A DNA stretch of 64,000 nt, from NCBI GenBank assembly GCA_964356545.1, contig CAYHHX010000001.1, positions 1,918 to 65,917 on the forward strand, written 5' to 3'. Positions within the stretch are counted from its first letter, which is position 1; each line of letters opens with the position of its first letter. The position numbers and the translations under genes were made by a program. The notes beneath the pieces are model-generated. The model ran no database searches. It was not told the DNA's origin and saw nothing but the letters and a program-made list of their open reading frames with translations. The DNA comes from an uncultured Candidatus Saccharibacteria bacterium (GTDB lineage Bacteria; Patescibacteriota; Minisyncoccia; Minisyncoccales; Staskawiczbacteraceae). Below, piece after piece: positions 1-64,000 of the stretch.

Positions 1-258
1 ACTAAAACAAGGCCTAAAGTTCATTATATCTGGAGAAAAAGAAGGGTATTTTTACGGGCAAGAAGAATGTTTAAAAATTCTATTTTAAGATTTCCTGCGC
101 TTTTTCCAGACAGACAAAGTATTTCAGCTATTTTAAGCACAGAAGAAATGGCAACAATATTTCACTTCCCAATGAAAATTACAGGTTTAGTTGCTCCAAC
201 CATGTCGAGAGTTGAGTCTAAAAAAGGAGGACCACCTCCTAATTTACCAGTTGAATAA
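1..258 (+). CDS. Hypothetical protein, C-terminal part. The reading frame is open from the window edge.
   Basis: Frame 1 has no stop from nt 1 to the TAA at 256-258. The first in-window Met is at 67. No motif recognised. Confidence 0.3.
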   Translation, partial: TKTRPKVHYIWRKRRVFLRARRMFKNSILRFPALFPDRQSISAILSTEEMATIFHFPMKITGLVAPTMSRVESKKGGPPPNLPVE

Positions 259-271
259 TATTATTTAGTTT

Positions 272-2083
272 ATGAAAACCGATATAACATTTTTTGGGTT
301 AACCAGTTTTCGCAATGCAAAGAAAAAATTCGGAATAAAAACCGACGACAGACGCCGTCATTTTTATGTTATAGGTAAAACAGGCATGGGAAAATCAAAT
401 ATGATGGAGAATATGGCAATTCAGGATATACAGGCGGGTCGCGGAGTAGCTTATATTGACCCTCATGGAGAAGGAGCAGAAAAAATTCTTGATTTTGTGC
501 CAGCCGAAAGAATTAATGATGTCATTTATATTAATCCTTCCGACTTAGATTACCCGATTGCTTTTAATGTTATGGAAAAGGTTGATTTTCGACATAGGCA
601 TTTGGTGGCATCTGGATTAATGGGAGTATTTAAAAAAGTTTGGCCTGATGTTTGGTCGGCCCGTATGGAATATATTTTAAATAATTCTATTTTAGCTCTT
701 TTAGAATACCCAGATGCAACGCTTTTAGGAGTTAACAGAATGTTTGCTGACATAGAATATAGAAAAAAAGTGGTTGATAAAATTACAGATCCTATAGTTA
801 AATCATTTTGGGTTACTGAATATGCCAGATACACTCAGAGATATGAAATAGAGGCAACGGCTGCTATTCAAAATAAAGTTGGACAGTTCATTTCAAATCC
901 TTTAATCAGAAACATCGTTGGTCAAGTAAAATCAACCATTAATATGAGAGACATAATGGACCAGCAAAAGATATTGATTATGAATTTATCAAAAGGAAGA
1001 ATAGGAGAAGATAATTCAAAACTTTTAGGAGCTTTGTTGATTACGAAATTACAACTTGGCGCAATGTCTCGCGTTGATATGCCAGAAGAAGATAGAAAAG
1101 ATTTTTATCTTTATGTTGACGAATTTCAAAATTTTGCCACAGAATCTTTTACTAATATATTGTCTGAAGCCAGAAAATACAGGCTAAACCTTATTTTAGG
1201 TCATCAATATATTACTCAAATGGAAGAAACCGTCAGAGATGCTGTTTTTGGAAATGTTGGCACATTGGTTGTTTTTCGCGTTGGAGCCGAAGACGCTGAA
1301 TTTTTAGAAAAAGAATTTAATCCAGAATTTACTGCCGTAGATTTATGTAATCTACCAAAATATAATATATATTTAAAGTTAATGATTGATGGAATAGCCG
1401 GTCACCCTTTTTCAGCAGAAACTCTTCCCCCGCCAATTTTAACAGATATATCAAATAAAGATAAAATAATTAAGGCATCTCAAGAAAAATATGGAGTTAA
1501 AAGTGAAATAGTCCAAGAAAATATTTCACGGTGGTCAGGTTTTTTAAAAGAAGAATTAGCTGAACAGCCAGTAAGGCCACCAATAAAAATAGAACAAAAC
1601 ACTAAAAAAGAAACAGAATTAGGCACAATAAAAGTTGTCAATTCAAACGAACAAATAACTCTTTACGACGCTATTTGTTCTATGTGTCAAAAGCCAACTA
1701 AGGTTATTTTTCAGCCAGAAGAAGGACGGCCAATCTATTGTAAATCTTGTTTAAAAAAGATAAAATCACCAACGAAAGAACTTGTTCCTCGCGAGCGAGA
1801 GCAGAATAATAATGCAGAAAAATTTAATAAAATAGAAAATATTCCTTTTCATAATCCTAAAAAAATACAATCGCAAAAACCAATAAGAAAAGAAATCAAT
1901 TTATCTGATCTCAAAAAAGCATTAGAGGAGTCACTTGAAGATAAAGAACTATCTGCAGATACAGAAGATTTAGAAGTAGAAAAAATAGATAGTAAAAAAC
2001 CAGATATTACACAGACAACAGAAGATAAGCTTAATCAGCAAAAAAAGGGAGTGATTAATCCAGGTCAGATAGTAAAACTTTAA
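272..2083 (+). CDS. TraG/TraD/VirD4-family coupling-protein-like P-loop ATPase with a C-terminal CxxC...CxxC zinc ribbon and a Lys/Glu-rich tail.
   Basis: Walker A 'VIGKTGMGKSN', Walker B-like 'LYVDEFQNF' and 'RKYRLNLILGHQYITQ' are typical of T4SS DNA-transfer coupling ATPases. 'CSMCQ...CKSC' forms a zinc ribbon. The low-complexity K/E tail is not typical. Confidence 0.55.
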   Translation: MKTDITFFGLTSFRNAKKKFGIKTDDRRRHFYVIGKTGMGKSNMMENMAIQDIQAGRGVAYIDPHGEGAEKILDFVPAERINDVIYINPSDLDYPIAFNVMEKVDFRHRHLVASGLMGVFKKVWPDVWSARMEYILNNSILALLEYPDATLLGVNRMFADIEYRKKVVDKITDPIVKSFWVTEYARYTQRYEIEATAAIQNKVGQFISNPLIRNIVGQVKSTINMRDIMDQQKILIMNLSKGRIGEDNSKLLGALLITKLQLGAMSRVDMPEEDRKDFYLYVDEFQNFATESFTNILSEARKYRLNLILGHQYITQMEETVRDAVFGNVGTLVVFRVGAEDAEFLEKEFNPEFTAVDLCNLPKYNIYLKLMIDGIAGHPFSAETLPPPILTDISNKDKIIKASQEKYGVKSEIVQENISRWSGFLKEELAEQPVRPPIKIEQNTKKETELGTIKVVNSNEQITLYDAICSMCQKPTKVIFQPEEGRPIYCKSCLKKIKSPTKELVPREREQNNNAEKFNKIENIPFHNPKKIQSQKPIRKEINLSDLKKALEESLEDKELSADTEDLEVEKIDSKKPDITQTTEDKLNQQKKGVINPGQIVKL

Positions 2084-2094
2084 CTATTTTATTT

Positions 2095-3141
2095 ATGTTC
2101 AAATCCGTAAGAGACTTTGATGTTGCAGAAAAAAGGGTTTTAGTTAGGTGTGATTTTAATGTTCCGTTAGATAATAATGGTAATATTTTAGATGATTTTA
2201 AAATTATACAAACTCTTGACACAATTAAGTATTTGACAAAAAACAACGCAAAAATAATTTTAATGAGTCATTTAGGTGAGCCAAAAGGTAAAGTGATAGA
2301 TATTTTAAAATTAGATAAAGTAAAAGAAAAACTCGAAGAATTATTAGGCACAACTATTATAAAAACCGATGATTGTATTGGTAGAGAAGTTTTGCAAAAA
2401 GTTTCAAATTTAGAAAATGGTCAAATTTTATTATTAGAGAATTTGAGGTTTTATAAAGAAGAAACAGATAACGACTTAGCATTTGCTAAACAACTTTCAC
2501 AATTAGGCGAGATATATATTAATGATGCGTTTGGTGACTGTCATAGAAATGATGCGTCAGTTGTGGGCGTGCCAAAGTTTTTACCGCACGGCGCAGGATT
2601 TTTGCTCGAAAAAGAAATCATAGTACTAGATAAAATTATGAAAAATCCAGAAAAACCAATGATAGTTATAATTGGCGGTAAAAAAGTAGAAACTAAAACA
2701 AAATTTGTTAATACAATATCTAAAGTGGCAGATTTTGTTATAATAAGCGGATTAATAAAAAAAGAAGCAATTGAAAAGAAAATAGAATTTAATTTTCCAA
2801 AAAAAATAATAGGACCAGAAGACTCTTTAGACGAGTTAGACATTGATGAAAAAACCATAGAGTTATTTAGAGAAAAAATATTAGTTTCTAAAACTATTTT
2901 ATGGAATGGGCCTTTTGGTAAATTTGAAGATAATAATTATAAAAAAGGTACTTTGGAGATAGCTAAAGCAATTATCGAGAGTAAAGCGTATTCTGTGGTT
3001 GGCGGAGGAGAGACAATCGATTTTTTAAATAATGAGAGCTTGCTTTCAAATTTTTCACATGTTTGTACTGGAGGAGGAGCAATGCTACAATATTTGAGTG
3101 GAGATAAATTACCGGGCATTGAATCATTAGAAAATGACTAA
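2095..3141 (+). CDS. pgk: Phosphoglycerate kinase (a short form).
   Basis: N-terminal 'VRCDFNVPLD...ILMSHLGEPKG' and C-terminal 'CTGGGAMLQYLSGDKLPGI' are PGK hallmarks. Confidence 0.85.
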   Translation: MFKSVRDFDVAEKRVLVRCDFNVPLDNNGNILDDFKIIQTLDTIKYLTKNNAKIILMSHLGEPKGKVIDILKLDKVKEKLEELLGTTIIKTDDCIGREVLQKVSNLENGQILLLENLRFYKEETDNDLAFAKQLSQLGEIYINDAFGDCHRNDASVVGVPKFLPHGAGFLLEKEIIVLDKIMKNPEKPMIVIIGGKKVETKTKFVNTISKVADFVIISGLIKKEAIEKKIEFNFPKKIIGPEDSLDELDIDEKTIELFREKILVSKTILWNGPFGKFEDNNYKKGTLEIAKAIIESKAYSVVGGGETIDFLNNESLLSNFSHVCTGGGAMLQYLSGDKLPGIESLEND

Positions 3142-4294
3142 ATTTAAAAACTTAGAAAAAGTGGCAGAAAGAATTAAAAAAGCGGTCTTAAATAAAGAGC
3201 GTATTATTTTGTATGGAGATTCTGATTTAGACGGTATATCGTCGGTTGTTATTTTAGAAGAAACTATCAAAAATTTAGGCGGTGAAGTTTCTGCTGTGTT
3301 TTTTCCAGACAGGGAAAAAAATGGCTATGGCATTAACTCAAATGCTTTAGAAATTTTAAAAGATAAGGCTCCCGCCCTTTTTATTACATTAGACCTTGGT
3401 ATAGGTAATATTAAAGAAGTGGAAATTGCCAAAAAATTAAATTTTGAAGTAATAATTATTGATCATCACGAACCTTTAAATAGTATCCCAGATATTCCTC
3501 TAATTATTGATCCCAAACAAAAAGATGATGATTGTCTTTTTAAAGGCATGGCTAATGTTGGAGTTACCTTTAAACTTTGTGAAGAAATTTTAGGAGATAA
3601 AATTTCAGAGAATCTAAGAAATAGTTTTTTAGAATTAGTTGCGCTAGGCACTATTTCTGATATGGTTCCTCAAATAGATGAAAATCAAAAATTTATTGAA
3701 GACGGGTTAAGGTCTTTAAAAAGCACATTTCGCCCGGCATTAAGGGCCTTTTTAAATGTTTTGGGAGAAGGTTATGTTTTTCAAGGAGCCATACAAAAGA
3801 TTATTTCGGCTTTAAATGCAGCAGAAAGTATAAATTACCAAAATGATTCTTATTTACTTTTAACTTCTTCTTCTGCTGAAAAATGCAGAGAAATTGCAGA
3901 AGATTTAATTAATAGAACTAATTATAAACAACAAAAAATTAAAGAAATTACACAAGAAGTAGAAAGAAGAATTAATCAAAAACCAGATGCGCTAATTATT
4001 TTTGAAGGAGACCCTGCTTGGAAATTAACATTAGCAGGTTCTGTTGCTTCAATTATTGCCCAAAGATACGAAAAACCAACTTTTATTTTTAAAAAGGGAG
4101 ATATAGAATCTTGTGGTTCTGTGAGAAGCCTTAAAGAAGGGTATAATTCTGTTGATGCAATGAAAACTTGCGAAGATTTTTTAATAACTTATGGCGGTCA
4201 TGCCAAGGCGTCAGGATTTAGATTAAAAAACGAAGATTTAGAAAAATTTGAAAAATGCTTAAACGAATATTTTAAAAATAGAAATAATAAATAA
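3134..4294 (+). CDS. DHH/DHHA1 phosphoesterase (NrnA/RecJ-like oligoribonuclease or pAp phosphatase).
   Basis: 'DSDLDGISS' and 'IIIDHHEP' give the DHH motifs. 'YGGHAKASGF' is the DHHA1 GGGH motif. Confidence 0.75.
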   Translation: MTKFKNLEKVAERIKKAVLNKERIILYGDSDLDGISSVVILEETIKNLGGEVSAVFFPDREKNGYGINSNALEILKDKAPALFITLDLGIGNIKEVEIAKKLNFEVIIIDHHEPLNSIPDIPLIIDPKQKDDDCLFKGMANVGVTFKLCEEILGDKISENLRNSFLELVALGTISDMVPQIDENQKFIEDGLRSLKSTFRPALRAFLNVLGEGYVFQGAIQKIISALNAAESINYQNDSYLLLTSSSAEKCREIAEDLINRTNYKQQKIKEITQEVERRINQKPDALIIFEGDPAWKLTLAGSVASIIAQRYEKPTFIFKKGDIESCGSVRSLKEGYNSVDAMKTCEDFLITYGGHAKASGFRLKNEDLEKFEKCLNEYFKNRNNK

Positions 4295-4398
4295 CTATTG
4301 AAAAGGTAGATAGATGAATGAAATTAAACTTTAAACACAGTTTTACATATTTAAACTTATATGTTAAACTTTAAATATAGATAATAGTATTAAAAGTT

Positions 4399-5529
4399 AT
4401 GAAATCAACATTTAAGGCTGGTATATATAAACAGCAATTTGAGTATAAAAGTTTTAGTCCTCTCCCAATTAATAAACCTTTTGAATGGGAAGACAAAAAA
4501 ATAAACATATTGTCTGATGAAGCAATGCGGCTTTTGGGTGAGCTTAACGCCTATTCTAGTCTTGTACCAGATGTTGATTATTTCATCCTTATGCATATTA
4601 TAAAGGAAGCTACTACTTCAAGCAGAATTGAGGGCACAAAAACAGGTATTGATGAAGCATTGCTTTCAAAGGATGATATTAATCCGGAAAAACGCGATGA
4701 TTGGAAAGAAGTTCAAAACTATATTGAAGCAATCAATTATTCTATTAAAGAATTAGATACTGTGGCTTTATCTATGAGGATTCTGAAAGGTGCACATAAA
4801 ATACTTTTAACTAGTGTAAGAGGAGAACATAAAACACCTGGCGAAATACGAATAAGTCAAAATTGGATTGGCGGATCAAATTTAAAAGATGCATTTTTTA
4901 TACCGCCCCATCCAGACGAAGTTAGTGAATTAATTTCTGATCTTCAACTATTTTGGCATAATAAAAATCTTCAAATACCATTGCTTATTAAAGTTGCTAT
5001 GAGTCATTATCAATTTGAAACCATTCATCCATTTTTAGATGGTAATGGAAGAATTGGGCGTCTTTTAATGACTCTTCAATTAGTAGATGCTAAAGTATTA
5101 AAAAAACCAACTCTTTATCTTTCTGATTTTTTTGAAAGAAATAAAGGTTCATATTATGATTCTTTGACTATAGTTAGGTCTTCAAATAATATTGAACAAT
5201 GGATTAAGTTTTTTCTATCGGGAGTCATTGAGATTGCCAACAAAGGCAAATTAACTTTCGAAAAGATAATAGAATTACGTCAAAAGTATGAACAAAAAAT
5301 AATGAAATTAGGTCGTCGAGCAGAAATCGGTCAGCGATTTTTAATTGCATTATTTTCCCAGCCAATTATGAATGTCAATCAAATTGTAAAAGAATTAAAT
5401 ACTACTTTTCCTACGGCCTCAAAATTGGCTGAAGAATTCGAAAAGGTTAGTATTTTAAGAGAAGTCACTGGTTTTTCTAGAAACCGTTCTTTTGAGTTAT
5501 TCGAGTATGTAGAACTATTTAGAAAATAA
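4399..5529 (+). CDS. Fic/DOC family protein (AMPylation or related activity).
   Basis: Canonical Fic motif '[12 protein letters not shown]'. Overall length and N-terminal extension are typical of Fic proteins with a C-terminal wHTH. Confidence 0.85.
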
Positions 5530-5559
5530 AAATTTAAAGATTAATTAAGAAATAAAAAT

Positions 5560-6165
5560 ATGGATTTGAGTCAATTGACGGAAGAAGATTTTAAAGTATA
5601 TTTAATAAAAAAATTAAATAGAATATATAGTGGGTGGATTGATGGAGACAAAAATAATATTACAAACAAAACGGCCGATCTAATAAATGAACCGCTAAAA
5701 TTTGCGATTGAAATAAAAGATGACAAAACATACAAACATAAGTTTCCTCCCTTGACTGGAGAAATGATCACTAGTGGACTAGATTTGAACAATAAAAGTG
5801 AACAGTTTAAGAATCATGCAAGAGATGCAAATAAAAAATTCAAAAATTATTTAAATTATAAAACAATACTTTTAATTCGTACAGAATTAATAAATATTCC
5901 TCTTGATGTTATCGGTTATATCTTTAGCGGTATGCAGAGATTTATTAAGCCAGGTAACCGACTCATGGAAATAGGAAGAAAAAATAAGTTCCTTTCTAAA
6001 ACTAATACTACTGAAATAGGTTGCTATTTATTATTTGGGAACAATAACTATTTTTATATTGAAAATCCGAATGCAAGTTTACATAGAATTGTTTATGAAA
6101 ATATTGTAGAAAAGATATTTCAAGAAAAATTAGAAAAAATAAGAATTAATTATAAAGTAAAATAA
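5560..6165 (+). CDS. Hypothetical protein.
   Basis: 201-aa ORF in an operon-like position. Its stop overlaps the rnhA start (ATGA). No recognisable motif. Confidence 0.4.
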   Translation: MDLSQLTEEDFKVYLIKKLNRIYSGWIDGDKNNITNKTADLINEPLKFAIEIKDDKTYKHKFPPLTGEMITSGLDLNNKSEQFKNHARDANKKFKNYLNYKTILLIRTELINIPLDVIGYIFSGMQRFIKPGNRLMEIGRKNKFLSKTNTTEIGCYLLFGNNNYFYIENPNASLHRIVYENIVEKIFQEKLEKIRINYKVK

Positions 6166-6608
6166 TGAAGAAAATAATTATTTATACAGACGGAGGGTCG
6201 AGAGGAAATCCTGGTAAAGCGGCGCTTGGGGTTGTTTTTTGTAATGAAAAAGAACAGGTTATAAAAAAATACGGAGAATACTTGGGCGATAATTTAACAA
6301 ATAATGAAGCAGAGTATTCAGCTGTAATTTTTGCCCTAAAAAAGTTTAAGGCGTTTTTTGGTAAAGCCGTAGCAGAAATTAGTGAAATTGAAATAAGATC
6401 TGATTCGGAATTATTGGTAAAACAAATGAATGGCGAATATAAAATTTTAGACGAAAAAATTCAAAAGTTTTTTATAGAAATTTGGAATTTAAAAATGGAT
6501 TTTAAGGCAGTAAAATTTAAGTCTATTCCCAGAGAAAATAACAAAGAAGCCGATAGAATGGTAAACGAGGCCTTAGACGGCCACGCAGGGAGTCAAAAGT
6601 TATTTTAA
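6165..6608 (+). CDS. rnhA: Ribonuclease HI.
   Basis: 'IYTDGGSRGNPG', 'EAEYSAVIFAL', 'IRSDSELLVKQMNGEYK' and 'EADRMVNEAL' match the RNase H catalytic DEDD layout. Confidence 0.8.
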   Translation: MKKIIIYTDGGSRGNPGKAALGVVFCNEKEQVIKKYGEYLGDNLTNNEAEYSAVIFALKKFKAFFGKAVAEISEIEIRSDSELLVKQMNGEYKILDEKIQKFFIEIWNLKMDFKAVKFKSIPRENNKEADRMVNEALDGHAGSQKLF

Positions 6609-6618
6609 ATTCACATCT

Positions 6619-6647
6619 TGACAACCACCATTAATAGGTGTATAATT
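6619..6647 (+). promoter_or_regulatory. Consensus sigma70 promoter (TTGACA-N17-TATAAT) at the head of the G+C-rich island.
   Basis: Sequence 'cTTGACAaccaccattaataggtgTATAATt' is a perfect -35/-10 with a 17-nt spacer. The spacer contains the REP half-site 'caaccaccatt'. Confidence 0.6.
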
Positions 6648-6797
6648 AAGTAGTAGTTAAGAATAGCACTTTTACAACATAAATTACTTGCAAGAAAACA
6701 GTCATAGCCAAAAGCTATTAAGAAATTGATAGTTTTTGGCTATGACTGCCAACTTCGGAAGTCAAGCACACACTTTTTTCAAGAAAAGGATGACGCC

Positions 6798-7040
6798 ATG
6801 ACAAAGCTCGTGACCGCATCGCAACAGCTCATGACCGACGGCCAGATCGACAACATCGTCGACAAGTTTCGTGCCGCCCTCCGCAAGCATCGTTCTGAGA
6901 TTTCCTTGAACATTGCCCAGGAGATCGTCGGTATTGAGAACCTCGGCATGGAGTGCTACGAGCCGATTCGTAAGCATGTGGAAGCTCGGAGTAATCAGAT
7001 TGTTCGTATCGTCAATGTCAATCGTATTCGTAGTGCGTAG
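6798..7040 (+). CDS. Hypothetical 80-aa protein in the G+C-rich island.
   Basis: ATG at 6798 preceded by 'aaaagga' as an SD. G+C-rich codon usage is unlike the flanks. Ends at TAG 7038-7040, in frame with the next ORF. Confidence 0.45.
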   Translation: MTKLVTASQQLMTDGQIDNIVDKFRAALRKHRSEISLNIAQEIVGIENLGMECYEPIRKHVEARSNQIVRIVNVNRIRSA

Positions 7041-7064
7041 GCAGCGCTCAATGCCACTGGTTGT

Positions 7065-7412
7065 GTGCAGTACATCGACCGTAAGGTCGTGGACAGCATG
7101 CCACGCGGCGAAGGCAAAGAAGTCGAAGTCGTATTCTTCAACCTCGGCCGATACATCAGCGACGCCGACCTCGACAAGGAGTACGAACTGCTTGGTTTCA
7201 AACCAGCAGATCCCTACTCTTTGTCCGCAGTCAACGAAGAAGATCAGGCATTTGCCGACACCAAGCCCAACGCCACTCATTGGAAGGACGAGAATGGCAA
7301 GTTGTGTTATGCCGCCTTCGACCGGTGGTTCGGCGTCGAGCGGTACGTGCGTGTCCGCCGCTTCGGCATTGGCTGGCGTGGCCACTGGTGGTTTGCTGGC
7401 GTCAGCAAGTAA
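7065..7412 (+). CDS. Hypothetical acidic protein, same frame as 6798..7040. The two may be one gene interrupted by, or reading through, the amber codon.
   Basis: Sense-looking G+C-rich ORF ('...DENGKLCYAAFDRWFGVERYVRVRRFGIGWRGHWWF'). Starts are GTG 7065 or ATG 7098. Followed by a perfect intrinsic terminator. Confidence 0.4.
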   Translation: MQYIDRKVVDSMPRGEGKEVEVVFFNLGRYISDADLDKEYELLGFKPADPYSLSAVNEEDQAFADTKPNATHWKDENGKLCYAAFDRWFGVERYVRVRRFGIGWRGHWWFAGVSK

Positions 7413-7488
7413 TCTTCAGGTCGTTCAGACTCTGAGAGTCTTCAGACTCGAAGAGTTGCCCTTGGTTTCTTGAACCTTCGGCAACAAA

Positions 7489-7528
7489 GTCCTGTTTTGC
7501 AATTGCAAAACAGGACTTCTTTTTTTTG
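7489..7528 (+). terminator. Rho-independent terminator closing the G+C-rich island.
   Basis: 'agtcctgttttgcaa|ttgcaaaacaggact' is a 15-bp perfect stem followed by T8. Confidence 0.75.
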
Positions 7529-7701
7529 TTTCAATATGATAATATAATAATCGGATAGTAGGCTATTATCAAGTCTGCGGTCAAGGCTTCAGACAACCCA
7601 ATTCCATATTTCAGGATTGTGTAGATCGGCCTCCTAAAACATGGCAACACAAAGAAGATTAAAGGTGTGGTCTTAAAATTATACAGTCAAAACTTTATTG
7701 C

Positions 7702-7730
7702 TTGACAAAGGTGTTTTTAATTAGTACTAT
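7702..7730 (+). promoter_or_regulatory. Promoter of rnpB.
   Basis: TTGACA (7702-7707), 17-nt spacer, TACTAT (7725-7730). The inferred TSS coincides with the P1 helix start. Confidence 0.5.
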
Positions 7731-7736
7731 ATAAAT

Positions 7737-8184
7737 ATCTTAACAAGATGAGTGATTGCTCTTTATTAAATTGAGGAGAGGAAAGTCCGAACACCATCCT
7801 GAACTGATTTATCAGTGAAGGATAAAATAGTAGTGGCTAACAGCCATCCATAGTAATATGCGAGGTGCGAACAGTGACGCCGAGTTTCGAAAGAAACAAG
7901 GCACCGAGTATATAAATTTATTTATGTGCGAGGTGAATTCAACTGAAAAGTTGAAGTGAAACGGCTAAATCCTTATTGGGTGCAAGAACAAAGTCCCGCC
8001 CCCTAAGCAGTTAATTTTTATCAGGAAAAACCTGAGAGAGCTCTAATAGATATATTTTTTTGAGTTCTTGAATTACAGCATAGGGGGCGGGATTAAAAGT
8101 AGTTCGCTTGAATCAAGAAGTAATTCTTGGTCTAGACAGATAATCACATAAAACAGAATTCGGCTTACGGTCTTGTTAAGATAA
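7737..8184 (+). ncRNA. rnpB: RNase P RNA, bacterial type A.
   Basis: P4 strands 'GAGGAAAGTCCGaACac' (~7783) and 'ACAGAAttCGGCTTAcGG' (~8153). The P1 helix is formed by 7737-7748 'atcttaacaaga' pairing with 8171-8182 'tcttgttaagat'. Confidence 0.85.
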
Positions 8185-8185
8185 C

Positions 8186-8216
8186 TAAAAACAGAGAATT
8201 TATCTCTGTTTTTAGT
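8186..8216 (+). terminator. Intrinsic terminator after rnpB.
   Basis: 'aaaaacagagaatttatctctgttttt' is a hairpin followed by a T-run. Confidence 0.7.
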
Positions 8217-8275
8217 TTATAAAAGAGAGATAAAAGAATTGTAAAATCTAAAAAAAAAGATTAATATAAAAAACT

Positions 8276-8971
8276 ATGGAGTTAAATCCAAATCCAGGTA
8301 AAAATTTAATCATTGAAGTTGATGGTAGAAAATTTGCCAGGTATCCTGTACGGACAAAATTAATAACACCAGAAGACAAAGACATCTCTTTGATTGTTAA
8401 AGAATATGTGGCCTTGCACCTTATGCCAAAAGATATTGTTTTTATAAGCGAAAAAGCTGTTTCTGTAACTCAGGGCAGGTCTTATCCTAAGAAAGAAATC
8501 ATTACGACAAAAATGGCAAATTTTTTATCGCGTTTTGTAACAAAAACTCCAATTGGCATAGGACTAGGGTCGCCTGAAACAATGCAGTTGGCTATTGAAG
8601 AAGTAGGATTATTAAGAATTTTAGTAGCTTCTTTTTTTGGATATTTTTTTAAAATTTTTAATATTAAAGGAGTGTTTTATATAATAGCAGGAAGTAAAGT
8701 AAGGTCTATTGATGGAGCGGTTGAATATGCTATACCGCCATATAATACTTATGTTTCAAAGGGTCCGCTAAAAGCAAATAAGGTGGCAGAAAAAATTTCA
8801 GAAGTATTGAAAACGCCTGTTGTTATTGTTGACGCAAATGATTTTGGAGTAAATATTTTAGGGATTAGTCAAGGTATTGATAAAAAATTAATCGCTAAAA
8901 TTATTAAAGATAATCCTTTGGGGCAGTCAGATGAGCAAACTCCCATAGGCATTATCCGGGAAATTTTTTAA
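8276..8971 (+). CDS. CofE / F420-0:gamma-glutamyl ligase-like family protein.
   Basis: C-terminal 'VDANDFGVNILGISQG...GQSDEQTPIGII' resembles the CofE-family nucleotide-binding region. Size ~230 aa fits that family. Confidence 0.4.
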   Translation: MELNPNPGKNLIIEVDGRKFARYPVRTKLITPEDKDISLIVKEYVALHLMPKDIVFISEKAVSVTQGRSYPKKEIITTKMANFLSRFVTKTPIGIGLGSPETMQLAIEEVGLLRILVASFFGYFFKIFNIKGVFYIIAGSKVRSIDGAVEYAIPPYNTYVSKGPLKANKVAEKISEVLKTPVVIVDANDFGVNILGISQGIDKKLIAKIIKDNPLGQSDEQTPIGIIREIF

Positions 8972-8978
8972 AATAATA

Positions 8979-9407
8979 ATGTTACGACAAGCAGAATTAA
9001 AAGATAAAGAAAAAATTTTAGATATTGTAAATGAATTATCTTTGGATATCTCCGATTTTATTTGGGACAAAGAAGAATTTGTGGATAAGCAAATTAAAAA
9101 TGAAGAATATTTTATTATGGAAGATGAAGATAGATTAGTGGGGGTTATGAGCTTGCGCCAGCGGAGCAATAAGGTAAGCATTGAAACATTGGCGGTTAAG
9201 AAAGAATTTCAATCTAAGGGATTTGGTAGCAAATTTATAGAATTTGCCAAGCAATTTACTAAAGAGAGAGGATTTAAAGTGTTGCACGCCTATTCTTTTA
9301 GTGAGTACCAAGCCACTGATTTCTATTTAAAAAAAGGTTTTAAGGTTTTGGACCATGCGGGATATTATAAAAATCATAAATACGACTGTTTTGAATTAAC
9401 ATTATAA
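8979..9407 (+). CDS. GNAT family N-acetyltransferase.
   Basis: Acetyl-CoA binding motif 'LAVKKEFQSKGFGSKFIEFAK'. Confidence 0.75.
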   Translation: MLRQAELKDKEKILDIVNELSLDISDFIWDKEEFVDKQIKNEEYFIMEDEDRLVGVMSLRQRSNKVSIETLAVKKEFQSKGFGSKFIEFAKQFTKERGFKVLHAYSFSEYQATDFYLKKGFKVLDHAGYYKNHKYDCFELTL

Positions 9408-9415
9408 TTTTTATC

Positions 9416-11083
9416 GTGATAAAAAAATTACTTAATATCCAAACAAAAAGCGTCAGTTTTGCCTCTTTAATTTTGGCAGGATCTTATTTTTTTTCCGCAT
9501 TATTAGGATTGTTAAGAGACCGTCTTTTAGCTGGTAAATTTGGTGCGGGTAATGAATTAGACGTATATTATACTGCTTTCACTATTCCCGATTTTATTGT
9601 TTTAATTTTAATTTTTGGCGCGATATCGTCAGCAATTGTTCCCATATTTACTTCTTATATTAATAAATCAAAAGAAGAGGCATGGCATTATACTTCAGCC
9701 CTTTTAAATGTATTTTTAGTTTTTTTAATTATTACTTGTTTATTTTTTATAATCTTTACCCCCTTTTTTGTATCGTTAATTGCGCCGGGATTTTCAGAAA
9801 GTAAAAAGGAAATGACGGTAACACTGATGAGAATAATGTTTTTGAGCCCTATACTTTTAGGTACCAGTAATATCATTAGCGGTATTTTACAAGTGTTTCA
9901 TAGATTTTTAGCTACCGCATTGGCGCCTTTAATGTACAACCTCGGGATTATTATTGGTATTGTATTTTTTACTCCAAAGCTTGGTTTGACAGGCCTTGCA
10001 TGGGGGGTAGTGCTGGGCGGGATATTACACCTTTCAATACAGATTCCGGCTATTTTACACTCTGGATTCAAGTATACGCCTTTTAAGCCAGGTCAAAAAA
10101 AACTTGATATAAAGCACCCAGGGGTTATAAAAACAATAAAATTAATGCTGCCAAGGTCGCTAGGCTTAGGAGCTAGCCAATTTAATAATATTACTATCAC
10201 GGCTATTGCATCTACTCTGGCCACTGGCAGTGTAGCCATATTTAATTTAGCAAATAATCTGGGTTCTATTTTAGTAAATGCTATTGCTATTTCACTTTCA
10301 ACCGCTATTTTCCCAAAAATGTCTTTAGCGTATTTAAGAGAAGATAAAAGAGAATTTGAAAAAAAGTTTTCTTCGGCGCTTCGCCAAATATTATTTCTAA
10401 TTATCCCAATTAGTATTTTATTGTTTATTTTAAGGGCACAAATAATAAGAGTGGTATTTGGAACTGGTAAATTTGATTGGCTTGATACAAGACTTACTGC
10501 TGCCTGCCTTGGTATTTTTAGCGTAGGATTATTTGCCCAGGGCATTATTTTTATTTTATCAAAAACTTTTTACGCCGCCCACAACACAAAAATTCCCGCA
10601 TGGATAAGTTTTATTGCTGTTGTTTTTAACATTTCTGCTAGTATTTTTTTTGTTAAGCTTTTAAATGCTTCCGGAACATTTTTTAATTTTATGCAAAATA
10701 TATTAAGGCTTGAAGGCATACATAATATTAGTATAGTCGGGTTGTCGCTGGCATATTCAATTACCGTAATTTTTCAAGCCAGTTTACTTTTATATTTCCT
10801 TTATAAAAAATATAAAACATTCAGGATAAAAGAAATATTAGGTTCTGTGTATAAAATTTTATTATCAAGCGCAATAATGGTAATTTTTGTGCTTTTGGTC
10901 AGACAATCATTGGTAAATTATAATTTTATCCAATTGCAGACATTTTTCGGGGTATTTATGCAGCTCGTAATATCGGGCACAGTTGGCGCATTTTTTTATA
11001 TTATTACCGCTTACTTTTTCAAATCACCTGAATTAAAAACAATTAAAGAGTCTTTTTTTAATGGAAAATCAAAACCAAATTAG
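9416..11083 (+). CDS. murJ: Lipid II flippase MurJ (MviN).
   Basis: N-terminal 'LLGLLRDRLLAGKFGAGNELDVYYTAFTIPDFI' is the MurJ signature. The protein is multi-pass membrane and 555 aa. Confidence 0.85.
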   Translation: MIKKLLNIQTKSVSFASLILAGSYFFSALLGLLRDRLLAGKFGAGNELDVYYTAFTIPDFIVLILIFGAISSAIVPIFTSYINKSKEEAWHYTSALLNVFLVFLIITCLFFIIFTPFFVSLIAPGFSESKKEMTVTLMRIMFLSPILLGTSNIISGILQVFHRFLATALAPLMYNLGIIIGIVFFTPKLGLTGLAWGVVLGGILHLSIQIPAILHSGFKYTPFKPGQKKLDIKHPGVIKTIKLMLPRSLGLGASQFNNITITAIASTLATGSVAIFNLANNLGSILVNAIAISLSTAIFPKMSLAYLREDKREFEKKFSSALRQILFLIIPISILLFILRAQIIRVVFGTGKFDWLDTRLTAACLGIFSVGLFAQGIIFILSKTFYAAHNTKIPAWISFIAVVFNISASIFFVKLLNASGTFFNFMQNILRLEGIHNISIVGLSLAYSITVIFQASLLLYFLYKKYKTFRIKEILGSVYKILLSSAIMVIFVLLVRQSLVNYNFIQLQTFFGVFMQLVISGTVGAFFYIITAYFFKSPELKTIKESFFNGKSKPN

Positions 11084-12866
11084 AAACTTTTCAATAATTG
11101 CTCATATAGACCATGGTAAATCAACATTAGCTGACCGTCTTTTGGAGTTGACCCATACAATAGAATCTAAAAAAATGAAACCTCAATTTTTAGATAGCAT
11201 GGAATTAGAAAGAGAGAAGGGAATTACAATAAAATTAAAATCAATCCGAATGAACTATAATTATTTGGGTGCAGATTATATTTTGAATTTAGTTGATACT
11301 CCGGGGCATGTTGATTTTACTTATGAAGTTTCCAGGTCACTCGCCGCCGTTGAAGGAACTGTGCTATTGGTGGATGCTGGCCAAGGAATACAGGCTCAAA
11401 CTTTGGCAAATTTAGAATTAGCAAAAAAACAAAACTTAATAATTATTCCGGTTATAAATAAAATTGATTTACCACAGGCAAAAATAGAAGAAGTCGTTGA
11501 AGAATTAGTTAATCTTTTAAAAATTGACGAAAGTGAAATTTTGAAAATTTCTGCTAAAACTGGAGAAAATATTGAGCAGGTTTTAAAAGCTGTGATTGAA
11601 CGGATCCCGGCTCCAAAAAAAGAAAATTTAGAAAAACCATTTAGAGCTTTAATTTTTGATTCAGATTACGACGCTTTTAAGGGAATTATTGCTTTTATTA
11701 GAGTTGTAGACGGTGAAATTGAAAACAATCAAAAAATTAAACTTTTTGCATCTAATACTCCAGCAGAAATAAAAGAATTGGGTTATTTTAATCCAGGCCG
11801 TTCTCCTCAAAATAGACTTTACGCAGGTGAAATAGGATATATTGCCACTGGCATTAAAGAGCCAGGGAAAGTTAGGGCAGGAGATACTATTATAAAACTT
11901 CAATTTCCGAGTCTCAATATTGAGCCATTACCAGGATATCATGAACCAAGGCCAATGGTTTTTGCCAGTTTTTATCCAGAAGATCCAGACGATTTTGATT
12001 TATTAAAGGACGCTTTATCAAAATTAAAACTCAATGATCCAGCCTTAACTTTTGAGCCAGAAAAAAAAGAGGCGTTAGGCAGGGGATTCACAGTTGGGTT
12101 TTTAGGAACTTTGCATGTTGAAATTGTGGCGGAAAGATTAAGGCGGGAATTTAATTTGAATTTGGTAATTTCAACGCCATCTGTTGTTTTTAAAATTATT
12201 GATATTAATGGAGCGGAAAAATTTATTTATTCGGCTTCCGATTGGCCAGATGCAAGTAAAATTAAGGAAACTCAAGAACCATGGGTTTTGTTGGAGATAA
12301 TAACTCCGTCTACATATTTGGGTAAATTAATGGAAATTTTAAAAAATCTTAACGGTATTTATGTTGATACGCAATACCTTTCTACTGAAAGGGCAATTAT
12401 AATTTATGAAATTCCTTTAAGAGGAGTTGTGACCGGGCTCTATGATAAAATAAAGAGCATAAGTCAGGGTTATGCGTCAATGAATTATAAAATGTCGGGA
12501 TTAAAACCAGCTAAATTAGTGAAAATGGAAATTTGGATTGCAGGTAAAAAAGAAGAAGCTTTATCAAAAATTATTTCTGAAAATGAGGCTCATAAAGAAG
12601 GTAAGTTTGTTGTTGAAAAACTAAAAGAAGTTTTAGAGCCAGAACAATTTTCTGTTGCTTTGCAGGCAGTTGTTTCCGGTAAAGTTTTGGCCAGAGAAAC
12701 AATTAAGGCTCGTAGAAAAGATGTGACTGGTTATTTGTATGGAGGCGATATTACCAGAAAAAGAAAGCTTTTAGAAAAACAAAAAAAGGGTAAAAAGTTA
12801 ATGAAAGGCAAGGGTACAGTGCAAGTTCCAACAAAAGCATTTTTAGAGATATTTAAGAATCAGTAA
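11061..12866 (+). CDS. lepA: Elongation factor 4 (LepA).
   Basis: 'IRNFSIIAHIDHGKSTLADRLLE' G1 motif, 'LVDTPGHVDF' and the LepA-specific C-terminal domain. 601 aa. Confidence 0.9.
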   Translation: MENQNQIRNFSIIAHIDHGKSTLADRLLELTHTIESKKMKPQFLDSMELEREKGITIKLKSIRMNYNYLGADYILNLVDTPGHVDFTYEVSRSLAAVEGTVLLVDAGQGIQAQTLANLELAKKQNLIIIPVINKIDLPQAKIEEVVEELVNLLKIDESEILKISAKTGENIEQVLKAVIERIPAPKKENLEKPFRALIFDSDYDAFKGIIAFIRVVDGEIENNQKIKLFASNTPAEIKELGYFNPGRSPQNRLYAGEIGYIATGIKEPGKVRAGDTIIKLQFPSLNIEPLPGYHEPRPMVFASFYPEDPDDFDLLKDALSKLKLNDPALTFEPEKKEALGRGFTVGFLGTLHVEIVAERLRREFNLNLVISTPSVVFKIIDINGAEKFIYSASDWPDASKIKETQEPWVLLEIITPSTYLGKLMEILKNLNGIYVDTQYLSTERAIIIYEIPLRGVVTGLYDKIKSISQGYASMNYKMSGLKPAKLVKMEIWIAGKKEEALSKIISENEAHKEGKFVVEKLKEVLEPEQFSVALQAVVSGKVLARETIKARRKDVTGYLYGGDITRKRKLLEKQKKGKKLMKGKGTVQVPTKAFLEIFKNQ

Positions 12867-12937
12867 TTTTTTTAGTTGATTTTATCTATTTTTATGTTAG
12901 AATGATAAGACAGGGGTGAGGATTCACCCCATATACA

Positions 12938-13006
12938 GCGCCTTGGAGGAGTAGTACCTCGGCAGTCTCATAAGCTGCAGGCCCCCGTGCAATTCGGGGA
13001 GGCGCA
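12938..13006 (+). pseudogene. Degenerate tRNA-like element (CAU anticodon loop) immediately upstream of tRNA-Met. It may be a decayed tRNA.
   Basis: 7-bp acceptor pairing gcgcctt/gaggcgc, D-stem gagg/cctc and anticodon loop 'cuCAUaa'. It is only 69 nt, the T-loop is 'tgcaatt' (no TTC), and the stems are imperfect. Confidence 0.3.
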
Positions 13007-13027
13007 ACATTAAGGGTTATGGGATTA

Positions 13028-13100
13028 GCCGGGGTAGTTCAGTGGTTAGAACGCAGCACTCATAACGCTGAAGTCGTGGGTTCGATTCCCACCCTCGGCA
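13028..13100 (+). tRNA. tRNA-Met (anticodon CAU). Elongator or tRNA-Ile2 type, not initiator.
   Basis: Cloverleaf: acceptor GCCGGGG/CCUCGGC, T-arm GUGGG-UUCGAUU-CCCAC, anticodon loop cuCAUaa. G1-C72 is paired, so it is not an initiator. Confidence 0.85.
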
Positions 13101-13122
13101 CAAATTTGATAGATTTAATTTT

Positions 13123-13198
13123 GCGGGTGTAGTTCAGCCTGGTTTAGAATATTCCCCTGTCACGGGAAAGATCACGGGTTCAAATCCCGTCACCCGCG
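13123..13198 (+). tRNA. tRNA-Asp (anticodon GUC).
   Basis: Acceptor GCGGGUG/CACCCGC, anticodon stem-loop uuccc-cuGUCac-gggaa, T-arm CGGG-UUCAAAU-CCCG, discriminator G. Confidence 0.85.
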
Positions 13199-13386
13199 CA
13201 AATTCCAGTTCGTTTATTTTTCCCTCGTAAAGTAGGTTCCAATATTTTATAGGACTATAGTACATTAGAGCCTTTTATCCCTAAAAAGCGTTTTTAGTTG
13301 CATTTTTGTTATAAAATAGGCAGAATAGAATAATGTGTTTTAAGATTAGTTTTATGATATAATTTCTTAAAACAAGAAAATAAAAT

Positions 13387-13893
13387 ATGAGTTACGAAAA
13401 TGTACCATTTGGCGCTCCTGAAAAGTTTAATGTCGTGGTTGAAATCCAAAAAGGTGGCCAGGTGAAGTACGAATACGATGAAGCGTGGCATGAAATAAAA
13501 GTAAGTACTATTTTTAAAAATGGATTTTGTTTTCCGTTTGACTATGGATATGTGCCACAGACTCGTGGTGGAGATGGTGACCAGCTTGATGTATTTGTAT
13601 TGGGCTCACAGTCTGTTCAAATGGGGGCGGTTGTTGAATGTCGTTCGATTGGAATGATTGAGTTAATTGATAGGGGTGAAAAAGATGATAAAATTTTAGC
13701 AATTCCTTTGAATGATTTAGGTTTTGAGAATATTAAAACATTAGAAGATTTACCTTTTGACTACAAATCTATTTTCGAAACATTTTTTAAAGAGTTAGCG
13801 ATTCAAAGGAATAAGACAATGGAAATTAGGGGGTATAAAGATAAATCAGTTGCAATCGAAGAATTAAAAATGGCACACAAAAATTTTAAATAA
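13387..13893 (+). CDS. ppa: Inorganic pyrophosphatase (family I).
   Basis: 'FDYGYVPQTRGGDGDQLDVFVLG' is the PPase active-site region. 168 aa. Confidence 0.85.
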   Translation: MSYENVPFGAPEKFNVVVEIQKGGQVKYEYDEAWHEIKVSTIFKNGFCFPFDYGYVPQTRGGDGDQLDVFVLGSQSVQMGAVVECRSIGMIELIDRGEKDDKILAIPLNDLGFENIKTLEDLPFDYKSIFETFFKELAIQRNKTMEIRGYKDKSVAIEELKMAHKNFK

Positions 13894-13896
13894 ACT

Positions 13897-14370
13897 ATGA
13901 AAATAACAATTTGTGGCAGTATCGGTTTTTATCAGGAAATGGAATCAGCAAGAGATGAGCTTATTCAGCACGGACACGAAGTAAAAATACCAGAGCTTAC
14001 TCTTGAAGTTCCGCAAGAGTTTGGCAGTGGTAAGAAAGTGTATTTTGGGCAGTATATTGAACAAAATGGAGGTATCGATGCATTTCCTGCTGGACATGCA
14101 ATATGGAATTTGAAAGAGGGGGCAATTAAAGATCATTATGAAAAAGTTGATTGGTGTGATGCTGTTTTAATCGTTAACCAAGAAAAGCGTGGTATTCAAG
14201 GATATGTCGGAGGTAATACTCTTATTGAGATTGGCGTTGCTTTTTACCTCAAAAAGAAAATATACATATTAAATCCAGTGTCTTCTGAACTTTCTTATAA
14301 GCAAGAGATTATGGGGATGAAACCAAAAATTTTAAATAATAATTTGAGTTTGATAAATCATGAAAATTAG
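13897..14370 (+). CDS. Nucleoside 2-deoxyribosyltransferase-like (Rcl/NDT fold) protein.
   Basis: N-terminal 'MKITICGSI' and 'GYVGGNTLIEIGVAFYLKKKIYIL' resemble the NDT-family catalytic Glu motif (G-T/S-x-x-E-x-G-x-A). Confidence 0.4.
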   Translation: MKITICGSIGFYQEMESARDELIQHGHEVKIPELTLEVPQEFGSGKKVYFGQYIEQNGGIDAFPAGHAIWNLKEGAIKDHYEKVDWCDAVLIVNQEKRGIQGYVGGNTLIEIGVAFYLKKKIYILNPVSSELSYKQEIMGMKPKILNNNLSLINHEN

Positions 14371-14833
14371 AAATAAAGCCATTCCGGCAGTATATATTTT
14401 ACTGGAAAAAGATGGAAAAGTTTTGCTTGGCAGGCGTTGTAATACCGGTTATCAAGACGGTAATTATCAGGTTCCTGCCGGCCACGTCGAAGAAGGAGAA
14501 TTACCAACAGAAGCTATTATTAGAGAGGCAAAAGAAGAAGTGAATGTGGATTTAAGTTTAAGTGGCATAGAATTAGTGCATGTAGGATATCGGCCAAAAC
14601 ATGACCCCAGCGGAGACCGTATAGATTTTTACTTTAAAGCCAAAAAATGGAGTGGAGAAATTAAAAACATGGAACCAGATAAGTGTGAAGACTTAAACTT
14701 TGTTTCTTGGGATAACCTGCCAGAAAACACAGTATTTCATGTTCATGAAGCATTTAAGTGTATTCAGAAGGGAGTATTTTATAATGAAATTGGCATAGAT
14801 TTTTTGAAAGAGAAGGGGCTTTATAGTCTTTAA
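14360..14833 (+). CDS. NUDIX hydrolase.
   Basis: Nudix box 'GHVEEGELPTEAIIREAKEEVNV'. Confidence 0.8.
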   Translation: MKIRNKAIPAVYILLEKDGKVLLGRRCNTGYQDGNYQVPAGHVEEGELPTEAIIREAKEEVNVDLSLSGIELVHVGYRPKHDPSGDRIDFYFKAKKWSGEIKNMEPDKCEDLNFVSWDNLPENTVFHVHEAFKCIQKGVFYNEIGIDFLKEKGLYSL

Positions 14834-14863
14834 ATGAAGGCGGATTATTGGACTAAATTTATC

Positions 14864-14935
14864 ATTTCCACATTCGGAAACTCATTAATAAACCAAGTTC
14901 TAATGTTGGACCACTGGCTGTGCATACGCACAAGT
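14864..14935. repeat. Copy of a dispersed ~70-nt repeat. The second copy is at 59540-59640.
   Basis: 'ttcggaaactcattaataaaccaagttctaatgttggaccactggctg' versus 59545-59636 'ttcggaacattcataaaccaagttc[+40-nt GC-rich hairpin]taatattggaccactaactggg'. Confidence 0.5.
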
Positions 14936-15081
14936 CTGAACTCGTTTGATTGGTAGGAGGGCTTTTGTCCTTATTATCTCCGTTTTCAAACACTTATCAA
15001 ATGTGAGCGGCAGTAATGCCGTCTTTTTTGAAAATATTGATTATTTTATTGATAGATGGTACCATAAATAAAGTAAAGGTA

Positions 15082-15222
15082 ATGGAAATAAGAAAACAGA
15101 TTTTTATTTATAAAAATTCAAAGGTTGAAAATTTAATGTTTCAAGTTTTTTCTATTATTTATCATAAATATCACGAGAAAAGTTTTTCTCTTTTAAAAAA
15201 TATTTCTGGAAGTTTTATTTAA
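15082..15222 (+). CDS. Conserved small protein (46 aa). Divergent copy A of a four-member repeated unit.
   Basis: Aligns codon by codon with the copies at 44364, 49220 and 54666 (I-R/E-K/R-Q-I-F/Y...KNSKV...MF...FS...KY-H/Q-EKS-F/L-SL...IS...F-I). The differences are mostly synonymous or conservative (GAG/GAA, AAA/AAG, TTT/TTC). SD 'aaagg' upstream. Confidence 0.5.
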   Translation: MEIRKQIFIYKNSKVENLMFQVFSIIYHKYHEKSFSLLKNISGSFI

Positions 15223-15252
15223 AAATACACCCATTAGTGGGTGTATTTTTTT
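15223..15252 (+). terminator. Intrinsic terminator of repeated unit A.
   Basis: 'atacacccattagtgggtgtat' hairpin plus T7. The same hairpin, with compensatory loop changes, ends all four units. Confidence 0.7.
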
Positions 15253-15270
15253 GGGGACATCTTAGAAAAC

Positions 15271-15288
15271 GGTGGCTGTTCTCATTTC
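15271..15288. repeat. REP element (reverse orientation, partial).
   Basis: 'ggtggctgttctcatttc' matches the family consensus AATGGTGGCTGTCCCCATTTCC. Confidence 0.5.
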
Positions 15289-15354
15289 TGCCCCCCCAAC
15301 AAATTAACTTTATTTTGAAATATTATTTAATAATCAATATAATCAAAGTTGAGT

Positions 15355-18300
15355 ATGAATAAAATAAAAAACAATTTTCATAAAAATAAATTAGCATTCA
15401 GTAAAAAAGTGACGGCATATTTATTGATTGCATTATTTTTCTATTTTCCCTTAGAGTCGGTTTTTGCAGAAGAAAATATATCAGAAAATATAAACAAAGA
15501 AGAAACTTCGGCAAGCCAACTAGTCGATTCCGAAAAAAATAATCAAGAGAAACCTCTAGCAGAAAAAAATATTATCGGGGATACTAAAAATAATATTCAA
15601 CAAAAAGGTGAGCGTAAAAATAACGAGAAAGAAGATAATACAGACAAAAAAGAACGCAACAAGAAAAAGAAAAATGATTCGGATGATGAAGAATTAATCC
15701 AAGCGCAAGCTGCGGGTTCATCTTCAGGTTCATCTAATAATAATCAGTTTGCGTTTAACCCGGCCGCAAAGATAATGATGCCAGAAGCCGATACCACCAC
15801 CGGCGCGCTGGTGTATTCTTATCCTATCGAAGTGCCGTCGGGCAGAAATGGCATGGCTCCGAAAGTTTCACTGTATTATAATTCTCAGAAAAATGACAAT
15901 GCTTCAATAGTAGGATTTGGCTGGGATTTGGACATTCCCAAAATAGAAAGGGTTAACAAGCACGGAGTTAATAAATTATATGATTACCAAGATTTCCAAT
16001 CTTCGCTTTCCGGCGAGTTGGTGAATGTTTCCGGAAATGATTATGGCGCAAAAATAGAAAATGGTTCTTTTCTGAAATACCAATTAAATAATGAGATATG
16101 GACTACCACGGATAAAAAAGGCACTATTTACAAGTTTGGAAGTTCTAACTCATCAAAAATTTATAATTTATCAGATACAAGCAAAATTTACTCTTGGTAC
16201 TTAGATGAAATTATAGACACTAATGGAAATTTCATAAAATATACTTATATAAAAGATAATACTGATAATTTTTTGTACCCTGATAAAATAATTTATACAG
16301 GCAACGGAGAACTATCGGGGATTTTTTCAGTTGAATTTAAAAAAGAATCCAGGCCGGATTCCTATACAATCAATAACGCCGGTTTTTATCAAAAAATAGA
16401 TGAAAGAATTAATTCCATAGAAACATATATAGCCGGTAATTTAAACAGAAAGTATGATTTAACATACGGAATGGGAGACAACGGGAAGCGTTCTATGTTA
16501 GAAAAAATAACTGAAAGCGGGAGAGACAATCTTGGCATTACCGCCACCTTGCCATCTTTTGACATTGCCTATACCGAAGGAAATATTGGCTTGGCAGATG
16601 CTCCGTCAATCAGTTATCCGTGGGTTACAGAAACCGATTCAAATGGAAATTCTTATACAACGCCTTTTACATTAGCCGATCAATCTATCAGGATCATAGA
16701 TATAAACGGCGATGGGTTAAAAGATATTGTTAAGTCGTCTGTTGCCTACGGGCAATGGGGAGCTATGTATCCAAATTTTTGGGTTTTAAAAAATAATGGG
16801 TCAGGGTGGGTAGTGGATAATTCATGGAGTCAACCAACATATTCTTATGTTAACGGTAGCGGAAGAACAATAAGCGAATATTTTACTTTTTCAAACGCAA
16901 TTGACGTTGGAGATTGGAATGGCGACGGCAAAGATGATTTGATTAAATTTTGGGTTGAAAATTTAGGCGGCGGAGCAAATAAACAACATGCAGTTGTTTT
17001 GTTAAATACTGGTGCAGGTTGGACACAAAATACAAATATAGAAACAGATACGCCGACCTATATGAGTTATAATGCCGGTATACAGAATTTATACCTTTAC
17101 TCTGGCTCAAGTGGCTCTAGTCGTTTCATTGATCTTAATGGCGATGGATTGATTGACTGTATCAATGCTTGGAACCATCAAATAAATGGCATTAATTATC
17201 CATCTTTTGCAGTATTATATAACGATGGTGAAGATTTAAAATGGGATCCTACAGTGCTTCAACTATATTTTAAGAATAGTCCAACTTCAGCAAGTAGTCC
17301 GCTTGCGTTAACTAACAGCATAAAAATATTAGATATTAACGGCGACGGACTTGTTGATTTTATGTCCGCTCATAATTACCAAATAAACGGTATTGATAAC
17401 CCATCATTTTGGGTGCTAATAAACAATGGGCATGGCTGGGACCAGGATTTTGGTATAACACATCCCCGATACACTGCTCTTGATGTGAATGATAACCTAC
17501 AAACAAATTACTTTAGCAGCACTTCGGGGTGGCAAGTTGTTGATATAAACGCAGACAATTTACCTGATTTTATTATATTTGCGCCACTTAATAGCGGAGG
17601 CGGAACATATAAAAAAAGGAAAACAGTTTTAATAAATACTGGCAAGGGATGGATCCAAGATGACAGTTTGATTAATATTGGGGACTATTCGTATACATAT
17701 AACGGCAGCACACAAACTAATTATCCTAGTTCCAGCGATGCCGGCAGCGCTTTTCTTGATATTAACGGCGATGGGTTGGTTGATATTGCTCACCCATCTT
17801 TTTATCAGCAACAGGGAATTTACTATACTATTAATTGGACGCTTATAGGAAGCGGTAAAATTGCCAACACTTTGTCAAAGATAACATTACCTGAAGGTGG
17901 CTCTTATGACATTGCATATAAAATGACAAGCGCATATAGGGATGTTTTGGGAAATTTACTGAATAGTAGTTTACTATTAGCATATAATACGGTTGAAAAA
18001 ATAATTCAAAATGATGGCAATGGCATAACGCATATTGCAAATTACAAATATGAGGGAGGACATTTTTTCTATGGTAGTGCTTTTAATAAGCGTTTTGCGG
18101 GATTTAGTATAATTTACAAAAACGATTTTGCGGGCAATACAACCAAAACTTATTATCATACAGCCAATCAAAGCGATTCTAATTACGGAGAATTTCAAGA
18201 CGAATATTGGAAAATTGGTAAAGCATATAGTATAGAACAATATGATAATGCAAACCACTTATATACTAAAACTATAAACAAATGGGACAGTTTTGATTTA

Positions 18301-21300
18301 GGTGGTGGTTCAAAGTTTTTAAAGTTAGCTCAAACCGTAAATTATAATTTTGATGGCGATGCCACTCATCGAGATACAGCTGAAGGTTATACTTACGACA
18401 ATTCCAATGGTAATGTCACCCAGAAAGTTCAATGGGGCGAAGTGTCGGGGCAAGACAATGGAACATTTACTGATACTGGATCTGACAAATTTACCACTGA
18501 CTACGCTTATGCCTCCAATGCAAGCTTATCTATTGTTGGATTGCCATCAAAAGAAACGATAACAGATCAAAACTCGTTGAAGGTAAAGGAAAGCAAGTTT
18601 TATTACGATCTGCAGGCCTTAGGTAGTATTATTCAAGGGAACCTTACCAAAAAAGAGGATTGGAAAGTTGGTACTGCTTATATTAATAACCAAACAACTT
18701 ATAACAGCTACGGCTTGGCAACCGTTTCAACAGATCCGCGAGGCAAAACCACCAAGTATGTGTATGATGCTCATAATCTCTATCCTGCCACAGTAACCAA
18801 TGCCAAAAATCAATCCACTAACTATTTGTATAACTATGCTTTAGGGAAAATGACCCAGAAGACCGATCCAAGTAAAAGGGTATTTCAGTATGTCTACGAT
18901 GGATTGGGGCGTCTCATTGAAGAAAAACAACCGGATATTGCAACACCTTCAACATTAATAACAAAGGCAATCTATGTGTATACCGACACTCCAAACGCAG
19001 TAAGTGTTAAAAAATCCAGTTATTTGGACGCATTAAATTTTGCAGAATCATACACGTATTTTGATGGTTTAGGCAGAAAAATTCAGGAAAGGCAGGAGGC
19101 CGAGGGTACAGTTTTTGCCGTAAAAGATTATATCTACAATAATTTGGGTCTGATTACAAAAGAATCTCTACCTTATTTTTCAGCAAATTTGTCTAAGACT
19201 TCGCCAACCATTGATTCTGCGCTCTATATCAATTACAAATATGATGCCCTGGGCCGTGTAGTTTCTGTAACCAATGCAGTTGGCACTACCACAAATATGT
19301 ACAATGATTGGAAGCTTACGGTAATCGATGTAGGTGGTAAGTCTAAAGATTTATATAAAAATGCTTATGGCAGTTTAGTGCAGGTTGATGAGCATAACTC
19401 CCTTGATACATATAGCACATTGTATAACTACAACTATTTAGGAAACATTACTAAGATTACTGATGCGCTTTCTAATATCCGTAAATTTACTTATGATGGT
19501 TTGGGCCGTAGGTTAACCGCAGAAGATTTGCATGTATCATCAGATACAAGTTATGGTATCTGGACATATACCTATGACAATGCAGGTAACTTGACCCAAA
19601 CACTAGATCCAAATGGCCAAAAAGTAATCTACACTTACGACAACCTTAATCGTGTTCTCAAAGAGGACTATATTGGCGTTACTGGTACAGAGGCTACCTA
19701 TGCCTATGATGCTGGAACAGACGGCATTGGTAAATTAACCAATGTTATTAATAGCTCAATTACTAAAAACTATACCTACAATGCTTTGGGTTTATTGAAA
19801 AAAGAAACAGATAAGTTTGGCCTTACTATCTACATCACGACATATAGTTACGATAGGCAAGGCAACCAGACTACAGTTACCAATCCAGATAATTCTAAGG
19901 TGCAATATATTTACAACACAGCAGGCTTGCTTGACCAGGTCAAACGCAAGGAATCCATTGATAGCGCGTTTGTTAGTGTTGTCAATAATTTTGATTATTC
20001 TCCCGAGGGCAAAGTTACTATTCAGGAAAACTATAACGGAACAACGAACACTAATACGTATGATGTTGCCAAGCTCTACCGATTAACTAGTAAAGTTGCC
20101 ACCACTGCTAACGGAGACCGCATCCAGGATTTAAGCTACACATATGATTTAGTAGGTAATATCACTAAAATTGTAGATGCGTCCACCACTGCAACCGCCA
20201 AAACTTCCGACTACACATATGATGACCTCTATCGTTTAACCTCTGTAACTGTAACAGGCGTTGCTGTTGGCCAAGAGCCATACATTCAAACGTATAGTTA
20301 TGATGCAATAGGAAATATCATTACAAAATCGGATGTTGTTGGATCTTATATATATGACGGTACTATCTACGCCAATCCCCATGCAGTCACTATCATTGGT
20401 TCTGCAACTTTTTCGTACGATAACAATGGCAATCTGTTAAACTCTACCAGCGGTTTTATTAATACATGGGACTATAAGAATCGTTTAATACAATCAGTCA
20501 AAGAAACAATAACAAACAGCTACGGATATGATGCCGAAGGCCAAAGAGTAAAATTAATTACCGCCGATAAAAACACTTATTATCCAACTAAATCCTATAA
20601 CATTACTTTTCTAAATTCTGATACCCAAAACCCAACATCTATTACAAAGCACATCTTTGCAAACAGCATAGACATTGCTACAATAGAAGGCACAGGGGCA
20701 ACTTCTCAAATCTACTACGCATCCAAGGATTTACTGAACAGCTCTAGCATCATAACCGACAGTGTTGGCGTAATTGCTGAGACTATGGATTACTTCCCAT
20801 TCGGCGGAATCAGAATAGACCAAAAAGTCACTGGCAGCTCTTTCTCGGAACAACGTAAATTCATCGGCCAGGAATACGACCAAGACACAGGCCTAAACTA
20901 TCTTAATGCGAGATACTACAACGCAACTATTGGAAGGTTCATTTCCCAAGACCCAATGTTTTGGCAACTGCCAAATGAGCTACTCGCCGACCCGCAACAA
21001 TTGAATTCCTATTCCTACGCCCGCAATAACCCGATAATAGGTAGTGACCCGAGCGGGTTATTAACCGTCATTGTTCCTGGAACCAGCTATAATTCAAAAG
21101 ATTGGTCGTCTTCTGGCTCGATGTCAAATTTTATCTCTTCAGTTGGCAAGACCTTCAATGAAACACATCAAACAAGTGTGATAAACGATAAAAGTAATTG
21201 GTCGGGTGGCGATAATTCTAATGCTCGTCAAAAAGCAGCAGAACATATCACAGGGTTTATAAAAGACTATAAGTTTGCTGATGGAGAACAGTTAAACATT

Positions 21301-21729
21301 GTTGGACATAGCCATGGCGGAAATATTGGAATTCTTGTTAGTCAAAAAACAGAAAGAAAAATAGATAATCTTGTAACTCTTGGTACTCCAGCTAGAAGCG
21401 ATTACCAACCAAATTATGATATGGTGGGACGTCACATAAATGCATACAGTAATGTAGATATGATACAGGGAGGCGGAGGTGGACAAACAAATTTATCTGC
21501 AGTGCTTCTTGGGACTGTTGGTAATGCTTTTGGTATTCCTGGAGCAATTATTGGATATGCGCTTGGTAATATATTAGGCTGGGGAGAATTTGGTTCTGCC
21601 GGTAGAAAATTTAGTGGAGCGGAAAACATTAGTGTAACTAAAGAAGCTGGTCGTTTTAGTCCCTTTAGTTCTCATTCTAATTTATTGCAAAGTAGCGTTT
21701 GGTCAAGGGTTGATAAATTAATTAAGTAG
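15355..21729 (+). CDS. Giant secreted polymorphic toxin: signal peptide, SpvB-like domain, FG-GAP/VCBS-like repeats, RHS/YD repeats, RHS core (DPxGL), and a C-terminal alpha/beta-hydrolase (lipase/esterase-like) toxin domain.
   Basis: Signal peptide 'KKVTAYLLIALFFYFPLESVFA'. SpvB-like 'GMAPKVSLYYNSQ...IVGFGWDLDIPKIER'. Repeated 'DINGDGLxD' / 'DWNGDGKDD' motifs. Numerous YD repeats ('YTYDxxGNL', 'YxYDxLxRL'). RHS core 'RYYNATIGRFISQDP...NSYSYARNNPIIGSDPSGLL'. The C-terminus carries 'IVGHSHGGNI' (a GHSxG nucleophile elbow). ATG 15355 is preferred over the TTG at 15349. Confidence 0.85.
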   Translation: MNKIKNNFHKNKLAFSKKVTAYLLIALFFYFPLESVFAEENISENINKEETSASQLVDSEKNNQEKPLAEKNIIGDTKNNIQQKGERKNNEKEDNTDKKERNKKKKNDSDDEELIQAQAAGSSSGSSNNNQFAFNPAAKIMMPEADTTTGALVYSYPIEVPSGRNGMAPKVSLYYNSQKNDNASIVGFGWDLDIPKIERVNKHGVNKLYDYQDFQSSLSGELVNVSGNDYGAKIENGSFLKYQLNNEIWTTTDKKGTIYKFGSSNSSKIYNLSDTSKIYSWYLDEIIDTNGNFIKYTYIKDNTDNFLYPDKIIYTGNGELSGIFSVEFKKESRPDSYTINNAGFYQKIDERINSIETYIAGNLNRKYDLTYGMGDNGKRSMLEKITESGRDNLGITATLPSFDIAYTEGNIGLADAPSISYPWVTETDSNGNSYTTPFTLADQSIRIIDINGDGLKDIVKSSVAYGQWGAMYPNFWVLKNNGSGWVVDNSWSQPTYSYVNGSGRTISEYFTFSNAIDVGDWNGDGKDDLIKFWVENLGGGANKQHAVVLLNTGAGWTQNTNIETDTPTYMSYNAGIQNLYLYSGSSGSSRFIDLNGDGLIDCINAWNHQINGINYPSFAVLYNDGEDLKWDPTVLQLYFKNSPTSASSPLALTNSIKILDINGDGLVDFMSAHNYQINGIDNPSFWVLINNGHGWDQDFGITHPRYTALDVNDNLQTNYFSSTSGWQVVDINADNLPDFIIFAPLNSGGGTYKKRKTVLINTGKGWIQDDSLINIGDYSYTYNGSTQTNYPSSSDAGSAFLDINGDGLVDIAHPSFYQQQGIYYTINWTLIGSGKIANTLSKITLPEGGSYDIAYKMTSAYRDVLGNLLNSSLLLAYNTVEKIIQNDGNGITHIANYKYEGGHFFYGSAFNKRFAGFSIIYKNDFAGNTTKTYYHTANQSDSNYGEFQDEYWKIGKAYSIEQYDNANHLYTKTINKWDSFDLGGGSKFLKLAQTVNYNFDGDATHRDTAEGYTYDNSNGNVTQKVQWGEVSGQDNGTFTDTGSDKFTTDYAYASNASLSIVGLPSKETITDQNSLKVKESKFYYDLQALGSIIQGNLTKKEDWKVGTAYINNQTTYNSYGLATVSTDPRGKTTKYVYDAHNLYPATVTNAKNQSTNYLYNYALGKMTQKTDPSKRVFQYVYDGLGRLIEEKQPDIATPSTLITKAIYVYTDTPNAVSVKKSSYLDALNFAESYTYFDGLGRKIQERQEAEGTVFAVKDYIYNNLGLITKESLPYFSANLSKTSPTIDSALYINYKYDALGRVVSVTNAVGTTTNMYNDWKLTVIDVGGKSKDLYKNAYGSLVQVDEHNSLDTYSTLYNYNYLGNITKITDALSNIRKFTYDGLGRRLTAEDLHVSSDTSYGIWTYTYDNAGNLTQTLDPNGQKVIYTYDNLNRVLKEDYIGVTGTEATYAYDAGTDGIGKLTNVINSSITKNYTYNALGLLKKETDKFGLTIYITTYSYDRQGNQTTVTNPDNSKVQYIYNTAGLLDQVKRKESIDSAFVSVVNNFDYSPEGKVTIQENYNGTTNTNTYDVAKLYRLTSKVATTANGDRIQDLSYTYDLVGNITKIVDASTTATAKTSDYTYDDLYRLTSVTVTGVAVGQEPYIQTYSYDAIGNIITKSDVVGSYIYDGTIYANPHAVTIIGSATFSYDNNGNLLNSTSGFINTWDYKNRLIQSVKETITNSYGYDAEGQRVKLITADKNTYYPTKSYNITFLNSDTQNPTSITKHIFANSIDIATIEGTGATSQIYYASKDLLNSSSIITDSVGVIAETMDYFPFGGIRIDQKVTGSSFSEQRKFIGQEYDQDTGLNYLNARYYNATIGRFISQDPMFWQLPNELLADPQQLNSYSYARNNPIIGSDPSGLLTVIVPGTSYNSKDWSSSGSMSNFISSVGKTFNETHQTSVINDKSNWSGGDNSNARQKAAEHITGFIKDYKFADGEQLNIVGHSHGGNIGILVSQKTERKIDNLVTLGTPARSDYQPNYDMVGRHINAYSNVDMIQGGGGGQTNLSAVLLGTVGNAFGIPGAIIGYALGNILGWGEFGSAGRKFSGAENISVTKEAGRFSPFSSHSNLLQSSVWSRVDKLIK

Positions 21730-21741
21730 TTCAATAAAAGT

Positions 21742-22020
21742 ATGAAATTTAGGTTTATAATAATTTTAATTTTTTCCTTCATATCCATATTTCTTGTTAG
21801 CGACTTGATTAAGGTTGCAAATTCATACGAAATTTCTCTTGGTTACTTCCTATTTGTAGTGCCTGTCAATGCTATTTTAATAGTCATATCTTTTATTGCT
21901 AAGAGAGAGGATATAGGTTGGGAGAAAAAAATAGCGGTTTTAGGAATTGTTGTTGCCTTTGTCAGTTTGCTATTAGGTGGTCTTACAACAGCATATCGTT
22001 TAATTAGTTATTATTTATAA
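21742..22020 (+). CDS. Small multi-pass membrane protein, a candidate immunity protein for the RHS toxin.
   Basis: 92 aa with three hydrophobic helices. It starts 13 nt after the toxin stop, which is the classic toxin-immunity placement. Confidence 0.45.
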   Translation: MKFRFIIILIFSFISIFLVSDLIKVANSYEISLGYFLFVVPVNAILIVISFIAKREDIGWEKKIAVLGIVVAFVSLLLGGLTTAYRLISYYL

Positions 22021-22032
22021 TGTTGCTTCAAG

Positions 22033-22072
22033 GGGGAAATAGGTACAGCCACTATTCTTTGTGATATGATAT
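22033..22072. repeat. REP element with a 3' extension 'tttgtgatatgatat', placed immediately 5' of the RAYT genes.
   Basis: 'gggggaaataggtacagccactattctttgtgatatgatatca'. The same extension follows the REP at 37693-37733. Confidence 0.6.
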
Positions 22073-22081
22073 CATAGTTCT

Positions 22082-22390
22082 ATGCCGAGGGTTCATAGAG
22101 TTGATATTAAAGAAGAGATATACCATATCATCAATCGCGCCAACGCACGGTTGCCGATTTTTTTTAACGAAGAAGATTATGTGCTATTTGAATTGATATT
22201 TGAGCAGGCGAAAGAAAGATTTGATATGCGTATCTTAGCATATTGCTTAATGCCAAATCATTTTCACTTGGTGTTGTGGCCAAAAGAAGATGACGACCTC
22301 CAAAAATTTATGCAATGGATTACCTTAACCCACACCCAGCGTTGTAAATGGGGTCAGCCACCATTTAATAATAAGTATGGTATACTGTAA
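22082..22390 (+). pseudogene. Truncated IS200/IS605-like HuH tyrosine transposase (RAYT, 5' fragment), cut by a REP insertion.
   Basis: Shares 'IYHIINRANARLPIF...YCLMPNHFHLVLWPKEDDDLQKFMQW' with the intact downstream copy but stops after 102 aa. The disrupted codons run through the REP 'aaatggggtcagccaccattt' (22346-22366). Confidence 0.65.
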
Positions 22391-22392
22391 GT

Positions 22393-23067
22393 ATGCCAAG
22401 AACAACAAGAACAGATGTTGCGCAAGAAATATACCATGTATTGAACAGAGCTAATGCCAGAGTGCAGATTTTTGATGACGATAAAGATTATCTAGATTTC
22501 GAAAAAATATTACAAGAAGCAGTAGAAAAGTTTAATATGGGGCTATTGGCGTATTGTATTATGCCGAACCACTGGCATTTAGTCCTGCATCCAAAACAAG
22601 ACGGCGATCTTGCTAAATTCATGGGATGGCTTTCAAATACCCATACGCGAAGATGGCATACCCAAAAGGGAACCATTGGACAAGGACATCTTTATCAGGG
22701 AAGATACAAGTCATTTTTATGCCAGCAAGATGATCATTTTATTACATTAGTTTTATATGTTGAGCGCAATGCAAAAAAGGCTGACTTGTGTAAGTTAGCT
22801 CAGGATTGGAAGTGGTCTAGCATTTGGCGAAGGGAGAGTGGATTGGCAGAGCAGACTGCGATTTTAGAGAAATGGCCGATTGATATGCCAAAAAATTATT
22901 TATCACTAGTTAATCAAAATCAAGACGCGAACGAAGAAGAAAGAATTGAAAAAGCCATTGATAAAAGTAATCCATATGGAGATACTCATTGGATTCAGAA
23001 AGTAGTTAAAAAGTTTGGTCTTGAGCAAACATTAAGAAGGGTGGGGAGGCCAAAGAATGGTGGCTGA
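22393..23067 (+). mobile_element. REP-associated tyrosine transposase (RAYT, IS200-like Y1 HuH transposase), apparently intact.
   Basis: HuH motif 'MPNHWHLVLHP' and catalytic-Tyr region 'GHLYQGRYKSF'. Its 3' end abuts the REP 'gaatggtggctgaccctaatttcc' (23056-23078). REPs of the same family are spread through the window. Confidence 0.75.
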
Positions 23068-23078
23068 CCCTAATTTCC
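23056..23078. repeat. REP element (reverse orientation) at the 3' end of the RAYT gene.
   Basis: 'aatggtggctgaccctaatttcc'. Confidence 0.6.
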
Positions 23079-23338
23079 ATAACGATTTCATCGATGAAAC
23101 TATTTTTTACTTTTTCCCGATAATTTTTACTACTGTGGTTTCAGTATATTTTTTTACCAAAAAGAAAAAAACCATTGTTGTATTAATGATTATTGCTGGA
23201 GTGCTTTATTATTTATGGATATTATTTGGGGTTCTTTGGACGGCAGGAGAAGGTTGTTTCCCTTTATTTTATGGATTAATAAAACCTTCTTGCTAACTAA
23301 GAAAAGAAACAGAGGGAAGTATTAGTGCATTATCTTCT

Positions 23339-23677
23339 ATGGTCCAAAATGTCAAAGATAAAGTAAATTCATTTTTTTTGAAAAAAAATAACATGAAAAA
23401 ACTATTTATTTTTAGTGTTGGATTAGTTTTAGGTTTCTTCTTTGAGTTTTTGAACCTTACAGAATTTTATAGTATTTTTTTACCAAAAAACTATGTAAAT
23501 GCTAATTCTTCATTATTTCTTTTTGTATATCCATTATTAATCATAATAGTAATTGTTGCTTTTATGATATTTATAAAAAATTATCCTTGGATGTGGTTAA
23601 TGATTGGATTTTTTAGCGGTTTTTTATTATGTATCATGGGTTTTATGGCTCTATTAGGTCTAGGCGGAGGAGTTTGA
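23339..23677 (+). CDS. Hypothetical membrane protein.
   Basis: Hydrophobic helices ('LFIFSVGLVLGFFFEFL', 'LLIIIVIVAFMIFI', 'MWLMIGFFSGFLLCIMGFMALLGLG'). The start could instead be the Met at ~23393. Confidence 0.35.
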   Translation: MVQNVKDKVNSFFLKKNNMKKLFIFSVGLVLGFFFEFLNLTEFYSIFLPKNYVNANSSLFLFVYPLLIIIVIVAFMIFIKNYPWMWLMIGFFSGFLLCIMGFMALLGLGGGV

Positions 23678-23713
23678 TAAAATTAATTGATAAATAAATA
23701 ATAAATTAAAGTT

Positions 23714-24397
23714 ATGAAAAAATATGTATATAGTTTGTTAGGGTTAATTGTTTTATTTAGTTTTTTAATTACAGCCTTACCAATAGAAGCAGCTAAAAAT
23801 CAAAAACTAAAATCAGTTATTAGAGACAACTTTAATAAATACACAAACGGCAGCATTGTTGGGCAAGACGGATGGTTTAATAGAGCAAATGGGTTGCCTT
23901 ATGTTGTTCAAAATATTGTGGTAAAAAAAGGTAAAAAAGCTCTTTATAATAACAATACGGGAGCGGACAGTGTTATTACTAAAACCAGCAGCACTGCGTT
24001 GCCAAATGGCAAGCAATCCTTTTGGATTAGAACAGAAAATAGGTCTGGTTGGGGAAATTACAATATAGGCGAAAATTTCCAATTAGGTCTTTTCCAAGGC
24101 TCTTGGGATGGGTCATCAAGAGCAACACTTGCTTTTATGAAGGATGGGTATGTAGCTATTCTTGATACAGCTACTGACAAGTATGTTAATTTTGACACCT
24201 ACACTGATAATCGTTGGACGTTGATTCAAGCAGAATGGCGTATGTCAGATAAAACAATAAGGTGGCGAGTAAATGAAAGGGTATGGACTAATTGGACACC
24301 TTTTGTAGGCAGCACCTCCTTTACTGGTTTTGACACAGTAGGATTTGTTACTTTTTATCTTGGTTCTGGTGGGGTTTATATTGATGACTTACGTTAA
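23714..24397 (+). CDS. Secreted hypothetical protein (signal peptide plus a likely beta-rich domain).
   Basis: Signal peptide 'MKKYVYSLLGLIVLFSFLITALPIEAAK'. W/G/T-rich mature region. Followed by a REP and a terminator. Confidence 0.5.
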   Translation: MKKYVYSLLGLIVLFSFLITALPIEAAKNQKLKSVIRDNFNKYTNGSIVGQDGWFNRANGLPYVVQNIVVKKGKKALYNNNTGADSVITKTSSTALPNGKQSFWIRTENRSGWGNYNIGENFQLGLFQGSWDGSSRATLAFMKDGYVAILDTATDKYVNFDTYTDNRWTLIQAEWRMSDKTIRWRVNERVWTNWTPFVGSTSFTGFDTVGFVTFYLGSGGVYIDDLR

Positions 24398-24424
24398 AAA
24401 CAATTAGGTGGACTTTTATAAATT

Positions 24425-24456
24425 GGGGAAATGGAAATGATGACAACCACCATTTT
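24425..24456. repeat. REP element (forward orientation).
   Basis: 'ggggaaatggaaatgatgacaaccaccatttt'. Confidence 0.6.
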
Positions 24457-24463
24457 CTTTTTG

Positions 24464-24492
24464 AAACCATCTTTTAATCAAGATGGTTTTTA
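24464..24492 (+). terminator. Intrinsic terminator.
   Basis: 'aaccatcttttaatcaagatggttttt'. Confidence 0.6.
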
Positions 24493-24560
24493 GTTGGATA
24501 GCTTTTTTAAATATTTTTTGCTATAATGAATCAATATAATTAATTAATTAAATAAATTTT

Positions 24561-24773
24561 ATGAAAAAATTTACTTGTAAAGAAATGGGCGGGCCGTGCG
24601 ACATGGAATTTGAAGGAGAAACCATGATGGAAGTTGCCGGTAAAGGAGGGAAGCATATAGAAACCACTACCGATGAAGATCATAAACCAATGAGAGATCA
24701 AATGGCTAATGGAACAGAAGAAGGAAAGGAAGAATGGTTTACTTGGTTTAAAGGTTTGTGGGATGCGAAATAA
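24561..24773 (+). CDS. Small DUF1059-like protein.
   Basis: 'MKKFTCKEMGGPCDMEFEGETMMEV...' resembles the DUF1059 small-protein family. Followed by the terminator 'aagccaccttttaagcaaggtggctttttttt' (24788-24819). Confidence 0.4.
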   Translation: MKKFTCKEMGGPCDMEFEGETMMEVAGKGGKHIETTTDEDHKPMRDQMANGTEEGKEEWFTWFKGLWDAK

Positions 24774-24920
24774 ATTAATAATATCAAAGCCACCTTTTAA
24801 GCAAGGTGGCTTTTTTTTAAATAATGATGTAGGGTAATAGCTTTTTGAATTTTTTTTTGATATAATTCAAAATGAACTACTTAATTGGGTGGAATAATAA
24901 ATTATTTCTCTCTTATTATT

Positions 24921-25433
24921 ATGAAAATTTATATTGCAACTGATCATCGGGGCTATGTGTTAAAAGAAAAGATAAAACAGTGGCTATTGGAGTGGAATTA
25001 CGAATGCGAAGATTTTGGAGCTCACAAATTGGATTTAAAAGATGATTACCCCGATTTTATTTCATTGGCCGCGCAGGCCGTTTCAAAAAACCCAGAAAAT
25101 TCCAGAGGGATTATTTTAGGGGGTTCTGGCCAAGGAGAGGCCATAGTAGCTAATAAGTATAAAGGAGTTAGAGCGATTGTGTATTACGGCGGTCCAGAAG
25201 ACATTATTAAACTATCAAGAGAACACAATAATGCCAATGTTCTTTCTTTGGGAGTCTTTTTTTTGGATGAAGAAAATACTAAAAATGTGGTAAGACTTTG
25301 GCTAGAAACGCCATTTAGTGGCGACGAAAGGCATGTGCGTCGTATTAATAAAATAAGCGCTATTGGAGTACGGGATTCGAACATGAATCAGATTGAGAAG
25401 TCCAAAAATGAGATAATTTCACAGGATTTTTGA
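24921..25433 (+). CDS. rpiB: Ribose-5-phosphate isomerase B (RpiB/LacAB family).
   Basis: 'MKIYIATDHRGYVLKEKI...GIILGGSGQGEAIVANKYKGVRA'. Start at the Met at 24921. Terminator hairpin 'ggcgatgccaattggcatcgcc' follows. Confidence 0.8.
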   Translation: MKIYIATDHRGYVLKEKIKQWLLEWNYECEDFGAHKLDLKDDYPDFISLAAQAVSKNPENSRGIILGGSGQGEAIVANKYKGVRAIVYYGGPEDIIKLSREHNNANVLSLGVFFLDEENTKNVVRLWLETPFSGDERHVRRINKISAIGVRDSNMNQIEKSKNEIISQDF

Positions 25434-25649
25434 GAAGGCGATGCCAATTGGCATCGCCGACGATAAAATCCAAAGAAATTAGCCATTTTTAGGCTTCCCT
25501 GCGGGTACTCGTATATTGCTTATCTTCTGCGTTTTCGGAGCTCAACGATGCGTAAAGCATCGTTTTACTCCTCAATCCTTGAATATAAACAATATACGAG
25601 TACTCAATTGATTCTGTTCGAATCCCGTACTCCTAAAACAATCATAGTA

Positions 25650-26288
25650 ATGAAAAAAATTATTCCGGCTATTTTAACAAAAGATATCGCAGAATTACAA
25701 AGTAAACTTGCGCAAATACAAAAACTTACCGATTGGGCGCAGATTGATATCATGGATGGAAAGTTTGTCCAAAATACTTCAATTAGTTTAGAAAATGTTT
25801 CTTTGATAAAGATTCCCAATGGTGTTTTTTTAGAGGCGCACTTGATGGTTGAAAATCCGGTAAGTTATTTTTTGCAGTGCCAACAAGCTAACATAAAAAG
25901 AGTTGTTTTTCATATTGAAGCGGATAGCGACATTAAAAATATTTTATTTAAAGCTAAAAGTTTTGATTTTCAAAAAGGATTTGCTTTAAATCCGGAAACA
26001 CCGGTAGAAAAAATTATTCCGTATATTAATAATGTAGATGTGGTTCTTTTAATGTCGGTGAATCCGGGGTTTGGTGGTCAAGAATTTATTTTAAATACAT
26101 TAGATAAAATTCGGGCATTAAAAAAAGTAGCGCCACACTTAAAAATTGAAGTTGATGGGGGAATTAATATTGATAACATTAAAGAAATAAGTGATGCCGG
26201 CGCAGATTATTTTGTGGTAGGAAGCGGTTTATTTGAAGCGAAAGACAGTAGAAAACAGTTTGAAAATTTACAAATGCAAATAAAATAG
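25650..26288 (+). CDS. rpe: Ribulose-phosphate 3-epimerase.
   Basis: 'IDIMDGKFVQN', 'HLMVENP', 'VLLMSVNPGFGGQEF' and 'VDGGINIDN'. Start taken at Met 25650 (MKKIIPAIL). Confidence 0.85.
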   Translation: MKKIIPAILTKDIAELQSKLAQIQKLTDWAQIDIMDGKFVQNTSISLENVSLIKIPNGVFLEAHLMVENPVSYFLQCQQANIKRVVFHIEADSDIKNILFKAKSFDFQKGFALNPETPVEKIIPYINNVDVVLLMSVNPGFGGQEFILNTLDKIRALKKVAPHLKIEVDGGINIDNIKEISDAGADYFVVGSGLFEAKDSRKQFENLQMQIK

Positions 26289-26298
26289 AAAAAACAAA

Positions 26299-26754
26299 AT
26301 GCAAGAATTAATTAAAAAATTTGACATTTTAGTGATAAGTCGCCTTAAAGAGCTAGAGGTTCCTATTGACCGAATTGCAATTTTTACCGTTTACTTTTGG
26401 TTTGGAATCCTTAAAATTATTGGAGTTAGTCCAGCTACTCCTTTGGTTCAAGCTCTTTTTGAAAAAACCATCACCTTTATGCCGTTTGCCACTTTTTATA
26501 TAGTATTTTCTTTTTTTGAAATTGCTATTGGAATTCTTTTTCTCACCCGGGGACTAGAGCGTTTAGCTATTTTTTTGCTTGGATTACACCTTATTACCAC
26601 TATATTGCCATTTATTTTTGTGCCACAGCTTACTTGGCAGGGATTTTTAGTGCCGACTCTTGAGGGTCAATATATTATAAAAAATATTTTGATTATTGCC
26701 TCTGCGGTTGTTGTTGGCTCAAAGTTAGTGCCAATGAAATCAATAGTAAAATAA
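26299..26754 (+). CDS. DUF417/DoxX-like small inner-membrane protein.
   Basis: Four predicted TM helices. The architecture resembles the YkgB/DUF417 family. Followed by the bidirectional terminator 'aaaacgagtataataactcgtttttttt' (26764-26797). Confidence 0.35.
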   Translation: MQELIKKFDILVISRLKELEVPIDRIAIFTVYFWFGILKIIGVSPATPLVQALFEKTITFMPFATFYIVFSFFEIAIGILFLTRGLERLAIFLLGLHLITTILPFIFVPQLTWQGFLVPTLEGQYIIKNILIIASAVVVGSKLVPMKSIVK

Positions 26755-26810
26755 AATTTAAAATAAAAAAAACGAGTATAATAACTCGTTTTTTTTATTT
26801 ATTAGGATTA

Positions 26811-28484
26811 CTATGCCTTTTGCGTGTTTATATGATTTTCTGCGTATTCAAATGTACCACCAACTTTTTTGCCTGGATTAAAAATGTTCAATGGATCAAA
26901 AATTTGCTTGGTTTTAGCAAATAAATCACATACTTTTTGGCCATACATTTGCAGTAAAAAAGGAGTGCGAATAATACCATCGTTATGCTCTGATGTTATA
27001 GTGCCATTAAATTTTATAATAAGACCGTATATTTCTTTTGAAAGCGTCATAATTATTTTTTTTGATTTTGGATTAGTAAGGTCCATCAATGGAATAATGT
27101 GAAAATTACCGTCGCCCAAATGGCCCGCAATAGTATATATAAGCTTGTATCGATTTAAAATTTCGTAAAGTTTTGGAAGGAATTCTGGCAAGTAGTCGGC
27201 CCTAACTGAAAAGTCATCAATAAAAGGGGCAGTTCTTAACTTTCTCACATGCTTTCTTAATAAACTAAAACTTTCTCTTCTTATTACCCAAAATTCTTCC
27301 GTTTCTTCGTCGCTTTGAGAAACGCGCATTTTAATTTTATTTCCCAGAGCTTTATGCAGAGCTTCTTTGGCATTTTGCGCAGTTTTATCTGCTTCTTCTG
27401 CTGTATCTGCGGTAAACTCTGCCAGTAAAACTAATTTTGGGATTCCACCAGTAATAATAAGCCAAAGTTCAGGCAGTGTTTTTAATATAATTTTTATCAT
27501 ACTGGATTTAACTCGATGCAAGATTTCTGGGAAAAATCTAATGGCAAGTTTAAATGTGTTGTCGTCGTAGGTTTCAAGGCTTCCGGGATTGAAAGGTAGA
27601 ATAATGCTACTTAATTTTGAAACCAAAGATAGGTCTTTTATAAATACAATAAGTAATTTTGAATATTTTTGAGGATGAATAAGATTAAGTTTTACTTTTG
27701 TCATAAAACCCAATGTTCCTTGCGCTCCAACAATAAGCTTTGCTATATTAAATGTACGGGCTTGTTTATCGTAAACGTCCCACAAAGAGTATCCAGCCGA
27801 ATTTTTAGTAACATTTGGCTTAGCTGTTTTAACAAGGTCATAATTATCGTTGATTAACTTAAACATTTCTTTGTATATTTGCCCTTCGAAATTTTCTAAA
27901 GCCATTTTTTCTTGCAACTGAGTTTCTGTAATTTTTGAAAATTCATATTCATTTCCGTCTGCTAATACCATAGTTAGCGATTCAACATATCGCTCGGTTT
28001 TGCCATAGCGCAAGGTTTTTTCTCCACCAGAGTTATTATTAACAATGCCTCCCATAGCGCAAAGTTCGCGCGAAGCCGGATAACTTGGTAAGATAAGATT
28101 TTTAGTTAAAGTTTGTTTTTCAAAATCTCTGTAATACATTCCCGGTTCTACGATAGCGTAGTCGTCTCCTAGTTCTAATAAATGGTTAAAGTATTTGGTA
28201 AATTCCACCACGATGCTTTCGGTGAGTGGTCCGCCAGTCATGTCGGTTCCGGCTGAACGGGCAGTAAGCGAAACATTGCGTCCATTCTTTTTTTCTTGTG
28301 CGACAAAACGGATTAATTTTTTAATATCTTCTACATTTTTGGGAAATACCACTAATGCCGGTTTTACAAAAAAAAGACTGGCATCAGTGGAGTATTGTAA
28401 AAGCGTAGCAGGGGAGTCGTCTACATCGCCGTCTATATTAAGATTTTTTATTTCGTCTGATAGCATGGGTTCATTATAATTCAA
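26811..28484 (-). CDS. FAD-linked oxidase (D-lactate dehydrogenase / GlcD-like, PCMH-type FAD-binding).
   Basis: N-terminal FAD_binding_4-like region 'ALVVFPKNVEDIKKLIRFVAQEKKNGRNVSLTARSAGTDMTGG' and a C-terminal FAD-oxidase_C-like region with 'GHLGDGNFH'. Confidence 0.75.
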   Translation of the reverse strand: MNYNEPMLSDEIKNLNIDGDVDDSPATLLQYSTDASLFFVKPALVVFPKNVEDIKKLIRFVAQEKKNGRNVSLTARSAGTDMTGGPLTESIVVEFTKYFNHLLELGDDYAIVEPGMYYRDFEKQTLTKNLILPSYPASRELCAMGGIVNNNSGGEKTLRYGKTERYVESLTMVLADGNEYEFSKITETQLQEKMALENFEGQIYKEMFKLINDNYDLVKTAKPNVTKNSAGYSLWDVYDKQARTFNIAKLIVGAQGTLGFMTKVKLNLIHPQKYSKLLIVFIKDLSLVSKLSSIILPFNPGSLETYDDNTFKLAIRFFPEILHRVKSSMIKIILKTLPELWLIITGGIPKLVLLAEFTADTAEEADKTAQNAKEALHKALGNKIKMRVSQSDEETEEFWVIRRESFSLLRKHVRKLRTAPFIDDFSVRADYLPEFLPKLYEILNRYKLIYTIAGHLGDGNFHIIPLMDLTNPKSKKIIMTLSKEIYGLIIKFNGTITSEHNDGIIRTPFLLQMYGQKVCDLFAKTKQIFDPLNIFNPGKKVGGTFEYAENHINTQKA

Positions 28485-28632
28485 ATGAGGTAAAAGTAAA
28501 AGAAAAGACTATTCTTTTGAACAACCTTTTTATGCAATTATTTATATATTCTTTCACCTGGTCATTTGCGACCTTCTTTATGCGGCGTGTATGTCAAAAT
28601 GCCAGGAAATATAAATAGGCAATATTAATAAA

Positions 28633-29712
28633 TTATAACAATTCGGATGGGTATTTTAAGCTTCCACTTTTATACGCCGCCGCCTTAGAATAATACTTTA
28701 TATTTTCTCCAAAACCATCAATATCTTTTCTTATAAAATCCTTAGTTTCCCTGCCAAAATAACCCTCTTCTGGTACAAATTTAATTTTATCCTTTGAATT
28801 TTGTAATATTAATTGAGGAATATTTAATCCCAACTGACACAATGCAAAAATCCAAGCTGGACTTCTGGGATTTATTTCATAGATATAATATGCGTCTTTA
28901 TTTTTTATGCTCTCAATCTCTATAATGCTTGTCCCAAAAGGAATTAATTCTACCAAGTATTCAGCAAATTCAAATAATTCTTTATTTTTATCAATTTTCC
29001 CGAACCAAGTGGCTCCATTTTGGTCTCTTCCTATTTTAACCATCTCTGCATATCCCACGATTTTATTATTTTTTATACCTATCACACAGTTACGAAATTC
29101 CACCTCTTCATTAGTAATATATTTTTGAACGAGACAATTAACCTCTCCATTGTTCCAAATATTAGATAACTTTTTTATATTTGAAATAAGATCCGTTTCA
29201 TTTTCACAAGGATACGCTCCCTTAACAAGCCCTTTGCATATTACAGGATAACCAATTTTTTCTGCGTAATTTATTGCTTCTTTTATAGAATTTACCTGTT
29301 TTGTTTCTGGTGTCTTATAATTTTTGTATTTTACTATTTTTGGTAAATTTATTTTTTGAATTTTTTTAAGAACTTCCCTTGTCGGTATCATTAATTTTAC
29401 ACCGATATGTTCAATTTTTTCTTTAATAAAAGAGAACAAAATTGCGGTTTCGTCGTAACAAGGGAATATGTAGTCTAATCCATATATTTTTTTGACATTG
29501 ATTATTTTATTGATCAAGGAGTCAAAATTGAGAGTTCTTATTTCTTCCCAACAAAAAACCTCTTCAAATAAATTTTTATCTGAAGTAACGAATGAAGTAT
29601 CGTCCACCCCAATAATTTTAAATCCTGCATCTTTTAAACATCGGCTTACGCCAATGCCAGCTTGGGGACTGTCAATCACCTTTAAATCACTCACAATTAT
29701 TATTTTATTCAT
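28633..29712 (-). CDS. ATP-grasp domain ligase.
   Basis: ATP-grasp core 'GYPVICKGLVKGAYPCENETDLISNIKKL...EVNCLVQKYI...YIYEINPRSPAWIF'. Start taken at the Met right after the upstream stop (29712) rather than the longer ORF. Confidence 0.6.
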   Translation of the reverse strand: MNKIIIVSDLKVIDSPQAGIGVSRCLKDAGFKIIGVDDTSFVTSDKNLFEEVFCWEEIRTLNFDSLINKIINVKKIYGLDYIFPCYDETAILFSFIKEKIEHIGVKLMIPTREVLKKIQKINLPKIVKYKNYKTPETKQVNSIKEAINYAEKIGYPVICKGLVKGAYPCENETDLISNIKKLSNIWNNGEVNCLVQKYITNEEVEFRNCVIGIKNNKIVGYAEMVKIGRDQNGATWFGKIDKNKELFEFAEYLVELIPFGTSIIEIESIKNKDAYYIYEINPRSPAWIFALCQLGLNIPQLILQNSKDKIKFVPEEGYFGRETKDFIRKDIDGFGENIKYYSKAAAYKSGSLKYPSELL

Positions 29713-30772
29713 ATACTTTAATTGATGGTATTGGAGAGATAAAATTAGACGCCTGGCTAAAAGAATACGCTCCAACATTGTGAATTATTATTTTATCTCC
29801 AACCACAGGTTTTTGATTGATTATTAAATTTTCAGCGATCTTATCAATTTGCATGCAAGAATTACCAAAAATATTTATCTTTATAATTTCCTCTTTTTTA
29901 TTTTTTTGTTTTGGCATAAATTCAATCCAAAATTTCTTCTCAAAATAACATTGAAAGTGCATAATATTTGTATCTACGACCACATCAAAATAACTATTTG
30001 TATTTTTTCTAATGGAAATTATATTCGCCTCAATATCCATGGTATCTGATACAATATTCCTGCCTGCTTCGCTAATTATTTTAATTTTAGGGAAGATATT
30101 TTTTATTAATAAAGGAAGTTTTTCATAGATATCTTTTTCAAAAATAAATTCATTAGCCGCAGGTAATCCTCCTCCAATATTAACAAAAGTTATTTCGTGT
30201 TTTATTCTATCAAAAGTGCTTTGAATACCATTAAGTAAAAATTCGTAATTAGATAGCTTGAAATTATTAGTTGAAAAATGGAAATGAAGTCCGTCTAATT
30301 TTAAAGTAGTTATTAATAAATTTAACTTTTCTGATAATTTTTCATCGGAAATACTGTATCCGAACCTATTCCATATCTCCGGCTTATTAAAATATAAACG
30401 TAAACCCACCTTTATTTTTGACAAAAACCCTTCTTTTTTTAAAATCTGTAAAGTATCAAAATCGGTATCGTTATCAATATTAAAGTATAAAATTTCTACA
30501 TTATTTAAAATGTCTTTTATGGTCTCGACCGATTTACCAGGACCGTTCAACACTAATTCTTTCGGTTTAATTTTTCGAATTAACTCCCATTCATAACCTG
30601 AAACTATTTCAAACGCGCCACCTGTCTCTTTTACAGTTTCCAAAACTGGTTCCATAAAATTAGTTTTTACCGAATAAAATAATTGAAAATTTAAGCCTTT
30701 TTTTAAAAAGGCGTTTTTTAATTTATTTATATTTTCTTTTCTTTTATTTTTATGGACTATATAGTATGCCAT
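29705..30772 (-). CDS. PLP-dependent decarboxylase of the alanine-racemase-fold family (DAP / ornithine / carboxy(nor)spermidine decarboxylase-like).
   Basis: 'FYSVKTN' (PLP-Lys region), 'GLHFHFSTNN' and 'FVNIGGGLP'. 355 aa, shorter than LysA. Tightly coupled to its neighbours (1-nt intergenic gap). Confidence 0.65.
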   Translation of the reverse strand: MAYYIVHKNKRKENINKLKNAFLKKGLNFQLFYSVKTNFMEPVLETVKETGGAFEIVSGYEWELIRKIKPKELVLNGPGKSVETIKDILNNVEILYFNIDNDTDFDTLQILKKEGFLSKIKVGLRLYFNKPEIWNRFGYSISDEKLSEKLNLLITTLKLDGLHFHFSTNNFKLSNYEFLLNGIQSTFDRIKHEITFVNIGGGLPAANEFIFEKDIYEKLPLLIKNIFPKIKIISEAGRNIVSDTMDIEANIISIRKNTNSYFDVVVDTNIMHFQCYFEKKFWIEFMPKQKNKKEEIIKINIFGNSCMQIDKIAENLIINQKPVVGDKIIIHNVGAYSFSQASNFISPIPSIKVYE

Positions 30773-31618
30773 TTAAATCACTTTCTTTTTTAAATAATAA
30801 AAATAATCGTTGTCAGTTTCATAAAATTCCCGATATTGATTGAGAATATTTAAATCAAATTTAACAGTGTGTAAATAGGAAGAATTCTTATTATTGGTTT
30901 TATAAACTAATCCCAATGGCGGAACCACAAAGTAAGAACCACCCATCATTCTATCCGAGTAAAAAGAAGATTTATACTTTCCAACAGAATTTACAAATAA
31001 AAGAGCGCATGCGTTCTCGTAAGCCCTGGCTATACCCAAAGCATCATAATATTTTTTTTCCAAAGAAAAAGAATATTTTGACTGAAGCGCATTTCCCCCT
31101 ATTCCCCAAAAAGAAGGAATTACAATTAAATCCACTTTCTTGGTATATTTCCTGAATATTTCTGGCAATATCAAATCCCAGCAAATAGCCACTCCAACTC
31201 TTACTTTCCCCACATTGAATGTTATTATTTTGTCATCCGATTCACAAATATAATTTTCGTTATAAATTAAAGCCTTTTTGTGATATTCCTTCAGAATTTT
31301 GCCATTTTTAATAACCAAGGAGGTGTTAAAATACTTACCATTCTTTTTCAAAAGTACTGAACCCATCACAAAAGTTAACGAAGGATATAATTTTGAAATA
31401 TCCTTCAATGTATTTTGTACTTCCAAAGAAGAAATCTCTTTTTCATATTCTGGTATAATATCTAATTTAAGAGGACCAGACAAAAAATATTCTGGGAATA
31501 TAAGTAAATCAAGAGATTTTATCTGTTTTTTATTTTTTTCCAGTAATTTCTTAACTTCTTGGATATTTTCTTTAACAGATAAAAATTTTGGCAAGTATTG
31601 AAAAAAACCTATTTTCAT
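30773..31618 (-). CDS. Carbon-nitrogen hydrolase (nitrilase/amidase superfamily).
   Basis: Glu-Lys-Cys triad contexts 'LLIFPEYF', 'YHKKALI' and 'GVAICWDL'. Confidence 0.8.
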   Translation of the reverse strand: MKIGFFQYLPKFLSVKENIQEVKKLLEKNKKQIKSLDLLIFPEYFLSGPLKLDIIPEYEKEISSLEVQNTLKDISKLYPSLTFVMGSVLLKKNGKYFNTSLVIKNGKILKEYHKKALIYNENYICESDDKIITFNVGKVRVGVAICWDLILPEIFRKYTKKVDLIVIPSFWGIGGNALQSKYSFSLEKKYYDALGIARAYENACALLFVNSVGKYKSSFYSDRMMGGSYFVVPPLGLVYKTNNKNSSYLHTVKFDLNILNQYREFYETDNDYFYYLKKKVI

Positions 31619-31666
31619 AATTTTATAAAATATCCCCTGCTATTTACGGCAAGGGATGGTAACTTT

Positions 31667-32653
31667 TCAGAGTATGTCGTTGAAATAACTGTCTCTGTTC
31701 CAACTCAACATTGGTTTGATCTTTGCTTTATATTCTCGGCACACCGCCAAGAATGGTCTGCGTATACGCCATTTTTCTCCTTCAAAGCGCAATTCCTTTA
31801 TTCTTCTTATCCAGTTGATATTGTGTCCTAATTCCTTAGATACCGTTGTGGGACTTTTTTTCTGCCATCCCAATCTCCTTATTATGGGGTCAATAATATA
31901 ACAAGAAGCACCGTAAAGTTGCTCGTCGCAAATGCCAAGTTCGCTAATCAACGGTTTCCTATCAATTATGCATTGCGGAACTTTTAACATTTCCGCAATT
32001 TTGTAAACTTCGCATTTGTAAAAATCTGCCAATGGAGAGAAGTGACCGGCTGGACCACCAACAGTAAAGGCTCCCAAAATAACCTCCGTACCATTGGTAG
32101 TTCCAGTACATACTGCATTAAGATTATCTGCTATCTGCAGAAGCAGAATTGACCTAATCCTTGGCAGTATTCCACTTAACTCCCATTTCCCGCAATTCGG
32201 GAAAATCCCATACAGCGAGTTTACAGTGGAAGAAATATCTACGTACTGATACTCCATCCCCATTTCTTTCGCAGATTTTACTGCATACAACACGTCTTCG
32301 TATTCCGAGTCAGTCATTTCGCCCTTTTTTCCAAATGATCCCCTCCCCAAAATAATCCCTTTAAAGAAATAACGTGTGTCTTTGAGAGCTTTTTGACACA
32401 GCGATGCCACCGTTATGGAATCAATACCGCCAGAAAGCCCCACTACAATTCCGTCTAATTCTGGCTTTGAATACCCAGAAATATCTTTGAGGCATTTTCT
32501 TATAAATTTCTGTATGCCTTCAACAACTTTAACAGGAATGATAATGTTTTCAGGCTTAATCCTTGCGTCAAAATTAATTTCTCCATCGTTAGCGATGGGA
32601 AACCACATTTTAATTTCAGGATCTACGACTTTTGTGACGATGGCTTTAGCCAT
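31667..32653 (-). CDS. nadE: NH3-dependent NAD+ synthetase-like protein (PP-loop ATP pyrophosphatase).
   Basis: PP-loop 'VVGLSGGIDS' and 'CTGTTNGTEVILGAFTVGGPAGHFSPLADFYKCEVYKIAEMLKVP', as in NadE. Confidence 0.7.
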   Translation of the reverse strand: MAKAIVTKVVDPEIKMWFPIANDGEINFDARIKPENIIIPVKVVEGIQKFIRKCLKDISGYSKPELDGIVVGLSGGIDSITVASLCQKALKDTRYFFKGIILGRGSFGKKGEMTDSEYEDVLYAVKSAKEMGMEYQYVDISSTVNSLYGIFPNCGKWELSGILPRIRSILLLQIADNLNAVCTGTTNGTEVILGAFTVGGPAGHFSPLADFYKCEVYKIAEMLKVPQCIIDRKPLISELGICDEQLYGASCYIIDPIIRRLGWQKKSPTTVSKELGHNINWIRRIKELRFEGEKWRIRRPFLAVCREYKAKIKPMLSWNRDSYFNDIL

Positions 32654-32800
32654 GGTTTTCTCCTAAATGTTGAGTGAAAATTTCAAAGTGCTACATAGAA
32701 ATTAACACATTTACTTTAATTTTGCAATGTTTTGAAAAATGTTGAAACTATTTACTTCTCTCTCCTTTGGAATTATAATAAACTTACAAATTAAAATTTT

Positions 32801-33658
32801 ATGGATATCCACGAAGATAAAATTAAAAAACTTGAAGAGATGGCAAATACTATGCGCCAAGACCTTATTGAAATGCTTTTAAAAGCTGGGTCGGGGCATA
32901 CTGCTGGACCTTTGGGAATGGCGGATATATTTTGCGCTTTTTATTTTCATATTTTAAATCACAATCCTAAAAATCCTCTTTGGGAAGAGCGCGACCGATT
33001 GATTTTATCCAATGGTCATATTTGCCCAATTCGCTATGTGGCCATGGCTCATGCAGGTTATTTCCCAGTTGCCGAACTTGCAACCTTAAGAAAATTTGGC
33101 ACCCGATTACAAGGGCATCCAGAACGCGAAAAATTACCGGGTGTGGAAACTACTTCGGGGCCTTTGGGTTCTGGCTTGGGGCAAGCGGCCGGTATTGCGT
33201 ATGCAGGCTTAATGGATAATAAAAAATTTAAGGTATATTGCTTAATGTCTGATGGTGAGCAAAATGCTGGCAATATTTGGGAGTCGGCCATGTTTGCTGG
33301 AAAAAATAAACTACATAATTTAATTGCGGTTATAGACAGAAACAACATCCAAATTACCGGTATGACCGAAGATATTATGCCATTAGAATCACTGCGCGCC
33401 AAATACGAAGCCTTTAACTGGCATGTTCTTGAAGTAAATGGCAATAATATTGGCGAATTTATAAATGCTGTCGAAGAAGCTAAGGCTATATTTGAAAAGC
33501 CAACGATTATTATTGCTCATACAATTCCTGGCAAAGGAATACCTGAAATTGAGTTTGATTTTAATTGGCATGGTAAGACTCCCAATAAAGAAGAAGCCAA
33601 ACGGTTTTTACATCAGTTAAGGACTATCGGCGGTAAAATAATTTCAGAACATGAATAA
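32801..33658 (+). CDS. Transketolase, N-terminal (TPP-binding) subunit.
   Basis: 'GSGHTAGPLGMADIF' and 'LSNGHICPIRYVAMAHAGYF'. Split two-gene transketolase. Confidence 0.9.
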   Translation: MDIHEDKIKKLEEMANTMRQDLIEMLLKAGSGHTAGPLGMADIFCAFYFHILNHNPKNPLWEERDRLILSNGHICPIRYVAMAHAGYFPVAELATLRKFGTRLQGHPEREKLPGVETTSGPLGSGLGQAAGIAYAGLMDNKKFKVYCLMSDGEQNAGNIWESAMFAGKNKLHNLIAVIDRNNIQITGMTEDIMPLESLRAKYEAFNWHVLEVNGNNIGEFINAVEEAKAIFEKPTIIIAHTIPGKGIPEIEFDFNWHGKTPNKEEAKRFLHQLRTIGGKIISEHE

Positions 33659-34634
33659 ATTTTTAGTAAAAAATATATTTGATAAATCTAAATTAGAAAT
33701 GGCGCCGACGCGCGATGGCTACGGTAAAGGCCTTTTAAAAGCCGGTGAAAAAGACCAGCGCGTGGTGGTGCTTTGCGCCGATTTGGCAGAATCTACCCGC
33801 AGTCATTGGTTCAAAGAAAAATATCCAGAAAGGTTTATTGAAGTTGGTGTGGCCGAGCAAAATATGGCCACTATTGCCGCCGGTATGGCTAACTACGGAA
33901 AAATTCCCTTCATTTCTTCGTATGCGGCATTTAGCCCAGGAAGAAATAATGAACAAATAAGAACCACTATTTCTTTAAATAATCTTCCAGTAAAAGTAGC
34001 CGGAGCTCATGCCGGTGTTTCGGTTGGCCCCGATGGCGCCACTCATCAAGCGCTAGAAGATATAGCTCTAATGCGCGTGCAACCTAATATGGTTGTTATT
34101 TCGCCCTGCGACACTATTGAAGCAAAAAAGGCTACAGTTGCAGCCGCTTTTAATGGAAAACCGACATATATTAGATTGGGTAGAGAAAAGTCGCCGGTAT
34201 TTACCACCGAGGCAATGCCGTTTGAGATTGGCAAAGCCCAAATTTTGCGCCAAGGAAAAGATGTAACCATTATTGCCTGTGGACCATTAGTATATGAAGC
34301 GTTACTTGCCGCCGAAAAATTAGAAAAAGAGGGAATCAGTGCCGAAGTAATAAACAATCACACTATAAAACCAATGGACAAAAAAACCATCTTAGCATCG
34401 GTTAAAAAAACCGGCGCCGTGGTAACCATTGAAGAGCATCAAATTATGGGTGGAATGGGTTCAGCTTGCGCCGAAATGTTAGTGCAAAATTTTCCTGTAC
34501 CAATAGAAATGATTGGTATGAAAGACCAGTTTGGTCAATCTGGCACTCCCGACGAATTGCTTAATTTTTTTGGTTTAACTAGTCCATTTATTGTGAAGGC
34601 GGTAAAAAAAGCCCTTCGACGTTGCTCAGGGTAA
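33651..34634 (+). CDS. Transketolase, C-terminal (pyrimidine-binding) subunit.
   Basis: 'VGVAEQNMATIAAGMA' and 'GPDGATHQALEDIALMR'. Overlaps the N-terminal subunit gene by 8 nt. Confidence 0.9.
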   Translation: MNKFLVKNIFDKSKLEMAPTRDGYGKGLLKAGEKDQRVVVLCADLAESTRSHWFKEKYPERFIEVGVAEQNMATIAAGMANYGKIPFISSYAAFSPGRNNEQIRTTISLNNLPVKVAGAHAGVSVGPDGATHQALEDIALMRVQPNMVVISPCDTIEAKKATVAAAFNGKPTYIRLGREKSPVFTTEAMPFEIGKAQILRQGKDVTIIACGPLVYEALLAAEKLEKEGISAEVINNHTIKPMDKKTILASVKKTGAVVTIEEHQIMGGMGSACAEMLVQNFPVPIEMIGMKDQFGQSGTPDELLNFFGLTSPFIVKAVKKALRRCSG

Positions 34635-34658
34635 ATTTAAAAAGAAAAAAATAAATAC

Positions 34659-35666
34659 ATGAAAAAATTTGACGTTATTTCAATCGGTGACACTACTTTG
34701 GATGTTTTTTTGGAGTTGGACGAATCGGACGCCAGTGTCCAGTGTGGCCCAGATGGGGAAGACTGTAAATTATTGCTTTCCTGGCCAGATAAAATTCCGG
34801 TAAAAAAAATAACTAATGTTCCCGCGGTGGGAAATGCCGCTAATGTGGCAGTGGGATGTGCGCGATTGGGGTTAAAATCAGCTCTGTATACCATATTGGG
34901 TAAAGATTCTAGTGGCAAGGAGGCTTTTGAAAAACTGGTATCAGAAAAAGTAGCTAAGGATTATATTGTTTGGGACAAACATCGTGGTACCAATTATTCT
35001 GCAGTTATTAATCTTAAGGGCGAGAGGACTATTTTGGTTTACCACGAACCTCGGGATTATCAATTGCCAAAATTAGGTAAAACCGATTGGGTATATTTAA
35101 CTGCCAGTGGCCAGCCCGATGAAAATCTCCATTTGCAGGTAATTGAGTATGTGAAAAAAAACAACGCTAAGTTGGCTTTTAACCCAGGTGACCAGCAGAT
35201 GAAAAAGGGTCTTGAAGCGTTAAGACCGGTTATTAAAAATTGCACGGTATTTTTTATTAACAAACAAGAAGCTGAAAAATTACTGGGCCAAGACAGTGAT
35301 GAAAAGACACTTTTGCAATTGTTGCATAATGAAGGGCCAAAAATTGTGGTGATTACCGATGGGTCAAAGGGGTCATATAGTTTTGACGGCAATGATTACT
35401 ATTTTCAGGAAATTTTACATGTTCCACTCATAGAAATGACAGGCTGTGGCGATAGTTATGCAACCGGATTTATTTCGGCTTTGCATTTAGGCAAAAGTAT
35501 TCCTGAAGCGATGAAATGGGGAACAACAAATGCCGCCGCCAAATTACAACAAATTGGAGCTCAAGCCGGTCTTTTAACCAGAAAACAATTAGAAGGTTTT
35601 ATTAACGGAACTGTTAAATTTGATTTTATAAAAGACAATTCTGGTTTGAATCCACAAAAAATATAA
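34659..35666 (+). CDS. PfkB-family carbohydrate kinase (ribokinase-like).
   Basis: PfkB C-terminal motif 'TGCGDSYATGFISAL' and N-terminal 'GGNAANVAVGCARLG'. Confidence 0.8.
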   Translation: MKKFDVISIGDTTLDVFLELDESDASVQCGPDGEDCKLLLSWPDKIPVKKITNVPAVGNAANVAVGCARLGLKSALYTILGKDSSGKEAFEKLVSEKVAKDYIVWDKHRGTNYSAVINLKGERTILVYHEPRDYQLPKLGKTDWVYLTASGQPDENLHLQVIEYVKKNNAKLAFNPGDQQMKKGLEALRPVIKNCTVFFINKQEAEKLLGQDSDEKTLLQLLHNEGPKIVVITDGSKGSYSFDGNDYYFQEILHVPLIEMTGCGDSYATGFISALHLGKSIPEAMKWGTTNAAAKLQQIGAQAGLLTRKQLEGFINGTVKFDFIKDNSGLNPQKI

Positions 35667-35688
35667 AAATTGCTAAAGCAATATTATA

Positions 35689-36714
35689 ATGAACATTAAA
35701 AAACTTACACAAACTACCAAAGCGCTTTTTGCCAACGACAAAGGCTTACTGGCAATGGATGAAAGTACGGCAACTTGCAATAAGCGTTTTGCAGAACTTG
35801 GCATTCCAGAAACCGAAGAAGCCAGGCTGGCATGGCGTGAATTAATTATCACTACGCCAAATCTTGCTAAATGTATTAGCGGCTTAATTTTGTATGACGA
35901 AACGATTCGCCAGAAAAAAGAAGACGGTACGCTTTTTGTTGATGTTATCAAAGATGCTGGTATTATTCCAGGAATTAAAGTTGACGCTGGCCTAAAAGAT
36001 ATGCCAGGCCACCCTGGGGAAAAAGTCACCGAAGGTTTAAATGGATTAAATGGTAGGTTAGCTGAATACTTTCAAATGGGAGCCCGTTTTGCCAAGTGGC
36101 GCGCGGCATTTACTATTGGCGATGAAATTCCCAGTCAAGACTGTATTGAAGAAAATGCAAAAATACTGGCTGAATATGCTCTAATGTGCCAGGAAGCTGG
36201 AATAGTTCCCATAGTTGAACCAGAAGTTTTAATGGATGGCAGTCATACTATGGAACAATGCAGAGAGATAACAGAAAAAGTTTTGCAAACTGTTTTTAAG
36301 TATTTAGTTATAAAAAAAGTGGCATTGGAAGGCATTGTTTTAAAGCCCAATATGGTGGTTGCCGGATTAGATTGTCCTGTTCAAAAATCAGTAAAAGAAG
36401 TAGCCGATGCTACAGTTGAGCTTCTTATGAAAGTTGTACCGGCCAATGTTGCTGGAATTGCTTTTTTATCAGGTGGACAATCTAGCGAACTTGCTTCAGA
36501 GCGTTTGAGTGTTATGAATGCCAAATTTAAAACGCAGTTGCCTTGGCCGTTGACATTTTCATACTCGCGCGCCATTCAATATCCGGCTTTGGCAATTTGG
36601 CAAGGCAAAGATGCCAATGTGGCGGCTGCGCAAGAATCTTTATATCATCGTGCCAACCTCAACCAAGCCGCTCGCCGCGGCGAATATAAAGTTGAAATGG
36701 AAAAATCATTTTAA
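35689..36714 (+). CDS. fba: Fructose-bisphosphate aldolase, class I.
   Basis: 'GLLAMDESTATCNKRF', 'GIKVDAG' and 'LEGIVLKPNMV' are class I FBA signatures. Confidence 0.85.
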   Translation: MNIKKLTQTTKALFANDKGLLAMDESTATCNKRFAELGIPETEEARLAWRELIITTPNLAKCISGLILYDETIRQKKEDGTLFVDVIKDAGIIPGIKVDAGLKDMPGHPGEKVTEGLNGLNGRLAEYFQMGARFAKWRAAFTIGDEIPSQDCIEENAKILAEYALMCQEAGIVPIVEPEVLMDGSHTMEQCREITEKVLQTVFKYLVIKKVALEGIVLKPNMVVAGLDCPVQKSVKEVADATVELLMKVVPANVAGIAFLSGGQSSELASERLSVMNAKFKTQLPWPLTFSYSRAIQYPALAIWQGKDANVAAAQESLYHRANLNQAARRGEYKVEMEKSF

Positions 36715-36716
36715 GT

Positions 36717-36740
36717 GGAAATGGCGACTATCCCCATTCC
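36717..36740. repeat. REP element (variant) at the left edge of the G+C-rich island.
   Basis: 'ggaaatggcgactatccccattcc'. Confidence 0.5.
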
Positions 36741-36921
36741 TCGTTGAGAGGGAAATCCGTTCCGCTCGGCGCGCCACAGTGCGCCTCGCAGTTTGCCAAA
36801 ACGAGGTTAGTCGTTCGCATTTGTTTATTCTTTGTTTGTTGACAAAAGTAGAAAGCCATGATAATAATAACTATAGCCCATCGCTCATTGAAAATTCAAT
36901 AACCTGAAAAGGAAGTTTCTA

Positions 36922-37341
36922 GTGACAAACGACGAAAAAGCCATGTATACTGGCATGGCCATGTCGCGCAATACAGAGGTTACACTGCGGTGGTCACGGA
37001 GTCAGATGTTTATGATCATCAATTCGGCCATGCTTTCAGTCGTGTTCACGCGGGACGCGAGTTTCTTGTTACTTCTTTTCCTTGGCCTCTTTGGCATAGG
37101 AATAGCACTGGTATGGCTGATGATCAATGAAAAAAGTCAGCAGTGGGTTGAATACTGGCAGACTCGCTTGGCGCAGATTAAGCACGAAGAAGAACCTGCC
37201 ACCGTTAATGTGTTCATTGGTCCAGAATGGGACACCATCAACAAAGGGTGGACGTTTCATAGGCTACTTACGATCCTGCCTAGGGGATTCGCCATAGTCT
37301 GGATCGGCGTGTTTCTTTTTTCTTTCACTCGGCTTTTCTAA
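36922..37341 (+). CDS. Hypothetical membrane protein in the G+C-rich island.
   Basis: G+C-rich ORF with hydrophobic segments. Preceded by the promoter-like 'TTGACAaaagtagaaagccatgaTAATAA' (36846-36874) and SD 'aaaggaag'. The start codon is ambiguous (GTG 36922 or ATG 36946). Confidence 0.4.
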   Translation: MTNDEKAMYTGMAMSRNTEVTLRWSRSQMFMIINSAMLSVVFTRDASFLLLLFLGLFGIGIALVWLMINEKSQQWVEYWQTRLAQIKHEEEPATVNVFIGPEWDTINKGWTFHRLLTILPRGFAIVWIGVFLFSFTRLF

Positions 37342-37354
37342 AGGATGACCTTCT

Positions 37355-37630
37355 ATGATGAAGAATTTCAGAGAAATGACCTGGAGGCTCGTACTGGGTC
37401 ATCTGTTCTTTTTTTTCCTGGGAGTAATCGCTCTCACCACAGTCGTAGTCGTTGTTGGCTCCGGACGCGAAAAACTAGGTGATGCCATTGGCGTCATCTC
37501 TCTCGGAATGTCTTACATGATTACCTCTATTATTTCTTTTCTCTGGTTCCTGCTTGAGAAGAGAAAGGAAGGAAATAACCCAGATACCTCTCAATATCAA
37601 AAGCAAAAGGAGTTGACCGTTACTCATTGA
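37355..37630 (+). CDS. Hypothetical small membrane protein.
   Basis: SD 'aaaggatga' upstream. Two TM helices. Followed by the terminator 'aagccccggttctacggaatcagggcttttt' (37651-37688). Confidence 0.4.
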   Translation: MMKNFREMTWRLVLGHLFFFFLGVIALTTVVVVVGSGREKLGDAIGVISLGMSYMITSIISFLWFLLEKRKEGNNPDTSQYQKQKELTVTH

Positions 37631-37692
37631 AAACGGTCGTTAAAATCAACAAGCCCCGGTTCTACGGAATCAGGGCTTTTTATTTTCTGCGT

Positions 37693-37733
37693 GAGAAATG
37701 GGGACAGCTACTATCCTTTGTGATATGATATAC
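37693..37733. repeat. REP element with the 'tttgtgatatgatatac' extension, at the right edge of the G+C-rich island.
   Basis: 'gagaaatggggacagctactatcctttgtgatatgatatac'. Confidence 0.6.
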
Positions 37734-37818
37734 TAAATAAAGGTAAAGAATATAGTATGTGCGTACATCTTGACACGATTTCATTTTCTGCTATACTTTA
37801 CTTAGGTAAAGTAAACAT

Positions 37819-38139
37819 ATGAAAAGCTGGTATACTAAGACAACTAAAGATCTGTTTGAAGCAATCCTTCAATTAAAGGACGTGGGAGAAACTAAAAGGT
37901 TTTTCCGTGATTTGCTTACTGAAGCGGAAATTATCGAATTTAGCAAACGGTGGCAAACCGCACAAATGCTTAATGAAAATATCTCATATGAAAAGATAGA
38001 AAAAGTTACTGGTTTAAGCTCAAGAACCGTTGCCAGAATTTCCAAATGGCTCAACGAAGGAATGGGCGGTTATAAATTAATGCTCAATAAACTGAACCAT
38101 CATCACAGCTCCATCCAAACAGGAAGGGGATTATCTTGA
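37819..38139 (+). CDS. TrpR-like / YerC-YecD family DNA-binding protein.
   Basis: 'FFRDLLTEAEIIEFSKRWQTAQMLNENISYEKIEKVTGLSSRTVARISKWL' is the YerC/TrpR HTH family pattern. Confidence 0.65.
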   Translation: MKSWYTKTTKDLFEAILQLKDVGETKRFFRDLLTEAEIIEFSKRWQTAQMLNENISYEKIEKVTGLSSRTVARISKWLNEGMGGYKLMLNKLNHHHSSIQTGRGLS

Positions 38140-38244
38140 TGTGTAACTAAAATGTAACATAAAGCTAACCTTCTCCTTGTTTGGAGAGGGTTTTTTATTT
38201 GCCTGCCCAAAAGGCAAAACAGTTCTTTGAAGGGGGAGAGAATT

Positions 38245-39132
38245 ATGCAAAGACTCATCAGCTACTTTACAGATGGAATCACTTCGCGGACGCTCCAAAC
38301 CATTGGAGCGGAAGTTGAAACCCAGTTTGTGGATAAAAATGGTGTGGCCATCCAAACACAAACGTCTCAGCAAATGCTAGGATACCTTGCCAAAAACGGA
38401 TGGAAGGTGGATTGCCTTAAAGGCAGCCTGATAACCGCCCTTGTTGATCGGGGTGGTAACAAAATATTCTACGAGCTTGGCAGGCACAACATAGAGGTTT
38501 CCACAGCAGCTTCGACATTGGATTGTGTGTTGGGCGTCGCCAAAAAGTGTCTTGCCCAAATTTATCAAGTTGCTTGGATGTTCGGTGTGGAGCCATATTT
38601 CGCACCGATACTCTTCGGCGACGAAGATTTACTGGTTATTCCTGACGAAAGGGACGCAACTTGGTTGGAACTGGATGGACGAAAAGCGCTGGCTCCGCTT
38701 GCGCGCACGTCGTCTGTCCAATTCACATTCTCGGTTGCCATACAAGATGCCGTGAGAATATTGAACGGATTCGGAGAACGGATCGAATCGTTCTTGGCGG
38801 ATTTTCCACAGGACGTTGTCTGGAAACGATACATCTCGGATTCGTTTGCGGGATATCTTCCTGATCGCTATGGCGGCCCGCTGATGTTTGAGTCATTGGA
38901 GGGTTATTGCCGAGCTCTTGTTCGACACGATGTCATTCAAGGATCGCGTTTTGTGACGTTTCCGAACGCAAGTGATTTGGACATCTCTCTCTATCTGCGC
39001 AGTATCTGGTGGCACTTCAGGCTCAAGCGTTACAGCAACGCTTTGTGCATTGAGGCACGGCCCATGGCTCGCAGGGCGGACGAGCAATTCCAGTGCCAGC
39101 TGGATAGAGTATTGGAAATTGTCTGCGCATAA
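38245..39132 (+). CDS. Carboxylate-amine ligase of the glutamate-cysteine ligase family 2 (GCS2/YbdK-like), short form.
   Basis: N-terminal 'TIGAEVETQFVD' (compare GCS2 'LGVEEEFxLVD') and C-terminal 'CIEARPMARR' (compare 'xxExRxxD'). The gene is G+C-rich. Start at ATG 38245 after 'gggggagag'. Confidence 0.45.
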   Translation: MQRLISYFTDGITSRTLQTIGAEVETQFVDKNGVAIQTQTSQQMLGYLAKNGWKVDCLKGSLITALVDRGGNKIFYELGRHNIEVSTAASTLDCVLGVAKKCLAQIYQVAWMFGVEPYFAPILFGDEDLLVIPDERDATWLELDGRKALAPLARTSSVQFTFSVAIQDAVRILNGFGERIESFLADFPQDVVWKRYISDSFAGYLPDRYGGPLMFESLEGYCRALVRHDVIQGSRFVTFPNASDLDISLYLRSIWWHFRLKRYSNALCIEARPMARRADEQFQCQLDRVLEIVCA

Positions 39133-39245
39133 CTCAAAAAACCTTGTGTGGACGGTTGGCTACACAAGGTTTCTTATTTTTTTCCATATTGTATTTTTAA
39201 TATAAAACAAGCAGAATAAAATAATTAATAAGATAAAAATAAAAA

Positions 39246-39701
39246 ATGAAAAACAAAAATTTATACTTTGCATATGGGTCAAATTTGGACGAAAAACAAA
39301 TGAAAGAACGCTGTCCAGGCTCCGAATTATTAGGTGCGGCAGTGTTAAAAAACTACCGCTTAGATTTTACAATATATTCTCCAAGATGGAAGTATGGATG
39401 CGCTGATGTAATTAAGAATGCGGAAAATGAGGTTTGGGGCGTGCTATACACTTTGTCTGAGGAAGACTTGCAAAAATTAGACAAATGTGAAGGAGACCCG
39501 AATTTTTACAGAAGAATACAAGTTGATATTTTAGATAAAATGGGTGAGTTGGTTCAGGCTTACACCTACGAGGTAGTTAACAAATCTCCATTTCAAATGC
39601 CATCTTCCAAATATCTCAATATTATCAAAGAAGCCTCCAGAAAATTTAATTTCCCCCAAAATTATCAGGATTTTTTGAAAAATATTAAGTTTATTCCTTA
39701 A
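39246..39701 (+). CDS. Gamma-glutamylcyclotransferase (AIG2/GGCT-like).
   Basis: 'LYFAYGSNLDEKQMKERCP' and 'VWGVLYTLSEEDLQKLDKCEG' are AIG2-like signatures. Confidence 0.7.
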   Translation: MKNKNLYFAYGSNLDEKQMKERCPGSELLGAAVLKNYRLDFTIYSPRWKYGCADVIKNAENEVWGVLYTLSEEDLQKLDKCEGDPNFYRRIQVDILDKMGELVQAYTYEVVNKSPFQMPSSKYLNIIKEASRKFNFPQNYQDFLKNIKFIP

Positions 39702-39763
39702 TTTAAAGGGTTTTTTATTGCATTTTCGCTCTAAAAAAGGCATAATAGGATAATAAATCCAAT

Positions 39764-40177
39764 ATGTCAGAAGATTTTTTAAAAAATTTAGTAAAAGAAT
39801 ACAAGTATTGGGAAGTTTACATTCACGAAAATCAAAGCTATCTTGGGCGATGCGTAATTTGGTGCAAGCGGGAAAACGCACTTGATTTAACTGATGCAAC
39901 GAAAAAAGAGCAACGAGAATTATTTTTAATCTTGCACAATTTAAGAGAGGCAGAGAAAAAAGCTTTCCAGCCAGATTGGTTTAATTATTCGTTTTTAGGC
40001 AATGAAACTCGGCATTTGCACGGTCATTTTATTCCTCGGTATGCAAAACCAAAAACATTTATGGGTATTATATTTAAAGATAAGTTATATGGACACAATT
40101 ACAAAACCGACCACAATTTTCAAACATCAACCAAGTTATTAGCCGAAGTAATAAATAGATTAAAGTCGGTTTTATAA
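39764..40177 (+). CDS. HIT-family (histidine triad) nucleotide hydrolase/transferase.
   Basis: Histidine triad 'RHLHGHFIPR'. Confidence 0.6.
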   Translation: MSEDFLKNLVKEYKYWEVYIHENQSYLGRCVIWCKRENALDLTDATKKEQRELFLILHNLREAEKKAFQPDWFNYSFLGNETRHLHGHFIPRYAKPKTFMGIIFKDKLYGHNYKTDHNFQTSTKLLAEVINRLKSVL

Positions 40178-40234
40178 GGTAGTATAAGAAATGGAAATAC
40201 GAATTTTTAAATAAAAATAAAAAAGTTTCAATAC

Positions 40235-40828
40235 ATGGACATAGAATACGAAGCGACATTTATAAATATAAATAAGGAAGAGATAAGAAAAAAATTAAAG
40301 AAGGTTGGGGCGAAATTAGTAAAACCTGAGTTTGTGCAAAAAAGGGTTAATTTTCATTTACCGAAAGGTCACGAAAATGAGAATGCTTGGATGAGGATAA
40401 GGGATGAACAAAATAAAATAACAATGAGCTATAAAGAAATTAACGGAGAAAAAATTGAAAATCAGAAAGAAATAAATTTAGTTATCGATGATTTTAAAAC
40501 AGGAGAAGAATTTTTAATATCAATTGGCTGTCAAAGGAAATCTTATCAGGAAACAAAAAGAGAGATATGGGAGTTGGACGGTGTTGAAATTTGCATCGAC
40601 GAATGGCCATTTTTAGAACCCTTTGTAGAGGTTGAAGGAAAATCAGAAAAAGAAGTAAAAGCAGTTTCTGAAAAAATTGGCTTTGATTATTCAAAAGCTT
40701 TGTTTTGTCCGGCCGGAGATATATATAGTAAAAAATATAATATCTCGTCTCAGGTTATATCTAATAAGATATCTAAAATAACTTTTGGTATGAAAAACCC
40801 ATTTTTAAAGTTTCGAAATAAGCAATGA
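40235..40828 (+). CDS. CYTH-domain protein (triphosphate tunnel metalloenzyme).
   Basis: N-terminal 'IEYEATFI' (ExExK-type start) and the size and spacing of acidic residues fit CYTH. Confidence 0.55.
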   Translation: MDIEYEATFININKEEIRKKLKKVGAKLVKPEFVQKRVNFHLPKGHENENAWMRIRDEQNKITMSYKEINGEKIENQKEINLVIDDFKTGEEFLISIGCQRKSYQETKREIWELDGVEICIDEWPFLEPFVEVEGKSEKEVKAVSEKIGFDYSKALFCPAGDIYSKKYNISSQVISNKISKITFGMKNPFLKFRNKQ

Positions 40829-41400
40829 AAAAAATAATTTTAGCATCATCATCTCCAAGAAGAAAAGATTTACTTTTGCAGATTGGCTTGAAATTTGAAA
40901 TAGATCCAAGCAATTACCAAGAAGATATGACCCTAAAAATGAATCCAAAAAAATTGGCGGAATATTTGTCGTTGGGAAAAGTAAAAAATGTGGCTCAAAG
41001 GCACAAAGATTCAATTATTATTGCAGCGGATACTTTTTGCGTTCTTGACAAAGAAGTTTTAGGAAAACCAAGAACAAAAGAAAATGCTAAAATTATGTTG
41101 CAAAAACTTAGCGGTAAAGTACACTCTGTGATAACTGGATTTACTATTATTGATACCGAAACAAACAAACAAGTTTCAAAATCAATAGAAACAAAAGTGT
41201 ATTTTAAACCTATTTCCAATAAAGAAATCGATGCGTATATTGCTTCAGGGGGACCATTAGAGTTTGCAGGGGCTTACGCCATACAGCACCTCGGAGGTTT
41301 ATTTGTAGAAAAAATAGAAGGTGACTACTTTAATATTGTCGGGCTTCCAATATTACCATTAACTGTAGAACTTAAAAAATTCGGGATTAATATTCTGTAA
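40825..41400 (+). CDS. maf: Maf-like nucleoside triphosphate pyrophosphatase.
   Basis: 'IILASSSPRRKDLL' and 'IIIAADTFCVLDKEVLGKP'. Confidence 0.85.
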   Translation: MKKIILASSSPRRKDLLLQIGLKFEIDPSNYQEDMTLKMNPKKLAEYLSLGKVKNVAQRHKDSIIIAADTFCVLDKEVLGKPRTKENAKIMLQKLSGKVHSVITGFTIIDTETNKQVSKSIETKVYFKPISNKEIDAYIASGGPLEFAGAYAIQHLGGLFVEKIEGDYFNIVGLPILPLTVELKKFGINIL

Positions 41401-41422
41401 ACTTTTTATTAATGAGGAAGTA

Positions 41423-41452
41423 GAAATGGTGGCTGTCCCCATTACCCCCCCC
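41423..41452. repeat. REP element (reverse orientation) with a C-run.
   Basis: 'gaaatggtggctgtccccattacccccccc'. Confidence 0.6.
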
Positions 41453-41617
41453 ACCTATGTAGACATTAGTTATTAACAGGCGAGGGTATTGACATAGAGT
41501 AAACAAAAGATTAGTATGAGTTTAATAAATCCTTATCGTTTGCTTCGGCTACGGTAAGCAATAGGAGCCCCTTTGGGGGCTCTTGTTTTTTATAAAGTAA
41601 AGTTATATCCTTGAAAT

Positions 41618-42178
41618 ATGGAAAATCCAAAGCGTGTAGCTGTCTTTATAGATAATAGTAATGTTTTTCACCACATTTACGATATTAAAAAACAGGATAA
41701 AAGCTGGGTTTGTTTGTATAATCCCTTAATTCTTGCCGAAAAGTTAGCTGGGAATAGAAATCTTGTATATGTTGGTTTTTACTGTGTCCGCCCACCATCA
41801 TATCTTTTAAATGGCACAAAAGATGACCAAAGAAAATACAATATAACTCAAAAATATTATGGGGAAATTGAAAAACTATTAAAACTTTCAATGAAATTTG
41901 GGGATTTAAAGGGTACAAGGGGACAACTTCAAGAAAAGAATTTAGATACCCAATTAGCAACAGATATGGTTACTATGGCGGCTTTAGATGAATTTGATGT
42001 AGCTATTCTTGTTTCAAACGATGGGGATTATAAGAGTGCCATTGAGAACACCAAAAGATTTAATAAAAAGATAGAAAATATGTTTTTTAAAGGTAGCTTA
42101 TCTATGGCTATTGATGGGAAGTGCGATATTAAAAGACGAGCTCGTCGTTCTTTCTTTGTAAAATTAGACAGACTATAA
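41618..42178 (+). CDS. NYN-domain (LabA-like, PIN-related) protein.
   Basis: 'VAVFIDNSNVFH' and 'DTQLATDMVTMAALDEFDVAILVSNDGDY' are NYN/LabA hallmarks. Confidence 0.7.
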   Translation: MENPKRVAVFIDNSNVFHHIYDIKKQDKSWVCLYNPLILAEKLAGNRNLVYVGFYCVRPPSYLLNGTKDDQRKYNITQKYYGEIEKLLKLSMKFGDLKGTRGQLQEKNLDTQLATDMVTMAALDEFDVAILVSNDGDYKSAIENTKRFNKKIENMFFKGSLSMAIDGKCDIKRRARRSFFVKLDRL

Positions 42179-42327
42179 ATTAAATAAAGCTTAATACACC
42201 CATTTCTTGCTTTATTTTATTCCAATCAAGCGTTTTAAATGTGTCCAGCAAGCCCCTCCATTTCTCCATTCCTTAGTCCTAAGCATTTTCAGGCGCTTAT
42301 AGATGCGAAAGTTTTAAAATAATTTTT

Positions 42328-42855
42328 ATGAAAAAATTAATAATTTTAGTTGGCACTACTTCAGATCAAAAAATAAATTATTTGAAAGAGATTTTAAAAG
42401 AACTAAATATAAAATCAGAGTTAATTTCAATTCGAGTGAATAGTGGTGTTTCTGAACAACCTAAAACATCAACAGAAACCAAGAAAGGTTCAATTAATCG
42501 AGCCAAAAGAGCATTTAAAAAAGAATTAAAGGCAGATTTTTCAATAGGAATTGAAGTTGGGTATCATAAAAATTCTAAAAGAAAATATGAAATGTTTTGT
42601 TGGGTTACTATTATTGGTAATAATGGCTATCAAATATCAAGCCAGTCGCATAAGTTTTTATTGCCTAAATATTATCAGAATGTTTTGGAAAAAGGTTTAT
42701 TTGTAAACGAGCATTTGGGTGGGTTCATGAAAAATAAAAAAGAAGCATCGCACGCAAAGAGGAAAATTGACGAAATAGTTCGTCATAGAAAACCGTTTAT
42801 TGAAAACGCCTTAAAAAATGCGTTAATCCGTTATCTAAATAAAGAATATTTTTAG
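42328..42855 (+). CDS. Inosine/xanthosine triphosphatase (YjjX/DUF84-like non-canonical NTP phosphatase).
   Basis: 'ILVGTTSDQKINYLKE', 'SGVSEQPKTSTETKKGSINRAKRAF' and 'IGIEVG' resemble the YjjX family. Confidence 0.55.
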   Translation: MKKLIILVGTTSDQKINYLKEILKELNIKSELISIRVNSGVSEQPKTSTETKKGSINRAKRAFKKELKADFSIGIEVGYHKNSKRKYEMFCWVTIIGNNGYQISSQSHKFLLPKYYQNVLEKGLFVNEHLGGFMKNKKEASHAKRKIDEIVRHRKPFIENALKNALIRYLNKEYF

Positions 42856-42910
42856 AAAGTAGAATAGAGCGTAGAGTTATGAGAACCTTCCAATAAATCG
42901 CTAAAAGTAA

Positions 42911-42932
42911 AAATGGTGGCTGTCCCTATTTC
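42911..42932. repeat. REP element (reverse orientation).
   Basis: 'aaatggtggctgtccctatttc'. Confidence 0.55.
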
Positions 42933-43433
42933 TCATTTTTCGTTTGCCTTGATTGAAGGTAGATAGATAGTGTTCTTTATTTCCCTTGGATGAATTTTTA
43001 ATAATAAATCCTTTATTTCAATAGGAAAGATATTCATTTTTTCTATTTTAGTGTAATCTACCCAAACAGGCGTAAACACATATTTATTAGAAATCTTTTT
43101 AAATTCAGGAGAGTTAGTGTTCAGTTTTGGCCTAAAAGTGCTATTTAATTCTCGGTAAAAGTAAAAACTTTTTTCATTGATATCCTTTTTGTTTAACTGA
43201 ATAATGTGGCTAAGAGTCCCTGAAATATTGTAACTTAGCTCTTCTTTTGCCTCCCTTTTCACAGCATCAATAGCGTTTTCGCCCTTTTCTATAGTGCCAC
43301 CCGGAAAACAATAATAACTGAGGTTTCCTTTTTTTCTTTTGACTAATAATATTCTCTCTTTATAGGTCAAGATAATGACTGTTCTTTTTTTAATCATTGT
43401 GTTAGAATACCATATCTTTTTACCTTTAACCAA
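42933..43433 (-). CDS. NUDIX hydrolase.
   Basis: Nudix box 'GGTIEKGENAIDAVKREAKEELSY'. Confidence 0.8.
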   Translation of the reverse strand: MVKGKKIWYSNTMIKKRTVIILTYKERILLVKRKKGNLSYYCFPGGTIEKGENAIDAVKREAKEELSYNISGTLSHIIQLNKKDINEKSFYFYRELNSTFRPKLNTNSPEFKKISNKYVFTPVWVDYTKIEKMNIFPIEIKDLLLKIHPREIKNTIYLPSIKANEK

Positions 43434-43447
43434 TAAACAAGAAAGGG

Positions 43448-44029
43448 GTGCAAAAGATGAAGCGACCTTTTATCTTTGACGGCTTAGATGGTTCCGGCAA
43501 AACCACGCTAGTGCAGAGCATAGCTTTGGTAACAGGAATGAGTATTATCCCACGTCTTTCGCTAATAGAAGACGCAGGGATCAAAGATAAAATAAGGAAT
43601 AAGAATATCTCGGTGGATACAATTCATAAGCTCTATATGTCAGCAACGCATGTGCACCTTATGGATCTTATTTTGCCGAAGATAGAGTCTGGCGAAAAAT
43701 TTCTCATTGATCGGTGGATAGCAGGAATGTTAACTATGCATGTTTTGCGAGGAGGAACATTAGCTCATTGGACTACTCGAAATTACGACTGGAGTCCTAT
43801 TAAAGCGGTGGATTGTATCTTTGTAAGGGCTTCAGAAGAAGTACGCAAACAAAGAATCATGTGTCGTGGTTCGCTGACGAAATCAGATAGGGTAAGCTTC
43901 CATAAAGATGCTGAAACTATCCACCTCCAATTTGCCCAGAGATTTTACCGACGCGTGATACTTCTTGAGGCAACAAATCTCAATCCCGACGAACTTCTCG
44001 CAGAAGCTTTAAGGGTTTTGGATATTTAG
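43448..44029 (+). CDS. Thymidylate-kinase-like P-loop (d)NMP kinase.
   Basis: 'FIFDGLDGSGKTT' P-loop and 'LIDRWIAGMLT' (compare Tmk 'DRYxxSxxAYQ'). The gene is more G+C-rich than its flanks. Confidence 0.45.
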   Translation: MQKMKRPFIFDGLDGSGKTTLVQSIALVTGMSIIPRLSLIEDAGIKDKIRNKNISVDTIHKLYMSATHVHLMDLILPKIESGEKFLIDRWIAGMLTMHVLRGGTLAHWTTRNYDWSPIKAVDCIFVRASEEVRKQRIMCRGSLTKSDRVSFHKDAETIHLQFAQRFYRRVILLEATNLNPDELLAEALRVLDI

Positions 44030-44363
44030 CACATTGGTTTGCGTAAAGGCGAATGATTTTATAGGAGTAACTCGTAGTTACTCCTTTTTATTTTCTGAAT
44101 TTATCACTATTCTTTCCTACTTTTCTTTGTCCGGAGATGAAAAAAAATGTCATTAATCAGTTAGTTACCCAGTACGAAAGAACTTTTGGCAAAGCACCCC
44201 ATGAATTATGCAAAGAGGTTGTCCAAGATTTAATAGCAGAAATGCCCCCAGAAGAAATTCCTTCAAGTTTAAAGTAAGTACTATTTAGTACACCAGTGGC
44301 CATAGTGTTGTTTTTTTGAAAAAACTGTTGATTGTTTTACTAACAGGTGGTATTATTAGCATA

Positions 44364-44513
44364 ATGAAGACAATAGAAAGAGGTAAGCAGATTTATATGC
44401 ATAAAAATTCAAAGGTTGGAATTTCAATGTTCCGCGCTTTTTCTAGTGTTCCTGATAAATATCAGGAAAAGAGTCTTTCTCTTTCAAAAAGTATTTCTGA
44501 AAATTTTATTTAA
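44364..44513 (+). CDS. Conserved small protein (49 aa), copy B of the repeated unit.
   Basis: Near-identical to copies C and D. Promoter TTGATT-N17-TATTAT lies directly upstream, giving a leaderless or near-leaderless start. Terminator at 44514-44543. Confidence 0.5.
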   Translation: MKTIERGKQIYMHKNSKVGISMFRAFSSVPDKYQEKSLSLSKSISENFI

Positions 44514-44543
44514 AAATACACTCATTAGCGGGTGTATTTTTTT
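44514..44543 (+). terminator. Intrinsic terminator of unit B.
   Basis: 'aatacactcattagcgggtgtattttttt'. Confidence 0.7.
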
Positions 44544-44545
44544 AA

Positions 44546-44620
44546 AAATTATGCATTTTGGAGAACATTTAACAATCGATGGATACGGTGGTAACTTTGA
44601 AAAGCTAAATGATGAAGAAT
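44546..44620 (+). pseudogene. 5' fragment of a pyruvoyl-dependent S-adenosylmethionine decarboxylase-like gene (speH/speD-like), truncated by a REP.
   Basis: 'MHFGEHLTIDGYGGNFEKLNDEE' matches the AdoMetDC N-terminus pattern G-x-H-L-x-x-D/E-x-Y-G-C/G-x-F-x-K-L-N-D. The frame then runs into the REP at 44617-44650. Confidence 0.45.
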
Positions 44621-44650
44621 GGTGGCTGTCCCCATTGTCCCTCCCATTAC
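44617..44650. repeat. REP element (reverse orientation).
   Basis: 'gaatggtggctgtccccattgtccctcccattac'. Confidence 0.6.
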
Positions 44651-44698
44651 TCATTACTGCAGAGGTCAGCCGTATTGCATTATAAGAAAAATCATGGC

Positions 44699-45484
44699 AT
44701 GGTATTGATGGAAGAGATTCATGTTGAGTTTCTCAAACAGCACATTAAAAAAATAAAAAGGATAAGACGTGTATCCAATTTACAATTTGCGCAAAGGAGA
44801 ACTGTTATGCGTAAAATCGAAGGTTTGAAATTTCTTCAGAGATTTTTTCCGGACCAATGCGTTGACTGTATATTCGTAACTGATAAAGAGCCTATTATTT
44901 TAAATGATCTCGAGAAACATGCTTCTTCGCTTTTCCGAGTACGATCAAGTCGAAGGAATGGGTCCGACATCAATGCTCCAAGTAAAACCTGTCACTCGGT
45001 AAAAGAGGTTGTAAAATTCGTAGAAGATTTACGAAGTTTAAAACAATCTTGGGAGTTTGTAATTCACCGTGTAGATAAAGCGTACTTTACACCAAGTTTT
45101 ATTGGCACAATAGCGCTTTTCTATAAGGTAGAACCTCAAATCATGATTGATCTGCAATATGTGCCAAGTAGGGACGCACAAGCAATTGCCAATGGAGCAT
45201 ATCATGGTCAGCCACCGCGAGATTGGAAAGTGGCTGCTATGTACACTTTTCCTTTCTTTGGGCGACAACCTTGGATACGGATTATCGATCCATTATTTCA
45301 ATTAAGTGCGGTGAGTGAGTTTATCCCACGTTTATGGCGTATCGGTCGCGAAATTGATGATGTGAAGCAGTCTTTAGATGATCGATCATCAGCAGCTTTA
45401 CCAGAATCAGTAACGCGTTTCAATCTTTATTCAGATGGATCAATTTTGCTTGACGATCATCGTAACGTGAGTTCGTTCATCTAG
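44699..45484 (+). CDS. Hypothetical protein.
   Basis: Long sense ORF. The annotated ORF start at 44609 lies inside the REP, so a later Met (44699 or 44708) is more plausible. No motif recognised. Confidence 0.35.
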   Translation: MVLMEEIHVEFLKQHIKKIKRIRRVSNLQFAQRRTVMRKIEGLKFLQRFFPDQCVDCIFVTDKEPIILNDLEKHASSLFRVRSSRRNGSDINAPSKTCHSVKEVVKFVEDLRSLKQSWEFVIHRVDKAYFTPSFIGTIALFYKVEPQIMIDLQYVPSRDAQAIANGAYHGQPPRDWKVAAMYTFPFFGRQPWIRIIDPLFQLSAVSEFIPRLWRIGREIDDVKQSLDDRSSAALPESVTRFNLYSDGSILLDDHRNVSSFI

Positions 45485-45581
45485 CATTAATACCGGTGTG
45501 CTATAAGATAGTATGCCGGTTTTCTTTGTATATTAAATTTGATACTATAAAAGATATAAAAAGTTAAATTATTTTAAAAAT

Positions 45582-46094
45582 ATGAATGTTATAAAAGTAA
45601 TTAGGGATGAGGATTTTGGTTTGGATAATCCAGTCCCAAAGAATTATAAGGAGCGCAAAGCAAGTCGTTCCATTGTTTTTGATGAGAATAGACATGTTGC
45701 TTTACTTCATGTAACAAAAAAGAATTATCATAAACTACCTGGTGGAGGCATGGAAAAAGGGGAAGAAATTTCTGAAACACTTGAGAGAGAATTATTTGAA
45801 GAAATCGGATGTTCCGTAAAAGATGTTCGAGAGCTTGGTATCATTGAAGAGTATCGTAATAAACTGGAACTTCATCAAATTTCCTACTGTTTTTTAGCTA
45901 ATCTTATCGGAGATAAGGGAACTCCACACTTTAAAGATGATGAAATAGATGATGGTTTTAAAATAACATGGATGGATATACGGGATGCGATTAGAACATT
46001 AGAAAGTGAAATAAATACCAGAGATTATAGGGATAAATTTATATGCTTACGAGACCTCATATTACTAAAAGAGGCAGTAAAAGTTTACAAGTAA
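45582..46094 (+). CDS. NUDIX hydrolase.
   Basis: Nudix box 'GGGMEKGEEISETLERELFEEIGC'. Confidence 0.75.
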   Translation: MNVIKVIRDEDFGLDNPVPKNYKERKASRSIVFDENRHVALLHVTKKNYHKLPGGGMEKGEEISETLERELFEEIGCSVKDVRELGIIEEYRNKLELHQISYCFLANLIGDKGTPHFKDDEIDDGFKITWMDIRDAIRTLESEINTRDYRDKFICLRDLILLKEAVKVYK

Positions 46095-46167
46095 TATTTG
46101 ACGAATAATAAATGGTTAGGAATACCATCAAGACAGTAATAAAGTTTTAAAAACTAATTTTAAGATT

Positions 46168-47130
46168 ATGGAAAATACTGAAAAGAAATTCTCCATCGCT
46201 GGCGCCAATTTCAAAATTAAATCAAATTTTGAAATAGAAAGCTTGTTGTACGAACCGCAACCATACAATTTACATATCAACTATTTAATTAAAGACAAAG
46301 TTAAAAAGAGAGACATTTTCACTATCGTTATTCTTAGAAATAACAAGAACTTAAGTCTCCATGTAAAGGGTAGAAACCTTACCATTAGTGGCAAGATAGA
46401 CGCTATGTTTGAACGCGAATACAATCCTCAATTCGGACTTTTTGGTAATAAGGGGATAATACATCACTTTATTCTACATACTCTTGAAAACTATTTGAAA
46501 TTCAGCTTTTTGCATGCATCGGCGATACTTCATCCACACAGAAAAAAAATATGTATTGCACTTGGTCCAAGTGGTTCTGGTAAAAGCGTCTTTGTTTCAA
46601 ATGCCCTAAAAATAGGTTGGAAACTAATTGCAACTGAACAAGTTATAATTAGTGCTGACGGAGAAATATTTAAGGGAAATCAGTATGATAATATTTCACC
46701 AAAAGCAGTTGATTTTATAGAATCACAGCTAGACAGGGCAGTTGTCTTTAAAGAAAAACAACTGATTGAACCCACTGGTCAAAAATTACTTGCAAATCTC
46801 TCAGAATACGGGATCAGCGTAAATAAACTTTTACTACAAGGTTACGAACTTAACCTTGTAGTCCTTAATTTTGGTAATCTTTCTCATAAAAATGGTACAC
46901 CTATTATTGATGAAGATTTTTTACTAAGAGTTATGCAATACAGTTCAAGTGAAAAGATATGTGCTCCTATAATTTTTGATAAAAATATATTTAAACTTAA
47001 TATGAATGGGAATTCAAAAAATAGAACAACTACGGTTAATTTAATTATTGGTAAGGCAAATAAAAAAATCGTTCTTGGTGGTAATTATACGGATTTTGAG
47101 AGATGGTTACAGTACGAATATTTAAATTAA
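46168..47130 (+). CDS. HprK C-terminal-domain-like P-loop protein.
   Basis: 'LHASAILHPHRKKICIALGPSGSGKSVFVSNALKIGWKLIATEQVIISADGEI' resembles the HPr kinase C-terminal domain P-loop and flanking region. Very A+T-rich, K/N/I-rich. Confidence 0.4.
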   Translation: MENTEKKFSIAGANFKIKSNFEIESLLYEPQPYNLHINYLIKDKVKKRDIFTIVILRNNKNLSLHVKGRNLTISGKIDAMFEREYNPQFGLFGNKGIIHHFILHTLENYLKFSFLHASAILHPHRKKICIALGPSGSGKSVFVSNALKIGWKLIATEQVIISADGEIFKGNQYDNISPKAVDFIESQLDRAVVFKEKQLIEPTGQKLLANLSEYGISVNKLLLQGYELNLVVLNFGNLSHKNGTPIIDEDFLLRVMQYSSSEKICAPIIFDKNIFKLNMNGNSKNRTTTVNLIIGKANKKIVLGGNYTDFERWLQYEYLN

Positions 47131-47170
47131 TAAAAAAAATTAATAATATTAGAAATCAAATAAGAAAAAT

Positions 47171-47581
47171 ATGGAAAAACTAAAACAAGCAAGGTGGGCA
47201 AATTTTGATGAAATAACATCTCGCATTATTTCATTCGAAGGCAAACAACCTATTCAAATGAAGCATAGCGATGGTACAGCATTGCCACTACTAGTAGACG
47301 ATTCAAAAACTAATAAATTTGGAGCAGATATTATTAGGTTTGCGCCAGGAGAAGGTGTTGGACTTCATAAGCATATTGGTGCGCACATTCTTATGGTAAC
47401 AAAAGGCAGTGGTATACTTGTGTATGAGGACGAAAGACACTCTATGTTCGAAGGGATGATTTATTTAGTTCCATCAAATATTGCTCATGCAATTGAGGCG
47501 ACAACAGAGATAGTACTGGTAGCAATTGGCAATGACTATAGACCAGCTAATAGTGAAGAGCGTCTCAATATTGTAGGCTAA
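47171..47581 (+). CDS. Cupin-domain protein.
   Basis: 'PGEGVGLHKHIGAHILMVTKGSGILVYEDE...LVPSNIAHAIE' is the cupin_2 two-motif pattern (G-x5-HxH...G...H). Confidence 0.65.
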   Translation: MEKLKQARWANFDEITSRIISFEGKQPIQMKHSDGTALPLLVDDSKTNKFGADIIRFAPGEGVGLHKHIGAHILMVTKGSGILVYEDERHSMFEGMIYLVPSNIAHAIEATTEIVLVAIGNDYRPANSEERLNIVG

Positions 47582-47597
47582 TTAATGTGACAAGAAT

Positions 47598-48974
47598 ATG
47601 ATTTTTAACCTTGAACTTTTTAAACAACATTTACAAGATGCGGAAGTTATCATGTTTAAAAATGAAATTAGGGGATCTTTGACATACTTGCAATATGGGA
47701 TGGAAGTTAGAAATAAAATATACTCACTGGCCATGGATATGCTAAGAGATGATGAATTTAAGGAAATTAAATTGTCGGATATTATAAGAAAATCAGATGT
47801 CGTAAAACTCGATTCGATTTCTTTAATATCGGAAAATTATTTTTCCATTATTGAAAATAACTTTAATATGGCGGCGGGGCACGAAATACCGTTTTATTTG
47901 TTTTTAAAGAAATATTTAAAACTTTTTCGTCCTGTTGTTTTTCCTATTAAATTTTTTAATTTTGGATCAGTTTTCAGATTTCCAAAGAAGACAAAGTTCC
48001 CTTTCAACTTAGGAGAGCGGAGGTCCTTTTTAGAATGCTTTATAGTTTACAAAAACGAAAAAAGTAAAGAAAAGTATATTAATTGGGCAGTTGAGTGGAA
48101 TAGACAATTAATAAAAGAAAAATTACATTTACCGTCAATTGAGGTCGAACGTCCTTTGATAACTAACAAATCTTTTTCTCGTAAAACTATTTGTATAGAT
48201 TCGTTGACTCCTATAGGTATAAGCGTTATTACGGGAATGTCCTACTTTCACGATGATATATTTACAAAGTTATTAGAAATAAAATATAAACACAATCTTA
48301 CCGGTAAAAGTAAATTATTTCATGCCATGCATTTTGGAATTAGTGATAACTTATTTTTTTCCTATCTGATTAATTGTCATGACGGAAGAGGGTTTCGTAT
48401 GCTTAATAATATTGCTCCACTTCATATTGAAATCATAATAAGCGATGATGTGAAACCCAAACCCTTTGAATTGGAGTTGATTACTAAATATCTTGATGAA
48501 AAAAAGTATCGGTATAATGTAGAATATGCGAAGAAACTGCAAAAACCGCGTTTTTATATCAAAAAAAATATCATAAATGGTACACCCCTCACCATTATTT
48601 TTTCACATTATAATAGTAGTAGTATGACTTTATTTTATAGAGGAGATTTCGCTACTCAAGAATTTAAGATAAACGACTTGTATCTTATTGATGATTTTTT
48701 GAAGAAAAATGACGAAGAAATTATTTGTCATTTTAAAATAATAGAAGCTGAAACTATAGTTGAATGTGATACGATTGAAGATGTAAACAGATCGCTCTTG
48801 GATGGAAAAGTGTGCAAAATTTACTTAAAAAATAATGATAATAATATTCAAAACTGGAATCAAAAATTATTGCTTGTCCATGTGCTTGGTTTTTGCATTA
48901 GTAAAAATAGTGGTTACGACATCTTAACAGGAGATTCTGTCTTTACATTAGCTTATATCTCAAAAAGGTCATAA
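47598..48974 (+). CDS. Class II aminoacyl-tRNA-synthetase-like paralog (catalytic-core-like, no obvious anticodon-binding domain), otherwise hypothetical.
   Basis: 'FGSVFRFPKKTKFPFNLGERRSFLECFIVY' resembles class IIa aaRS motif 2 (G-x-x-F-R-N-E-x7-L-x-R-V-R-E-F-x-x-x-E...F), with Pro in place of the canonical Glu. Extremely A+T-rich gene. Confidence 0.35.
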   Translation: MIFNLELFKQHLQDAEVIMFKNEIRGSLTYLQYGMEVRNKIYSLAMDMLRDDEFKEIKLSDIIRKSDVVKLDSISLISENYFSIIENNFNMAAGHEIPFYLFLKKYLKLFRPVVFPIKFFNFGSVFRFPKKTKFPFNLGERRSFLECFIVYKNEKSKEKYINWAVEWNRQLIKEKLHLPSIEVERPLITNKSFSRKTICIDSLTPIGISVITGMSYFHDDIFTKLLEIKYKHNLTGKSKLFHAMHFGISDNLFFSYLINCHDGRGFRMLNNIAPLHIEIIISDDVKPKPFELELITKYLDEKKYRYNVEYAKKLQKPRFYIKKNIINGTPLTIIFSHYNSSSMTLFYRGDFATQEFKINDLYLIDDFLKKNDEEIICHFKIIEAETIVECDTIEDVNRSLLDGKVCKIYLKNNDNNIQNWNQKLLLVHVLGFCISKNSGYDILTGDSVFTLAYISKRS

Positions 48975-49094
48975 ATAGAAAAAATTAAGTCGTTAAGCAA
49001 ATGAAAAAACAAATAGTAATAATTCACCGGGGTTTCGCATTTGATACGTATAAATATAATAAATGGGGTGAAATAGGGACAGAAATAGGAAATA

Positions 49095-49120
49095 GGGGAA
49101 ATGGGGACGGCCACCATTTT
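49095..49120. repeat. REP element preceded by tandem degenerate half-repeats (49061-49094).
   Basis: 'aaatggggtgaaatagggacagaaataggaaataggggaaatggggacggccaccatttt'. Confidence 0.6.
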
Positions 49121-49183
49121 ATTTAATATTTTTTATTTGAATAAAATAATTAAGTGGCTATAGTGTTGTTTTTTTAAAAACTG

Positions 49184-49212
49184 TTGATTGTTTTATTGAC
49201 AGGTGGTATTAT
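49184..49212 (+). promoter_or_regulatory. Promoter of repeated unit C (TTGATT-N17-TATTAT). The same arrangement is present in units B and D.
   Basis: TTGATT 49184-49189, 17-nt spacer, TATTAT 49207-49212. The ATG at 49220 sits ~7 nt downstream, so the transcript would be leaderless. Confidence 0.5.
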
Positions 49213-49219
49213 TAGCACG

Positions 49220-49369
49220 ATGAAGACAATAGAAAGAGGTAAGCAGATTTATACGCATAAAAATTCAAAGGTTGGAATTTCAATGTTCCGCGCTTTTTCT
49301 AGTGTTCCTGATAAATATCAGGAAAAGAGTCTTTCTCTTTCAAAAAGTATTTCTGAAAATTTTACTTAA
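49220..49369 (+). CDS. Conserved small protein (49 aa), copy C. Identical to copy D.
   Basis: MKTIERGKQIYTHKNSKVGISMFRAFSSVPDKYQEKSLSLSKSISENFT. See copies A and B for the selection argument. Confidence 0.5.
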   Translation: MKTIERGKQIYTHKNSKVGISMFRAFSSVPDKYQEKSLSLSKSISENFT

Positions 49370-49398
49370 AAATACACCAATTAGCAGGTGTATTTTTT
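49369..49398 (+). terminator. Intrinsic terminator of unit C.
   Basis: 'aatacaccaattagcaggtgtatttttt'. The stem is preserved relative to units A and B despite loop changes. Confidence 0.7.
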
Positions 49399-49415
49399 GA
49401 TTAAGTTAATGATTA

Positions 49416-49490
49416 TGCATTTTGGGGAACATCTTACAATTGATGGATATGGCGGTCTTTTTGAAAAGCTAAATGATAAAAATGGTGTCT
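49416..49490 (+). pseudogene. Second 5' fragment of the AdoMetDC-like gene (MHFGEHLTIDGYGGLFEKLNDKNGV*), ending in a degenerate REP.
   Basis: Same N-terminal peptide as at 44546, followed by 'aaaaatggtgtctgatccc' (a degenerate REP). Confidence 0.4.
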
Positions 49491-49641
49491 GATCCCACGT
49501 AGTATGTGAACCAGAGCTGGTGATTGACAACACTTTTTGGTTAATATAGTATGAAACTGAAGGATTAAGAAGCTTTGCGTTTTGCATATTTTTCCATGAT
49601 CCTTGTTGTTCTTTGAAAAAATAAAGGGAGGTTGGTAAAAC

Positions 49642-50670
49642 ATGAAGTACAATAACCATCTGAATCCGATGAGTGTGAGAGAGTTTTATTCCGATTCTGC
49701 TATGCCACTTTTTTACCAGGAGTGGGCTAATAACTCTGGTAAAGAACCTTTGAGTTCCAAAAAAGTCAGAATTGCTATTACCGAAAAGTGTAACTTCGCG
49801 TGTCCATTTTGTTATAACGAAGGAATGTCTAATATTTCAAAGATATTGAGCGTAGGAGATATTAGGTTAATTGCCGAGGCAATATCTCCTTACGTTTCAG
49901 GATTAAAGATTGTTGGTGGTGAGCCTTTGTTACATCCTCAGTTTGGCGAGGTTGTTGAGCTCTGTTCTAAAACTTGTTCAACAACTGTCACTACTAATGG
50001 GTTTTTCCTTGACCGATGGACTAAGTATTTGGAGAGACTTACTGGAATAACGGTAAGTATCCAATCGCTCAACCCAGAAATCTATCGGTCCTTAATGGGT
50101 ACTCGCTTTGGACCAGAAGTAGTATTAAGGCAGATATCCCTATTTACAGAAAAAACAGAGATACCAGTTTCTGTAAATTGCGTTTTGACAAATGAAAATT
50201 CTCCCTCGATTTTAAATTTCATCGAGGAAATAGTATCTTGTGGCGCCAATGCTGTAAATTTGTTGGGACTCCTTTGTATTACAGACAAGGACAAAGAGGG
50301 GTATTATCCCCTTACATCCATTGTTGCTATTCTGACCGACAAGTATGGTCAGCCCGAAGTTGTTTCAAGTACGAGATTGAGATTTAGAATAAAAGAAAGC
50401 GTCCACACAGATGTTGTATACCAATTCTGTATGGTGGGCTGTGGTGTTTGTCGAACCGACGGATTTATTCGATTCGATCCAACGCCTGCTATTTCTTACT
50501 GCCTAGCGTCAGGTCCCATATCGATAAAGGAGGAAATTGATTCGAAAGATCCCTTAAAAATTCGTCAGTTGTTTTTAAGGGCTGTAAACCAGATGGGTCA
50601 ACCAACTGGTTATAAATACCAGGTTGTCTCCAGGAGACCAGACTCCAAGGGGATATACTCCTTATTGTAA
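49642..50670 (+). CDS. Radical SAM enzyme with a C-terminal Cys-rich (twitch/SPASM-like) region.
   Basis: 'ITEKCNFACPFCYNEG' (CX3CX2C) and a second cluster 'QFCMVGCGVCRTDG'. Strong SD 'aaagggagg' precedes the ATG. Putative promoter TTGACA ~49527. Confidence 0.7.
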   Translation: MKYNNHLNPMSVREFYSDSAMPLFYQEWANNSGKEPLSSKKVRIAITEKCNFACPFCYNEGMSNISKILSVGDIRLIAEAISPYVSGLKIVGGEPLLHPQFGEVVELCSKTCSTTVTTNGFFLDRWTKYLERLTGITVSIQSLNPEIYRSLMGTRFGPEVVLRQISLFTEKTEIPVSVNCVLTNENSPSILNFIEEIVSCGANAVNLLGLLCITDKDKEGYYPLTSIVAILTDKYGQPEVVSSTRLRFRIKESVHTDVVYQFCMVGCGVCRTDGFIRFDPTPAISYCLASGPISIKEEIDSKDPLKIRQLFLRAVNQMGQPTGYKYQVVSRRPDSKGIYSLL

Positions 50671-50839
50671 AGTACACGAGGGGTGCATACATCTGCATCC
50701 CTTTTTCTTTATTATTTTTCTAGATAGTTATAAAATATATATCTTTATGTAGGGGTGGTAGAGGGATTACTAATTTGGGTGCAACCAAATTATTTAAAGG
50801 TTCAACTCCTTTCCCCTACTCTGCCATTTTTTAATAAAA

Positions 50840-52219
50840 ATGAGAAAAATAACTAATAAATCTGAATTCAAAAAAGAATATCAAAAACAGTGTCTTTTCT
50901 TTGGTAAAAATTTAAAAGTTAAAGGTTTTATTAATACTAATATAATAAAAGTAATTGGTAGTAATTTAGAAATATATAAACAGATATTGTCTCAAGAAAA
51001 AAAGCCCATAAAACTAAAGTATATTTATGATAGAATAGAGAATTATAATAATTACTTAAAATTTTTAAGGAACGTATCAGAAAAAAATATCACAAAACCA
51101 CCTCTTGCTCTTTATTCATCCACTGCAAACCTAATTAATAATGGAAATTATGATCTTAGAATTAATTATGTATTAAATATATTTAATACAAATCACCACT
51201 TCTTATTTATTTTTTTAGAAGAGCCTATTTTTCATTCCGATAAAGATTTTAAAATAACAATCGTAAAAGAAAAATTAACAATAGATTTTAAAAGACATAA
51301 ATTTTTAGAAATAAAAAACAATATTTCTTATTGGGACAGAAAAATAAAAAGAGATATTGGGTCGTATATAGAAAATTTATCATTTAAAAATAAAGAATGG
51401 CTCAAAGAAAGATATTTTACGATTTTTGACTTTATTTTTAAATTAATTTTAGATTCTAATTCATATGAAGAACTATCAAAAAAAGTAGCAATTGACTGTT
51501 TGTTAATAGAAGGTTTCCAAGGAGTAATATTAAATCAATTAGATTTGATTGATCTACTAAAAAATAGAGTAGACTTCAGAGAATTATTTAATAATAAAGA
51601 CATTGAAATAGATATAATAAAATGCTGTGTTTGCGATAAACAGCACATAGGTCCATTTAAAAGAAATCTATCCGAAGGAATTTCGTGTGGCGATTTAAAC
51701 TGGTCTATTATATCTAATTCAAAAATAAGATTTAAAAAAGCTCTATTACCCTTTGTAGTATTATTTTACTTGAATATTATACCCGTATTATCTGATCATA
51801 ATTATTCAGAAAAAATCAAGAAATTTGAATCGACGAATAAATTAGATAAAGAAAATATTTGGTTTGCCTTACGCAAAATAAAATTCATATCTCTTTTCAA
51901 AGAATCAATGACATATATTAATATTTTAGCCGAGGGAGTAAATAAAGATATATATAAGCATATTAAAAATTGGAATAATCAAAAAGCAATTATTATTGGC
52001 AATCAAAGCTTTTATAAATTGAAAAACAAACAAGCTGATTTTATTTCCTTAAATAAATCGAATTTTTCTAAAAATATATTGAATATTATAAAAAAGAGAG
52101 AAGAGTTAAGGGTACTCAAAAAGTGGCATGAGGCTGATGCACTGAAAATAAAGCTTATATACTTAGGGATTGATTTTATTGAATCTGGAGGTAAGACTTT
52201 AGTTAGGGAAATTGGCTAA
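50840..52219 (+). CDS. Hypothetical protein (very A+T-rich, N/K/I-rich).
   Basis: 459-aa ORF with no recognisable motif. Composition is even more A+T-rich than the window average. Confidence 0.35.
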   Translation: MRKITNKSEFKKEYQKQCLFFGKNLKVKGFINTNIIKVIGSNLEIYKQILSQEKKPIKLKYIYDRIENYNNYLKFLRNVSEKNITKPPLALYSSTANLINNGNYDLRINYVLNIFNTNHHFLFIFLEEPIFHSDKDFKITIVKEKLTIDFKRHKFLEIKNNISYWDRKIKRDIGSYIENLSFKNKEWLKERYFTIFDFIFKLILDSNSYEELSKKVAIDCLLIEGFQGVILNQLDLIDLLKNRVDFRELFNNKDIEIDIIKCCVCDKQHIGPFKRNLSEGISCGDLNWSIISNSKIRFKKALLPFVVLFYLNIIPVLSDHNYSEKIKKFESTNKLDKENIWFALRKIKFISLFKESMTYINILAEGVNKDIYKHIKNWNNQKAIIIGNQSFYKLKNKQADFISLNKSNFSKNILNIIKKREELRVLKKWHEADALKIKLIYLGIDFIESGGKTLVREIG

Positions 52220-52246
52220 TTTTTTAATATCTAAAAAGAATACATT

Positions 52247-52921
52247 ATGAATAATCCGCTCAAAGCTATCGTATTATTCTTTGAAGGAGAAATTTCAAGA
52301 ATAGAGAAAATAAAAAAAATCAAAAAGAGAAGCAATAAATTTGTGGTTCTCTGTGGTCCAAGTGGAAGTGGCAAAAATATGATAATAAAACATCTTATTG
52401 ATCATTACGATTTCAGGGGACTTCCTTCTTTAACCACAAGATCGTTACGAAAGGGTGATGGTGAGCTTGAGATATTGTCTATGGGCAGGGATGAATTTAT
52501 GGAAAGGGAGCTCGATGGTAAAATATTTTTACCTGTACATAATTATGGTAACTTATATGGGTATGATATAAATACAGTATTAAATAGCATTATTCAGAAA
52601 AGTAGTATTGTTATTGAATCTCCTACAGCCAACTTAACGACAGATGTGGCGTATTTCTTACCTGAAGCCATGGTAATAGGAATAATACCATCAACTACTA
52701 ATGAGTTAGAACATCAATTGAATCTTCGGGGACTAAATGAAAAAAGAGACAAAAGGATACGATTATTAAATACAGAAATTGAAAAAGAACATATTATGGG
52801 TGCTTCAGAATTAATGGAAATTAATCAAGTAGTTCCTATTCCCGGGGTACCACAAGATACGCTTTCTCAAATTGACAGACTAATGGAAGAAAAAGGATTT
52901 AAAAAGAAAATAGCAGAATAA
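52247..52921 (+). CDS. gmk: Guanylate kinase-like P-loop kinase.
   Basis: 'VVLCGPSGSGKNMI', 'SLTTRSLRKGDGE' (compare Gmk 'SxTTRxPRxGExxG') and 'GNLYGYDINTV'. Confidence 0.5.
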   Translation: MNNPLKAIVLFFEGEISRIEKIKKIKKRSNKFVVLCGPSGSGKNMIIKHLIDHYDFRGLPSLTTRSLRKGDGELEILSMGRDEFMERELDGKIFLPVHNYGNLYGYDINTVLNSIIQKSSIVIESPTANLTTDVAYFLPEAMVIGIIPSTTNELEHQLNLRGLNEKRDKRIRLLNTEIEKEHIMGASELMEINQVVPIPGVPQDTLSQIDRLMEEKGFKKKIAE

Positions 52922-53067
52922 ATATTTATTCTATAAAAAGTGATGTAAGTTGACTAATTATTTCAATAGTGATAAATTAAACACAATTCAATTGCACCTT
53001 AAAAACTTAATAAAGTACGGGCGATTGATTGCAAGCATGGTCTATGAAACAACGAAAGGAAAATCTC

Positions 53068-54453
53068 ATGTCTCAGTCAGTCTACCTCTTTGATACCTAT
53101 CAAAGAGAGAAAAGGTTGTTCATTCCACTTGAACAAGGCAATATCAAGATATACACTTGTGGACCCACGGTGTATGACTACCCGCACATCGGCAATCTCC
53201 GTGCATACATTTTTGCGGATGTTCTTCGCAGGATGTTTGAATACAACGGATACAAAGTGCGACACGTGATCAATATCACTGATGTTGGTCATCTTACCTC
53301 TGATTCTGACTACGGCGAGGACAAAATGGAGTTAAGTGCCCAGAGACAAAAGCGTTCTGCATTAGAGATCGCCGATTTGTATACGGGAATCTTTAAACAG
53401 AATCTTTTTGACCTCAACATCAAAGATCCTACTGTCTGGTGCAAGGCGACCGATCACATCAGTGAGCAGATTGTCTTGATCCAACGGTTGGAGAAGGCTG
53501 GGTATACATATTTGACTTCCGACGGTGTCTACTTTGACACCTCTAAGCTGTCAAACTACGGTTATCTTGCTCGTTTGGATGTTGAAGGAATCGAGCCAGG
53601 TGCTCGGGTTGAGTTGGGAGAAAAAAGGAATCCGACCGACTTCGCACTTTGGAAACTCTCTCCGAAAGAGAAGACAAGGCAGATGGAATGGCCGAGTCCA
53701 TGGGGGGCTGGATTTCCTGGCTGGCACATTGAGTGCAGTGCTATGGCGATGAAGTACTTGGGAGAGATGATAGATGTTCACACTGGTGGCATTGATCATA
53801 TTCCAGTACATCATACTAATGAAATAGCGCAGTCGGAGTCCGTAACCGGTCAGAAGTTCGTCAACTACTGGCTACATGTGGCGTTTCTGACTGTCGAAAG
53901 TCAGAAAATGTCAAAGAGCGCAGGGACATTTATTACCTTGCAAGAGGTTATCGATCGTCACTACGACCCTTTGGCGTTTCGCTACATGGCACTGACTTCT
54001 CACTACCGCGCTGGTCTAAATTTCACATGGGATGGATTAAAGGGTGCTCAAAAGGCACTCGCCTCCTTACGTGAAAAGGTGTCTCAGTACCAGCGCAAAG
54101 AGGTGGCACCTGACGAAGAATCTCTGACGGAGTTTAGGAGTCGCATTAACAATGATCTGAACACTCCCCAAGCTTTGGCGTTTCTATTTGAGGTTGTCAG
54201 GTCAAATTTGCTTGACACTGTCAAGCGGGCAACCATGCTTGAGTTTGACAAGGTGCTGGGGCTCAAGTTGGATCAAGTTTCGGCGGAAAGCGATGTACCG
54301 CAAGATGTGGTGGAGCTCTTGGTCCAACGCCAACAGTTCCGCAGGGAGAAAAATTGGAAGGAATCCGACCGCGTTCGTCAGGAGATCGTCGCTAAAGGAT
54401 ACGATGTCGAAGATACGCCTGAAAGGTCACGAGTTGTCAAAAAAGGGTTGTAA
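53068..54453 (+). CDS. cysS: Cysteinyl-tRNA synthetase.
   Basis: HIGH-class motif 'PHIGNLRAY', 'KMSKSAGTF' and a CysRS-like zinc site 'WHIECSAM'. Start at ATG 53068 after SD 'aaaggaaa'. The gene is markedly more G+C-rich than its flanks. Confidence 0.85.
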   Translation: MSQSVYLFDTYQREKRLFIPLEQGNIKIYTCGPTVYDYPHIGNLRAYIFADVLRRMFEYNGYKVRHVINITDVGHLTSDSDYGEDKMELSAQRQKRSALEIADLYTGIFKQNLFDLNIKDPTVWCKATDHISEQIVLIQRLEKAGYTYLTSDGVYFDTSKLSNYGYLARLDVEGIEPGARVELGEKRNPTDFALWKLSPKEKTRQMEWPSPWGAGFPGWHIECSAMAMKYLGEMIDVHTGGIDHIPVHHTNEIAQSESVTGQKFVNYWLHVAFLTVESQKMSKSAGTFITLQEVIDRHYDPLAFRYMALTSHYRAGLNFTWDGLKGAQKALASLREKVSQYQRKEVAPDEESLTEFRSRINNDLNTPQALAFLFEVVRSNLLDTVKRATMLEFDKVLGLKLDQVSAESDVPQDVVELLVQRQQFRREKNWKESDRVRQEIVAKGYDVEDTPERSRVVKKGL

Positions 54454-54470
54454 AGATCACAATCTTAAAT

Positions 54471-54505
54471 TCAAGAGGTTGTAGTACAAAAACTACAACC
54501 TCTTT
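54471..54505 (+). terminator. Intrinsic terminator after cysS.
   Basis: 'aagaggttgtagtacaaaaactacaacctcttttttc'. Confidence 0.7.
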
Positions 54506-54518
54506 TTTCTTATTACAA

Positions 54519-54555
54519 GGAAATGGGGAAATGGAAATGGGGACAGCCATTATTT
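54519..54555. repeat. REP element with tandem half-repeats.
   Basis: 'ggaaatggggaaatggaaatggggacagccattattt'. Confidence 0.6.
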
Positions 54556-54665
54556 GACAATAAAATAGAAACAGAAATAAAATCTATTTTGAAATTAAGT
54601 GGCTTACCGTCGCTTTTTTTTAAAAACTGTTGATTGTTTTATTGACAGGTGGTATTATTAGCACG

Positions 54666-54815
54666 ATGAAGACAATAGAAAGAGGTAAGCAGATTTATAC
54701 GCATAAAAATTCAAAGGTTGGAATTTCAATGTTCCGCGCTTTTTCTAGTGTTCCTGATAAATATCAGGAAAAGAGTCTTTCTCTTTCAAAAAGTATTTCT
54801 GAAAATTTTACTTAA
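54666..54815 (+). CDS. Conserved small protein (49 aa), copy D.
   Basis: Identical to copy C, including the promoter (54630-54658). Terminator at 54815-54846. Confidence 0.5.
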   Translation: MKTIERGKQIYTHKNSKVGISMFRAFSSVPDKYQEKSLSLSKSISENFT

Positions 54816-54857
54816 AAATACACCAATTAGCAGGTGTATTTTTTGATTAAGTTAATG

Positions 54858-55475
54858 ATTGATTTTACAGATTCAAAATCGGTAATTGGGCTCATCGCAG
54901 GCATTATTGCTTTTACGGCTTATATTATCTATATAATTTCAATATTAAAAGGCAGAACCAAGCCAAATAGGTCAACTTGGTGGATTTGGTCGTTTATGGG
55001 ATTGGTGGTTGGACTAAGTTATTATTTATCAGGCGCCGTTAATACTATTTGGGTTCCAGTAGTTGAGTTTATAGGGCCATTATCTATTGCACTATTGTCT
55101 GTAAAATATGGAGAAGGGAAGTTGAGCGATAAAACAGACTTAATTTGTCTCGTTGGCGCGGTTTTGAGTGTAATTTTATGGATAATATTTAATAATCCTG
55201 TTATTGCTTTAGTAACCAATTTAGCGGCCGATTCATTTGCTATTGTTCCTACTATTAAAAAATCATATTTACGACCAGAAGGAGAAGATTTTTGGGCATG
55301 GCTTGGCACAGGCACCGCCGACAGTTTGAATTTCTTTGCTGTTGAAAGATTTTCCTTTGCGATTCTTATTTATCCGATTTATATGCTCGTTTCAGACCTT
55401 ATTATAGTTATAGTATTATTAATGAAGAAAAAAGATATTATGAAAGATACTAGTTTTCTTAGAAAAAAAATATGA
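54858..55475 (+). CDS. Hypothetical multi-pass membrane protein whose start codon lies inside the 3' end of repeated unit D.
   Basis: The ATG at 54858 is the same 'gttaATGatt' that precedes the AdoMetDC-like fragment in unit C. About six hydrophobic helices. Confidence 0.45.
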   Translation: MDFTDSKSVIGLIAGIIAFTAYIIYIISILKGRTKPNRSTWWIWSFMGLVVGLSYYLSGAVNTIWVPVVEFIGPLSIALLSVKYGEGKLSDKTDLICLVGAVLSVILWIIFNNPVIALVTNLAADSFAIVPTIKKSYLRPEGEDFWAWLGTGTADSLNFFAVERFSFAILIYPIYMLVSDLIIVIVLLMKKKDIMKDTSFLRKKI

Positions 55476-55954
55476 AAAAAGATTTATACGTTGCAAAAAG
55501 TAAAACTCACGGTAAAGGAATTTTTACCAAGAGAGATATAAAAAAAGGAGAAAATATTTGTATCATCAGGGGCCCAGAGATGTTTAAAATCAACAAAAAC
55601 ATGAAAGATGTTTTATCTCATCCAAATTGGGTAGGTTTTAAAATAAATAATTGGGTAGACCCAGTTCCACCATATAAATATCTAAATCATTCATGTGACG
55701 CTAATGCTGCAATTAAAGGTCGTAAAACTCTTATAGCTATTCGTGATATCAAAGAAGGGGATGAAGTTACTATAGATTATTCAACGATTGAGGCTGATTC
55801 TCGTTGGTATATGAAATGTGAATGTGGGAGTAAAAATTGCAGAGGTATAATAAAATCAATCCAAGAACTTCCGGAAAAAGTTTATAAAAATTACTATCCA
55901 TATATTTCTAAAGATTTTCAGCGTGCATATGAGAGAAGTAATAAAAAAAACTAA
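55472..55954 (+). CDS. SET-domain protein (putative protein-lysine methyltransferase) with a post-SET Cys cluster.
   Basis: 'NHSCDANAAIKG' (NHSCxPN motif), 'EGDEVTIDYS' and 'WYMKCECGSKNCRG'. Confidence 0.75.
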   Translation: MKKDLYVAKSKTHGKGIFTKRDIKKGENICIIRGPEMFKINKNMKDVLSHPNWVGFKINNWVDPVPPYKYLNHSCDANAAIKGRKTLIAIRDIKEGDEVTIDYSTIEADSRWYMKCECGSKNCRGIIKSIQELPEKVYKNYYPYISKDFQRAYERSNKKN

Positions 55955-55956
55955 AA

Positions 55957-56106
55957 ATGGATAAAAAATCAAAAGTTTTAATATTTATTTTTTTAACAAT
56001 AGTTATAGTGTCTATTTTTATTGCTTTTTATCGATATATAATATTAGAGGACATTACTTTTTATACTGATGAAGAATTATTCGAGCAATCATTATTAGAA
56101 GAATAA
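55957..56106 (+). CDS. Small single-TM protein (49 aa) upstream of the histidine kinase. Not in the ORF track (<60 aa).
   Basis: MDKKSKVLIFIFLTIVIVSIFIAFYRYIILEDITFYTDEELFEQSLLEE. No RBS evidence, so low confidence. Confidence 0.25.
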   Translation: MDKKSKVLIFIFLTIVIVSIFIAFYRYIILEDITFYTDEELFEQSLLEE

Positions 56107-56110
56107 TATT

Positions 56111-64000: not shown

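Follow-up and report, generated by a model that had tools for sequence, protein, structure and literature searches.

A short G+C-rich transcription unit (6618-7527) in the genome of an uncultured Candidatus Saccharibacteria bacterium stands out from its A+T-rich surroundings and raises the question of what it encodes and how it came to have its present form. All positions refer to the window, that is, the whole 64-kb stretch of DNA analysed here (GCA_964356545.1, CAYHHX010000001.1:1918-65917). An initial annotation, made from the sequence alone, described this segment as a cassette bounded by a promoter and a terminator and containing two ORFs joined in frame across a single TAG, and proposed that it could be an acquired cargo gene, a phage or defense-related module, a gene using amber readthrough or recoding, or a recently inactivated gene. 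The compositional anomaly is clear, with a G+C content of 0.51–0.55 over 6751-7500 against approximately 0.27–0.33 in the flanks, and the gene arrangement is as described: from the ATG at 6798, 80 codons lead to the TAG at 7038-7040, followed by 8 sense codons and then, in the same frame, by a GTG-initiated ORF (7065..7412) of 115 aa, the fused product comprising 204 aa. Public gene calls at this locus consist of a wrong-frame ORF of 165 aa and an antisense ORF of 207 aa.

We consider it highly probable that the locus is a decayed diversity-generating retroelement (DGR) of the Patescibacteria/CPR type, with a target gene that has been orphaned and recently inactivated. The reading, the scope of which is the 64 kb of genome visible, is based on the membership of the fused product in a family of proteins, the DGR architecture and adenine-specific mismatches found in the relatives, the lack of a template repeat (TR) and an intact reverse transcriptase (RT) in the 64 kb, the scars present at the locus, and the Gln that occupies the TAG site in homologues. 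The features on which the argument draws are collected in Table 1.

Table 1. Features of the decayed locus and its immediate flanks, in window coordinates.
Feature	Position	Strand	Remarks
RNase H gene, host gene outside the element	6165..6608	+	Left flank; Pfam RNase_H / RVT_3
Sigma-70 consensus promoter, TTGACA-N17-TATAAT	6618..6646	+	Predicted to drive the target gene
5'-UTR stem-loop, 23 bp	6699..6748	+	Kept in the subfamily
Ribosome-binding block AAAGGATGACGCC and ATG	6785..6800	+	Almost invariant family-wide
DGR target (variable-protein) gene, 204 codons, nonsense-interrupted	6798..7412	+	N-terminal three-helix part and C-type-lectin-like C-terminal domain
Premature TAG, codon 81, in place of conserved Gln (CAG)	7038..7040	+	
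Variable region (VR) of the target gene, cognate template gone	7312..7409	+	Aligns to the template repeats of L002/L004 and L089
Two 3'-UTR stem-loops (7413-7454 and 7455-7485)	7413..7485	+	Between stop codon and terminator
Intrinsic terminator: 14-bp stem (7487-7518), 4-nt loop, T8 (7520-7527)	7487..7527	+	Position conserved family-wide
Truncated 5' end (~75 nt) of the DGR template-RNA leader	7553..7628	+	TATAAT just before (7547-7552)
RT gene remnant, last 26 codons and stop codon	7625..7705	+	Translation IGLLKHGNTKKIKGVVLKLYSQNFIA*
RNase P RNA, host gene outside the element	7740..8183	+	Right flank; Rfam RF00010

The identity of the gene becomes apparent only when the two ORFs are considered as one. 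Scans of Pfam, PHROGs, PADLOC, and NCBIfam with the 80-aa, 115-aa, and fused products or their homologues yielded nothing significant, and a sequence-profile search of the PDB produced no match; to this extent, the impression that neither ORF is recognizable stands, but the fused product finds a large, unannotated Patescibacteria/CPR family. The 204-aa query retrieved 201 relatives, all unannotated, the listed ones being approximately 200 aa long and 50–72% identical, mostly with 95–100% query coverage, and the named ones coming from Patescibacteria, such as Staskawiczbacteria and Paceibacterota. The full-length homologues are single ORFs, and none is split in two. The closest relative in a collection of 5.8 billion proteins is 72% identical to the fused product, and a near-identical intact protein was not found there.

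The C-terminus of the family follows the consensus FxRWxxxERxVxVxRxxxxWxxxWWFAGxRK, a pattern of hypervariable residues interspersed among fixed scaffold positions. As read off the alignment, the codons of the window gene at the family-variable positions are mostly NNC or NNT, and the templates of the relatives have AAC, AAT, or GAC there. The variable protein columns coincide with adenine-templated codons. This alternation of fixed and hypervariable positions, together with the NNC codons at the C-terminus, is the signature of a DGR variable region. A structural model of the 72%-identical homologue (P0001) was predicted with a pLDDT of 89, and its C-terminal half matches proteins with the C-type-lectin fold, among them TvpA and Mtd, which are variable proteins of DGRs; this is a fold on which DGRs display the VR. 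Given its full-length homology to TR-paired proteins (64–72% identity), the fused 204-aa product is the variable target protein of a CPR DGR, although its reading frame is interrupted by the TAG at codon 81. The target protein contains no signal peptide, transmembrane segment, or Pfam domain. The early suggestion of acquired cargo or a phage or defense module was only loosely on target: the gene belongs to a diversification system, not to defense.

The DGR context of the family is evident from 80 related loci, which we took from species-representative genomes. An RT is encoded 0.9–1.5 kb downstream of the target gene in approximately 40 of the 80 loci, and these RT-bearing loci contain a TR that is 75–91% identical to the last 100 nt of the gene, with the TR/VR mismatches falling nearly all at TR adenines (for example, 18/18, 20/21, and 13/13). 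The DGR on MHOR01000029.1, from Candidatus Staskawiczbacteria RIFCSPHIGHO2_02_FULL_34_10 (L002/L004), exemplifies this organization: the homologue is followed, 514 nt downstream, by a 102-nt repeat, which is the TR, and then by bAvd and an RVT_1 RT. Within the repeat, every VR/TR difference read off the alignment sits at a TR adenine, and the corresponding count over 100 nt is 14/16. This genome belongs to the genome series used in published surveys of CPR DGRs. The closest relative of the window gene (L089) likewise resides in a full DGR, with bAvd (PF22296, also found in L002), the start of an RT, a TR, and a leader.

The leader is a template-RNA segment of approximately 225 nt that virtually all full DGRs of the family possess. 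It is strongly structured, with compensatory changes in 41 of the 56 pairs, and has no match in Rfam. The RT-Avd complex of Bordetella requires structured RNA flanking the TR, including an upstream segment (PMC6182149; bioRxiv 10.1101/2023.10.23.563531), to which the leader is plausibly the counterpart.

In these intact relatives, the element comprises two units. One is a self-contained gene with a strong promoter and terminator that encodes a variable protein of approximately 200 aa, the last ~100 nt (the VR) specifying the ligand-binding face of the C-type-lectin-like domain; the other consists of the structured leader RNA of about 225 nt, the TR, an Avd gene on the opposite strand, and the RT. 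The family shares its mechanism with known DGRs: the RT, acting with Avd, copies the TR RNA into cDNA, placing random bases opposite adenines, and this cDNA overwrites the VR. Each such replacement rewrites about 14 AAC-, AAT-, or GAC-templated codons on the surface of the lectin fold.

The expression signals of the target gene have been retained in the window. The promoter is perfect, as originally noticed, but had been placed one base too far to the right. It is the sole perfect instance of TTGACA-N16-18-TATAAT on either strand of the 64 kb, where shuffled sequences give an expectation of 0.11, and members of the same subfamily have a similar TTGACA...GGTGTATAAT approximately 170–185 nt 5' of the start codon. 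The terminator does have the strong stem and T8 attributed to it, but the stem comprises 14 bp, not 15. Upstream of the gene, the 5' UTR is predicted to fold stably (z-score -6.6), and comparison of its stem-loop across 9 related loci showed a lower stem kept in sequence and an upper stem with compensatory changes (CG/UA, AU/CG). The motif (A/G)GGATGACGCCATG precedes the start codons of nearly all homologues, and the Shine-Dalgarno region is predicted to pair with an upstream pyrimidine tract. The 3' UTR is comparably structured (z-score -6.9), and a stem-loop a few nucleotides past the stop codon, followed by a terminator, is a layout seen in most family members. A hairpin downstream of the Bordetella VR functions in target-site recognition (PMC3240598), and by analogy, the 3'-UTR stem-loops might have a similar role here. 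A structured RNA was also considered as the source of the G+C-rich block itself and was rejected: Rfam searches, at the gathering threshold and at E<=1, returned only RNase P, tRNAs, and meaningless microRNA-hairpin matches on two long stems.

The unusual composition had been the main cue in the initial annotation. The fused ORF has a GC of 0.55, GC3 of 0.68, and C3 of 0.43, and its GC3 is the highest among all 60 window ORFs of at least 120 aa (median 0.27); the neighboring genes for Fic, RNase H, an F420-ligase-like protein, and MurJ have GC3 values of 0.20–0.28. Neither observation that the initial annotation had named as refuting it was made: the homologues do not form two separate genes, and the composition clearly departs from that of the contig as a whole. 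The composition is indeed strongly atypical, but the same richness is found family-wide, whatever the G+C content of the host. Across 31 intact loci, the mean GC and GC3 of the target gene are 0.57 and 0.67, compared to 0.40 and 0.43 for the adjoining RT and a GC of 0.45 for the rest of the locus; high target GC3 is observed in hosts with locus GC from 0.34 to 0.59, and the correlation with host GC is r = 0.32 for the target gene and r = 0.78 for the RT. The G+C richness is therefore a family trait decoupled from the host, which by itself is no evidence of recent acquisition and cannot date an acquisition. The enrichment in the target genes is mainly in C-ending codons (C3 0.39, A3 0.15, T3 0.20), with A exceeding T overall. 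Depletion of adenine outside the VR was considered as a source of the G+C richness and rejected, A3 being only slightly below T3 with no clear adenine-specific footprint.

What is missing from the window is the machinery of diversification, and the traces of its removal are still legible. Ungapped scans of both strands and a repeat finder detected no template-like copy of 7260-7412 in the 64 kb (best ungapped match 64/153), so the VR is present without a TR with which it could form a pair differing at adenine sites. A tblastn search with the family RT gave no match in the 64 kb at E 1e-5, the 26-codon C-terminal remnant being all that is left of the RT gene, and where Avd would be expected, 7528-7740 contains nothing but the leader stub and this remnant. 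The stub (7553-7628) aligns to the leader located 5' of the TR in three intact loci (L004, L061, and L089), with homology ending at approximately 7625-7628, and the RT remnant (IGLLKHGNTKKIK...) follows immediately. The remnant matches residues 309-327 of the L004 RT and 309-325 of the L061 RT at 63–71% identity (E 1e-4 and 2e-5, respectively, for a 241-nt subject) and fits SYLGLLKHGNTxKLK, the most conserved C-terminal motif of the RT family. The match is short (17–19 aa) but collinear and in the expected place. Because the leader stub is joined directly to the end of the RT, approximately 1.6 kb must have been lost in place, in one deletion. It fused leader nucleotide ~75 to RT codon ~305, taking with it the TR and avd together with the remainder of the leader and almost the entire RT, and left a target gene that can no longer be diversified from its own locus.

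Decay of this type recurs in the family. A leader stub joined to an RT remnant is found in two other loci (L015 and L078), leader stubs without anything more occur in three (L050, L063, and L067), and in L059, the leader is kept while the RT is reduced to a fragment.

The element is flanked by two host genes, those for RNase H and RNase P RNA. The same order, with an intact DGR (target, TR, RT) between RNase H and RNase P RNA, the latter approximately 110 nt past the RT, is found in a distant relative, L072, the RNase H of which is 45% identical to that of the window. In L002, the RNase H/RNase P interval is empty (175 nt), with the DGR located about 9 kb away. The site is thus in keeping with a DGR deleted in place, although the slot common to L072 and the window could, given the distance between the two, reflect independent insertion instead of common descent.

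With the local machinery gone, the target gene might have remained in use, its VR diversified by a DGR acting in trans from another genomic site, in which case the TAG would be recent and possibly polymorphic. Remote targets that are not adjacent to their DGR are known, namely, TvpA of Treponema denticola and its paralogues (PMC5758913), and the window gene resembles these in having no adjacent TR or RT. Moreover, some orphans in the family match a remote TR: the VR of orphan L069 matches the TR of L049 on the same contig, and that of orphan L008 matches the TR of L057, which belongs to the same MAG; in both pairs, most of the mismatches lie at adenines. The promoter, ribosome-binding site, 3' hairpins, and terminator of the window gene are all intact, and the protein is not significantly degraded. 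However, unlike the TvpA-type targets, the window orphan arose by local deletion of the RT module, the locus bearing the scars of its own RT, and no trans-acting TR is in evidence. The 64 kb contain neither a TR nor an RT, and an exact-pattern scan of metagenome contigs with the invariant 22-nt 3' end of the VR recovered nothing beyond another copy of this locus and one other homologue, in a collection that did not yield the longer contigs of the window and covers the sample incompletely. Furthermore, the VR is identical, and the nonsense codon present, in all four assemblies in which the locus occurs, so there is no sign of continuing diversification, with the qualification that consensus assemblies would mask minority VR variants or CAG alleles. 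On balance, a live remote target appears unlikely, and a second DGR acting in trans is presumed to be absent.

A further, more speculative possibility concerns the orphaned module as such. In L055 and L067, a module of approximately 1 kb, from the promoter to the leader stub, is 93% identical, and the flanks are unrelated at both the DNA and the protein level; such identity in unrelated contexts implies that the module is mobile on some timescale. Conceivably, the orphaned target module is a discrete unit that moves between genomes and sites, is kept rich in G+C and C3 by a selective or retroelement-linked process that spares the RT, and can be re-armed in trans by a remote DGR. The copies would then constitute a reserve of variable-protein genes, and the TAG would be transient or polymorphic. 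We regard this scenario as quite improbable.

For the decayed DGR that we favor, the remaining issue is the TAG. The residue that it replaces, Gln81, is among the nearly invariant columns (>=90%) of a 30-sequence alignment; related loci thus carry a sense codon where the window has a stop, as expected of the recently inactivated gene that had been listed among the initial alternatives, and no homologue has a stop at the codon-81 position. With the near-invariant Gln in the relatives, the change in the window amounts to a single C-to-T substitution, CAG to TAG. Among 85 gene copies in the family, premature stops were observed only in those without a TR or an intact RT, that is, the window gene, L035 (Gln16, CAA to TAA), and L059 (two stops), the stops in the latter two being at codons different from that in the window and all TAA. 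This corresponds to 3 of approximately 27 orphan copies compared to none of approximately 44 TR-bearing ones, a marginal difference (Fisher P ~0.05, calculated by hand). Apart from the TAG, the window protein departs from the family in 5 of 60 near-invariant columns; as many departures or more are seen in 25 of 116 homologues, and this comparison gives no statistical support for relaxed selection beyond the TAG. The protein is otherwise not significantly degraded, which points to a recent inactivation, and the inferred loss of function rests on one codon.

The break falls in the linker that connects the predicted helices to the C-terminal domain, with a GTG only 8 codons past the stop, and this leaves room for a functional split, whereby a helical fragment of 80 aa and a lectin-like domain of 115 aa would be produced separately and act together. 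Yet, GTG 7065 is not preceded by a Shine-Dalgarno sequence, no homologue is split at this point, and the ORF starting there would miss the conserved ATG(R)xQY strand that opens the domain, all of which makes such a division of labor very unlikely. Programmed amber readthrough or recoding, suggested by two in-frame ORFs with a single TAG between them and by a fused product that has the natural full-length form of the family, is less likely still: the homologues have Gln at this site, TAG is an ordinary terminator that ends 6 of 36 long open frames in the window, a tRNA scan of the 64 kb found no tRNA with a CUA anticodon, and the other premature stops in the family do not involve TAG. Finally, although a single base change would restore CAG and an intact gene, an assembly or sequencing artefact is equally remote. 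The groundwater metagenomes of a single well (Hainich H41) yielded the locus, and two further contigs, assembled separately from this well, are 100% identical to it over 6001-8300; a third contig, from yet another assembly of the well, has the identical gene including the TAG, which shows that the stop is not a one-off assembly error. In addition, the nearest protein in the large collection searched above is the relatively distant intact one.

The evidence thus returns us to the decayed DGR, for which we infer the following order of events. The deletion of ~1.6 kb would have come first, and the change of CAG to TAG at Gln81 would have arisen after it or at about the same time, a C-to-T nonsense change being the type of lesion to be expected when a G+C-rich gene resides in a genome with A+T bias. 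Because the promoter, ribosome-binding site, and terminator have been preserved, the locus is probably still transcribed. Translation should yield only the N-terminal helical fragment of 80 aa because the downstream GTG lacks a Shine-Dalgarno sequence, TAG functions as an ordinary stop, and the tRNA scan of the window turned up none with a CUA anticodon.

The first catalogue of Patescibacteria/CPR DGRs was reportedly that of Paul et al. in 2017. These DGRs correspond to the "CPR set" of Wu et al. 2018 (PMC5758913) and to DGR clade 2 of Roux et al. 2021 (PMC8144416), and the locus described here is a decayed member of this already catalogued clade. Its target protein belongs to the same family as that of the MHOR01000029.1 DGR (64% identity), with the promoter, 5'-UTR hairpin, gene, 3' hairpins, terminator, and leader in the same layout and a C-terminal VR with AAC/AAT/GAC-templated codons. 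That DGR is intact, whereas here the TR and avd are gone, only 26 codons of the RT survive, and a nonsense codon interrupts the target gene; the window copy is decayed and no longer a working element. The features that are missing from the target protein, namely, a signal peptide, a transmembrane segment, and a Pfam domain, are also missing from the CPR DGR targets of Roux et al. (PMC8144416). The intact relatives, in turn, share with the DGR of Bordetella phage BPP-1 (mtd / avd / TR / brt) adenine-specific transfer from TR to VR, Avd, a variable protein of the C-type-lectin fold with a C-terminal VR, stem-loops just 3' of the VR, and structured RNA flanking the TR, as needed by RT-Avd (PMC6182149; bioRxiv 10.1101/2023.10.23.563531).

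A foreign-looking cassette is thereby explained as a DGR caught while decaying, and the scars of the deletion reveal precisely which parts have gone. More generally, a G+C-rich island with a strong promoter in the A+T-rich genome of a member of the Patescibacteria can be the target gene of a DGR, broken copies of such genes are mis-annotated by gene callers, and in-frame stops in them should not be read as recoding. Of interest beyond this locus are the codon usage of the target genes, which is decoupled from the host while that of the neighboring RT is not, and the covarying leader RNA, which is absent from Rfam, both of which bear on the expression and assembly of CPR DGRs.

Within the diversity-generating retroelement (DGR) family of the CPR, a conserved structured RNA of ~225 nt, the leader, lies between the terminator of the target gene and the template repeat (TR). 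It encompasses the motif GGyAGUAGGyGAAU, two similar hairpins with the loop GGUYAMGGYU and a spacing of 52 nt, a further hairpin, CUUC-A7-UGAAG, and a 12-bp long-range stem that closes immediately 5' of the TR. Compensatory changes were observed in 41 of the 56 predicted base pairs across 30 loci, and the leader had no match in Rfam. This RNA is probably the upstream part of the DGR RNA that binds the reverse transcriptase (RT) and the accessory protein Avd. We also identified an orphan target copy, L069, on the same contig as the intact DGR of locus L049, which retains the entire leader along with a 25-nt duplicate of the end of the variable region and the stop-codon region, ~140 nt 3' of the leader, but carries neither TR nor RT.

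Locations of features in the window and in loci of relatives (L-numbers)
Feature	Location	Detail
Leader RNA	L006:8738-8963	equivalent positions in ~50 loci
Leader RNA, stub only	window 7553-7628	
Orphan target copy	L069:1219-1598	
Start block of target gene	window 6785-6800	
Target gene directly adjoined by RNase H gene	L072:7345-10976	
Target gene directly adjoined by RNase H gene	L051:261-1431	
Target gene directly adjoined by RNase H gene	window 6165-8183	
Target module	L067:7798-8767	
Target module	L055:7794-8767	
Further genes with distinctly raised GC3	window 36922-39132 and 53029-54453	A+T-rich surroundings
8xMP membrane-protein homologue		GC3 0.58
Unannotated 301-aa ORF		GC3 0.53
Cysteinyl-tRNA synthetase		GC3 0.52
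tRNA-like gene	window 50749-50821	
246-nt direct repeats, four copies	window 15022-15267, 44313-44558, 49169-49414, 54615-54860	74-100% identity
Additional repeats, 63-102 nt	window 57.7-60.0 kb	

The start of the target gene is likewise conserved. The block (A/G)GGATGACGCCATG, made up of the Shine-Dalgarno sequence and start codon with the spacer between them, is nearly invariant in nucleotides at the starts of almost all homologues, although protein identity is only ~50%. As read from the window sequence, an ATG at 6743, in the 3' arm of the 5'-UTR hairpin, starts a 19-codon upstream ORF, the TGA of which overlaps the main ATG of the target gene.

Across 31 intact loci (for example, L004, L049 and L072), the target gene has a mean GC of 0.57 and GC3 of 0.67 regardless of host G+C, whereas the adjoining RT gene has values of 0.40 and 0.43, respectively, and tracks host G+C much more closely (r 0.78 versus 0.32 for the target gene). 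The window's target gene (6798-7412) is similarly G+C- and C3-rich; a test for adenine-specific depletion in the target gene found none. Other window genes stand out by their raised GC3, and the 8xMP homologue, the 301-aa ORF and the cysteinyl-tRNA synthetase may have been acquired horizontally.

Public gene calls at the locus (L083, L084) consist of a 165-aa ORF in the wrong frame and an antisense 207-aa ORF: gene callers are misled by the broken G+C-rich gene. Two independent contigs from the window's organism end inside the 5' UTR of the cassette (L085 at window position 6658, L086 at 6700), suggesting that the broken gene may disrupt assembly as well.

Elsewhere in the window, ARAGORN reported a tRNA-like gene to which it assigned no definite anticodon (output 'gc' at position 33); the anticodon loop is apparently 6 nt long. 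The Rfam tRNA model did not report this gene at the gathering threshold, and it is not a CUA suppressor. The 246-nt direct repeats are associated with inverted repeats.

The RNase H/RNase P RNA slot harbors an intact DGR in L072 and the remnant in the window, and in three loci the target gene directly adjoins the RNase H gene. This arrangement may mean that the site is ancestral, that the element inserts there preferentially, or that RNase H and the DGR are functionally linked. In two different MAGs, loci L067 and L055 share a ~975-nt module at 93% identity, which runs from the promoter through the 5' UTR, target gene and terminator into the leader, of which it includes the first ~55 nt, whereas their 7.7-kb upstream flanks show no similarity at the DNA or protein level; the TR is present in L055 and absent from L067. 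The high identity of the module next to dissimilar upstream flanks suggests that the target module relocates or transfers as one unit.

Follow-up and report, generated by a model that had tools for sequence, protein, structure and literature searches.

A candidate TcB/TcC-type RHS toxin with a lipase-like tip and a linked membrane protein in a Patescibacteria genome

The locus described here is best explained, and in our view probably so in full, as a two-gene polymorphic toxin-immunity module, in which an RHS toxin with a lipase-like tip is followed by a predicted immunity gene. The host is an ultra-small, monoderm-like groundwater bacterium of the Patescibacteria (CPR). Positions refer to the window, which is the whole 64-kb stretch of DNA that was analyzed; a slash marks a predicted cut.

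15022..15267, no strand: copy of a 246-nt dispersed repeat (family D1, 74% identity to reference), context
15269..15288, minus: degenerate REP-like element that precedes the toxin gene, 4 mismatches to GAAATGGGGACAGCCACTAT
15315..15343, plus: promoter-like site TTGAAA-17-TATAAT (11/12, consensus scan), 5-11 nt before the start codon; a consensus match alone, with a regional total of such sites not above shuffle expectation
15349..21729, plus: toxin gene, TcB/TcC-type RHS polymorphic toxin (ORF call, domain and profile matches)
15349..15468, plus: signal-peptide-like N-terminus, aa 1-40, predicted cleavage VFA/EE (hydropathy)
15469..15795, plus: low-complexity N/K/E/S/D-rich linker, aa 41-149 (composition)
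15796..16698, plus: SpvB-type domain, aa 150 to ~450, start of the TcB-like shell (Pfam SpvB, PDB sequence matches, model)
16699..17838, plus: FG-GAP/integrin-like beta-propeller, aa 451 to ~830, approximate boundaries (Pfam, motifs, model)
17839..20790, plus: RHS/YD-repeat shell, aa ~831-1814 (RHS_repeat, YD_repeat, PDB sequence matches)
20791..21063, plus: Rhs-associated core, aspartyl autoprotease plug, aa 1815-1905, ending DPSGL/L (TIGR03696)
21064..21726, plus: toxin tip, aa 1906-2126, 221 aa, lipase-like minimal alpha/beta-hydrolase (model, fold match, conservation)
21310-21312, 21457-21459 and 21673-21675, plus: predicted triad of the tip, Ser1988, Asp2037 and His2109
21742..22020, plus: 92-aa three-helix membrane protein, predicted cognate immunity protein (hydropathy, linkage to the tip)
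22036..22055, plus: REP-like element behind the immunity gene and ahead of the RAYT genes, 2 mismatches to consensus
22082..22390, plus: truncated RAYT-like Y1 transposase, 102 aa, context (Pfam Y1_Tnp 4e-12)
22393..23067, plus: full-length RAYT-like Y1 transposase, 224 aa, context (Pfam Y1_Tnp 1.4e-18)

Architecture and surroundings of the toxin gene

Translation from TTG 15349 yields the 2126 aa given in the initial annotation, but its own start at ATG 15355, which is also used by public gene calls, yields 2124 aa. Apart from such minor corrections, a domain profile scan and the motif positions recovered every toxin feature listed there, in the order signal-peptide-like N-terminus, SpvB, six FG-GAP-type motifs, RHS/YD repeats, Rhs core and 221-aa tip. 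The whole architecture recurs in Uhrbacteria and Saccharibacteria relatives. The N-terminus combines a basic n-region with a hydrophobic stretch at aa 21-35 (Kyte-Doolittle 1.4-1.8), followed by 'SVFA/EE' with small residues at -3/-1 of the predicted cleavage, and the signal-peptide call is based on hydropathy only. Profile scans with Pfam and NCBIfam detected no PAAR or VgrG domain in the toxin, and we assume, in agreement with the earlier proposal, that it would be exported via Sec through the N-terminal signal peptide rather than by a T6SS.

The idea that one polypeptide unites a TcB-like and a TcC-like half held for both parts. In the N-terminal half, Pfam SpvB covers aa 150-235 (E 6e-22), aa 151-238 match YenB and TcdB1 in a PDB sequence search and the SpvB-region landmark IVGFGWDLDIPKIER is located at aa 187. 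The 'DINGDGLxD'-type motifs at aa 451, 595, 662, 732 and 804 together with DWNGD at 522 make six, as expected from the roughly six repeats counted before; Pfam FG-GAP scores above its cut-off (E 8.8e-06, 25.9 bits versus 22.1) and FG-GAP_3 just below (E 1.1e-05, 26.4 bits versus 26.9), and the region was modeled as all-beta repeating blades. A model of the N-terminal 861 aa (pLDDT 79.9) is matched by Foldseek to TcdB2, TcdB1 and YenB with E 4e-33 to 3e-28 and TMq 0.59-0.66, whereas the same model reaches a TMq of only ~0.15 against T6SS Rhs proteins. TcdB_toxin_midN is absent from this toxin in the Pfam scan and present in its relatives.

The shell of the TcC-like half is covered by RHS_repeat (Pfam, E 5e-40, 9 stretches) and YD_repeat (NCBIfam, E 9e-24), contains 13 YxYD motifs and matches Rhs 7q97 (2e-23) and TcdB2-TccC3 (2.5e-17). 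Rhs_assc_core (TIGR03696) spans aa 1815-1904 (E 8e-19), with DPSGLL at aa 1900-1905. Furthermore, TccC3 and YenC2 can be aligned to the C-terminal shell and the core, where the two autoprotease aspartates are conserved, and a residue alignment to TcdB2-TccC3 places Asp1868 and Asp1900 on TccC3 Asp651 and Asp674. Judged from this alignment, these two residues may cut the chain after DPSGL.

With regard to the surroundings, the description of the locus as embedded in mobile DNA was correct in its components, i.e., the repeat copy and REP upstream and the RAYT pair downstream, but overstated the setting: the REP motif occurs in 10-11 copies in the window (10 at <=3 mismatches; 0 expected), the flanking genes are housekeeping genes and the GC content of the locus is not distinctive. 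The match level of the upstream REP-like element was reached in 0/2000 shuffles of the 560-nt region, and a further copy (22345-22364) lies inside the 3' end of the 102-aa RAYT-like ORF. Both RAYT-like ORFs match NCBIfam REP_Tyr_transpos below cut-off (4e-11 for the 102-aa and 2.7e-16 for the 224-aa ORF). The 246-nt repeat copy, whose family has 4 copies in the window, holds a spurious-looking 68-aa ORF (15016..15222) without a Pfam match and is context outside the toxin system.

The C-terminal tip

All Pfam and NCBIfam matches of the tip are under curated cut-offs (given in brackets), with Pfam scores of 24.3 bits for Abhydrolase_1 (25.8), 20.7 for PGAP1 (24.3) and 21.2 for Palm_thioest (26.8). 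From the sequence family alone, the hydrolase call would be weak; it is settled by structure and conservation. As the tip had been proposed to be a lipase-type alpha/beta-hydrolase, a model was checked for a non-hydrolase fold; it shows an alpha/beta-hydrolase (pLDDT 89.4) in which the serine of GHSHG, part of 'IVGHSHGGNI' at aa 1984, sits between strand and helix as nucleophile elbow. Among solved structures, LipA-type lipases are closest in fold, and the Ser, Asp and His of the triad are invariant in 30 relatives. In an alignment to the LipA profile, which does not reach the tip His, Ser and Asp coincide with LipA Ser77 and Asp133. Further features of the tip are an oxyanion-type Gly1911-Thr1912 and, at aa ~2049-2076, a helical hairpin that is hydrophobic and Gly-rich.

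The tip would be a catalytically active enzyme, for which 'lipase' is our best guess within the serine esterases. There is a smaller but appreciable chance that the tip is a serine esterase or thioesterase with a different target in the envelope, the module being otherwise as described. It might then act on wall polymers carrying O-acetyl or D-alanyl esters or on the acyl chains of lipoproteins, or perform a GPI/PGAP1-like deacylation.

The linked 92-aa membrane protein

The 92-aa ORF starts 12 nt past the toxin stop, and its product has three hydrophobic segments and belongs to a family without a match in Pfam, NCBIfam or PADLOC. The initial annotation had suggested it as immunity partner. 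Far from being absent where the same tip occurs, homologues immediately follow this tip in ~12 other Patescibacteria loci, among them orphan cassettes and two prospectively tested loci, a pattern that characterizes cognate immunity genes. In a forward test on 5000 ORFs (1.06 Mb of retrieved loci), 14/14 significant matches of the immunity HMM sit after a tip; 11 overlap the stop of the tip or start within ~13 nt of it, and the other 3 represent additional copies in cassettes or arrays. With the window protein as sole query, which is the unbiased version of this linkage test, loci L003 (4e-16), L062 (2e-11) and L002 (twice, 4e-11 and 7e-9) were found. In a prospective test with L086 and L087, from which the scoring HMM was not built, the tip was again immediately followed by an immunity homologue in each locus (1e-13 and 1e-20). 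The reverse co-occurrence search from the 92-aa protein in a 5.8-billion-protein index gave the self match only.

RHS cores with other tips precede other genes (L001 7411-8791; Barstar in L086), and therefore the linkage is to the tip and not to the scaffold. Homologues are found behind toxins of full length, behind mini forms of 300 aa and behind orphan tips without a start, and tip and immunity gene together act like a cassette that occurs on other RHS scaffolds, in orphan cassettes and in short signal-peptide proteins. The 92-aa protein most likely protects the producer. As its predicted external segments comprise just ~12 and ~8 aa, the way in which it would inhibit a soluble enzyme is not evident, and this very small extracellular surface, like the missing homology to known immunity families in the three databases, would also suit a toxin accessory, for instance one that serves as membrane anchor, assists export or release or acts as receptor for cocoon docking. 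We regard such a role as improbable, because the protein tracks the tip and neither the RHS scaffold nor the signal peptide, and because extra tandem copies (L062 1339-1635 and 1661-1978; L005 9249-9533 after a tip remnant) are typical of immunity arrays and unexpected for an export helper.

Possible mode of action and comparison with known systems

In the proposed mechanism, the toxin would leave the cell by Sec and fold outside into a closed BC-type cocoon, whose TcB-like end, according to model and fold match, is formed by the SpvB-like domain and the six-bladed FG-GAP propeller, and whose shell would be built by the RHS/YD repeats. The Rhs core would close the opposite end and cleave the chain, leaving a ~24-kDa C-terminal tip inside. 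The tip most likely would hydrolyze ester bonds of membrane lipids at the outer face of a neighbor's cytoplasmic membrane and, acting there, may not need to cross the target membrane. The co-transcribed 92-aa protein would neutralize it in the producer's own membrane; as a precedent from a monoderm, the secreted lipase toxin TslM is countered by the membrane protein TilM (PMC13560087). It is very improbable that the toxin is instead the BC part of a true three-part ABC/Tc toxin with TcA elsewhere in the genome and a eukaryote or host-cell interior as target. In favor of this reading, the N-terminal half has the structure of a TcB and includes the beta-propeller with which Photorhabdus and Yersinia toxins dock onto TcA, and the inspection covered 64 kb of the genome. 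Against it, the window has no other ORF >603 aa, and no TcA-like gene is found in 10 kb of upstream sequence from a Peregrinibacteria relative or in the flanks available for those from Uhrbacteria and Saccharibacteria. Moreover, interbacterial polymorphic toxins are typically marked by an immunity gene in tight linkage and by orphan cassettes, and many SpvB-propeller-RHS toxins form a separate trafficking class (Zhang et al., 2012, PMC3482391).

The toxin shares with the TcB-TcC cocoon (Photorhabdus TcdB2-TccC3, Yersinia YenB-YenC2) the SpvB-type N-terminus, the FG-GAP propeller, the RHS shell and, behind a Rhs core that contains two aspartates and DPxGL, a toxic tip that varies; the N-terminal half is a strong fold match (E 4e-33, TMq 0.65) and the core can be aligned residue by residue. 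In contrast to these toxins, it consists of one polypeptide with a Sec-type signal peptide and no TcA gene nearby, its cargo is a predicted hydrolase with an immunity gene instead of an anti-eukaryote ADP-ribosyltransferase, and its host is a monoderm-like CPR bacterium. The domain order is exactly that of the 'TcdB/TcaC' polymorphic-toxin class, i.e., signal peptide, SpvB and integrin-like beta-propeller, RHS and variable C-terminal toxin, whose lineage list of 2012 contains no CPR/Patescibacteria (Zhang, Aravind et al., 2012, PMC3482391). The tip and its three-helix partner are absent from the named Tox and Imm families of that study which we compared.

Lipase-like alpha/beta-hydrolase tips in interbacterial conflict, each with cognate immunity, are also found in Tox-ABhydrolase-1/2/3 (PMC3482391, section 'Lipid-modifying toxin domains') and T6SS Tle effectors. 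The Pfam scan gave no match to DUF2235 (Tox-ABhydrolase-1/Tle1) in the toxin; compared by description, the immunity proteins of Tox-ABhydrolase-2/3 are soluble (SUKH, Imm66, Imm69), whereas the 92-aa protein is a polytopic membrane protein, and unlike for Tle effectors delivery would not be by a T6SS. The Staphylococcus aureus T7SS pairs TslA/TilA and TslM/TilM comprise secreted Ser-Asp-His lipase toxins that hit membrane phospholipids from outside, and a membrane protein neutralizes TslM (PMC13560087). These toxins differ by the T7SS route, an LXG-like domain and the lack of an RHS cocoon, TilM is single-pass with a folded extracellular DUF1433 domain in contrast to the small three-helix protein, and no sequence relationship to either pair was detected. 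Bacillus subtilis LipA, of the family I.4 'minimal alpha/beta-hydrolase' lipases (PDB 1i6w, 6nkc), is a free secreted enzyme with an AHSMG elbow. The tip, in contrast, has GHSHG, is fused behind a Rhs core and carries its hydrophobic Gly-rich hairpin, which is of variable length, as an insertion between Asp and His.

B. subtilis WapA is a Sec-exported RHS toxin with a polymorphic tip and a neighboring immunity gene; its characterized tips are nucleases (tRNases), and it is not known to have a TcB-like module of SpvB and beta-propeller. The combination of Sec signal peptide, RHS repeats, variable tip and adjoining immunity gene is common to WapA of B. subtilis and Streptococcus suis and to the toxin described here. 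For S. suis, PMC12704120 describes WapA-type Sec-exported RHS toxins with a polymorphic C-terminal toxin and an adjacent immunity gene and without a T6SS. Alpha/beta-hydrolase toxin tips as well as RHS toxins in CPR bacteria have already been reported, and the RHS toxin with its lipase-like tip adds a further well-formed member to a known bacterial toxin class and does not represent a new kind of system.

Architecture of the toxin and its two halves

Within the Candidate Phyla Radiation (CPR), the toxin locus provides a clean and complete case of an RHS toxin of the TcA-less BC type. The initial annotation had placed a 2126-aa protein at 15355; the long open reading frame is real, but the ATG at this position, which is also the start in the public gene calls, gives 2124 aa, and 2126 aa are only obtained from a TTG at 15349.

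Features of the toxin gene, its product and the adjacent gene
15349-21729, plus strand: toxin ORF, TTG start
toxin aa 187: landmark IVGFGWDLDIPKIER
toxin aa 451, 595, 662, 732 and 804: five DxNxDxLxD motifs, plus DWNGD at aa 522
toxin aa 1900-1905: DPSGLL, followed by a 221-aa tail
toxin aa 1984: IVGHSHGGNI
21742-22020, plus strand: 92-aa ORF, 12 nt past the toxin stop, three hydrophobic segments

A promoter-like site (TTGAAA-17-TATAAT, window 15315-15355), recognised solely by its consensus match, is separated from the start codon of the toxin by only 5-11 nt, and such a short distance would imply a leaderless or nearly leaderless toxin mRNA.

The domain HMM scan bore out the annotated order of SpvB, FG-GAP, RHS repeats, core and tip, and all quoted landmarks were found. 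In detail, the Pfam scan of the toxin identified SpvB (6e-22), FG-GAP (8.8e-06, above the cut-off; FG-GAP_3 just below its cut-off) and nine stretches of RHS_repeat (PF05593, 5e-40), and the NCBIfam scan added the YD repeat (TIGR01643, 9e-24) and the Rhs-associated core (TIGR03696, 8e-19, aa 1815-1904). Sequence matches in the PDB included the Rhs structures 7q97 (2e-23) and 8h8a, so that both profile and PDB matches indicate the multiple repeats that form the shell of RHS/YD-repeat polymorphic toxins. Judged by hydropathy alone, the N-terminus looks like a Sec signal peptide: a basic n-region precedes a hydrophobic core of 15 residues and SVFA-EE, and a linker of about 100 aa rich in N, K, E and S comes next.

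To obtain a structural view of the N-terminal half, aa 140-1000 were aligned with 29 relatives, most of them having SpvB, FG-GAP_3 and TcdB_toxin_midN, and the alignment was used for structure prediction (pLDDT 79.9, pTM 0.83). A Foldseek comparison of this model with the PDB was headed by 13 matches to TcdB2, TcdB1 and YenB (E 4e-33 to 2e-27, TMq 0.59-0.66), compared with a TMq of 0.08-0.17 for T6SS Rhs proteins and teneurins. Together with SpvB and FG-GAP, these fold matches support the proposed TcB-like character of this half on structural grounds. No match to TcdB_toxin_midN or midC (PF12256, PF12255) was found in the toxin at E<=0.1 in the Pfam scan. As PF12256 is present in relatives (2e-26 in the fetched locus L008, with many matches among others), the midN region of the toxin is probably divergent rather than missing.

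The shell and core of the C-terminal half match Rhs and TccC/YenC at the sequence level. The PDB sequence matches include TcdB2-TccC3, and the toxin core aligns with TccC3 residue for residue: Asp1868 (SQDP) and Asp1900 (DPSGL) fall on TccC3 aspartates and are spaced as D651 and D674, the former of which appears as the autoprotease mutant D651A in the names of PDB entries 6h6f and 6sue. With both autoprotease aspartates in place, cleavage after DPSGL is expected, in line with the annotated RHS core ending at a DPxGL autoprotease site. Apart from the toxin, the 64-kb window contains no ORF of more than 603 aa and hence no TcA-sized gene, and a TcA translocator gene was not found beside the relatives examined. 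A literature search for the combination of SpvB, FG-GAP, RHS and TcA returned nothing.

The lipase-like tip and its membrane partner

The C-terminal 221 aa of the toxin (the tip) had been read as a GHSxG alpha/beta-hydrolase, and the predicted structure agrees with this reading. The AlphaFold model (pLDDT 89.4) has an alpha/beta-hydrolase fold, in which G-H-S1988-H-G is located at the nucleophile elbow between strand 93-99 and helix 101-112, Asp2037 follows strand 138-145, i.e. the next-but-one strand, and His2109 follows the last strand (204-207); a non-hydrolase fold or a misplaced serine is thus not what the model gives. This placement corresponds to the canonical alpha/beta-hydrolase order and points to Ser1988-Asp2037-His2109 as the predicted catalytic triad. 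All three residues are invariant in an alignment of 30 tip sequences, as are Gly1911-Thr1912, His1987, Gly1989, Gly1990 and Asp2006. The top PDB matches of the model were B. subtilis LipA, B. pumilus LipA and the related Lip_vut1 (Foldseek, E about 1e-5), and the profile of the tip alignment placed GHS1988HG on AHS77MG and YSNVD2037MI on YSSAD133MI of LipA, whose sequence in this alignment is identical to 1i6w. We consider lipase-like serine esterase the defensible name for the tip, whose substrate is putative.

All Pfam and NCBIfam matches of the tip to curated alpha/beta-hydrolase models remained below their cut-offs, DUF2235 (Tox-ABhydrolase-1/Tle1) gave no match at E<=0.1 in the Pfam scan of the toxin, and neither database holds a curated model that recognises the tip or its three-helix partner at threshold. 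The tip forms an unnamed family of its own. A word-index search retrieved 37 relatives at E<=1e-3, many of them fused to Rhs cores, and all that bear an organism name belong to Patescibacteria lineages. Between Asp2037 and His2109 the tip carries a hydrophobic Gly-rich two-helix hairpin (aa ~2049-2076), which varies in length and is missing in some relatives.

The 92-aa protein had been proposed as the immunity partner. Using a degenerate-pattern scan with one genome per species we found 79 tip loci, and in each of them the enclosing and the next downstream ORF were located. In the close clade of Patescibacteria the ORF after the tip nearly always encodes a three-helix protein, mostly of 90-117 aa, whose ORF overlaps the toxin stop or begins no more than about 13 nt away from it. 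An HMM built from the next-downstream ORFs was searched against every ORF in the fetched loci (5000 in 1.06 Mb) and gave 14 significant matches, every one after a tip: 11 are directly adjacent, one lies past an orphan tip remnant (L005, from Uhrbacteria) and two are extra tandem copies (L062). Because the seeds of this HMM had been picked by position, the search was repeated with the 92-aa protein alone. This single-sequence search found L003 (4e-16), L062 (2e-11), L002 twice (4e-11 and 7e-9) and weaker family members, and among the 5000 ORFs it matched none away from a tip. Furthermore, two additional tip homologues (P0006 in L086 and P0008 in L087) served as a prospective test: each is directly followed by a family member, scoring 1e-13 and 1e-20 against the HMM built earlier, and one of the two is absent from the public gene calls. 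In total, the linkage is seen in about 12 non-redundant loci, including the two tested prospectively, and in these Patescibacteria loci the gene is not absent beside the same tip. A search of the 92-aa protein in a word index of 5.8 billion proteins returned only itself; since exact 5-mers are rarely shared among short membrane proteins, this result is uninformative, and we relied on the HMM and phmmer searches.

In the alignment of the three-helix family, a Pro in helix 2 is invariant and certain Ser and Gly positions are nearly so. The gene of this family comes after the tip whether the tip belongs to a full-length toxin, a 300-aa mini form or a start-less orphan, and where RHS cores carry other tips the next gene is unrelated, encoding a soluble protein of 100 aa in L001 and Barstar in L086. 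Therefore, the small gene tracks the tip and not the scaffold, which is the pattern that defines cognate immunity genes in polymorphic toxin systems, and this genetic linkage supports the assignment of the 92-aa protein as a putative cognate immunity protein. Recognition of the Gly-rich hairpin by the partner was rejected, because the hairpin-less tips of L086 and L087 still have an immunity homologue. The three-helix family was seen only in Patescibacteria. Outside this group the gene after the tip encodes proteins of 143-204 aa with 4-5 hydrophobic helices (L012, L013, L015, L019-L023, L025, L034) or secreted proteins of about 180-250 aa that share an RLGVRSALV..SQAVDEYPVWSP motif (L017, L035, L037, L039, L045, L046, L050), and these proteins may represent alternative immunity families for tip subclades.

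Distribution and genomic setting

An exhaustive search of 1.84 billion representatives with a profile that covered the tip and the RHS core next to it gave 396 clusters at E<=1e-30 from Patescibacteria, Acidobacteriota and other phyla, and in the best 150 of the 396 the match is at or near the C-terminus. Identical proteins occur on contigs from 0.1-um samples of Hainich groundwater, and NCBI lists the LepA encoded nearby under 'Patescibacteria group bacterium'. The full SpvB-propeller-RHS-tip architecture is also present in Uhrbacteria and Saccharibacteria (L005, L008, L010), and in Acidobacteria the tip is found on a 1700-aa RHS scaffold without SpvB. The tip is carried by SpvB-type RHS proteins in CPR, the SpvB-less RHS protein in Acidobacteria, 300-aa mini forms and orphan fragments, and adjacent RHS cores bear other tips; the tip is thus exchangeable, as known for the variable tips of RHS polymorphic toxins.

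The mini forms (27 of 164 family representatives) are proteins of 170-450 aa that have their own N-terminal signal peptide, lack the cocoon and end with the tip, which is preceded either by the end of an Rhs core (AF(S/T)EQRKFIGQEYD...DPxGLL) or by a stretch of terminal shell strands about 100 aa long. They include P0001-P0006, P0008, P0014, P0018, P0025, P0103, P0125 and P0128; genes are located at L087 1439-2341, L086 1061-1993, L001 7411-8487 and L004 7494-8696. As classical orphan rhs-CT fragments have no start or secretion signals, the mini forms may be independently secreted toxins that kept the core as a recombination handle.

Several loci are cassette arrays in CPR genomes. A Ryanbacteria contig (L002 38-3799) contains three tandem modules of core remnant and tip, two of the three followed by a membrane partner, and the full-length Uhrbacteria toxin is followed by an orphan remnant of the tip that has a separate immunity gene (L005 8709-9533). 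L062 328-1978 has three immunity paralogues in tandem, and in L086 (10-2297) an unrelated toxin fragment and Barstar are located just upstream. Within the window itself, tblastn and HMM searches revealed no further orphan tips, cores or immunity genes.

The initial annotation had described the locus as embedded in mobile DNA. The REP, repeat and transposase neighbours are indeed present, as listed here, together with all further copies in the window.

REP-like 20-mers and dispersed repeats in the window
22036-22055, plus strand: REP-like copy directly past the 92-aa ORF
22345-22364: REP-like copy
37695, 41426, 42913, 44619, 49098, 54534, 59639 and 63497: further REP-like copies
15269-15288, minus strand: degenerate REP-like copy just before the toxin, 4 mismatches
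15022-15267, 44313-44558, 49169-49414 and 54615-54860: four copies of a 246-nt repeat

The REP-like 20-mer (GAAATGGGGACAGCCACTAT) occurs in 10 copies in the window compared with 0 expected. The 92-aa gene is followed by two ORFs for RAYT-like Y1 transposases (REP-associated), the first truncated to 102 aa; both exceed the Pfam cut-off for Y1_Tnp, and the best NCBIfam model, REP_Tyr_transpos, scores 42.9 and 59.8 bits against a cut-off of 80. One REP-like copy (22345-22364) lies within the 3' end of the truncated ORF, which suggests that the first RAYT copy is disrupted. A second copy of the terminal part of the intact RAYT gene (23003-23057) is located at 63433-63487. Three copies of the 246-nt repeat are 91-100% identical to each other, the toxin-adjacent copy is 74% identical, and at two sites the homology runs into the following sequence (family D5). 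As such elements occur all over the window, they say little about the mobility of the toxin locus, for which the embedding in mobile DNA is not supported as an argument. A horizontal-transfer island is not supported either: the GC content of the toxin locus (0.36-0.38 vs. 0.33-0.35 in the flanks) is not distinctive, REP copies are found window-wide, and the neighbours are housekeeping genes, namely MurJ, LepA, two tRNAs, inorganic pyrophosphatase and NUDIX upstream and RpiB downstream.

Past the RAYT pair, 23057-24397 encodes three uncharacterised proteins, two of them small multi-helix membrane proteins (79 and 112 aa) and the third a secreted protein of 227 aa; no match to a Pfam, NCBIfam or PADLOC family or to the immunity HMM was found for any of the three. 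A role in anti-phage defence was dropped, since PADLOC gave no match for the tip, the 92-aa protein or these small downstream proteins. Elsewhere in the window, 7740-8183 matches bacterial RNase P class A RNA with 100.1 bits, just at the gathering threshold of 100 bits, and this region shows raised GC and overlapping spurious ORFs on both strands.

Delivery, possible function and comparison with known systems

Sec export instead of a T6SS had been suggested for the toxin, and this agrees with the signal-peptide-like N-terminus, the poor fold match to T6SS Rhs proteins and the Pfam and NCBIfam scans, in which no PAAR, VgrG-binding or prePAAR domain was found in the toxin. We assume as the most economical mechanism that the toxin would be exported by Sec, would self-assemble into a cocoon and cut its own chain, and that the hydrolase would then be released at the membrane of a neighbouring cell. 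As the enzyme would act from outside, translocation would not be needed, and action on the outer side of the cell's membrane fits a membrane-located immunity protein.

To our knowledge, Patescibacteria do not possess lipid biosynthesis. Besides antagonism, the caged lipase might be a means of membrane-lipid harvest by lipid-auxotrophic cells: the Sec-exported, TcA-independent BC cocoon would dock on a host cell and free a phospholipase-type enzyme, the resulting lysolipids and fatty acids would be of the kind CPR cells are thought to scavenge, and the 92-aa partner would shield the borrowed membrane of the epibiont. Mechanisms of lipid uptake and breakdown in Patescibacteria are described as unidentified in reviews that suspect lysolipids of neighbours as a source (PMC11665869, PMC7242380), and secreted phospholipases have been proposed for lipid acquisition (PMC8080830). 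If true, the caged lipase would be more than an anti-competitor weapon; nevertheless, we regard this as improbable. The exchangeable tips and the orphan cassettes, as well as the finding that free-living Acidobacteriota carry this tip too, favour ordinary interbacterial antagonism, which is the more likely function.

Taken together, the initial observation was confirmed and its interpretation supported. An RHS toxin with adjacent immunity gene is already known from a Saccharibacterium (PMC6031116); what appears new is this family of tips together with the small polytopic protein that accompanies it, and a further novelty is that toxins of this class are documented in several CPR lineages. The current understanding of polymorphic toxins is unchanged by the locus. 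Two previously unnamed families can now be annotated, and a testable predicted triad (S1988, D2037, H2109) is at hand. Furthermore, the locus is a tractable system for cargo delivery from a closed RHS cocoon without TcA or T6SS and for protection by a very small polytopic protein against a membrane-active hydrolase, and the toxin could be one of the secreted lipolytic activities that have been proposed to take part in host exploitation by CPR.

Compared with known systems, T6SS Rhs effectors have an N-terminal PAAR/VgrG module, whereas the Pfam and NCBIfam scans found none in the toxin and its N-terminal model reaches a TMq of about 0.15 to T6SS Rhs. Toxin tips of the types Tox-ABhydrolase-1 to -3 have been described with soluble immunity proteins, in the case of Tox-ABhydrolase-2/3 with SUKH, Imm66 and Imm69 (Zhang et al., 2012, PMC3482391), and the membrane partner of the tip is unlike these. 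A precedent for a membrane-located immunity protein is the T7SS lipase TslM of S. aureus, which is neutralised by the membrane protein TilM (PMC13560087), although TilM has a folded external domain and the 92-aa protein has no such domain. In ABC/Tc complexes the TcA subunit is encoded with the BC component, whereas the toxin locus is without a TcA gene within the 64-kb window; the TcB-type module, SpvB and a beta-propeller closing the shell, is common to both.

Follow-up and report, generated by a model that had tools for sequence, protein, structure and literature searches.

A TIRYT-type transposase gene between inverted hairpins, with a dispersed hairpin family, in a groundwater CPR bacterium

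Ultra-small genomes are generally expected to contain few repeats. The 64-kb stretch of DNA analysed here (the window), from a groundwater bacterium of the Patescibacteria (CPR), is an example of repeat proliferation in such a genome: it holds about 15 copies of a short bulged hairpin, where 0 are expected, and two of these stand inverted on either side of a HuH/Tyr transposase gene. The original prediction was of a REP-RAYT system, its layout being taken as the one that defines RAYTs in proteobacteria. The locus raises the question of which class of system gene and hairpins belong to. We conclude that the system belongs to a known class that has received little study, the TIRYT/'TIRtron' relatives of REP-RAYT, rather than being a new kind. 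Our preferred reading, to which we give a probability of about three in four, is a TIRtron: a TIRYT-type Y1 (HuH/Tyr) single-stranded DNA (ssDNA) transposase gene between inverted cognate hairpins, together with a dispersed hairpin family.

Hairpin repeats in the window

The repeat is a bulged hairpin of about 23 nt (23-25 nt) with the form GGAAATGGGG[A/T]CAGCCACCATTT. Nine copies are found at three mismatches or fewer, against 0.00 expected from 100 shuffles of the 64-kb window, and a looser scan (seven mismatches or fewer) gives about 15; the dispersed family is therefore real and far above chance. Among the 17 positions originally proposed, 13 hold solid hairpins: 15267-15289 (-), 22035-22057 (+), 22344-22366 (+), 23055-23077 (-), 24433-24455 (+), 37694-37716 (+), 41424-41446 (-, one mismatch), 42911-42933 (-, two mismatches, between convergent genes), 44617-44639 (-), 49097-49119 (+), 54533-54555 (+), 59638-59660 (+, two mismatches) and 63495-63517 (-). 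Two others are degenerate but supported, namely 36717-36741 (no strand assigned), a near-perfect palindrome with 5-6 mismatches that begins 2 nt past the aldolase stop codon, and 49480-49502 (-), which has seven mismatches but is the positional homologue of 44617 within a shared paralogous flank. The remaining two fall away: the site near 6629 is a half-site of loop and 3' arm only (ACAACCACCATT, 6621-6632, +), and that near 42258 consists of 5'-arm-like fragments.

Some 13 copies lie away from the gene. The copies had been described as intergenic; 11 of the 15 are so, in a window of which 88% is covered by ORFs (P about 9e-8). Dispersed copies have A as the loop base and those flanking the intact transposase gene have T; both contain the motif GGGGWSAS, as GGGGTCAG beside the gene and GGGGACAG elsewhere (that is, GGGG[AT]CAG). 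The hairpin foot is G/A-rich (GGRRA-AATGGGG), reading GTAA in the gene-flanking copies, and GTAG or GTGG is absent. Two properties count against the TIRtron reading: the hairpins of the window are for the most part single, not in doublets, and they are short, with a DNA folding energy of about -5 to -6 kcal/mol (z -2.8 to -4.0).

Individual copies differ in their surroundings. The hairpin at 15267 directly follows copy A of a 246-nt repeat and adjoins a G/C homopolymer, the length of which varies between samples. That at 44617 (family D8) cuts off a speH-like N-terminal fragment. The tandem expansions of the 5' arm that had been noted are present in front of two complete hairpins, at 49061-49096 (+, a 5'-arm(+loop) array, AAATGGGGTG AAATAGGGACAG AAATAGG AAATAGGGG) and at 54519-54532 (+), where the hairpin is 79 nt past cysS, and there is a further one of partial repeats (GGGGAAATGG) at 24421-24432 (+, family D18). 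Neither the hairpin repeats nor the 246-nt module match Rfam at the gathering threshold or at E<=1.

Two contextual claims did not survive. The density of copies, which had been called noteworthy, is ordinary, being 0.095 per kb here against a mean of 0.11 extra copies per kb at other loci of the family. The repeats were also said to border every G+C-rich island, as if mediating the acquisition of cargo; most such stretches have no hairpin at their edges, and the cargo idea is unsupported. The islands comprise the RNase P RNA (7740-8183), transketolase, class I aldolase, CysRS and part of an RHS gene.

The transposase gene and its relics

The intact gene (22393-23067, +) encodes a protein of 224 aa that scores 67.6 bits against Pfam Y1_Tnp. 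Its residues H60-W61-H62 and Y122 (within YVERNA) align with the HuH and Tyr residues of ISDra2 TnpA, E. coli TnpAREP and the published RAYT/TIRYT alignment, which bears out its identification as a HuH/Tyr enzyme. Neither family model reaches its cut-off: the NCBIfam equivalog REP_Tyr_transpos gives 59.8 bits (cut-off 80) and the IS200 model NF033573 gives 20.6 (cut-off 55). By BLASTP, the protein is 44% identical to the published TIRYT rba2408 (RB2408; E=2e-77) and 40% identical to both gbm2474 (Gbem_2474) and dau2153 (Daud_2153), in each case across residues 1-221, but only 21% identical to the E. coli RAYT (E=0.02). A phmmer search of PDB sequences with the single protein returned nothing meaningful; the relationship emerged with a family profile and then fold comparison, in which E. 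coli TnpAREP was the best structural match. Family members share 65-80% identity, constant length and invariant catalytic residues and, to judge by these features, the transposase is intact and strongly conserved.

As predicted, hairpins flank the gene in inverted orientation. The left one (22344-22366, +, T-loop, GTAAATGGGGTCAGCCACCATTT) ends 26 nt before the ATG, while the right one (23055-23077, -, also T-loop) extends over the final codons of the gene and its TGA stop, encoding the N-G-G end of a protein that terminates in ...VGRPKNGG*. T-loop lineages have the stop codon within the hairpin loop, TGA being complementary to the loop (CTGA), and the end of the gene is thereby tied to the end of the element.

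The window contains one intact gene and at least two relics. Tandem transposase genes had been proposed, and the upstream one is indeed homologous to the intact gene (59% identity), but it is only an N-terminal relic of 87 aa (22082-22342, +) from a paralogous TIRYT gene. Its homology to the intact gene ends exactly at hairpin 22344, the mechanical ORF continuing across that hairpin to 22390; the HuH motif is kept (NHFH) and the Tyr motif is lost. With only 59% identity, the paralogues are not recent copies. The relic begins 24 nt downstream of an A-loop hairpin (GGAAATAGGTACAGCCACTATTC, 22035-22057, +), and the promoter-like sequence tttgtgatatgatat follows that hairpin. The same leader follows the hairpin at 37694-37716 (both family D2) with no transposase gene behind it, and that copy resembles a 5' end left behind by a gene unit that has been lost. 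The third gene is represented by its last 22 codons (LSRIVKKFGLEQTLRGVGRPKK*, 63423-63491, +), followed by an A-loop hairpin (63495-63517, -; the whole is 63423-63517, family D13). A homologue search with the 87-aa relic returned only short proteins and fragments with no usable context. We considered the relic as a member of a clade of A-loop genes, which would explain the A-loop of the dispersed copies, and rejected this from the hairpins of its relatives: the nearest (71-74% identity) bear hairpins of the AAAGGGGTCAGG(T/C)ACCTTT type, and A-loop-flanked genes are no closer to the relic than to the intact gene.

The family in other genomes, and alternative readings

The repeat extends well beyond the window and the transposase has its HuH and Tyr residues; neither of the two findings named in advance as refuting the original prediction was made. 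At least 119 genome stretches contain the identical 19-nt core; a majority of them are Patescibacteria and the remainder are labelled as coming from about eight other phyla, so that the hairpin is not specific to one lineage. A homologue with 67% identity (L006, on a 1.08-Mb contig) has the same hairpin sequence on both sides, as inverted copies that are perfect over 25 nt, and the left hairpin is identical, and identically placed, at this and seven protein-selected loci. Across 80 comparison loci picked by transposase protein alone, the inverted pair occupies the same positions in nearly all, with clade-specific variants; the stem covaries (AU 22, UA 19, GC 3 and CG 2 at one pair; GC 23 and UA 22 at another) and the loop G(T/A)CAG is fixed. 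Covariation scores 0.241, compared with 0.144 +/- 0.015 after shuffling (0.241 being reached in 0 of 500) and no more than 0.131 in slid controls, for an alignment chosen by similarity to the window core (six mismatches or fewer) and among sequences whose kinship inflates shuffle tests.

Inverted +/- pairs gather at two spacings: about 700-760 nt, where they enclose the gene, and 38-250 nt, as doublets, some of which hold internal gene remnants (L113, L050). No -/+ pair in the other genomes surveyed is spaced closer than 216 nt; short doublets have exclusively +/- polarity, like REPINs or MITEs. Near-identical doublets occupy several sites within one MAG, and the multi-copy doublets inspected show neither a target-site duplication nor a conserved target. 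A comparison of hairpin positions between strains or metagenome variants had been suggested; across four other samples there was no insertion polymorphism because all carry the identical strain, with 100% identical DNA and homopolymer length beside 15267 as the sole difference near a hairpin. A scan of IMG/VR (2.9 million viral contigs) for the hairpin core gave 0 matches, and hence no sign of phage carriage.

Several of these features would suit an ordinary autonomous IS200/IS605 insertion sequence, in which peel-and-paste moves the gene together with both hairpins, and dispersed hairpins are no more than decayed ends and MITEs. Relics with attached hairpins (22035-22342, 37694 and 63423-63517), internally deleted doublets that keep gene remnants, the occurrence of the unit in unrelated genomic contexts and phyla, and numerous truncated homologues in metagenomes all point this way. 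We nonetheless consider it unlikely, given the shortfall against the IS200 equivalog model, a Tyr motif of the Y-x3-N type (class 2) and not the Y-x3-Q of IS200, the absence of tnpB, paralogues only 59% identical and a lack of copies among viral contigs. The end hairpins are also mutually inverted, whereas in IS608 and ISDra2 they are on the same strand.

Another possibility is that the repeats now serve the host as regulatory elements under selection, whether intrinsic terminators, mRNA-stabilising hairpins or promoter carriers, with the transposase an inactive passenger. A T-rich tract does follow hairpins in + orientation (51-73% T at positions +19 to +22), genes end 2-150 nt upstream of the copies, and the copies at 22035 and 37694 share an outward-pointing extended -10-like sequence, TGATATGAT. 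This appears quite unlikely when set against copies in both orientations relative to upstream genes, 5'-arm arrays and strictly polar doublets unexpected of terminators, an intact and strongly conserved transposase, and conservation across phyla of sequence as well as structure, only alongside the transposase family. The original idea of a canonical domesticated REP-RAYT, in which a RAYT of groups 2/3, present in single copy and inherited vertically, keeps a lineage-specific population of GTAG-type REPs or REPINs, is very unlikely in spite of the structural match to TnpAREP, the better score of the REP_Tyr_transpos model than of the IS200 model, and inverted hairpins around the gene with dispersed intergenic copies, because that model falls short of its equivalog cut-off, BLASTP indicates a subclass 2.1/TIRYT placement (21% to the E. 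coli RAYT against 44% to a TIRYT), the hairpin has no 5' GT[AG]G tag, at least three gene copies or relics occur in 64 kb, and the core is found in genomes labelled with about nine phyla.

Under the TIRtron reading, the enzyme would recognise the hairpin on ssDNA by stem shape, bulged A and loop bases, as TnpAREP and IS200/IS605 TnpA do, and would cut and rejoin beside it. Hairpins, MITE- or REPIN-like hairpin pairs and at times the whole gene unit could in this way be copied to new, mostly intergenic sites. The dispersed family of the window consists of single hairpins, arrays of 5' arms and what is left of other gene units. Its copies are of the A-loop subtype, the genes of which survive in the window only as the relics at 22082-22342 and 63423-63488; as the intact gene has T-loop flanks, the resident enzyme may not be their spreader. 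This mismatch counts against the TIRtron reading, as do the lack of a target-site signature in the doublets, the lack of insertion polymorphism among the samples compared and the report of no REP-like structures beside subclass 2.1 genes (Quentin et al. 2018). A bolder proposal, which we advance tentatively, is that one hairpin family (invariant G(T/A)CAG loop, covarying stem and bulged A) travelled with TIRYT transposases across many phyla, colonised streamlined CPR genomes especially widely and acts as a REPIN-like ssDNA replicator in which the transposase stop codon falls within the loop of the hairpin that the enzyme recognises, the A-loop population having outlived its gene and being serviced in trans by the T-loop enzyme. 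If so, the stop codon would couple gene expression or integrity to the element ends, and the 'TIRs' of the largest, least understood RAYT group would be genuine substrates of the REP type, at odds with the 2018 classification.

TIRYTs (RAYT group 1) are the largest group of RAYT-like genes and are without experimental characterisation; the literature searched scarcely mentions them, and no link between RAYTs and CPR was found in it. Their 'terminal inverted repeats' appear here as structured hairpins under covariation, and at 23-25 nt the bulged hairpin is a compact, well-defined substrate for biochemical tests. For annotation, the family accounts for recurrent short spurious ORFs and for proteins ending in '...GRPKNGG*' or '...KKGS*', and flags relic transposase fragments.

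Comparison with known systems

The system shares with IS200/IS605 elements (IS608, ISDra2 TnpA) the HuH/Tyr catalytic core, hairpin-defined ends and, presumably, an ssDNA mechanism; it differs in hairpin orientation, the lack of tnpB, the IS200 model score and the Tyr motif. With E. coli REP/TnpAREP (RAYT group 2; PDB 4ER8) and the Pseudomonas REPIN-RAYT systems it has in common an imperfect palindrome with a bulge, a REPtron-like layout of inverted repeats around the gene and, in other genomes, inverted doublets analogous to REPINs. It departs from them in low protein identity, in a hairpin that several phyla share, in a stop codon within the hairpin loop, in relics that imply multiple gene copies, unlike a single-copy RAYT, and in the absence from the hairpin foot of the 5' GT[AG]G tetranucleotide of groups 2/3 (Nunvar 2010).

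TnpAY1 subclass 2.1 (Quentin, Siguier, Chandler & Fichant 2018, PMC6006769) corresponds to RAYT group 1 (Bertels, Gallie & Rainey 2017, PMC5581495). The window protein is provisionally assigned to it through the statement that 20 of 26 TIRYTs belong there (PMC6006769). It has the long form (224 aa against a median of 238), an NH[aromatic]H HuH motif, a Tyr motif of class-2 type and a C-terminal extension, and its genome contains low-identity paralogues and modestly repeated flanks; the 16-mers flanking group 1 genes occur about 12 times per replicon (PMC5581495). The subclass motifs are NH[VYF]H, W[EQ]/FQ and Y[IV](E/H)LNP, with an HTH-like C-terminal domain (Bac_DnaA_C, HTH_23 or HTH_28) (PMC6006769). 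Here NHWH, YQ and YVERNA (N-A, not N-P) are close but not identical, and RB2408 has the same variants; the last 97 aa (residues 128-224) match no Pfam model at E<=10, these three included, although the region is helical in the AF2 model (helices 143-214) and aligns with the TIRYT C-terminus. No REP-like structures were found adjoining subclass 2.1 genes (PMC6006769), whereas a hairpin is evident here.

The closest likeness is to the TIRtrons of Di Nocera, De Gregorio & Rocco (2013, PMC3733652). The host is a CPR bacterium, outside that survey, and the dispersed copies differ by one loop base from those flanking the gene; moreover, TIRs were there set apart from REP hairpins, whereas here each TIR is a bulged hairpin with a stem that covaries family-wide. 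TIRtron repeats likewise occur as singles, dimers and clusters, with the TIR consensus GGGGWSAS (PMC3733652), and the window gene lies between terminal inverted repeats that contain this motif. Its 3' repeat overlaps the gene end, as in the '3'ov' category of that study, and the protein is homologous to RB2408, Gbem_2474 and Daud_2153 over its full length, C-terminal extension included, sharing with RB2408 NHWH, GHLYQGRYKSF, YVERNA and a C-terminal GRP(K/R)K.

A dispersed hairpin repeat in the window

A bulged palindrome of about 23 nt is dispersed across the window, and its consensus, GGAAATGGGGACAGCCACCATTT, has nine matches at no more than three mismatches, against 0.00 expected from 100 dinucleotide-preserving shuffles. 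A relaxed ungapped scan places about 15 sites, on the forward strand at 22035, 22344, 24433, 37694, 49097, 54533 and 59638, on the reverse strand at 15267, 23055, 41424, 42911, 44617, 49480 (degenerate) and 63495, and at 36717, where the copy is palindromic. The feature is real and was spotted correctly in the original prediction, although two of the sites listed there are weaker: that near 6629 is only a half-site (ACAACCACCATT, 6621-6632) and that near 42258 comprises 5'-arm-like fragments only. Tandem expansions of the 5' arm, also predicted, are borne out at 49061-49096 and 54519-54532, with a further one at 24421-24432. Eleven of the 15 copies are intergenic (P ~9e-8, on a mechanical ORF map covering 88% of the window). 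As single-stranded DNA, both strands form a stem of 8-9 bp that is interrupted by one bulged base and capped by a 4-nt loop (-4.7 to -5.7 kcal/mol, z -2.8 to -4.0).

Two hairpin subtypes differ by one loop base. Copies flanking the intact transposase gene have a T-loop, while nearly all dispersed copies, and a gene relic at 63.4 kb, have an A-loop; hence, the resident intact enzyme is not obviously their spreader. The window copies extend across more than 40 kb rather than clustering at the gene. Their density had been considered noteworthy, but is not exceptional for the family: there are 0.095 extra copies per kb here against an average of 0.11 extra cognate copies per kb, by the same criterion, in DNA flanking 37 loci that were selected by protein.

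Nor are the G+C-rich islands repeat-bounded cargo, as was proposed; they are RNase P RNA, transketolase, class I aldolase, CysRS and part of an RHS gene. The segment at 6609-7740 (~45% G+C), directly 5' of RNase P RNA (7740-8183), has overlapping ORFs on both strands without a Pfam match and could be either a decayed gene or a further non-coding RNA. A second repeat family of ~246 nt has four copies (74-100% identity, two identical), each adjoining a hairpin: 15022-15267 and 44313-44558 precede those at 15267 and 44617, 49169-49414 lies between 49097 and 49480, and 54615-54860 follows 54533. A near-consensus promoter (TTGATT-17 nt-TATTAT) stands at the start of every copy and an intrinsic terminator at its end; for the predicted RNA of ~200 nt, the consensus fold includes five compensatory pairs, and Rfam gives no match. 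The family may represent a small RNA or a leader, and is possibly cargo moved with the hairpins. Paralogous short ORF starts at 44548-44616 and 49412-49480, MHFGEHLTIDGYGG(N/L)FEKLND, which are similar to the start of S-adenosylmethionine decarboxylase (SpeH), are each truncated by a hairpin at the same position, indicating one duplicated event and not independent insertions. A 69-nt repeat (93% identity) containing a promoter-like TTGATA-17 nt-TATG(C/T)T occurs directly beside hairpin 63495 (63518-63586) and, without a hairpin, at 58553-58621. Related segments at 57733-57846, 57968-58030 and 59852-59965 (67-84% identity) look like duplicated 3' ends of coding sequence (...AESEGEGKGS.F...). 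ARAGORN places a tRNA-like gene with a two-base anticodon, 'gc', at 50749-50821, which the Rfam tRNA model does not report at its gathering threshold.

The transposase gene and related relics

The 224-aa product of the ORF at 22393-23067 scores 67.6 bits on Pfam Y1_Tnp but falls below the cut-offs of the NCBIfam models for REP_Tyr_transpos (59.8 against 80 bits) and IS200 (20.6 against 55 bits). In its family profile, which also matches E. coli TnpAREP, H60-W-H62 and Y122 align with the HuH motif and catalytic tyrosine of ISDra2 TnpA. The supposed second tandem gene (22082-22390) is instead a relic that retains 87 N-terminal residues at 59% identity to the intact gene, and its homology ends precisely where hairpin 22344 starts. 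A third relic, at 63423-63517, preserves the final 22 codons together with a hairpin, and hairpin 37694, which lacks a gene, has a downstream leader in common with 22035. Relic and intact gene lie just 3' of a polymorphic-toxin-type locus (15349-21729) encoding a 2126-aa SpvB/FG-GAP/RHS-repeat (YD-shell) toxin-like protein, which is followed by small membrane-protein ORFs.

The contig originates from a Hainich groundwater metagenome. More than 3,165 close homologues of the protein exist, the best 120 of which are 65-80% identical and nearly all ~224 aa; named homologues are annotated mainly as Patescibacteria. At E<=1e-3 the family comprises 25,649 representatives of 50%-identity clusters.

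The hairpin and its gene in other genomes

The motif is found well beyond the window: at least 119 stretches from GTDB species-representative genomes contain exact matches to its 19-nt core, AATGGGGWCAGCCACCATT, and none of 2.9 million viral contigs does. Patescibacteria are the majority among the matches listed, and about one quarter of listed loci have a homologous gene beside the repeat. Long contigs also bear the core under the labels Alphaproteobacteria (393 and 411 kb, 61-66% G+C), Bdellovibrionales, Acidobacteriota, Elusimicrobia, Nitrospiraceae and others; errors of binning may account for some of the labels and for some short contigs. Five high-G+C MAG contigs of Alphaproteobacteria and Bdellovibrionales (L023, L027, L040, L116, L118) carry doublets of the same A-loop hairpin, that is, short inverted +/- pairs, with near-constant spacing (52-59 nt) and unrelated spacer sequences; these make up a REPIN-like family in lineages remote from the CPR.

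Linkage of gene and hairpin is conserved where loci are chosen by protein alone. The gene for one such homologue (P0095, 67% identity, 1.08-Mb contig) lies between perfect 25-nt inverted copies of GGGGTAAATGGGGTCAGCCACCATT, with full and partial tandem hairpins downstream. Among 80 metagenome loci (46-73% identity), nearly all genes come with a pair of inverted hairpins, located at the same two positions, and hairpin sequence tracks protein clade: AATGGGGTCAGCCACCATT accompanies proteins that share 60% identity or more with that of the window, GGGGACAGCCACCATT a clade at ~48-52%, and AAAGGTGTCAGGAACCTTT and related variants others. The loop bases G-TCAG and an inner G-C pair are invariant while stem pairs covary (one AU 22/UA 19/GC 3/CG 2, another GC 23/UA 22), as would be expected if a Y1 enzyme recognised the hairpin. 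Covariation scores 0.241, compared with 0.144 +/- 0.015 for shuffles, none of 500 reaching it, in an alignment filtered by similarity to the window core and with kinship inflating such tests; slid-partner controls score <=0.131, and a bulge-less structure fits more poorly. T-loop lineages have a gene whose stop codon is the loop complement (AATGGTGGCTGA encodes ...NGG and stop, AAAGGTTCCTGA ...KGS and stop), and in those with an A-loop the gene ends 20-40 nt sooner.

Neighbouring +/- copies in other genomes fall into two clusters, one 698-760 nt apart with the gene between and one 38-250 nt apart, the doublets; -/+ pairs under 216 nt are absent, and same-orientation arrays are frequent (17-130 nt spacing). 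Some doublets (L113, L050) retain the start and end of the gene, like internally deleted transposons, and near-identical doublets occupy several sites within one MAG (L014, L020). Doublets are the analogue of REPINs or MITEs.

Mechanism and class

Anatomy, homology, fold, conserved gene-hairpin linkage, covariation and doublet polarity are established. By analogy with TnpAREP and IS200/IS605 TnpA, the transposase would bind the hairpin on single-stranded DNA, cleave beside it through Y122 with an HuH-bound metal and rejoin the strands, giving rise to further solo hairpins and doublets and, at times, to entire units. The arrays of 5' arm, with or without loop, suggest either slippage or recurrent breaking and rejoining on the 3' side of the loop. 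No target site was found, and no insertion polymorphism was seen against the identical strain in four other samples. Only two differences separate the contig from this strain elsewhere: a one-base length change in a homopolymer (C run, + strand) bordering hairpin 15267 (15290, against L003), and a short variable spacer 3' of a tRNA gene (13102-13121, against L001). Terminal inverted repeats that are covarying bulged hairpins, a stop codon within the loop, polar doublets and a sequence found across phyla are by-products of the comparison, of moderate specialist interest, that provide a clean substrate for experiments.

The original prediction of a REP-RAYT system had the right superfamily and logic but the wrong class. 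Some RAYT-like genes are flanked by terminal inverted repeats sharing GGGGWSAS, not by GTAG REPs; these genes were named TIRYTs and their units TIRtrons, and some of the repeats overlap the 3' end of the gene or form families of singles, dimers and clusters (Di Nocera et al. 2013, PMC3733652). Most TIRYTs belong to TnpAY1 subclass 2.1, equivalent to Bertels' RAYT group 1, and that classification reports no REP-like structures beside genes of the subclass (Quentin et al. 2018, PMC6006769); among the large groups, group 1 most resembles insertion sequences and has modestly repeated flanking 16-mers (Bertels et al. 2017, PMC5581495). In BLASTP against TIRYT reference sequences (Additional file 5 of PMC3733652), the window protein is 44% identical to R. 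baltica RB2408 (residues 1-221, E=2e-77) and 40% identical to both Gbem_2474 and Daud_2153, compared with 21% for the E. coli RAYT (E=0.02). It shares with RB2408 the unusual motifs NHWH, GHLYQGRYKSF and YVERNA and a C-terminal GRP(K/R)K, and GGGG[AT]CAG in its repeat fits the TIRYT consensus. The best place for the system is therefore within the TIRYT/TIRtron class, as a new member from the CPR, and not among REP-RAYTs of proteobacterial type.

Follow-up and report, generated by a model that had tools for sequence, protein, structure and literature searches.

The locus lies on the minus strand of a 64-kb stretch of DNA (the window, by which we mean the whole stretch analysed). Its genes and features, in window positions, are the following:

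26811-28484: FAD-linked oxidase gene with FAD_binding_4 and FAD-oxidase_C domains, 148 nt away from the ATP-grasp gene
28633-29712, minus: ATP-grasp gene
28636..28692, minus: part of the ATP-grasp gene encoding the C-terminal tail (residues 341-359, YSKAAAYKSGSLKYPSELL), conserved, Lys-rich and predicted to be disordered
29705-30772, minus: fold-III PLP decarboxylase gene
30773-31618, minus: CN-hydrolase gene
31632..31657, minus: 9-bp terminator-like stem-loop whose T-rich tail is weak, within the 48 nt that separate the NadE-like gene from the CN-hydrolase gene
31667-32653, minus: gene of a NadE-like PP-loop protein, preceding the other three in the same conserved unit

A conserved four-gene cassette

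An earlier note had described the CN-hydrolase, decarboxylase and ATP-grasp genes as a tightly coupled minus-strand trio followed by a FAD-linked oxidase. The three ORFs and their Pfam assignments were confirmed, and so was the 8-nt overlap between the decarboxylase and ATP-grasp genes (ATGAATAA), within which lies the start of the ATP-grasp gene, 29712 and not the 29778 of the longest ORF. The 1-nt gap reported between the CN-hydrolase and decarboxylase genes turned out to be a TAAATG junction with a 0-nt spacer. The operon assignment is borne out by the related loci: wherever the contig had enough room (47 of 47 loci), NadE-like, CN-hydrolase, decarboxylase and ATP-grasp genes occur together, colinear and on one strand, always with the NadE-like gene first, and the junctions are mostly overlaps or gaps of 0-13 nt. 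All 22 incomplete loci are cut by a contig end. Such recurrence of gene order and spacing is far beyond chance; the trio makes up the last three of four translationally coupled genes in a cassette whose composition is strictly conserved. The unit as first drawn was one gene short: the NadE-like gene upstream belongs to it and the FAD oxidase, although indeed present 3' of the ATP-grasp gene, does not, being found only on the window's own contigs and missing from L009, a locus whose decarboxylase is 88% identical to that of the window.

The stem-loop in the first spacer has a folding energy of -15.8 kcal/mol (z = -3.0) and recurs in L009 with C-G in place of one U.G pair. In all 47 loci the NadE-like gene adjoins or overlaps the CN-hydrolase gene. 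Apart from the window and L009, the two mostly overlap or are 3-16 nt apart, and in L012 the distance is 117 nt.

The four genes always travel together, are found at different genomic sites and have no other conserved neighbour. In independent loci they are flanked by genes as different as those of TrmD, NusB, RecG, tRNA ligases, HAD, PIN and Fic proteins, a recombinase or a methylase, and no conserved carrier, transporter or regulator gene was found in these flanks. In L007 the cassette adjoins ftsA, murG, ftsW and mraY, a cell-wall neighbourhood seen in one lineage only, in L006 there is a spermidine-synthase-like gene about 7 kb downstream, and the window also encodes MurJ and an LD-carboxypeptidase. 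The contig of L080 was too short to be informative. Where the source names the host, it is usually a member of the CPR/Patescibacteria, and the cassette, with its fixed set of genes, is one of tiny groundwater (CPR) bacteria. PADLOC gave no match to anti-phage defence systems, no relative of the decarboxylase was found in IMG/VR, and matches in PHROGs were limited to generic NAD synthetases and nitrilases. Full-text literature searches found no published description of this gene combination.

The NadE-like protein and the CN-hydrolase

In all four proteins the positions expected to be catalytic are occupied by invariant residues. The NadE-like protein (328 aa) matches the Pfam family NAD_synthase (PF02540) with 109 bits and passes TIGR00552 (102, cut-off 64), but fails the equivalog models PRK13980 (116 vs 255) and PRK13981 (55 vs 479). 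The predicted model has the NadE fold, the top Foldseek matches are all NadE, the best PDB match is 2e18, and every neighbour in sequence or fold is an NAD or NMN synthetase. The SGGxDS motif (as GLSGGIDS), the Glu of NxxE and RxR are retained. The motif G[YF]xTxxGD, whose GY/GF and GD are kept in 2e18, 3p52, 1xng, 3fiu, 4xfd and the fused enzymes, is replaced in the alignment by [GAS]A[FY][ST]xGGP in all NadE-like proteins of the cassettes. In NAD synthetases the nicotinate ring is stacked against the aromatic residue of this motif (Tyr/Trp), and the ammonia path ends at the Asp, which is strictly conserved (PMC6946656). As judged from the alignment, neither the stacking Tyr nor the conserved Asp of the true NAD synthetases survives in the clade, while the ATP-adenylation machinery is kept. 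About 30 C-terminal residues beyond E.KR..P align (MAFFT) with the tail of the fused enzymes, a region where the model is of low confidence; a long C-terminal extension was described as a signature of glutamine-coupled NAD synthetases (PMC3376133).

Homologs of this protein form a separate group, with 64 sequences at 55% identity or above, followed by a gap down to the true NadE proteins at 25-29%. With the patterns used, the clade had 12 matches in 185,579 species genomes; it is rare and therefore not the general NadE of CPR bacteria. It was never seen without the decarboxylase and ATP-grasp genes (47 of 47 loci). There is no second NadE homolog elsewhere in the 64-kb window. We propose that the protein acts as the synthetase (S) subunit of an amidoligase that depends on glutamine and whose acceptor site has been remodelled.

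The CN-hydrolase (281 aa, nitrilase superfamily) matches Pfam CN_hydrolase with 84.7 bits. Across 13 loci its mean column identity is 75%, and Glu43, Lys114 and Cys146, presumably the catalytic triad, do not vary. In all 13 members the best NCBIfam match is the glutaminase domain of the NAD+ synthase PRK13981, with a marginal lead: similarity to several nitrilase branches is almost equal, so the glutaminase role rests mainly on adjacency. In view of the NadE-like gene upstream, we re-read the CN-hydrolase as the probable glutaminase (G) subunit, the source of ammonia for the NadE-like enzyme.

The PLP decarboxylase

The decarboxylase is short (355 aa) and matches Pfam Orn_Arg_deC_N (70.6 bits) and Orn_DAP_Arg_deC (27.1 bits). 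When compared with PDB sequences, the family profile scored 148.8 bits with FigC (7kh2), 94 with LysA, about 84 with ODC and 46.9 with BtrK. By these scores it is a fold-III (alanine-racemase fold) enzyme of the FigC/FslC-like clade unrelated to polyamines. This profile placement departs from the earlier note in that the nearest relative is FigC/FslC, not BtrK. Lys36, His165, Gly200-202, Glu235, Arg238, Cys306 and Tyr336 are invariant, and homology with FigC and ODC allows putative catalytic roles to be assigned to them. The loop Cys306-Met307-Gln308, invariant in the family, corresponds to C354-M355-Q356 of FigC, where Met takes the place of the acidic residue responsible for binding a free distal amine; FigC, BtrK and DAPDC belong to one broad decarboxylase clade (PMC7857480). 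Judged by homology, the loop is that of enzymes whose substrate for decarboxylation is an amino acid already linked by its side chain to a larger acid.

Several more familiar identities were rejected. The score with the LysA model TIGR01048 is 100 (cut-off 298), the position of the Arg binding the distal carboxylate is occupied by Cys275, and Met follows Cys306. Carboxy(nor)spermidine decarboxylase, suggested as an alternative in the earlier note, was dismissed on the NspC model TIGR01047 (32 bits, cut-off 409) and on the lack of any CANSDC chain among the PDB matches at E <= 1e-8. ODC and ADC were rejected as well: the catalytic Cys is followed by Met and not by the Asp or Glu to which a free distal amine binds, and the specificity-helix positions are Cys, Glu, Lys and Lys, not Asp. 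BtrK scores below FigC, LysA and ODC. Nor does the protein look like a true N-citrylornithine decarboxylase: NF041039 gave 100 against a cut-off of 500, no locus contains a NIS synthetase, and the citrate contacts of FigC (T327, T330, Y331, H357, R387) correspond to C275, E278, K279, I309 and Q340.

The ATP-grasp protein, its tail and distant relatives

For the ATP-grasp protein (359 aa) the Pfam ATP-grasp matches are weak but consistent. In the AlphaFold model (pLDDT 86.6) a three-domain, biotin-carboxylase/CPS-like ATP-grasp fold is confirmed for this divergent sequence, with Foldseek TM of about 0.67 to biotin carboxylase (BC), CPS and PurT and E of about 1e-16 to BC/CPS. The invariant Glu279, Asn281 and Arg283 are read as the E-x-N-x-R Mg/ATP motif. 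The family comprises 82 homologs, all at least 39% identical, seen here on CPR or unassigned metagenome contigs only, and its next relatives are uncharacterised ATP-grasps of the PRK12767 type. The protein is neither RimK (rimK_fam 28, cut-off 143) nor Ddl: the window's protein matched no Ddl model, and Dala_Dala_lig_C was weakly touched by 5 of 40 family members. Together with the LysA scores, these results uphold the view that no standard housekeeping pathway is encoded here.

The C-terminal tail has pLDDT below 50 in the model, and Lys343, Tyr347, Lys348, Pro355 and Ser356 are invariant. Of 45 distinct C-termini, 37 had the strict tail motif, four were close variants and four were cut or frameshifted. 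A K-G-x3-K-h-P-S motif, which is short and was chosen after inspection, is present in small ORFs located directly 3' of related ATP-grasp genes in L071, L073 and L075. An HMM of the tails retrieved nothing from the small ORFs at E <= 10, thus the link between tail and small peptides is only suggestive. We regard the tail as a candidate built-in partner, carrier or recognition peptide, and a substrate tethered through it is possible.

More distantly related ATP-grasps (120-210 bits) also adjoin FigC-like decarboxylases, which score 122-172 bits with the CPR profile. In L073 such a pair is accompanied by a different NadE-like gene, in another gene order, and by a small peptide ORF, while L052 carries a NadE-like paralogue of the L073 type beside the full cassette. 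PqqD-like genes accompany related pairs in L072, L074, L077 and L079. The CPR cassette has neither a separate precursor peptide gene nor an RRE (PqqD-like) gene.

Discussion

The cassette probably builds a small amide or amine and not NAD, lysine or a standard polyamine. We favour, with a probability of about one half, a single pathway of ligation, decarboxylation and amidation, possibly guided or tethered by the tail. In such a pathway the ATP-grasp enzyme would use ATP to join a carboxylate to an amino-acid side chain in an amide (or ester) bond, the decarboxylase would then remove the free alpha-carboxylate of the conjugate, leaving an amine, and the NadE-like enzyme would adenylate a remaining carboxylate and convert it to a carboxamide with glutamine-derived ammonia supplied by the CN-hydrolase subunit. 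Such a route would end in a small metabolite of the amide/amine kind, or in a modification. More speculatively, the disordered ATP-grasp tail, which in distant relatives would be a separate small peptide, might guide or tether the substrate. We infer the order of the steps solely by analogy with FigA/FigC.

The first two enzymes of the pathway are best compared with the FigA/FigC (FslA/FslC) route to rhizoferrin and with the SbnH/AcsE-type siderophore decarboxylases, where ligation comes first and the conjugate is decarboxylated afterwards (PMC7857480). FigC, the closest solved relative of the decarboxylase, has in common with it the Cys-Met-Gln loop devoid of an acidic residue for a free distal amine. 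The differences are that the cassette ligase is an ATP-grasp enzyme and not a NIS synthetase, that there is no transporter, and that the cassette decarboxylase is about 80 residues shorter, with the citrate-binding residues replaced. CPR bacteria are not known to produce siderophores.

The main competing explanation is that the NadE-like protein and the CN-hydrolase form an ordinary two-subunit glutamine-dependent NAD+ synthetase, the cell's own, and the other two genes are an unrelated module sharing the operon. In Thermus thermophilus the clustered genes TTC1538/TTC1539 encode the S and G subunits of such an enzyme, a functional glutamine-using complex (PMC3376133). In the cassette, too, a single-domain NadE-family gene adjoins a stand-alone nitrilase-family gene, the PP-loop is kept, the Glu, Lys and Cys of the presumed triad are intact, and there is a putative long C-terminal extension. 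Clustering of the synthetase with a nitrilase-family gene with an intact triad is also a feature of the type C glutamine-dependent NADS of De Ingeniis et al. Because TIGR00552 is passed and all neighbours, including the best PDB and fold matches, are NAD or NMN synthetases, the NadE-like protein may simply make NAD, and the top match of the CN-hydrolase to an NAD+ synthase glutaminase domain and the single NadE homolog of the window are consistent with this. However, the acceptor/ammonia-site motif G[YF]xTxxGD, present in every aligned true NadE/NMN synthetase, is lost throughout the clade, and the PRK13980 equivalog cut-off is failed. Unlike TTC1538/TTC1539, the cassette pair is invariably linked to decarboxylase and ATP-grasp genes, and the NadE-like protein is longer by about 60 residues at its N-terminus and has about 10 residues inserted internally. 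The rarity of the clade and the existence of a second NadE-like clade in a differently ordered cluster with related decarboxylase, ATP-grasp and peptide genes (L073) also speak against a plain NAD synthetase, which we consider rather unlikely.

The remaining explanations fit the data less well. The stem-peptide carboxylates of peptidoglycan are amidated by glutamine amidotransferases such as MurT/GatD, AsnB1/LtsA and AsnH. A role in lysine or peptidoglycan metabolism, with the decarboxylase being LysA or acting on stem-peptide DAP, the ATP-grasp being a Ddl-like or cross-bridge ligase and the amidotransferase acting on a stem-peptide carboxylate, could draw on this precedent, on the presence of DAPDC in the same decarboxylase clade, on MurJ and the LD-carboxypeptidase of the window and on the cell-wall genes next to the L007 cassette. 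We think it very unlikely: the LysA cut-off is far from reached and the LysA Arg is replaced by Cys275, the window ATP-grasp has no Ddl-family match, and the flanks outside that one lineage are unrelated. The earlier note had linked the decarboxylase to a polyamine theme in the window. In such a pathway the product would be putrescine, agmatine, cadaverine or (nor)spermidine, the CN-hydrolase would be an N-carbamoylputrescine amidase, and the ATP-grasp would conjugate the polyamine. Fold-III decarboxylases do include ODC, ADC and CANSDC, aguB is among the matches of the CN-hydrolase (48.9 bits, cut-off 410), and the spermidine-synthase-like gene of L006 could be added to these. No AdoMetDC, fragments of which had given the note its theme, came up in the scan of the window's ORFs of about 100 aa or more, there is no agmatine deiminase or ureohydrolase, the NspC and aguB scores are far too low, and Met after the catalytic Cys and the specificity-helix residues do not suit such substrates, thus a polyamine pathway seems most improbable.

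Equally slim are the chances of a pathway of the BtrJ/BtrK type, that is gamma-glutamylation and decarboxylation on a phosphopantetheinyl acyl-carrier protein. The butirosin enzymes BtrJ/BtrK/BtrI resemble the cassette in that an ATP-grasp and a fold-III decarboxylase, encoded side by side, act on a tethered amino acid, the cassette tail could be the carrier, and BtrK shares its broad clade with FigC and DAPDC (PMC7857480). But BtrK is a far weaker match than FigC or LysA (46.9 bits vs 148.8 for FigC), the search for a nearby carrier-protein gene, which the earlier note had recommended, found no ACP/carrier conserved in independent flanks and no other butirosin-type genes, and the cassette adds a NadE-like amidoligase and a glutaminase. 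What survives of the butirosin analogy is the general idea of a ligase and a decarboxylase acting on a conjugated amino acid, with FigC/FslC in the place of BtrK. The co-occurrence in other genomes, another check proposed there, was found for all four genes.

Returning to the ligate, decarboxylate and amidate pathway, its last step also has parallels. The Ngg/AsnO pair of NAGGN synthesis consists of an ATP-grasp enzyme and an amidotransferase. FzmA of the fosfazinomycin pathway is an asparagine-synthetase-like PP-loop enzyme that modifies the C-terminal carboxylate of a peptide on a ribosomal scaffold peptide (PMC13622209). Here too an ATP-grasp and a PP-loop amidoligase would cooperate in capping carboxylates, and relatives of the cassette ATP-grasp are accompanied by PqqD-like peptide-recognition proteins or small peptides. 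In contrast to both systems, the PP-loop enzyme of the cassette is of the NadE family, its glutaminase is of the nitrilase type, and there is no separate precursor peptide gene. We tentatively suggest, as a view less probable than the pathway itself, that the CPR cassette is a version of widespread and undescribed systems in which an ATP-grasp and a FigC-like decarboxylase are guided by, or tethered to, a peptide. In CPR bacteria the small Lys-bearing peptide would have become, by fusion, a flexible tail of the ATP-grasp, and an NAD-synthetase paralogue and a nitrilase-type glutaminase recruited to amidate a carboxylate other than that of the NAD precursor, leading to a new metabolite or protein modification.

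CPR bacteria have very small genomes with few recognisable biosynthetic pathways. Since the four-enzyme cassette is nevertheless self-contained and under strong purifying selection, its product is likely to be useful to the CPR host. If the cassette were a plain split NAD synthetase with two accessory enzymes, it would be of modest interest. If the NadE-like enzyme no longer makes NAD, the cassette would show clearly that the NAD synthetase scaffold, along with its glutaminase partner, can be turned to another carboxylate, and would be a caution against the automatic annotation of such genes as 'NAD+ synthase' in CPR genomes. Its link to the related pairs of ATP-grasp and decarboxylase that are accompanied by PqqD-like proteins or by conserved small peptides points to a broader enzyme system of bacteria and archaea, as yet unstudied.

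Gene content and arrangement of the cassette

The window is bacterial DNA carrying a class A RNase P RNA; it is matched by contigs from Hainich groundwater, and among named organisms a Candidatus Staskawiczbacteria MAG (CPR/Patescibacteria) is closest to it. Four minus-strand ORFs occupy positions 28633-32653, and a fifth lies downstream:

31667-32653 (-), NAD_synthase-family (NadE-like) gene, 328 aa, directly upstream of the CN-hydrolase gene
30773-31618 (-), CN_hydrolase (Pfam and NCBIfam)
29705-30772 (-), fold-III PLP decarboxylase (Pfam and NCBIfam)
28633-29712 (-), ATP-grasp (Pfam and NCBIfam)
26811-28484 (-), FAD-linked oxidase, GlcD/YdiJ type (D-2-hydroxyacid dehydrogenase-like; its YdiJ score is 263 bits, where the cut-off is 1350)

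The earlier note described a trio of CN-hydrolase, PLP decarboxylase and ATP-grasp genes followed by a FAD-linked oxidase. Pfam and NCBIfam agree with the three identities, and the oxidase does follow, after a 148-nt gap, but the NadE-like gene upstream makes the unit four genes. The 8-nt overlap of the decarboxylase and ATP-grasp genes (ATGAATAA) was described correctly, whereas the CN-hydrolase/decarboxylase junction, TAAATG, has a spacer of 0 nt and not 1 nt. A long AT-rich hairpin is found at 26761-26800, just past the oxidase gene.

The window also encodes three NUDIX genes, HIT, CYTH, Maf, an NTPase, MurJ and LdcA. A mobile or toxin region lies some 5 kb away from the cassette: it consists of a 2126-aa protein with RHS/YD repeats and an SpvB domain (15349-21729, +) and, after it, two adjacent ORFs (22082-23067, +), each with a match to the IS200/IS605 Y1 transposase. 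The RNase P RNA (7740-8183, +) has an Rfam score of 100.1, barely at the gathering value of 100, and we suspect a divergent CPR RNA. ARAGORN predicted a tRNA at 50749-50821 (+) with an undetermined two-base anticodon ('gc'); at the Rfam gathering threshold no tRNA was found there.

Conservation and distribution

Few species genomes carry the cassette (12 loci from 185,579), and a metagenome scan yielded 50 loci. Decarboxylase homologs of 50-58% identity on long contigs all stood in the order NAD_synthase, CN_hydrolase, decarboxylase, ATP-grasp. In an ORF/phmmer tally all four genes were colinear on one strand in 47 of the 47 loci with room for them, and the 22 partial loci were all cut by contig ends. 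Neighbouring genes mostly overlap or stand no more than 13 nt apart. These gene-level facts are direct observations. Where the host organism is named it is usually a member of the Patescibacteria; a few MAGs are labelled otherwise, and we suspect binning errors.

The flanking genes differ at each independent locus (TrmD, NusB, RecG, tRNA ligases, HAD, PIN, Fic, recombinase, methylase), the ftsA-murG-ftsW-mraY cluster occurring once. Apart from the window's own contigs, none of the loci carried the FAD oxidase, which is absent even from the Staskawiczbacteria locus L009, though the decarboxylase there is 88% identical to that of the window. Because of the differing flanks and the restricted occurrence of the oxidase, we regard the cassette as self-contained. 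No conserved transporter or regulator gene was found in the flanks of independent loci, nor the carrier-protein gene that the earlier note had considered.

The GC content of the NadE-like gene exceeds that of the other three genes by about 4-17 points in the window (0.40 versus 0.27-0.30) and in 10/10 loci compared (L006-L019); the other three are usually under the local average. The excess may stem from the amino-acid composition, from the level of expression or from a separate origin. A truncated CN-hydrolase ORF, or a decarboxylase or ATP-grasp ORF that is split, occurs in L007/L018 (7151-7858), L048, L051, L054, L055, L061 and L063, reflecting frameshifts that are either sequencing errors or signs of decaying copies. 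P0117 (499 aa) is an apparent decarboxylase/ATP-grasp chimeric product.

The decarboxylase and its relatives

Invariant in the decarboxylase family are Lys36, His165, the Gly200-202 loop, Glu235, Arg238, Cys306 and Tyr336, which were mapped to putative catalytic roles by homology to FigC/ODC.

Decarboxylase relatives ranked by family profile against PDB sequences
FigC/FslC N-citrylornithine decarboxylase, 148.8 bits
LysA, 94 bits
ODC, about 84 bits
SbnH, 75 bits
BtrK, 47 bits

The kinship with BtrK proposed earlier is not upheld by this ranking, and a BtrJ/BtrK system with an ACP is weakly supported. The same holds for a role in LysA/peptidoglycan metabolism: the enzyme scores 100 against the curated LysA cut-off of 298. 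A polyamine pathway is likewise weakly supported. The NspC score was 32 against a cut-off of 409, which speaks against a carboxy(nor)spermidine decarboxylase, and the AdoMetDC fragments mentioned in support of that option were not found by Pfam among window ORFs of about 100 aa or longer.

FslC itself was also rejected as an identity (100 against a curated cut-off of 500). FigC and the cassette enzyme have a Cys-Met-Gln loop in common; where ODC, ADC and DAPDC have an acidic residue to bind a free distal amine, FigC has Met (PMC7857480). They differ in the specificity helix, where Thr327, Thr330 and Tyr331 of FigC correspond to Cys275, Glu278 and Lys279. Because of these replacements citrylornithine is predicted not to be the substrate. 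FigC, SbnH, AcsE, MccE and BtrK, which decarboxylate an already-conjugated amino acid, belong alongside DAPDC to a polyamine-unrelated clade (PMC7857480).

The NadE-like protein and the CN-hydrolase

The main rival interpretation is that the first two genes encode a plain split NAD synthetase. The match in family and fold is genuine, and for this reason we hold it to be unlikely but by no means negligible: the NadE-like protein has a predicted NadE fold, keeps the PP-loop, RxR and the Glu of NxxE, and passes TIGR00552, and the top NCBIfam match of the CN-hydrolase is, by a narrow margin, the NAD+ synthase glutaminase domain. The protein, however, fails the equivalog models, and its homologs form a set of 64 proteins at least 55% identical, separated by a gap from true NadE at 25-29%. 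Every true NAD/NMN synthetase aligned has G[YF]xTxxGD, whereas all cassette members have [GAS]A[FY][ST]xGGP. The aromatic residue of the former motif stacks on the nicotinate ring, and its strictly conserved Asp is the last ammonia-transfer site in tbNadE (PMC6946656).

About 30 residues past the E.KR..P motif can be aligned to the C-terminal tail of glutamine-dependent enzymes of the fused type. Such a C-terminal extension was described by De Ingeniis et al. as a signature of two-component enzymes, and where the synthetase and nitrilase genes are clustered, their products form a complex that uses glutamine (PMC3376133). The CN-hydrolase is very conserved (mean column identity 75%), and its invariant Glu43, Lys114 and Cys146 are taken to be the triad. 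We conclude from these sequence features that the pair is probably a NadE-type glutamine-dependent amidoligase with a remodelled acceptor site.

The ATP-grasp and distant relatives

With 82 homologs, none less than 39% identical, the ATP-grasp family is found on contigs that are either CPR or unassigned metagenome sequence. The model (pLDDT 86.6) is confident except for the last ~25-35 residues, and the closest folds are biotin carboxylase, CPS and PurT. Invariant Glu279, Asn281 and Arg283 are read as the Mg/ATP motif. In the last 19 residues, YSKAAAYKSGSLKYPSELL, Lys343, Tyr347, Lys348, Pro355 and Ser356 are invariant.

In an exhaustive profile search the next tier of relatives (120-210 bits) consisted of uncharacterised PRK12767-type proteins, single or tandem. 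Every one examined on a contig showing neighbours adjoins a fold-III decarboxylase, and the four translated decarboxylases (L071, L072, L073, L075) have a C-M-Q or C-M-A loop. Since the decarboxylases beside these distant ATP-grasps score 122-172 bits with the CPR decarboxylase profile, the pair appears to be old and co-inherited. Several distant relatives (among L072, L074 and L077-L079) add a PqqD-like peptide-recognition protein, and some, including L072 and L077, also a urea-transporter-like domain in fusion with either an M23 peptidase or SIR2 plus Macro. Three clusters of PqqD-like protein, ATP-grasp (single or tandem, ~710 aa) and fold-III decarboxylase look like an undescribed peptide-modifying system; they are listed with two further features:

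L072 3668-9490, PqqD-like/ATP-grasp/decarboxylase cluster
L077 196-4835, the same
L079 432-7327, the same
L071 2915-3010 (+), 31-aa ORF (TTG start) MPKKKKKKTKLAISKGVTTKVPSYLKKKKKK, 84 nt past the ATP-grasp
L052 2523-3521 (-), second PP-loop/NadE-like paralogue, very divergent and with its SG-IDS loop degenerate, head-to-head with a complete CPR cassette

The L052 paralogue is homologous (181 bits) to a different NadE-like gene of L073, where the order is decarboxylase, ATP-grasp, 54-aa ORF, NadE-like gene. Small ORFs right behind the ATP-grasp in L071, L073 and L075 have a common motif (SKGVTTKVPSY, GKGATGKIPSY, GKGSPSKLPSH) resembling the CPR ATP-grasp tail, the latter with five residues inserted. 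In its strict form the pattern was observed three times, each directly after an ATP-grasp, against an estimated ~0.015 expected by chance in ~90,000 translated residues, the motif having been chosen after inspection. Because an HMM of the CPR tails fails to recover these ORFs, a possible equivalence of tail and small peptides is a lead, not a result. The L071 ORF has a GC-rich core flanked by poly-Lys runs, and its contig is archaeal-looking, with L7Ae and S28e genes.

A proposed pathway

The best-supported interpretation is that the four cassette genes make up a single pathway, for which we infer the sequence of reactions, what the substrates are and what the tail does. The ATP-grasp would join a carboxylate to the side chain of an amino acid by an amide bond, the FigC-like decarboxylase would remove the free alpha-carboxylate of the conjugate, and the NadE-like/glutaminase pair would convert a remaining carboxylate to a carboxamide. 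As a precedent, the assembly of fosfazinomycin includes a PP-loop enzyme that acts on the carboxylate of a peptide (PMC13622209). A full-text search of the literature found no description of this gene combination. The observation of the cassette is real; its enzyme families are all known, and it is their arrangement that is new.
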